Made by a program: the position numbers and the translations under genes. DNA of 20,000 nucleotides from Eremomyces bilateralis CBS 781.70. Lineage: Eukaryota. Below the pieces are notes generated by a model. The model was given only the letters and a program-made list of their open reading frames with translations, had not been told where the DNA came from and did no database searches. Below, one piece after another: positions 1 through 20,000 of this stretch (positions are counted from its first letter, which is position 1; each line of letters starts with the position of its first letter). The stretch lies in the NCBI GenBank assembly GCA_010015585.1, contig ML975151.1; one strand, 5' to 3'.

Positions 1-2029
1 TACCGTTCGGACCCTCGTCGCCAACAAGCTCTGATGTGCGTCTCGCCACGTGGTATCCATGATCAAACAGCCCTTGTTCGCGCGGACCGCCTTGGCGAAC
101 GCTTCCGGGCCCTCCTCCACGATGATGTTCCGCCACCCCGTCTTGCACGGCTCCGACACGTCGATCTTCTGGCCGTCGCGTGTCGTGAGGGTCGGGATGT
201 TGATCAAATCCTTCAACTTGGGCTCGCCGATCTGGCCCTTGATGGAGGAGCCGTTGACGGCGAGGTCGCCGAGGTAGGATAGCAGTTTCTGCGCGCGGTT
301 CTGCGAGCTGATGAGGCTGAACAGGGCGGGGGTGTCGTCGATGAACGTCGTCCAGCAGGTACCCTCGATGAAGGTCGGGTGGGTCAGCAGTGAGACGAGG
401 AAGGGGATGTTGGTCTTGACGCCGCGGATGCGGAACTCGACGAGCGCACGAAGCACCTTGCGTCGGGCGATCTCGTAGGTGGAGCCATGGCAGGTGCACT
501 TGACTAACATGGAGTCGTAATGCGGTGTAATGATCGAGCCGGCGTAGCCATTGCCACCATCCAGACGGACGCCGTTACCACCGGCGGAGCGGTACACCTC
601 AATCTTACCGGTGTCGGGGGCGAAGTTCTTGGTGGGATCTTCGGTGGTGATACGACACTGGATGGCGAAGCCCCGGGTGGAGATGCGGTCTTGGGTGAGG
701 CCGAGCTGTTGCAGCGAGGCACCGGCAGCGATTTGGATCTGAGCGGCGACGATGTCGATACCGGTGATTTCTTCCGTGATGGTGTGCTCGACCTGGATAC
801 GTGGGTTGATTTCGATGAAGTAGTAGCGGTTTTGCTGGTCGACCAAGAACTCCGCGGTACCGGCGTTACGGTAGTTGACGGATTTGGCGAGCCTCACGGC
901 GCTCTCCAAAATTCCGTCACGAGTCTCTTGTGGCAAGTCCTTCGCCGGGGCGATTTCGACGACTTTTTGGTGACGTCGCTGGACACTGCAGTCACGCTCG
1001 TACAGATGGACCACGTTGCCATAGTTGTCTCCGAGCAATTGCACCTCGATGTGCTTGGGCTTGTCAAGGAAACGCTCCACGAATACTGTTCCGTTGCCGA
1101 AAGAGGCCTTGGCTTCTGATGTGGCTCGCTCAAAGGAATCCTTCAGGCTTTCCTGTTCACGGACGACACGCATGCCACGGCCACCACCGCCGAAAGCCGC
1201 TTTGATGATGATGGGGAAGCCGAACTTGTCGGTGAATTCCTTGACGTCTTCGAACCGTTCGACCGGACCATCGGTACCGGGAACGACCGGGACGTCACAC
1301 TTGAGGGCGGCCGTTCGAGCGGAAACCTTGTCACCGAGACCTTCGATGACCTCAGGCGTGGGTCCGACGAACTGTGAACATTATAAGCGACCTATCTCTC
1401 CAGAAATTACGGATAATTTGAGCGGGAGTAAGGAAATCGCAGTCTTACAATCAAGCCCGCCTTCTCCACATTCTTCGCAAACTCGGCATTCTCAGACAAG
1501 AAGCCATAGCCTGGATGGATAAGATCGACGCCATGCTCCTTCGCGATCTTGATGATCTCGTCTCCAGCAAGATATGCGCCGATCGCAGTAAACTGGCCGC
1601 GCTTCCCGATCATGTATGCCTCGTCCGCCTTCTGGCGATGCATGCCCATGCGGTCCTCATAGGAGAAGACGGCGACGGTGTGGAGGGACAGCTCGTGGGC
1701 CGTTCGGAAGATACGGATCGGGATTTCACCGCGGTTAGCGACTGCAGCTCAGTCAATATTACTGACCTCTCCACGAAGCCACAAACGAATCTGCCGATGG
1801 CGGGCTATGCTCGGAGACGGTGAAGCTTGCGTCATCGCAGCTCCAGGCCAGCGATAAGCGGACGAACCGCCACACACGCCGTCATAGGACAGGAAGAAGG
1901 GAGGAACGGCGCAATGGACGTACCTAAGATCTTCTTCAGATCCATGATGGTGGAATTGGCCCGTATCCGGTGGTGGACAGGTTGGTTGGAGGGATGATGC
2001 TCATTGTCATCATCAATGATTGCCGACAT
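1..2029 (-). CDS. PYC: Pyruvate carboxylase, 5' part (biotin carboxylase domain); continues beyond the left edge. Exons 2029-1924, 1741-1449, 1371-<1
   Basis: Spliced translation MSAIIDDD...[24 protein letters not shown]...[14 protein letters not shown]...[22 protein letters not shown]...[17 protein letters not shown]...[22 protein letters not shown]...[18 protein letters not shown]...[10 protein letters not shown]...[17 protein letters not shown]. Introns 1923-1742 (GTACGT..CAG) and 1448-1372 (GTAAGA..CAG) keep the frame. Confidence 0.97.
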
Positions 2030-2158
2030 GATGGCGGGTTATGGCAGCGTCGAGTCACCGAGTGTGACAGTCGCTTTCAAGAGCGGAAGCCGCGAGCAAG
2101 TTCCGTACCGAGCTCGGTAAGTATCCAAACAGTATATCGAGGGATAGGGATGTGAAGG

Positions 2159-2168
2159 TATATATATG
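2159..2168 (-). promoter_or_regulatory. TATA-like element (TA)5 of the PYC promoter
   Basis: TATATATA ~130 nt upstream of the PYC ATG, followed on the minus strand by a pyrimidine-rich tract, as in typical fungal core promoters. Confidence 0.45.
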
Positions 2169-3205
2169 TAGATATCTGCTCTGAGAAACACTGTTAGACG
2201 CATCGAAGAAGAGCTATCGCCAGCAGGCCAAAAGAATGGTGATCGACACCGGAGCAGTGATGCAGACCGGAGACAATGGTAAGACAATAGTAACGACAAA
2301 GATAAGACGAGATGAGATGATGTAAAGCTATTGACGGAATCCCACATACCTATACGAGAACCTGCGAATTGCAACGAATTGCTCCTGCTACGTCCTGACT
2401 TTCGAGCTCAATTGAACTCCGAAGCGATTCTTTGATTCTGATCGTCTCCGTCACCGGACTCGAAAAATGCAAAGACCAGTTCACACGTGCTTACGCTCTC
2501 CGGTTCCACGGTTCGCTAGTGATACTGGCGGGTGGCGGGGTAGAAATAGATGGAACAGAGGGAAATCGATGGCGGCCAATTGAACCCGACAGATAAATCC
2601 AATCCCTTCTTATGCCTTTTCCAAGACTTCCGGTGACTGTATAAAAAGGATGGGGAGGAAAATCCCAGAACTGTCACGATGCTGGAAAAGAAAAAAAGTA
2701 AATAGCAGTGAGGTGGAGGTGTGCTGCGGGTCAAGCTGCAGCTGAGCTTGAGAGGCTTTTTTTGGTGGCGGAGACGGAGAAGGGAGGGAGCGGGGAGAAG
2801 TTCGTTTTTGGTGGTGGCCTGGTGGGGGATGCTGGATCTCCCGGAATTATCAATAAGGATGCTGGGGGGAGGATGCTAGTTAATATTCGGATCTCGATAT
2901 CAATCTGGGCCGAGAGTTTCCTTGATCCGCTTAAGCCTTGAATCCAGCTCAGGCACTCTCGCTGGAGTGGATGATTGAGGCGGTGGAACTTCGCGATAGC
3001 TTTTTATACAGCAGTCAAATCAATCTTCCGAGCCGGTTCCAACACGATCTCACAATCCGCAAACTTTCACGACACAGATGGATAGAAGATGTAAAACGAC
3101 AAGTTCTCAAGTTTCCGGCTTTCTTTCCTATCCTACAATGCCGCTCCCGTACGGTAAGTAACCTAAATATTGCCTTGGAATCCCTTCACCTCGCCTCGGA
3201 TGCAG

Positions 3206-3233
3206 CCAGCAACCAGCAGCCAGCAACCAGCAG
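3206..3233. repeat. Short tandem repeat (CCAGCAACCAGCAG)x2
   Basis: Read directly: ccagcaaccagcagccagcaaccagcag. Confidence 0.7.
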
Positions 3234-4547
3234 GGAAGGGCGATACCGGAAACATATCGCATCCCCAGGAATCGAATGCCATCGTCCGCTCCCGTTCTGA
3301 AAGGCACACACATTGGCATCCATCTACTCAGGGCAATTTTCACGATCTCTCCATTACGAAATCCCCCAGCCGAGTCGGTGCCTCGGGAGTTGTCGGGTCA
3401 TCGCCATCCGTCTCGCAAACCTCTGTGTGTCCACCATCCCCAACAGCCTGGAATTACTCGGCAATAAGAATAAAGTAGAGGTACTTACGTACCCTGATGG
3501 GCACGGATAGTGGATCAGACGCACGCACATGCTGAATTCATGATTAACATTGAAGATGCTCAGGAAGCTCGCTTGCTTCGGTTGCTCGGGCTATGAGTCT
3601 ATGACGAGATGGATGTATCAAATGCTGTAATGACGTAGTCCTTTTTTTGCACGACAACTGAATTAACAAGAGCCTGAAACCGGCACCATAAGGTAGATTC
3701 TCGCAAAAAGTACTCCGACATCCGAGAGCCAGACAGCCATCCATTCCTCCGCCTCAAGATCTCACCTCCTACCCCCCGCAAGCCGTAGATCTCCCTCCCC
3801 CTCCCGAGTCCCGCATCTCACGCATCCCGACATGGATATACCCCTCCCCTGCCCCCGTTCCGTTCCTGCATGTTGCATTTTCGTGATCCCGGGGCCAGAT
3901 GAGTCTGCGATTCCTTAATGACCCGAACGGCCGCAGGTGGTGAAGCCGCGCGCCGGGATATCGACGCCTGAGATGCGGGCGGCAACGCTTAATGTCGGGT
4001 TGTGGATATTACTCTCGTCGACGGGGAAACGGAGGGATGGCTGATTGTGGCTGCGGGACGGTTGGCTTAGATGCACGCTGGGGGGATGGAAGGTGGTCTG
4101 GAGCGTGGACGTTGCCTTGATCACAGAAAATCGTCCTGTATTACATCGTGAGATTCAATCCCGATATACTTACCCGTTTACGATCCCCGCTTCATGCGCC
4201 AGATGGACGACTTGGTGAGCATGGTTGGCAACGACGATGCATGGCTGAGGGTTCGGATCCTACCGATAGCCATTAATCTCATCAAACGAAGCGCACCGTG
4301 ATCCAGGGAAAGACATTCAGACAACCGACTCTTCACTTCTCGTGCTAAGGCAAACTAGGTAATTTACACATCCTCCGAACCGCGGGCCTTGAACTCGAGA
4401 TTTTTCCCATAACGCGAACAAACAACGGTAGAAAGTGGAACAAACAAACAGAAAAGTCAAATCGAGAAGATTACCGCGATCCCCGGTGTTGGGTATTCAG
4501 CCTGGAAAACTGAAAACGAAAAGTGGGCGCGGATGCGGGGGTTTGCA

Positions 4548-4600
4548 AATCGCAATCGCAATCGCGTCGCTTTCACCTCTATCCATCCATCCATCCATCC
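4548..4600. repeat. Microsatellites (AATCGC)x3 and (ATCC)x5 downstream of the clathrin stop codon (likely 3' UTR)
   Basis: aatcgcaatcgcaatcgc at ~4548-4566 and atccatccatccatccatcc at 4581-4600. Confidence 0.75.
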
Positions 4601-4712
4601 TCTTTGGATGGGGTCTTTCGTCGTCGTTACGTGATTGGGTTCCCAATGTGCCGAAATGCACCACCGCACCTCCACTCGTATGATCCATCTTACTCCCTCC
4701 AAGCTCTCCATT

Positions 4713-7700
4713 TTAGAATCCCCTCAGGCCCGTCGCCTGCGGCATGACGCCGTTCGGCTGGACGAACCCGCCGCTCATCGGCGCGGGGCTGGACGCCTGC
4801 TGCGGGACGGATCCCTGGGTCAGGAGCAGCCGACTGCCGCCTAGGATCGGGGTTTCGTCCTCGTCTTGCTTCTGCGTAGCCTCGCGGGCTTTGCGCTCTT
4901 CGTTGTCTTTTTGGAGGAGGGAGATGGTGGCGGTTTGTTGGGCGAGCATGTTGATCATGAAGGGCTAGGTGGGGGGTTAGTAGGTGTGCGTGGAGAAGAG
5001 GGAAGGGGGGAGAACTTACCATAGTGTAGTCGTGGAGACCGCTCCTCCAGGAGATCTCGAGGATCACATCCGGTCGGATGAGCTCGTAGCACGCGTACAG
5101 CATACCAACATAGCACTCGCGGCTGCCAATATCGACAAAGTACCTCAACAGCTCTTCCACCACCGGCGGCTTCCCGGACATGGCGGCCGTCTCGATCGCG
5201 TCCTTGAACAGCTTGTCCTGCTTCGACAGCGCGATGCTCTTGTCCCACCGCCTGTTCTTGCGCCAGATGGTCGCCGCGATCTGTCGGAAGAAGACGAGGT
5301 CGTGCTTCTCGAGCCGCTGCGCCAGCTCCGTCGAGTCATAGTTGTCGAAGTTCTCGACCGAGTCGCGCAGCGTCTTGTAGTCCTCCTCCTCGATCAGCAG
5401 GTCGTGGATCGCGTGGTTGACCGCCTTCTTGTTCTGCGACTGCACGCTCATCAGGAACGGCTTGATGAGCGGAATGTTGTCGGATTTCTCGAACATGCGG
5501 ACGACGCGGTTGACGTCAATGCGCGGCGTCAGGACTTGGAGGAGGTCTGTGAGGAGCGGCGGTTGTTGCTCGAGGTAGAAGTTGACGGCGCGGTAGTAGA
5601 TTTCCAAGTTCGCTACCTTGACGATGGTGTCTTTGAAGGAATGATGTTCCCACGCGTCGGACGCTCGCTCCATCATGGCTAGTGCAGCATTGTCCCACTC
5701 GTCATAGTGGCAGTACAGGAATACCAGTTCCGGCCAGAGGTGGGCGTCTTCGCACGCCTTCAGCATCTTGGGGATGTTGATACGAGACCAGAAGAGACGC
5801 AGGTGCTCCATGACACGATCGGGGTGATATTTCGAGAGCGCAATGCCCAACTCGGTGAACATGCCCATGTGGGCACGTTCCAAGCTGAGTCCGTTGCTGA
5901 GCAGGTCAATGAGCTGATCGAAGTAGCCGCCGCGCTCATATTGGCGAACAATGTGCTGGAGCTCGTCGGCATGGACAATCAGGTTGAGACCGCAGATCTG
6001 AGCGAGACGGAACTCCCCCTTCTCAATACACGCGTCGTTGACCTCCTTCCACACCTTGGTGCTATTGGCCTTGCGGGCCGACTCGACCGCAGCCTGGTAG
6101 TCGTTGAGGTGGACATGAGTCGTGGCAAGCTTCGCCCAGTTCGAGATGGACGAGTAGAAGATCTTGGCGGCCTCGAAGTATCCCTCCTCATAAGCCTTGT
6201 CACCTGACGCTTCCACGTCCGCGACGTTCGTTGAGCGAAGGAAGTCCTCGAGTTCCGGAAGCTGGTCGAGGCGAGCGTAGCAGAAAGCTAGGCCAGTGTC
6301 GATCGGAGGTTCGCGGAGGGTCTTTCGAGCCATCCGCAAATATTTCACGAGGTCTTCGTCCTTGCCGGCGCGGGTTGCAACCTCAATGACCTCGTTGTAA
6401 TTAGAAGGATCGCCGGCGCGGATGTATGACTCGATCGAATCGGTGACCCGAACGCCATCCAACTGAGCCTTCGCAACCAAGCTCCACACTTCGGGAGTAT
6501 CAACACGATCGGCATATTCCTGAGCACGATCGATGCTGACGACATGTTCGACGAGAACATTGGTGGCCGCCGTGTAGTTGTTATTCTTGTTGTAGATCTC
6601 GAATGCTTCCTCGTACATTCCTTGTCCGATACACTCCTGTGCAATTGCATCTGGTTCGTAGGCATTGAGGTCCCGGACATAGCCCATGACTCGCGCCTTG
6701 TCTGCTTTGCAGGCAGTGATGATGAGCAAGTTCTGCAGCACCTTGTCCTCGTTGAACGGCGATGGCTCAAGGACGATCTTCTCCAGGAGCTCGATCAAAT
6801 CGGACGGCATGTCGTTCATCATGAAAGACTTGACCGCGACCGAGACCTTGGTCGGGTCGGTTGATTCGGGAACCGCGGTGGAGATGACCTGGTCAACCAA
6901 AGACCTTCGGTGCATATTGTTGGCGCTCAGCACGAAACCCCAGACTTCGGCATCACCGCGGTCGAGGAGGTATCGGGCTTGTGCCTTGAACATGGAGTTC
7001 TCATTGGTGATGCTGATCAACTCCAGGTCATTCTGGCCCTTCTGGTACGCAATGTACGCGAGGTTGGGATCGCGCTTCTCACAGTACTTGCCGACAACAA
7101 CCGTGTCGTACATGTCATTCTCTTTCAGGAACTTCTCAGGGTTGCTGTTGCTGTCGATGTAGATCTTGGCGAGAGCGTTGTAAACGGCTTGCTGTTGGTT
7201 GCCAGCCTCGAGGGTTTGCTCGAGGAAGGGAAGCAACAGCTTGAGTCGGTTTCGCGTTTCGACTTCAGCCACAAGCTCATCGATCGGGACAGACGAGGGA
7301 TTGACGGACGCAAGCAATCCCGTGATAACACCTTCATCACAGTCAACGTCCAGGAGACCCCCAATTACGGCCGGAGTACGCCCAGGGTTGATGCGCTGGA
7401 CATACGCCTCGATCGACTTGAAATGCTGGTTCTTGTAGAGATATAGCACCAGGTCGTGAACGAAGTTGAATCGGTCGCAAACGATCATCAGCGGGAGTTG
7501 GTTGGTGAGATTCGCCTCTTTGAGGAAGTTCTTGACCTTCTCCGGATCGTAGAAGTTGCTTTCCCTGCAGACACGCTCCACTTCATTAAACTGCTGCATT
7601 CTCGTCGCGGCCTCGATGTACTTGAAATTGACGTCCTTGTCTTCGCTCACATTGACGATGCCACCAAGGTAGTAGTAAAGACCCTCCGCCGTTCGATATT

Positions 7701-10043
7701 TCTCGAACAGGTCAATGATCCGTGTGGGTCCAAGGAGATCCGAGTACTTTTGTGCGATGCGGATGACCGACTGGAGATTCTGGCGAATGTTCACGCGAAG
7801 CATCTCGTTCAGGCAATCGAATGAGAGATCGACTGTCAAATGGCCAAAGTAGTTGATCAGCCACTCCTCGGGAAGCTTGTCGGTATGGACAATGATTCGC
7901 TTGATGACGGCGTGGTCCTCGGTGTGCTCAAGAGCGCGAGTGTAAAGCCCGGCACCTTCGCACAATTGCGCGATACGTGCCTTGTCATAGTGGGAGAACA
8001 TTTCGTTTCCAAGGATCGCATCAGCAACTTGAGGAGCATTTAGCAGGTTCATTTCCAAGAGCTTGGTCTGTAGATGAGCGTGCTCGGGAAGATTGGGCGC
8101 CAGAACGTCCAGAAGGAAAGCTGTCGCGCCCTGGAGGTTTCCTTGGGATTGGAAGATATCCACGACTCGGTCGAGATCGACCAAGGGTCCCTCGGGCTGC
8201 TTCGCCAGGCTGATCGCAAATTCGGTGGATTGGTTGGGGTTCACTCGGACAATATGCTGCAGGAGCACCGTGTAATCGGGTCGATAGCCAGCCTTTTGCG
8301 CATAGGGCACAATCTCGTCGAATCGTCCCAGTTCAGCGTAAGACGCCACGACCTTCTGGGCAGCATTGGCTCGCTCATAGATCTGAAGCGCAAGTCCGAG
8401 ATCATGAGGTCGAACGATGTCACCCAGTTCCTCTGAGCAGTCCAGCTTGCCTTCTTGAAGCCACTTCTCCAGCAAATGCTTCCGATTCTGGGAGAGAACC
8501 GGCCGCACCAGCTCAATGGTTTCATACTGATTCAACCCACCTTTGTCTAACAGGATTCCGAAATATTGGAGGATGACGGAGAGCTGTCCAGATTGCGCAG
8601 GGACTTGTTTGAGGCGGTCGATGGTCGCAGGGGTTCGCAGGAAACCACGTGGAGAGTTCGCGGCGGTTTTGGCGGCATCGGCGAATTGATTGGCATTCAA
8701 CAATTGCTCGAATCGTTGTTGGTAGAGGTTGTCCGCACCCGGTAACCCACCCCTCGAGGCCAGTTTGTAGGCCAACTCGGCGTTTGCGGGGTTCTGAAGA
8801 AGGTAGGGAACGACGGCTTCCTCGTCCACGCTGACTGAGAGGACTTGGCCTTTCCGGTTGACACCGACGATACCTGACGACTCAGAATCGGGAGATGTGA
8901 CGAAGATCGTCTCGCTCGAAATGCGGTTCATGAAAATGCAAGTCCCGGTTTCGAGATCATACAGGTGAATGAAGCCGTACTTGGTGACGAGGTAGATGAT
9001 GCCGTACTTCTTGGATACCTGCATCGCCACTGGGAAGTCGTTGGTGGCTTCGGGAGGGAAGTAGACGTCGACATTCTTCTTCTGGAATTGGGGGTTTCCG
9101 GCTTGATGATCGATCTCAACCACGTGCAGTTTGGCCCCGGTAGCGGTGCGAACGGCGAATGTGAACAGCTTGGAGTCTGCTGGTGCTCCCTCCAATCGGA
9201 CGGTGCCGAAGGCGGCAGCGTGCCCTTCGATCGACTGGCTGATGCCACGAGCTTTTGAGTACAGTTGCATCGCACCGACGACACGGCCTTGTTGTTGTGA
9301 AATGCCTACAACCACGGACCACTGGGCATCGTCGCTCACTCGGTAGTTGATGATTTGACAGCCCTAGACATCACATTAGTCGAGACCGAAGCAACCATGG
9401 CCGGTAACATACCGATAGGTTGGCATTTCGCTCAAACACCTTGCCTGGTGAAGCGGTAGTGGGATCGAAGACGTCCCAATGATAAACGGCCGTGTCGGTG
9501 ACAAGACCAAGGGTGCGATCATCGAACCATTTCCAGAACTGGACATCTTCGTTCATCGTCGCAGCACCCATCTTGCTCTTCTGCTCGAGATTGAAGATTT
9601 GTAGGGTCCGACCTTGTGCCTTCAGTGCTATGATTTGTTTGTTGAAGTGCATGATAGCACTGTCGGCCTTGATCGGGCGTCGAATAACATTGTTGTTATT
9701 CTTGAGGTCGATGATGATGACTTCCGGCGACGCATTATCGTCCACCTTTTGCCGGATACAGATGTAGTGGTCGGATTCTAAGGTCTGAAGCGCCCAACGT
9801 TAAGTTCACTCCCAATAATGCCATCGGGATAGACTTACACAAGTGTTGAACCCGATCGATTGAGGCTACAGTTCTGTGAGCACTCCCTTCACCGGACGCT
9901 ACGGACCACATGGAACTGGCGCGCTACTCACAAGGACATCAATCTGCGTTAACTACACAATGTCAGTAAGGATCCACATCAGCATCGGGGAGAAATTCGC
10001 GTACCTGGAGAAGCTCCGTGAACTTTATGGGTAACGGGGCCAT
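4713..10043 (-). CDS. CHC1: Clathrin heavy chain (~1684 aa). Exons 10043-10005, 9952-9932, 9865-9839, 9784-9413, 9363-5020, 4964-4713
   Basis: MAPLPIKFTELLQ/LTQIDVL/PQSIGFNTC/TLESDHYICIRQK...RRPIKADSAIMH.../GCQIINYR...GAMQLYS...SIEGHAAAF...CHCR repeats...ERAHMGMFTEL...LHDYTM/PFMINML...GF*. All five introns are GT..AG and phase 0; exon lengths 39, 21, 27, 372, 4344 and 252 nt. Confidence 0.98.
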
Positions 10044-10368
10044 GGTGCTCAACGGTCAATGAGGATGGCGCACCTCATCAACGGGAGAAGGCGATTAAAG
10101 CAACCGGAGAGAAAATGGAAATCAAGGGACGTGCAAATGAAGAAGGAGAAACGGAAATAGTTGAATTTAAGGGTGGGAGAGTTGTGTGGGTGATGATAGA
10201 AGTTGAAGGGTTGAAGTAATGGGAGATCTTACAGAAGCTCAGGAGTTGGTTCGTTTGGTAGTTGGAGGCTTGGACCGCTGAACACGACGTGGAACTTTCA
10301 CGAGTTGCGAGGTTGGCCCCTGTGGCTGCACGGAGCAATTGCCAACACAAAGCATGTGGTCATCGAAT

Positions 10369-10418
10369 CACGTGGGGGTCGAGTCGAGTCACGTGTCTGA
10401 GGCTCAATGCAGCCTCAG
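10369..10418. promoter_or_regulatory. Motif cluster in the CHC1/eIF3j divergent promoter: two CACGTG E-boxes (10369-10374, 10390-10395) and an 8-bp inverted repeat CTGAGGCT-N6-AGCCTCAG (10397-10418)
   Basis: Read directly; lies midway in the ~700-bp spacer between the divergent start codons. Confidence 0.5.
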
Positions 10419-10749
10419 GCAGTAGGGCACCAATTATCAAAGGAGGAAATATTAGTTCCATGTTTTATCGGGCAGGAACGATGGGTGAAAGCGGACTTTC
10501 GTTTTTCGGGTGCCCAACAGGAACCCGCACTTTCCCAGCCTTAATCTCCTCCATCGCGCCTTCCCTCCCACCATCGTCTCAAATCTCATCAAATTCCCCT
10601 TCTGCGTCACGCAATAAACATCCCACCACCACACCCCATATACATCCTTCCAGTCGCCTCCAGACTGATCGCGTAAGAATCCTGACTTTCATCGTTCAAC
10701 TCAGAACATTCCCGCATCAAAGGCCATTTCACGACCAAGAACCATCAAC

Positions 10750-11757
10750 ATGCCACCATCAAAGTGGGGTGCGTCATACCCAACGCCAACTTCCCTTCCC
10801 CTCATGGCAGCGTGTCAAATCGCTGCAGATCCCCCATCCCTCAATACTGACCGGCTTTCTAGACGACGAAGATGAGGAAAGCACTCCTCCCACCTCTCCT
10901 CCCCCGATCGCCCGCCGCAGCAAATTCGACGATGAGGAAGAAGACTCCGACGTGAGCACCCCACCCTTTGTTCGGCCCGATGTCGCAACTGACACGTCAG
11001 ATAGGTGCTAGAGTCATGGAGCGCCGCAGAGGACTCCGAGGTGGAGCGAGAGAAGGAAAAGAAAGCCGCCGAACTCAAAGCGAAAGCCGACGCCGAAGCC
11101 AAGGCGAAGCACAAGTCCAAGACCCAGCGGATCGAGGAGCGACAGAGGGAAAAGCAGCGACAACGCGAACTCGAAGAGGAGACCTCAGATTCGGATGAAG
11201 ATGAGCTGGACCGGAGAGCACGGCTGAAGCAGGCGCAGATAGATGCCGATCTGCGCAATGCACAGGACCTCTTCGCCGACGTCGCAGTTTCAAGTAACCG
11301 GGGTGGGAAACACATCACGGTACCAGACGCCAGCAACCCAACGAACAGCATCGATCTCTCCTCCATGCCTCTCTTCAACCCACACACCAAGGACCAGTTC
11401 GCCAAGATGCGCGAAGCGCTGGTTCCCCTCGTCTCCGCGAACTCGAAGAAGCCTCAATACCCGCTGTTCATGCCGGAGTTTGTGAAGGGGATCTGTAAAG
11501 ACATGTCGAGCGATCAAATCAAGAAGGCGGCGAGCGCGCTATCTACCCTGTCGAACGAGAAGTTGAAGCAAGAGAAGGCGGCCGACAAGGGTGGGAAGAA
11601 GACAAAAGTCAAGGCAAAGGCCACCTTGTCTGCTGGCAGAGATATCTCGACCAGGGCAGATACCACGCTCTACGATGACGATGGTCTTGATGAGTAAGTT
11701 TCGAACATCATTGACAGGTGTACTGTCGCTAACCTAGGCAGCGGCGATTTCATGTGA
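10750..11757 (+). CDS. HCR1: Eukaryotic translation initiation factor 3 subunit J (~270 aa). Exons 10750-10768, 10863-10951, 11005-11693, 11742-11757
   Basis: MPPSKW/DDEDEESTPP...RRSKFDDEEEDSD/VLESWSAAEDSEVEREK...ADLRNAQDLF...LFNPHTKDQF...LSTLSNEKLKQEKAADKGGKK...DDDGLD/DGDFM*. The acidic N-terminal W motif and the C-terminal DFM are typical of eIF3j; three GT-AG introns with CTRAC branch sites. Confidence 0.93.
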
Positions 11758-12199
11758 GAGGTGAGCGGGGGTCAAAACAAAAGAGGGATATCACGTTTGA
11801 TATGCGACGGCATCGCATGCTTCAAGCAACCAGTGCAATAGACGGAGTATGGAATTCGCACGGCTTGAAAGGAAGCATGATAGCCAGACGATTGATATTG
11901 CTTTTCCTTCATGTAGTATTAGTCTATGCTTGATAGCGCACGTTCGGCGACACTGCTAAAATGCATTGCTTCGAAATTTATGAAACCAACCGTCCGACCC
12001 AAAGTACCCTGCTGAAATTGTATGCCAGAAACGTGTATTTACATTGACATATTGGTTCCCATAAAGCCCAATCAGATATGAAAATGACCTGGTCCTAACA
12101 GGGGTCCCGCAAGCTTCAACCTCAACTCCAAGCTGGCAACTTTCCCTCACAAAACAATTCCCAACTCACAACGACTATGGCCTAGACCTACCAACAATC

Positions 12200-14926
12200 A
12201 TGCCAACTGACGACCAGCTGGCCGACGCCATCCTCCAGTCCGTCGAAGCCAGCCAATACCCCGACTCCGAAGCCGTCGTCTCCGCCGAGCTCCCACCTTC
12301 CACGTTCCCTACGCTCCTCGATGGCATCGAGCAATCGCGTGCGAAACTAAAGGTATACTAATCATCCCACCCTATCTCGCTCCATTCCCGTCCCTAATAC
12401 TTATCCTCACAGGCCGAAATCCGGCACATCAGCCGTACCTCCACCACCGATATCGACGCCTGGATCGCCCAAGCGCGCCACCTACAGCAGGACATCGACG
12501 ACATCCGCGAGGAGACGCGGCAGATCGACCATGCGACGAACGAGGTGCAGGGGTTGAAAGGGCGGGCGAACGATGCTGGCGCGAAGGTGGGGTTCCTGAA
12601 GACGGAGCTGGCGTTCAATGATGCGCTGGTGGATACGCTAGGGTGCATCCAGCGAGTGTCGGGGGACTTGGACGGGTGTTGGGAGGCGGTAAGGGGGGAT
12701 GATGTGGGGGGTGCGTTGGGGGGGATGGGGAGGGCGGTAAAGGGGATGGGGGATCTGGAGGCGTTTGAGGGAGCGCATTTTGTGGGGTTGTTAAGGGATA
12801 GGGCGAAGCGGGTGCGGGATGATATGGTTGAGACGGTGACGGGTTACTGGTGGGATATCGTGCATGTCAACCAAGAGAAGCGGGCATTGGTGGTCAAGAA
12901 ATCGATAACGAGTTCGTGGTACAGTTATGGACTATGGGGATTGCTGCTGACCTCTGCTAGGGAAATCTGAGATCCTGGCGGAAGATACTGTGAGGTTTGC
13001 GGAACAGCTCGACATTTACGATGATCTGGTGTCGAAACTACAGCATGGACTAGAACGATCGATCATAGCTGCGCGATTCGGTCCTGAAAACGCCGATGAC
13101 TCGGCCGTTTTGAGCGTTGACGACAACACACTCAGCGTATCTACGGACGGAGGTGCTGGAGGCGCGCTCGCCGCTATCGAAGACATCAAAAAGCTCACCC
13201 GATTCCTCAGCTCGGAGCTGCCAACCCAACTGTCGCTCTCCCTCTCCCAGAAACTCGTGGCGTCGCTGACATCCCATCTTGTCTCCACGTGGCTTCAAGA
13301 AGCCATCCCCATCTCCTTGGACGAAATGAATGAGTTCCAACAGCTACTGGACCAAGTGCTCTCCCTTGCTGAACACCTAGAAGGTCTAGGCTGGAGCGGA
13401 AATGAGGAGCTGATCAACTGGGTGGAAACCGCGCCTCGCTCCTGGCTTTCGAAACGGAAGGAGGCGATGCTCGCGGCGGTTCGGACGAGCTGCTATCGGG
13501 GAGTTCGAACGAGAAAAACCGTGGAGCGAGTGGAGACTCAACTGATCTCCCATGAAGACCTCATGGGCCCGCCACCTGATCAGAGTAACGACTGGGACGC
13601 AGAATGGGACAACGATGGCGCGGATGCGGATCAGCAGCCAGCGTCTGAGCCGACGGTAGAGGAAGAAGATATGGATGCGAGTGCTTGGGGTTTGGAAGAG
13701 GAAGGCCAGGACCAGGTGGAGCAGAAACCCGACGAGGATGAGAAAACGGAAAATGATGACGAAGGCGGAGATGAGGCTGATGCCTGGGGATGGGGAGAAG
13801 ATGATGCTGAAGATGCAACGACTGTCAAGGAGTCGGCACCTGCAAAGCCTGCTGCAAGCAAACCACCAGCAGGCCATGTACACGGCAAGGAAGCGGTGCA
13901 TGAGAACAAGGCCGAAGAAATCACACTGCGAGAGACATACACAGTCACTGCCATTCCAGACGAAATACTCCAGCTCATTCAGGAAGTGGTTTCAGATGCG
14001 GAAACACTTTCGCAGGAGAGGTACATCCTCCATTTCTTCTGAGCAACAACGGCTAACTATATTACAGATATGCCGACTCACCCATTGCAGGAGCTGCCAT
14101 GGGTCTCTACTCAATACCTACATTAGCCTTGGCCATGTACCGAGCCACCGCCATCACGTACTACAGCAAAGACAACGCAGGGAATATCCTCGTCTACAAC
14201 GACTGCACCCGTCTTGCCGACCAACTCCACAACTACCTCTCCTCCCTCGCCCAACGCGACGAAACCTCCCCTCTCCCCCCCAAGTCCCGCCCCTCCCAAC
14301 GACTCCGCCTCACCCCCGACCTCCAATCCCTCTCCAGCTTCGGGAAGCGCGCCTATGGCCGCGAAATGGACTCCCAGCGCACCATCCTCAGCGACCTCCT
14401 GGCAGGTGCCCAAGGCTTCGCCCACTGCACCGAGCCGCCCTTCGCCGCCGAATGCGACAGCGCGGTGCGCTTCACTGTCGACCGCATCCGGGAGGTGCAC
14501 GCGGAGTGGCGGCCGATCCTCTCGCACTCGGCGCTGCTGCAGTCGGTCGGGTCGCTGGCTGCAACGGTCATCGGTAAGATGATCCTCGATATCGAAGACA
14601 TGGCGGATATCTCCGAGGAGGAATCGAAGACGCTGAGCGCGCTGTGCGGGGTGGTGACAGGAGTTGGGGAGCTATTCGTGCAGCGAGACGACGCGGGGGA
14701 GGAGCGGGATATGACGGGAGTGTATACGCCGAATTGGTTCAAGTTTCGGTATCTGATGGAGATTCTAGAGAGTTCGTTGGCAGATATCAAGTTCGCGTGG
14801 ACGGAGGCGGGATTGCGGGAGGAGTTTGAGGCGGAGGAGGTGGCGGATTTGATCCAGGCGTTGTTTGCGGAGTCGGAGCATAGGAGGAAGGCCATTGCGC
14901 AGATTAGAAGAACGGCGACTGCATAG
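12200..14926 (+). CDS. ZW10: ZW10/Dsl1-family tethering complex subunit (~856 aa). Exons 12200-12352, 12413-12911, 12961-14020, 14068-14926
   Basis: MPTDDQLADAILQSV...AKLK/AEIRHISRTSTTDIDAWIAQAR...; central acidic W-motif region (DWDAEWD, DASAWGLEEE, DAWGWGEDD); C-terminus ...YNDC...DIEDMADISEEES...WFKFRYLMEILESSLADI...VADLIQALFAESEHRRKAIAQI. Spliced length 2571 nt is in frame; the intron 2 donor is GTTCGT. Confidence 0.9.
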
Positions 14927-15182
14927 ATACCCTACCGATCAAGTATTAAACTACAAACAATCCTACGGTCAATCCTATGGCAAATAATTAGCAGATATAA
15001 ATATCAGGGGGATCCCATTCAGCAACCAGCATCAGGGTCTCGCCGCACATCCCTGCATCCCGAATTCTGAATTCTGAAGTCTTGGCGCTGTAATTAATTC
15101 TTCCACCGGATTTTTTTTGACGTTCAACAATTCCGCTCATTGAGATTCGAACTTCCCAAACACAAACTTCTAGAACGCAGTC

Positions 15183-16722
15183 ATGGACGATCAACCCACC
15201 GGCCCGTCCTACCAAGTGAGAGTACGGCTCTCCACTCGCCATGACGATCTTCAGCTGCCCGAGGACAGCCAGACCATTCTCGTCTCGACAAGTTAGTACC
15301 ATGTAAAACCACCTGGGCAACATTGCGATCTCGAACTGCAGACTGACAAGATCGGCAGACCTCAAAAGATATGCTCTTTCAACACTGGTCAACTCGCTCC
15401 TCGAGTCGGAGAAGCCCGTGCCGTTCGAATTCCTCATCAACGGTCAATTTCTGCGGACCACCCTAGATGAGTTTCTCACCGCGAACGGCATATCGGCGGA
15501 AACCACATTATCGGTCGAATATGTTCGTGCGCTGCTGCCGCCGACGCAGACAGCGACGTTCCCTCACGATGACTGGGTGAGCTCGGTGGATGTCCTCTCT
15601 GCAACATCTCCCGCGGCACGATGGACGAGAGACGCCCACATCGACGGCAGCCGACAGCGCATCCTTTCCGGCAGTTACGACGGGCTCGTCCGGGTGTGGA
15701 ACACGTCCTCCGAGCTCGTCGCCACGTCTCCATCGCTCGGAAATGGAGGACATACCGGCGGGGTCAAGTCCGTCAAGTTCCTATCCCCCACAAAGCTCGT
15801 CTCCGCCTCCCTCGACCGCACCATCCGGATATGGAGCTACAAAGAATCCACCACCTCTCCCGCCACCGCGACCATCGACCCCGCCTTCGAGCTCTATGGC
15901 CACCAATCCAGCGTCGACAGTATCGCCGTCCACGGCCCCTCCGGCCGCATCCTCTCCGCCTCCTCCGACCACACCGTCGGCGTCTGGACCGCCCACAAGT
16001 CCTCCGCCCCGGAAGCCCCTACTGACCTCCTCCCCTCCTCCCTCCCCAGCTCCAAGCGCCGCAAACTCTCCCGCGCCGGCCCCACCGTCCCCCAGCGCGG
16101 TCCGCTCGCACTGCTCGCCGGCCACGCCGCTCCGGTCACAGGCGTCGCGTTCTCGCCCACCGCGCCCAACGTCGCGTACTCGGTCTCGCAGGACCACACG
16201 CTGCGCACATGGGATCTGCTAGCGGTGCCGGACGCGCCGAATACAGCGGAGGTGTCGTCGCGGATGGTGGCGCATCCGCTGCTGTCGGTGTGCGTGATGC
16301 CGGGGTTGAGCCTGGTGGCGGCGGGGACGAGCGCGCGGTCGGTGGTATTGATAGATCCGCGGGAGGGGGCGGCGAGGGTGGTGGCGAAGACGTTGAAAGG
16401 GCATGCGAATTCGGTGGTGGCGTTAGCGCAGAGCCCGGTGAGCGAGTATGGGTTGGCCAGTGCGAGTCATGATGGGGAGGTGAGGGTTTGGGATGTGAGG
16501 GGGGGAAGTATCGCAGTGCAGGGTGGGGATTCTCAGGGCGATGAGGGGAAGGGGTTGGTGGTTGAGAGTGTCTTTACGCTACCGAGAGAGAGTATGAAGG
16601 GGAAGCCGCGGAAGGTGGCGGGCGAGGGGGTGAAGGTGCTTGGAATGGCGTGGGATAGGGATATTGGGATCGTGAGTGGTGGAGAGGATAAGATGATACA
16701 GATCAATAGGGAGGCTGAGTAG
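15183..16722 (+). CDS. YTM1: Ribosome biogenesis protein Ytm1/WDR12 (NLE/UBL domain + WD40; ~490 aa). Exons 15183-15291, 15359-16722
   Basis: QVRVRLSTR...ILVST/NLKRYALSTLVNSLLESEKPVPFEFLINGQFLRTTLDEFLTANGISAETTLSVEYVRALLPP...HDDWVSSV...ILSGSYDG...IVSGGEDKMIQIN; intron 15292-15358 (GTTAGT..CTGAC..CAG). Confidence 0.95.
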
Positions 16723-16958
16723 CTGTCTTCTTCTCTAATAATGCAAATGTTACTTCACATTCCAGCTTTGGTTGTATATTAACCCAGCATCTTCTGATCA
16801 ACGTGGCCTGGCGAAGCTATCATTGAGTACGGCGTAGATACGGTAGCCAACCTCCATACCTACTTCGACAACAATAGTAGGTTGTCTAGCAAAGCATTTC
16901 CTAATAACTACCCACCGTTCCTTCAACCGGAAGTTTCCTTTTTCCTTTTATGGAATAT

Positions 16959-17007
16959 CGTTGTGTGCTACCAAAATTGCCTCCAAAAACGGAGGTTTCT
17001 GACGCCG
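16959..17007 (+). repeat. 49-bp direct repeat, copy 1 (copy 2 at 19029-19077)
   Basis: cgttgtgtgctaccaaaattgcctccaaaaacggaggtttctgacgccg vs cgttgtgtgctaccgaacttgcctccaaaaacggctgtttctgacgccg: 45/49 identical, no gaps. Confidence 0.92.
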
Positions 17008-17018
17008 GGACTATCCTA

Positions 17019-17241
17019 ATGAGAAGGGCACACAAGTCGCACCGCTACGCCAAAAAGGATACACCACGAGACTCTGCGTATTGTGAATCGCTCTATACGG
17101 ACGACCTAACCCCAGCATTATACTCTATCACAGACGCGACTAAGAGGGGAGTCGGCTATCTATAGAAGAAGTGGACAGAGTATGTGTTCAAGGTTGAGAT
17201 TTACCAAGTTCCTGACTGTCTATAACTCTGATCAGATATTT
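17019..17241 (+). pseudogene. Decayed 5' gene fragment (exon 17019-17179, intron 17180-17235), possibly the N-terminus of a DUF3435 tyrosine recombinase (Starship captain-like)
   Basis: MRRAHKSHRYAKKDTPRDSAYCESLYTDDLTPALYSITDATKRGVGYL*KKWTE/Y with a GTATGT donor and CAG acceptor; internal TAG at 17163 (plausible CAG>TAG). The family guess rests on recalled N-terminal architecture only. Confidence 0.4.
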
Positions 17242-17326
17242 TTGGTGGTAGTAGCAAATATTCAACTGAGAACGTTGAAGACTGAAGTGGGGAAAGGTTC
17301 CGTGTGAACAGCAGTTGGACACGGGT
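17242..17326 (+). rRNA. Isolated ~85-bp fragment of 28S/25S LSU rRNA gene (non-functional insertion)
   Basis: TTGGTGGTAGTAGCAAATATTCAACTGAGAACGTTGAAGACTGAAGTGGGGAAAGGTTCCGTGTGAACAGCAGTTGGACACGGGT matches the conserved eukaryotic LSU segment starting at the LR7 primer site (AGATCTTGGTGGTAGTA). The flanks are not rDNA. Confidence 0.93.
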
Positions 17327-17402
17327 CGCTCCGAATCTCTGACCCCGATGCCCGCCTGCGAGACATCAGCAGACGTCGCGAAGCTCCGTATAAAGGTTTC
17401 AA

Positions 17403-18750
17403 TTATATATCCTTCAATATCTTGATGGTCCTAGCCTCGAATCCGCATTAATCCCACAATTATGTAAGTGCGTGTCTCATACCGGGGCCAGTCCGCATCC
17501 GTTAGCTCTAACAAAAGCGAAATAGTGCGCAGATCAGGTTTAAGGGCACTCCAGTCTTCCAGTCATAGTGCGATGATGTTGTAAAGCGCCGTATCATCTT
17601 ATTCATTCTCTTCTTGCTCTTCTAAGTTGTCGGCGGCGATAATCAAGGACTGAATATGCCTAGGAGCCACGTCTTTGAGCTGGACCGCGGTGGCCGGTAT
17701 GAAACTAGCTGCCAAGAACTGCAATGGGATCTCAAGCCTTTCTAGTTGACAGAAACCAACGAGAGCATTTAAAGATCCCTTTGTGTTCAGAAGTGGAGGG
17801 TAAAGGTACCTCCAACTGTCACATTGCGTGGAAATAGTCAACTCTGTTAACGTATTGCGAACGTGAAATAGAGAGGTCCCAACCTTATCAAGTTCAACCA
17901 GGGATGTATTTGGCGCATGTTTGGCTTCTTCGCTGTAGTTGAACACCCATCGTAGAGTTTTGAGTTCCGGAGTCACCGAGAGCAGACGAGAGAGATGTGT
18001 CTCTCGGATTGAAGCCAAGCTAAATGATGTGATTGTTGACGGGTTAGGGGACATGTGTATAGGCCAGTTCAACGTGACCGAATTATTGAGAAACGGAAAG
18101 ACGCTGGACTTTTAGCAAGTATAAAAGGGTAGGACATTCGCACTGTTTCTACCATAGACATCCCCAAGATAATGATAGTCTCTAAGCTTATAAGTCACTT
18201 CCCGGAGATGCTGAAAAGTGGGCAACCCATGGTCGCCTTTCTTGCATACAGCCGAGTTAAGGAGCATACCCAAGAAGCACACTCTGTTTTGCAGAGTTTG
18301 GACCGAGAATGAGATATCTCAGGTAGTGTAGCTGTGACAACAGAAGCGCGACAAATGCATCCATCGTGCCGCTGCGGAGTTCCTTACCCAACGATGAGCG
18401 TAAGTCACCCTGGTCGTCTCGATGACTTCCACGGTATCGTTCAGGCTCAACCCAGCAATGGGGATTTTGGGAGGAGCATCGCCCTGATACGGCCCAGGGA
18501 ATGATTACCTCCAAGGAGAGCCACGCTTCGAACATAAGCGGCTGTCTCCGGTCTACGCAGGATGGTGCGCAAAAAAGCAGCAATATGAGGAGGATCTTCT
18601 GGCCATGACCATCCGATTTTCGAGTACAGAAAAGGTACAGTAGTTGCACGTGAGCCTTTACTAACGAGAGACAATGCATGGAGATCGGCTCGCGATGTGT
18701 ATTAGTTGGAGTACAGGGCCCAAGACATCATCTCCAAGGGGGACCAACAG
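17403..18750 (-). pseudogene. Pseudogene of a fungal F-box-type (F-box + LRR-like) protein
   Basis: Joined across frames: SRADLHALSLVSKGSRATTVPFLYSKI...FLRTILRRPETAAYVRSV / ELRSGTMDAFVALLLSQLHYLRYL / LPTFQHLREV / IRETHLSRLLSVTPELKTLRW...QLERLEIPLQFL...ENE*DD...AL*LEDW. Several frameshifts, and stops at 17601, 17565, 17462 and 17450. The 5' end is approximate. Confidence 0.75.
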
Positions 18751-19028
18751 AGACTCTCGTAGGACTATCTGTTATATATCAGCATTTGGTATCTGTTCGC
18801 CAACGTGCGTCAGCCTGCATACCTGCCTCGTCATTTGCGACGACATGAGGTGAAGCGTAAGGGAGTGGGGTAAGATTTCGGATCATCTTTCGCGCAGACT
18901 TGTAATGAAGTCAGAACCTCAAAGATAGGCGTATCTTACATACGGTTTCATTCGTGATACCTAATCTACAGGAAAGGAAGAAGGAAAGGTAAGATGGGGC
19001 GTTGTAGTGATAGAGAAGTACGCAGTAG

Positions 19029-19077
19029 CGTTGTGTGCTACCGAACTTGCCTCCAAAAACGGCTGTTTCTGACGCCG
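19029..19077 (+). repeat. 49-bp direct repeat, copy 2
   Basis: 45/49 identical to 16959-17007, same orientation, offset 2070 bp. Confidence 0.92.
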
Positions 19078-19124
19078 TTTTCAGAGGGTTTTCCGCCTAG
19101 GCGAAACGCTCCTATTTCGTTAAT

Positions 19125-19424
19125 AGATGCTTCCGCAAAGTCAAGTACTGCGTCTAGGACGTAGCTGTCAACTGTCCAGCTCTTGGTTCTTCCTTGATCC
19201 TAAGGTCTCCCTCTAAGCATTCCGGTGATACTGTTGAAAGCGTCTCCTATCTTCTTCTGAGGCTGTTGTCTTAGCTCTCTGGGATTCGGACAGTCCACTA
19301 GGACATGTACCACCGTCTCTCTTGCTCCGCATTCGTATTAGTCATCATCTCGAAAGCCGTGGATTTTGGCATGAGATGCAAGCCACGAGTGCCCTGTTCT
19401 GAGCTGCGTTAGTAGGTATGTACG
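19125..19424 (-). mobile_element. Non-LTR retrotransposon (Tad1-like LINE) ORF2 C-terminal remnant with zinc-knuckle region
   Basis: RTYLLTQLRTGHSWLASHAKIHGFRDDD*YECGARETVVHVLVDCPNPRELRQQPQKKIGDAFNSITGMLRGRP*DQGRTKSWTVDSYVLDAVLDFAEAS. QLRTGH and (C)xC...ETVxHVLxDC are characteristic of the fungal LINE ORF2 end; two in-frame stops. Confidence 0.88.
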
Positions 19425-19656
19425 CCCTGTTCCTCTGTCGAGACTGCCAGAGCAGCAAGCAGGGGAGACGGGATGGGAGAGGCACTATTCCTTAAACACT
19501 CTGAATAATAGCACCAATCAGGTTTTAAAGCCTTTGGATTTCTAATCAAACATTACTCATCGGCTATCGCCACTCGTGCTATTCATGTAGTATATAAAAG
19601 ACACCATCTGTAAGGAAGGTGGGCGGGGAGGAGGTTAAATAAAGCTTAAGGAAATA

Positions 19657-20000
19657 TCACAAAGTAAATTCCATGGTCATAACTCTTCCAGATAAATATC
19701 CGAAAGCAACAATATCCCCATACACAGCAATGCAGTGTGGCCGATACTCGGGAGGAAGCCAAAGGATCCGCTCTGTATGGCTACTCACCCAGTGGTCATT
19801 GACAAAGATAGAAGATGGATGTTGTATACTGGTCACACCTATATCACCAGAGAGAGGTGGTAAAATAGGCAAGGATCCACGGTCCGTCTGGAGAGAGGTA
19901 CCGTCATCGGAGAAAGAGAGAGCGTAGACGATGTTTCCAATATCGAGCGTCTGCCGCAGCGCGCCCGACCCGGCGTCCCACAGCTTGACCGTCCCGTCCC
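19657..20000 (-). CDS. C-terminus of a HET-E/NWD-type NACHT-WD40 protein (fungal NLR); gene extends beyond the right edge
   Basis: Open frame DGTVKLWDAGSGALRQTLDIGNIVYALSFSDDGTSLQTDRGSL...SIFVNDHWV...RILWLPPEYRPHCIAVYGDIVAFGYLSGRVMTMEFTL*. The last WD repeat plus the LWLPPEYRP...GRV tail is typical of NWD proteins; the NACHT domain itself is not visible in the window. Confidence 0.85.
   Translation of the reverse strand, partial: DGTVKLWDAGSGALRQTLDIGNIVYALSFSDDGTSLQTDRGSLPILPPLSGDIGVTSIQHPSSIFVNDHWVSSHTERILWLPPEYRPHCIAVYGDIVAFGYLSGRVMTMEFTL

Follow-up and report, generated by a model that had tools for sequence, protein, structure and literature searches.

A host-identical 85-base piece of 28S rRNA sequence in the spacer of two convergent fungal genes: a likely one-off capture at a repaired break

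The stretch of 20,000 nucleotides analysed here (hereafter the window; Eremomyces bilateralis CBS 781.70, contig ML975151.1) belongs to the nuclear genome of a filamentous fungus and contains housekeeping genes, including those for biotin carboxylase, eIF3 subunit j, a ZW10/Dsl1-like protein and the clathrin heavy chain (4690-9339, minus strand). The last exon of YTM1, which encodes a 60S ribosome-biogenesis WD40 protein, occupies positions 15307-16722 of the plus strand and was assigned through its NLE domain (E 1.7e-16), its WD40 repeats and its similarity to the YTM1 chains of the PDB (E 4e-127). From position 16723 on, the GC content falls from about 0.55 to 0.47 and long open frames vanish. 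The gene that converges on YTM1 is a decayed member of the F-box/LRR family (17409-18768, minus strand), which is interrupted by in-frame stops and frameshifts and has its projected stop codon at about 17373. A 170-residue frame of this pseudogene has 339 relatives, which carry F-box and LRR_15 domains. Its best full-length relative, P0002 (472 aa), is 65% identical, and residues 1-460 of this protein could be aligned by tblastn with positions 18768-17409 across several in-frame stops, two of which replace tryptophan codons, the frameshifts being found in the first third of the alignment. P0001, a 151-residue database entry, matches one open piece of the dead gene with 100% identity, which suggests that a pseudogene fragment was annotated as a gene. 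At the far end of the window, a WD40-repeat C-terminus of the type that ends fungal NLR proteins (19657-19998, minus strand) runs off the sequence.

The region around these two convergent genes also carries debris of mobile elements. A remnant of the C-terminal part of a non-LTR retrotransposon ORF2 (19122-19448, minus strand) displays 56-62% identity to proteins with RVT_1, RNase H and endonuclease domains and is broken by two in-frame stops. Its stop is followed directly by a 59-base sequence (19019-19077), of which a second, 86% identical copy is found on the minus strand at 16949-17007, downstream of YTM1. Contigs carrying this 59-base core reach depths of 3851-9046 in DNA runs as compared to about 152-263 for single-copy sequence, a depth ratio suggesting some 20-35 copies, and seven contigs from a second organism likewise carry the core, with an identity of 80-90%. 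The two copies in the window fold differently (z -1.95 and -1.62) and share no conserved hairpin. The core is probably the part of a LINE 3' UTR that is recognized by the reverse transcriptase. The copy downstream of YTM1 is adjoined by a second repeat family at 17005-17211, several copies of which were found at 80-90% identity in the contigs of public runs. This repeat is joined to the 59-base core in other copies as well (with a joint 17007->17051 in run X3), and its other genomic copies match the window only up to position 17210 or 17211. RIP indices of the repeat region 16723-17241 are RIP-like (TpA/ApT 1.17, CpA+TpG ratio 0.90) and those of the F-box pseudogene are not clearly so (0.80 and 1.17, respectively), these signals being too weak to date an insert.

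Beyond the end of the repeat and a spacer of 30 bases (17212-17241) lies the sequence of interest, a fragment of large-subunit (LSU) rRNA of 85 bases at 17242-17326 on the plus strand. It starts 520 bases downstream of the YTM1 stop codon and lies about 47-83 bases past the 3' end of the F-box pseudogene, within the spacer of the two convergent genes. An earlier note on this DNA had described the fragment as captured inside a decayed gene; since the pseudogene aligns from 18768 to 17409, the fragment is instead located in its 3' flank. The fragment is thus bordered by the repeat and the short spacer on one side and by the 3' flank of a pseudogene on the other.

The fragment is a real piece of eukaryotic 28S/25S rRNA. 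When positions 16500-18000 were searched against Rfam with cmscan, a single match to LSU_rRNA_eukarya was obtained (RF02543, 41.1 bits, E 5.6e-8). This score falls below the gathering score of 50 of the family, about 80 of the 3401 model positions being present. A scan of the whole window at gathering thresholds returned no Rfam match at all because the fragment is too short for the family cut-off. The genuine part of the alignment pairs window positions 17247-17327 with model positions 1456-1535, so that the 85 bases correspond approximately to model positions 1451-1535. In the reported alignment the match continued to position 17747, but this extension was bridged by an 'insert' of 382 bases and was rejected as showing no homology. 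In the consensus structure line of RF02543 both hairpins of the fragment are completely paired, in agreement with the earlier description of a true LSU rRNA segment whose two helices still pair. A free-energy test of the isolated 85-mer showed no stronger folding than in shuffled sequence (z 0.26), and the structural intactness of the fragment therefore reflects its rRNA identity and is not independent evidence of selection. Homology to rRNA ends at 17242 and 17326, and the locus is not a complete functional rRNA gene within an rDNA unit. A SNORD16-like match at 17569-17656 (plus strand) with 18.9 bits and an E-value of 2.8, as compared to a family cut-off of 45, is probably due to chance.

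Public sequencing runs were searched with window positions 16700-18200, and the contigs of four runs were aligned to 16900-17700. In X1, a DNA run, a contig of 317 bases (record 7) covers 17242-17326 with 0 differences and 0 gaps at a depth of 5907.7, whereas the single-copy contigs of the same run have depths of 152-175. Beyond the fragment this high-depth contig is unlike the window and, when compared with the downstream sequence of environmental loci, corresponds to normal LSU. Going by the depth ratio, the number of rDNA units would be about 34-39. Run X3 behaves as an RNA run, on account of its rRNA depth and of a GT..AG joint, its record merely guessing so. There the fragment is covered at a depth of 169,534-226,194 as compared to 314 for the left flank, the rRNA thus being about 540-720 times as deep as the flank. 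The fragment is therefore 85/85 identical to the high-copy, highly expressed LSU sequence of the host, and an identical donor exists elsewhere in the same genome (X1 record 7, depth 5908). This bears out the proposal that the piece derives from a functional rRNA or rRNA gene. By the refutation rule that the earlier note had itself set out, an exact match to the host removes a horizontal origin: with 0 mismatches to host rDNA, no foreign donor is called for.

The ends of the fragment could be mapped from the way in which the contigs break. The single-copy contigs entering from the left stop at 17271 in two studies (X1 record 1 and X3 record 17), and the one entering from the right starts at 17297 (X2 record 16, one run only); the left junction is accordingly seen in two runs from two studies and the right junction in X2. 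From each side, the flank contigs enter the fragment by exactly 30 bases. Contigs built from a k=31 graph break 30 bases inside the border of a repeat. Entry by 30 bases from both sides hence fixes the stretch shared with rDNA as 17242-17326 to the base. No joint skipping 17242-17326, as expected of an empty allele, was present in the contigs of the four runs, contigs being a form of data that drops rare variants. X4, the run from a different organism, leaves this part of the window uncovered. The identity to host rDNA, the exact ends and the genomic setting of the fragment are direct observations.

The exact 85-mer had 0 matches in metagenome contigs. A degenerate 44-mer in which the two covarying positions were left open retrieved at least 98 LSU loci from metagenome contigs, a sample and not a census. 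Among the 98 listed loci, the covarying pair is A/T in 86, G/C in 12 and C/G in none. The contrast that the earlier note had drawn between the A-U pair of S. cerevisiae and the C-G pair here is thereby borne out (A-U in 86/98), but the suggestion that the C-G pair may identify a foreign donor taxon is not, the pair being that of the host's own rRNA. Judged from these comparisons, the C-G pair represents a true covariation, which belongs to the host rRNA and not to the stray copy. As a separate observation, the helix TTCAAC...GTTGAA (17264-17278) is very conserved and its C-G pair is a lineage marker.

The same loci also delimit the fragment. When window positions 17100-17480 were compared by BLASTN with the 98 listed LSU loci, 98 alignments were obtained, 64 of which span exactly 17242-17326, the best match among these loci being 84/86 identical. 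The end coordinates proposed from inspection alone are consequently exact, being fixed both by contig breakpoints and by BLASTN ends. Ahead of the fragment, the native sequence is GCAGATCTTGGT in 93 of the 98 listed loci, and none of them has a non-native left context (0/98). An upstream extension was seen in only four of the 98 alignments and amounted to 16-31 bases in three; in the two that were inspected, it was reached only by way of gaps. When extension was anchored at the junctions and scored against six native LSU references, the left flank obtained 0 and the right flank 0-1. A longer stretch of decayed rDNA around a perfect core was rejected on these grounds, the gapped BLAST extensions being few and the anchored scores 0.

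The left junction had been proposed to carry microhomology in the form of the motif CAGAT. This motif is indeed present in the 30-base spacer (17233-17237) and also precedes the native rDNA stretch. It is, though, 4 bases off register from the junction, where the extension score is 0, and microhomology at the junction is thus unsupported. A 5-mer of this kind is expected by chance at a frequency of about 0.05, that is in one flank out of twenty, by a post-hoc estimate. No target-site duplication stood out either: the best direct repeats around the locus are 7-8-mers, which occur at chance frequency.

Taken together, a perfect copy of 85 bases with abrupt ends, lying in a gene-poor, repeat-filled spacer with no element gene, fits a single capture event. 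We consider it probable that the fragment is a young, neutral, one-off capture of host rDNA, or of a cDNA of the rRNA, at a repaired break, and that it has no function. We infer that a break would have arisen in the spacer between YTM1 and the now-dead F-box gene, that a short piece of host LSU rDNA or rRNA cDNA would have been captured there once and that the captured piece would then have been sealed in by end joining. As the fragment lies wholly within the mature rRNA sequence, a DNA donor and an RNA donor cannot be told apart. The one-off templated patch that had been put forward among the original ideas thus remains the best reading in the light of the exact host match. The hairpins and the C-G pair would have been kept because the insert is too recent to have mutated. 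Finding 0 changes in 85 bases limits the divergence since insertion to less than roughly 3.5% (exp(-85d) = 0.05). Set against the 80-90% identity of the neighbouring repeats and the stop-riddled F-box gene, this implies that the rRNA piece is younger than its surroundings, and its youth accounts for the 'structurally intact' appearance without any selection.

A coupling to LINE activity is a possible but doubtful alternative. A reverse transcriptase would have copied 28S rRNA by template switching or twin priming, giving rise to a chimeric retro-insertion together with the neighbouring 5'-truncated LINE-like fragment. The LINE-type core (16949-17007) and its linked repeat (17005-17211) do end 30 bases from the rRNA piece, the ORF2 remnant of the same family lies nearby (19122-19448), and LINE-linked repeats are carried by multi-kilobase contigs of the RNA run X3 (record 19, 3492 bases; record 20, 2595 bases). 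Moreover, chimeras of 28S and LINE-1 sequences exist in primates, as described in the available text of bioRxiv 10.1101/2025.02.02.635956. However, the LINE-derived fragment has its sense strand on the minus strand and the rRNA piece on the plus strand; this opposite orientation excludes simple template switching and leaves only the rarer twin priming, and we found no direct same-orientation fusion of the rRNA piece to a truncated LINE 5' end. The linked repeat does not abut the rRNA piece, from which it is separated by 30 unrelated bases, and the rRNA end lacks an A-tail. Nor is the LINE fragment together with the rRNA piece bracketed by a direct repeat that could represent a target-site duplication, the 8-mers around the pair being at chance level; the repeat pair 16793/17227 would leave the rRNA piece outside the insertion.

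An assembly problem appears unlikely to us. In this case the 85 bases would be the overlap left when a much longer rDNA insert, or the border of an array, was collapsed, or else two unrelated contigs would have been joined falsely through a shared rDNA end. The two junctions are never spanned by a single contig of the public runs, as is to be expected with k=31, and listed cover is lacking at 17327-17352 in X1 and at 17224-17277 in X2. The depth of the right flank in X3 (0-19 as compared to 314 on the left) could be listed on the same side, though it was not used as evidence. Against this explanation, each junction is supported by a real k-mer path in the public data, the left junction in two independent studies; with an rDNA unit measuring several kilobases, it would be an improbable coincidence for an array to begin and to break off inside one and the same stretch of 85 bases; and the flanks make up a coherent gene neighbourhood, in which the 3' ends of YTM1 and of the F-box pseudogene face each other. 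Least credible, with a very small probability in our estimation, is that the fragment represents the footprint of an rDNA-targeting element (Starship-like or R-type) or a piece gained from a different taxon by horizontal transfer, both of which had been raised initially. The rarity of the C-G pair (0/98 listed LSU loci) could speak for a foreign source, but the match to host rDNA with 0 mismatches contradicts it, and none of the listed environmental loci has a non-native left context. As to an element, DUF3435 and other recombinase domains were absent from all 85 frames tested, that is from 71 stop-to-stop frames of 16723-19700 and from 14 other ORFs of the window. The rRNA piece is moreover continuous, with non-rDNA sequence on both sides, and does not consist of two target halves around an element; the term '28S' has 0 occurrences in the text of a survey of Starships (PMC11162782). 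Targeting by an rDNA element at this fragment is thus unsupported here, albeit not formally refuted.

The capture of host rDNA at a repaired break, our preferred reading, has its closest counterpart in the Break-Ins of S. cerevisiae (Yu et al. 2018 in Nature, given as reference 179 in the available text of PMC6943134). According to the available sections of PMC11724301, inserts at yeast breaks come from all over the genome; in rad27 mutants most of them measure less than 100 bp, and in Dna2-deficient yeast rDNA is a frequent source. The fungal fragment resembles these inserts in being short (tens to hundreds of bases for Break-Ins), in coming from the same nuclear genome with the donor unchanged and in having abrupt ends; rDNA, which is a documented donor of Break-Ins in these sections, is the donor here too. 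In contrast to Break-Ins, which are recovered at induced breaks in the laboratory, often in mutants or stationary cells, the fragment is a natural fixed insertion in a filamentous fungus, for which the break and the repair pathway are putative.

Likenesses to other systems are more partial. Pseudogene fragments that derive from rDNA and lie dispersed in the genome have been described in humans (Robicheau et al. 2017, as cited in the available text of PMC10946416), and references to a human 28S retropseudogene and to orphons are listed in the available text of bioRxiv 10.1101/2025.02.02.635956. Like the human rDNA 'orphons', the fungal piece is a fragment of mature LSU rRNA far from the array, without promoter or function. 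The human fragments are mostly old and diverged, whereas the fungal one is identical to the current rDNA of its host and only 85 bases long. The primate 28S/LINE-1 chimeras comprise 18 loci of 50-482 nt, 83% of them in sense orientation, and antisense chimeras, described for tRNA, are attributed to twin priming, as far as the available text of the same preprint goes. With these chimeras, as described there, the fragment shares its nature as an internal piece of 28S, its length within the range of 50-482 nt and its position beside a truncated LINE; it differs from them in its opposite orientation, in the 30-base gap, in that a target-site duplication was not found and in the nature of the LINE, which here is a non-LTR element of a fungus and bears RNase H. 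The Starships that target 5S rDNA (Gluck-Thaler and Vogan 2024, PMC11162782) are alike only in involving the sequence of a ribosomal RNA gene, for the locus has neither a captain gene nor a split target, the sequence is from 28S and it is an insert rather than an insertion site. A non-exhaustive keyword search of the literature did not find dispersed 28S fragments in filamentous fungi, which is not a claim of absence. The fragment adds a natural case to a known kind of event and does not represent a new kind of system. Its value lies mainly in being clean and datable, the process having so far been studied for the most part in cancer genomes and at breaks induced in yeast; here, a break in a filamentous fungus would have been patched with part of the nucleus's most abundant repeat or RNA. 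It also calls for caution, as short-read graphs break at short perfect copies of rDNA that lie outside the array, and such copies can be mistaken for the targets of mobile elements or for horizontal transfer.

Finally, the position of a 28S piece downstream of a gene for 60S assembly deserves a comment. Record 17 of X3, an RNA contig of 1418 bases with a depth of 314, is collinear with the window from about 15854, in the YTM1 coding region, to 17271. Transcripts therefore extend into the fragment, a contig not being proof of a single transcript. The contig is also collinear across 17235, where a 3' splice site had been predicted just ahead of the fragment, and no joint is reported at that position, which speaks against the prediction. 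Some ribosomal proteins control their own mRNAs through rRNA-like structures. The 28S piece might in the same way have been retained as a regulatory rRNA mimic in the 3' region of the YTM1 transcript, an idea to which we give very little credence. If it were true, the native 28S hairpins could bind their cognate ribosomal protein or assembly factor and so tie the fate of the YTM1 mRNA to the free capacity for 60S assembly. The perfect identity of the copy suits a young neutral insert just as well as a mimic. Ribosome-biogenesis genes make up an estimated 2-3% of all genes, so that a 28S piece located behind a gene for 60S assembly is by default a coincidence.

Two minor observations concern the transcripts of this region. 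A GT..AG intron of 62 bases (17464-17525, plus strand) lies antisense to the F-box pseudogene and is evidenced by the joint 17463->17526 in one contig of X3 (depth 19.2); the transcript carrying it could be a spliced non-coding RNA or a product of read-through from YTM1. If X3 record 17 corresponds to a single transcript, the 3' region of YTM1, which would then include the antisense LINE debris, is unusually long.
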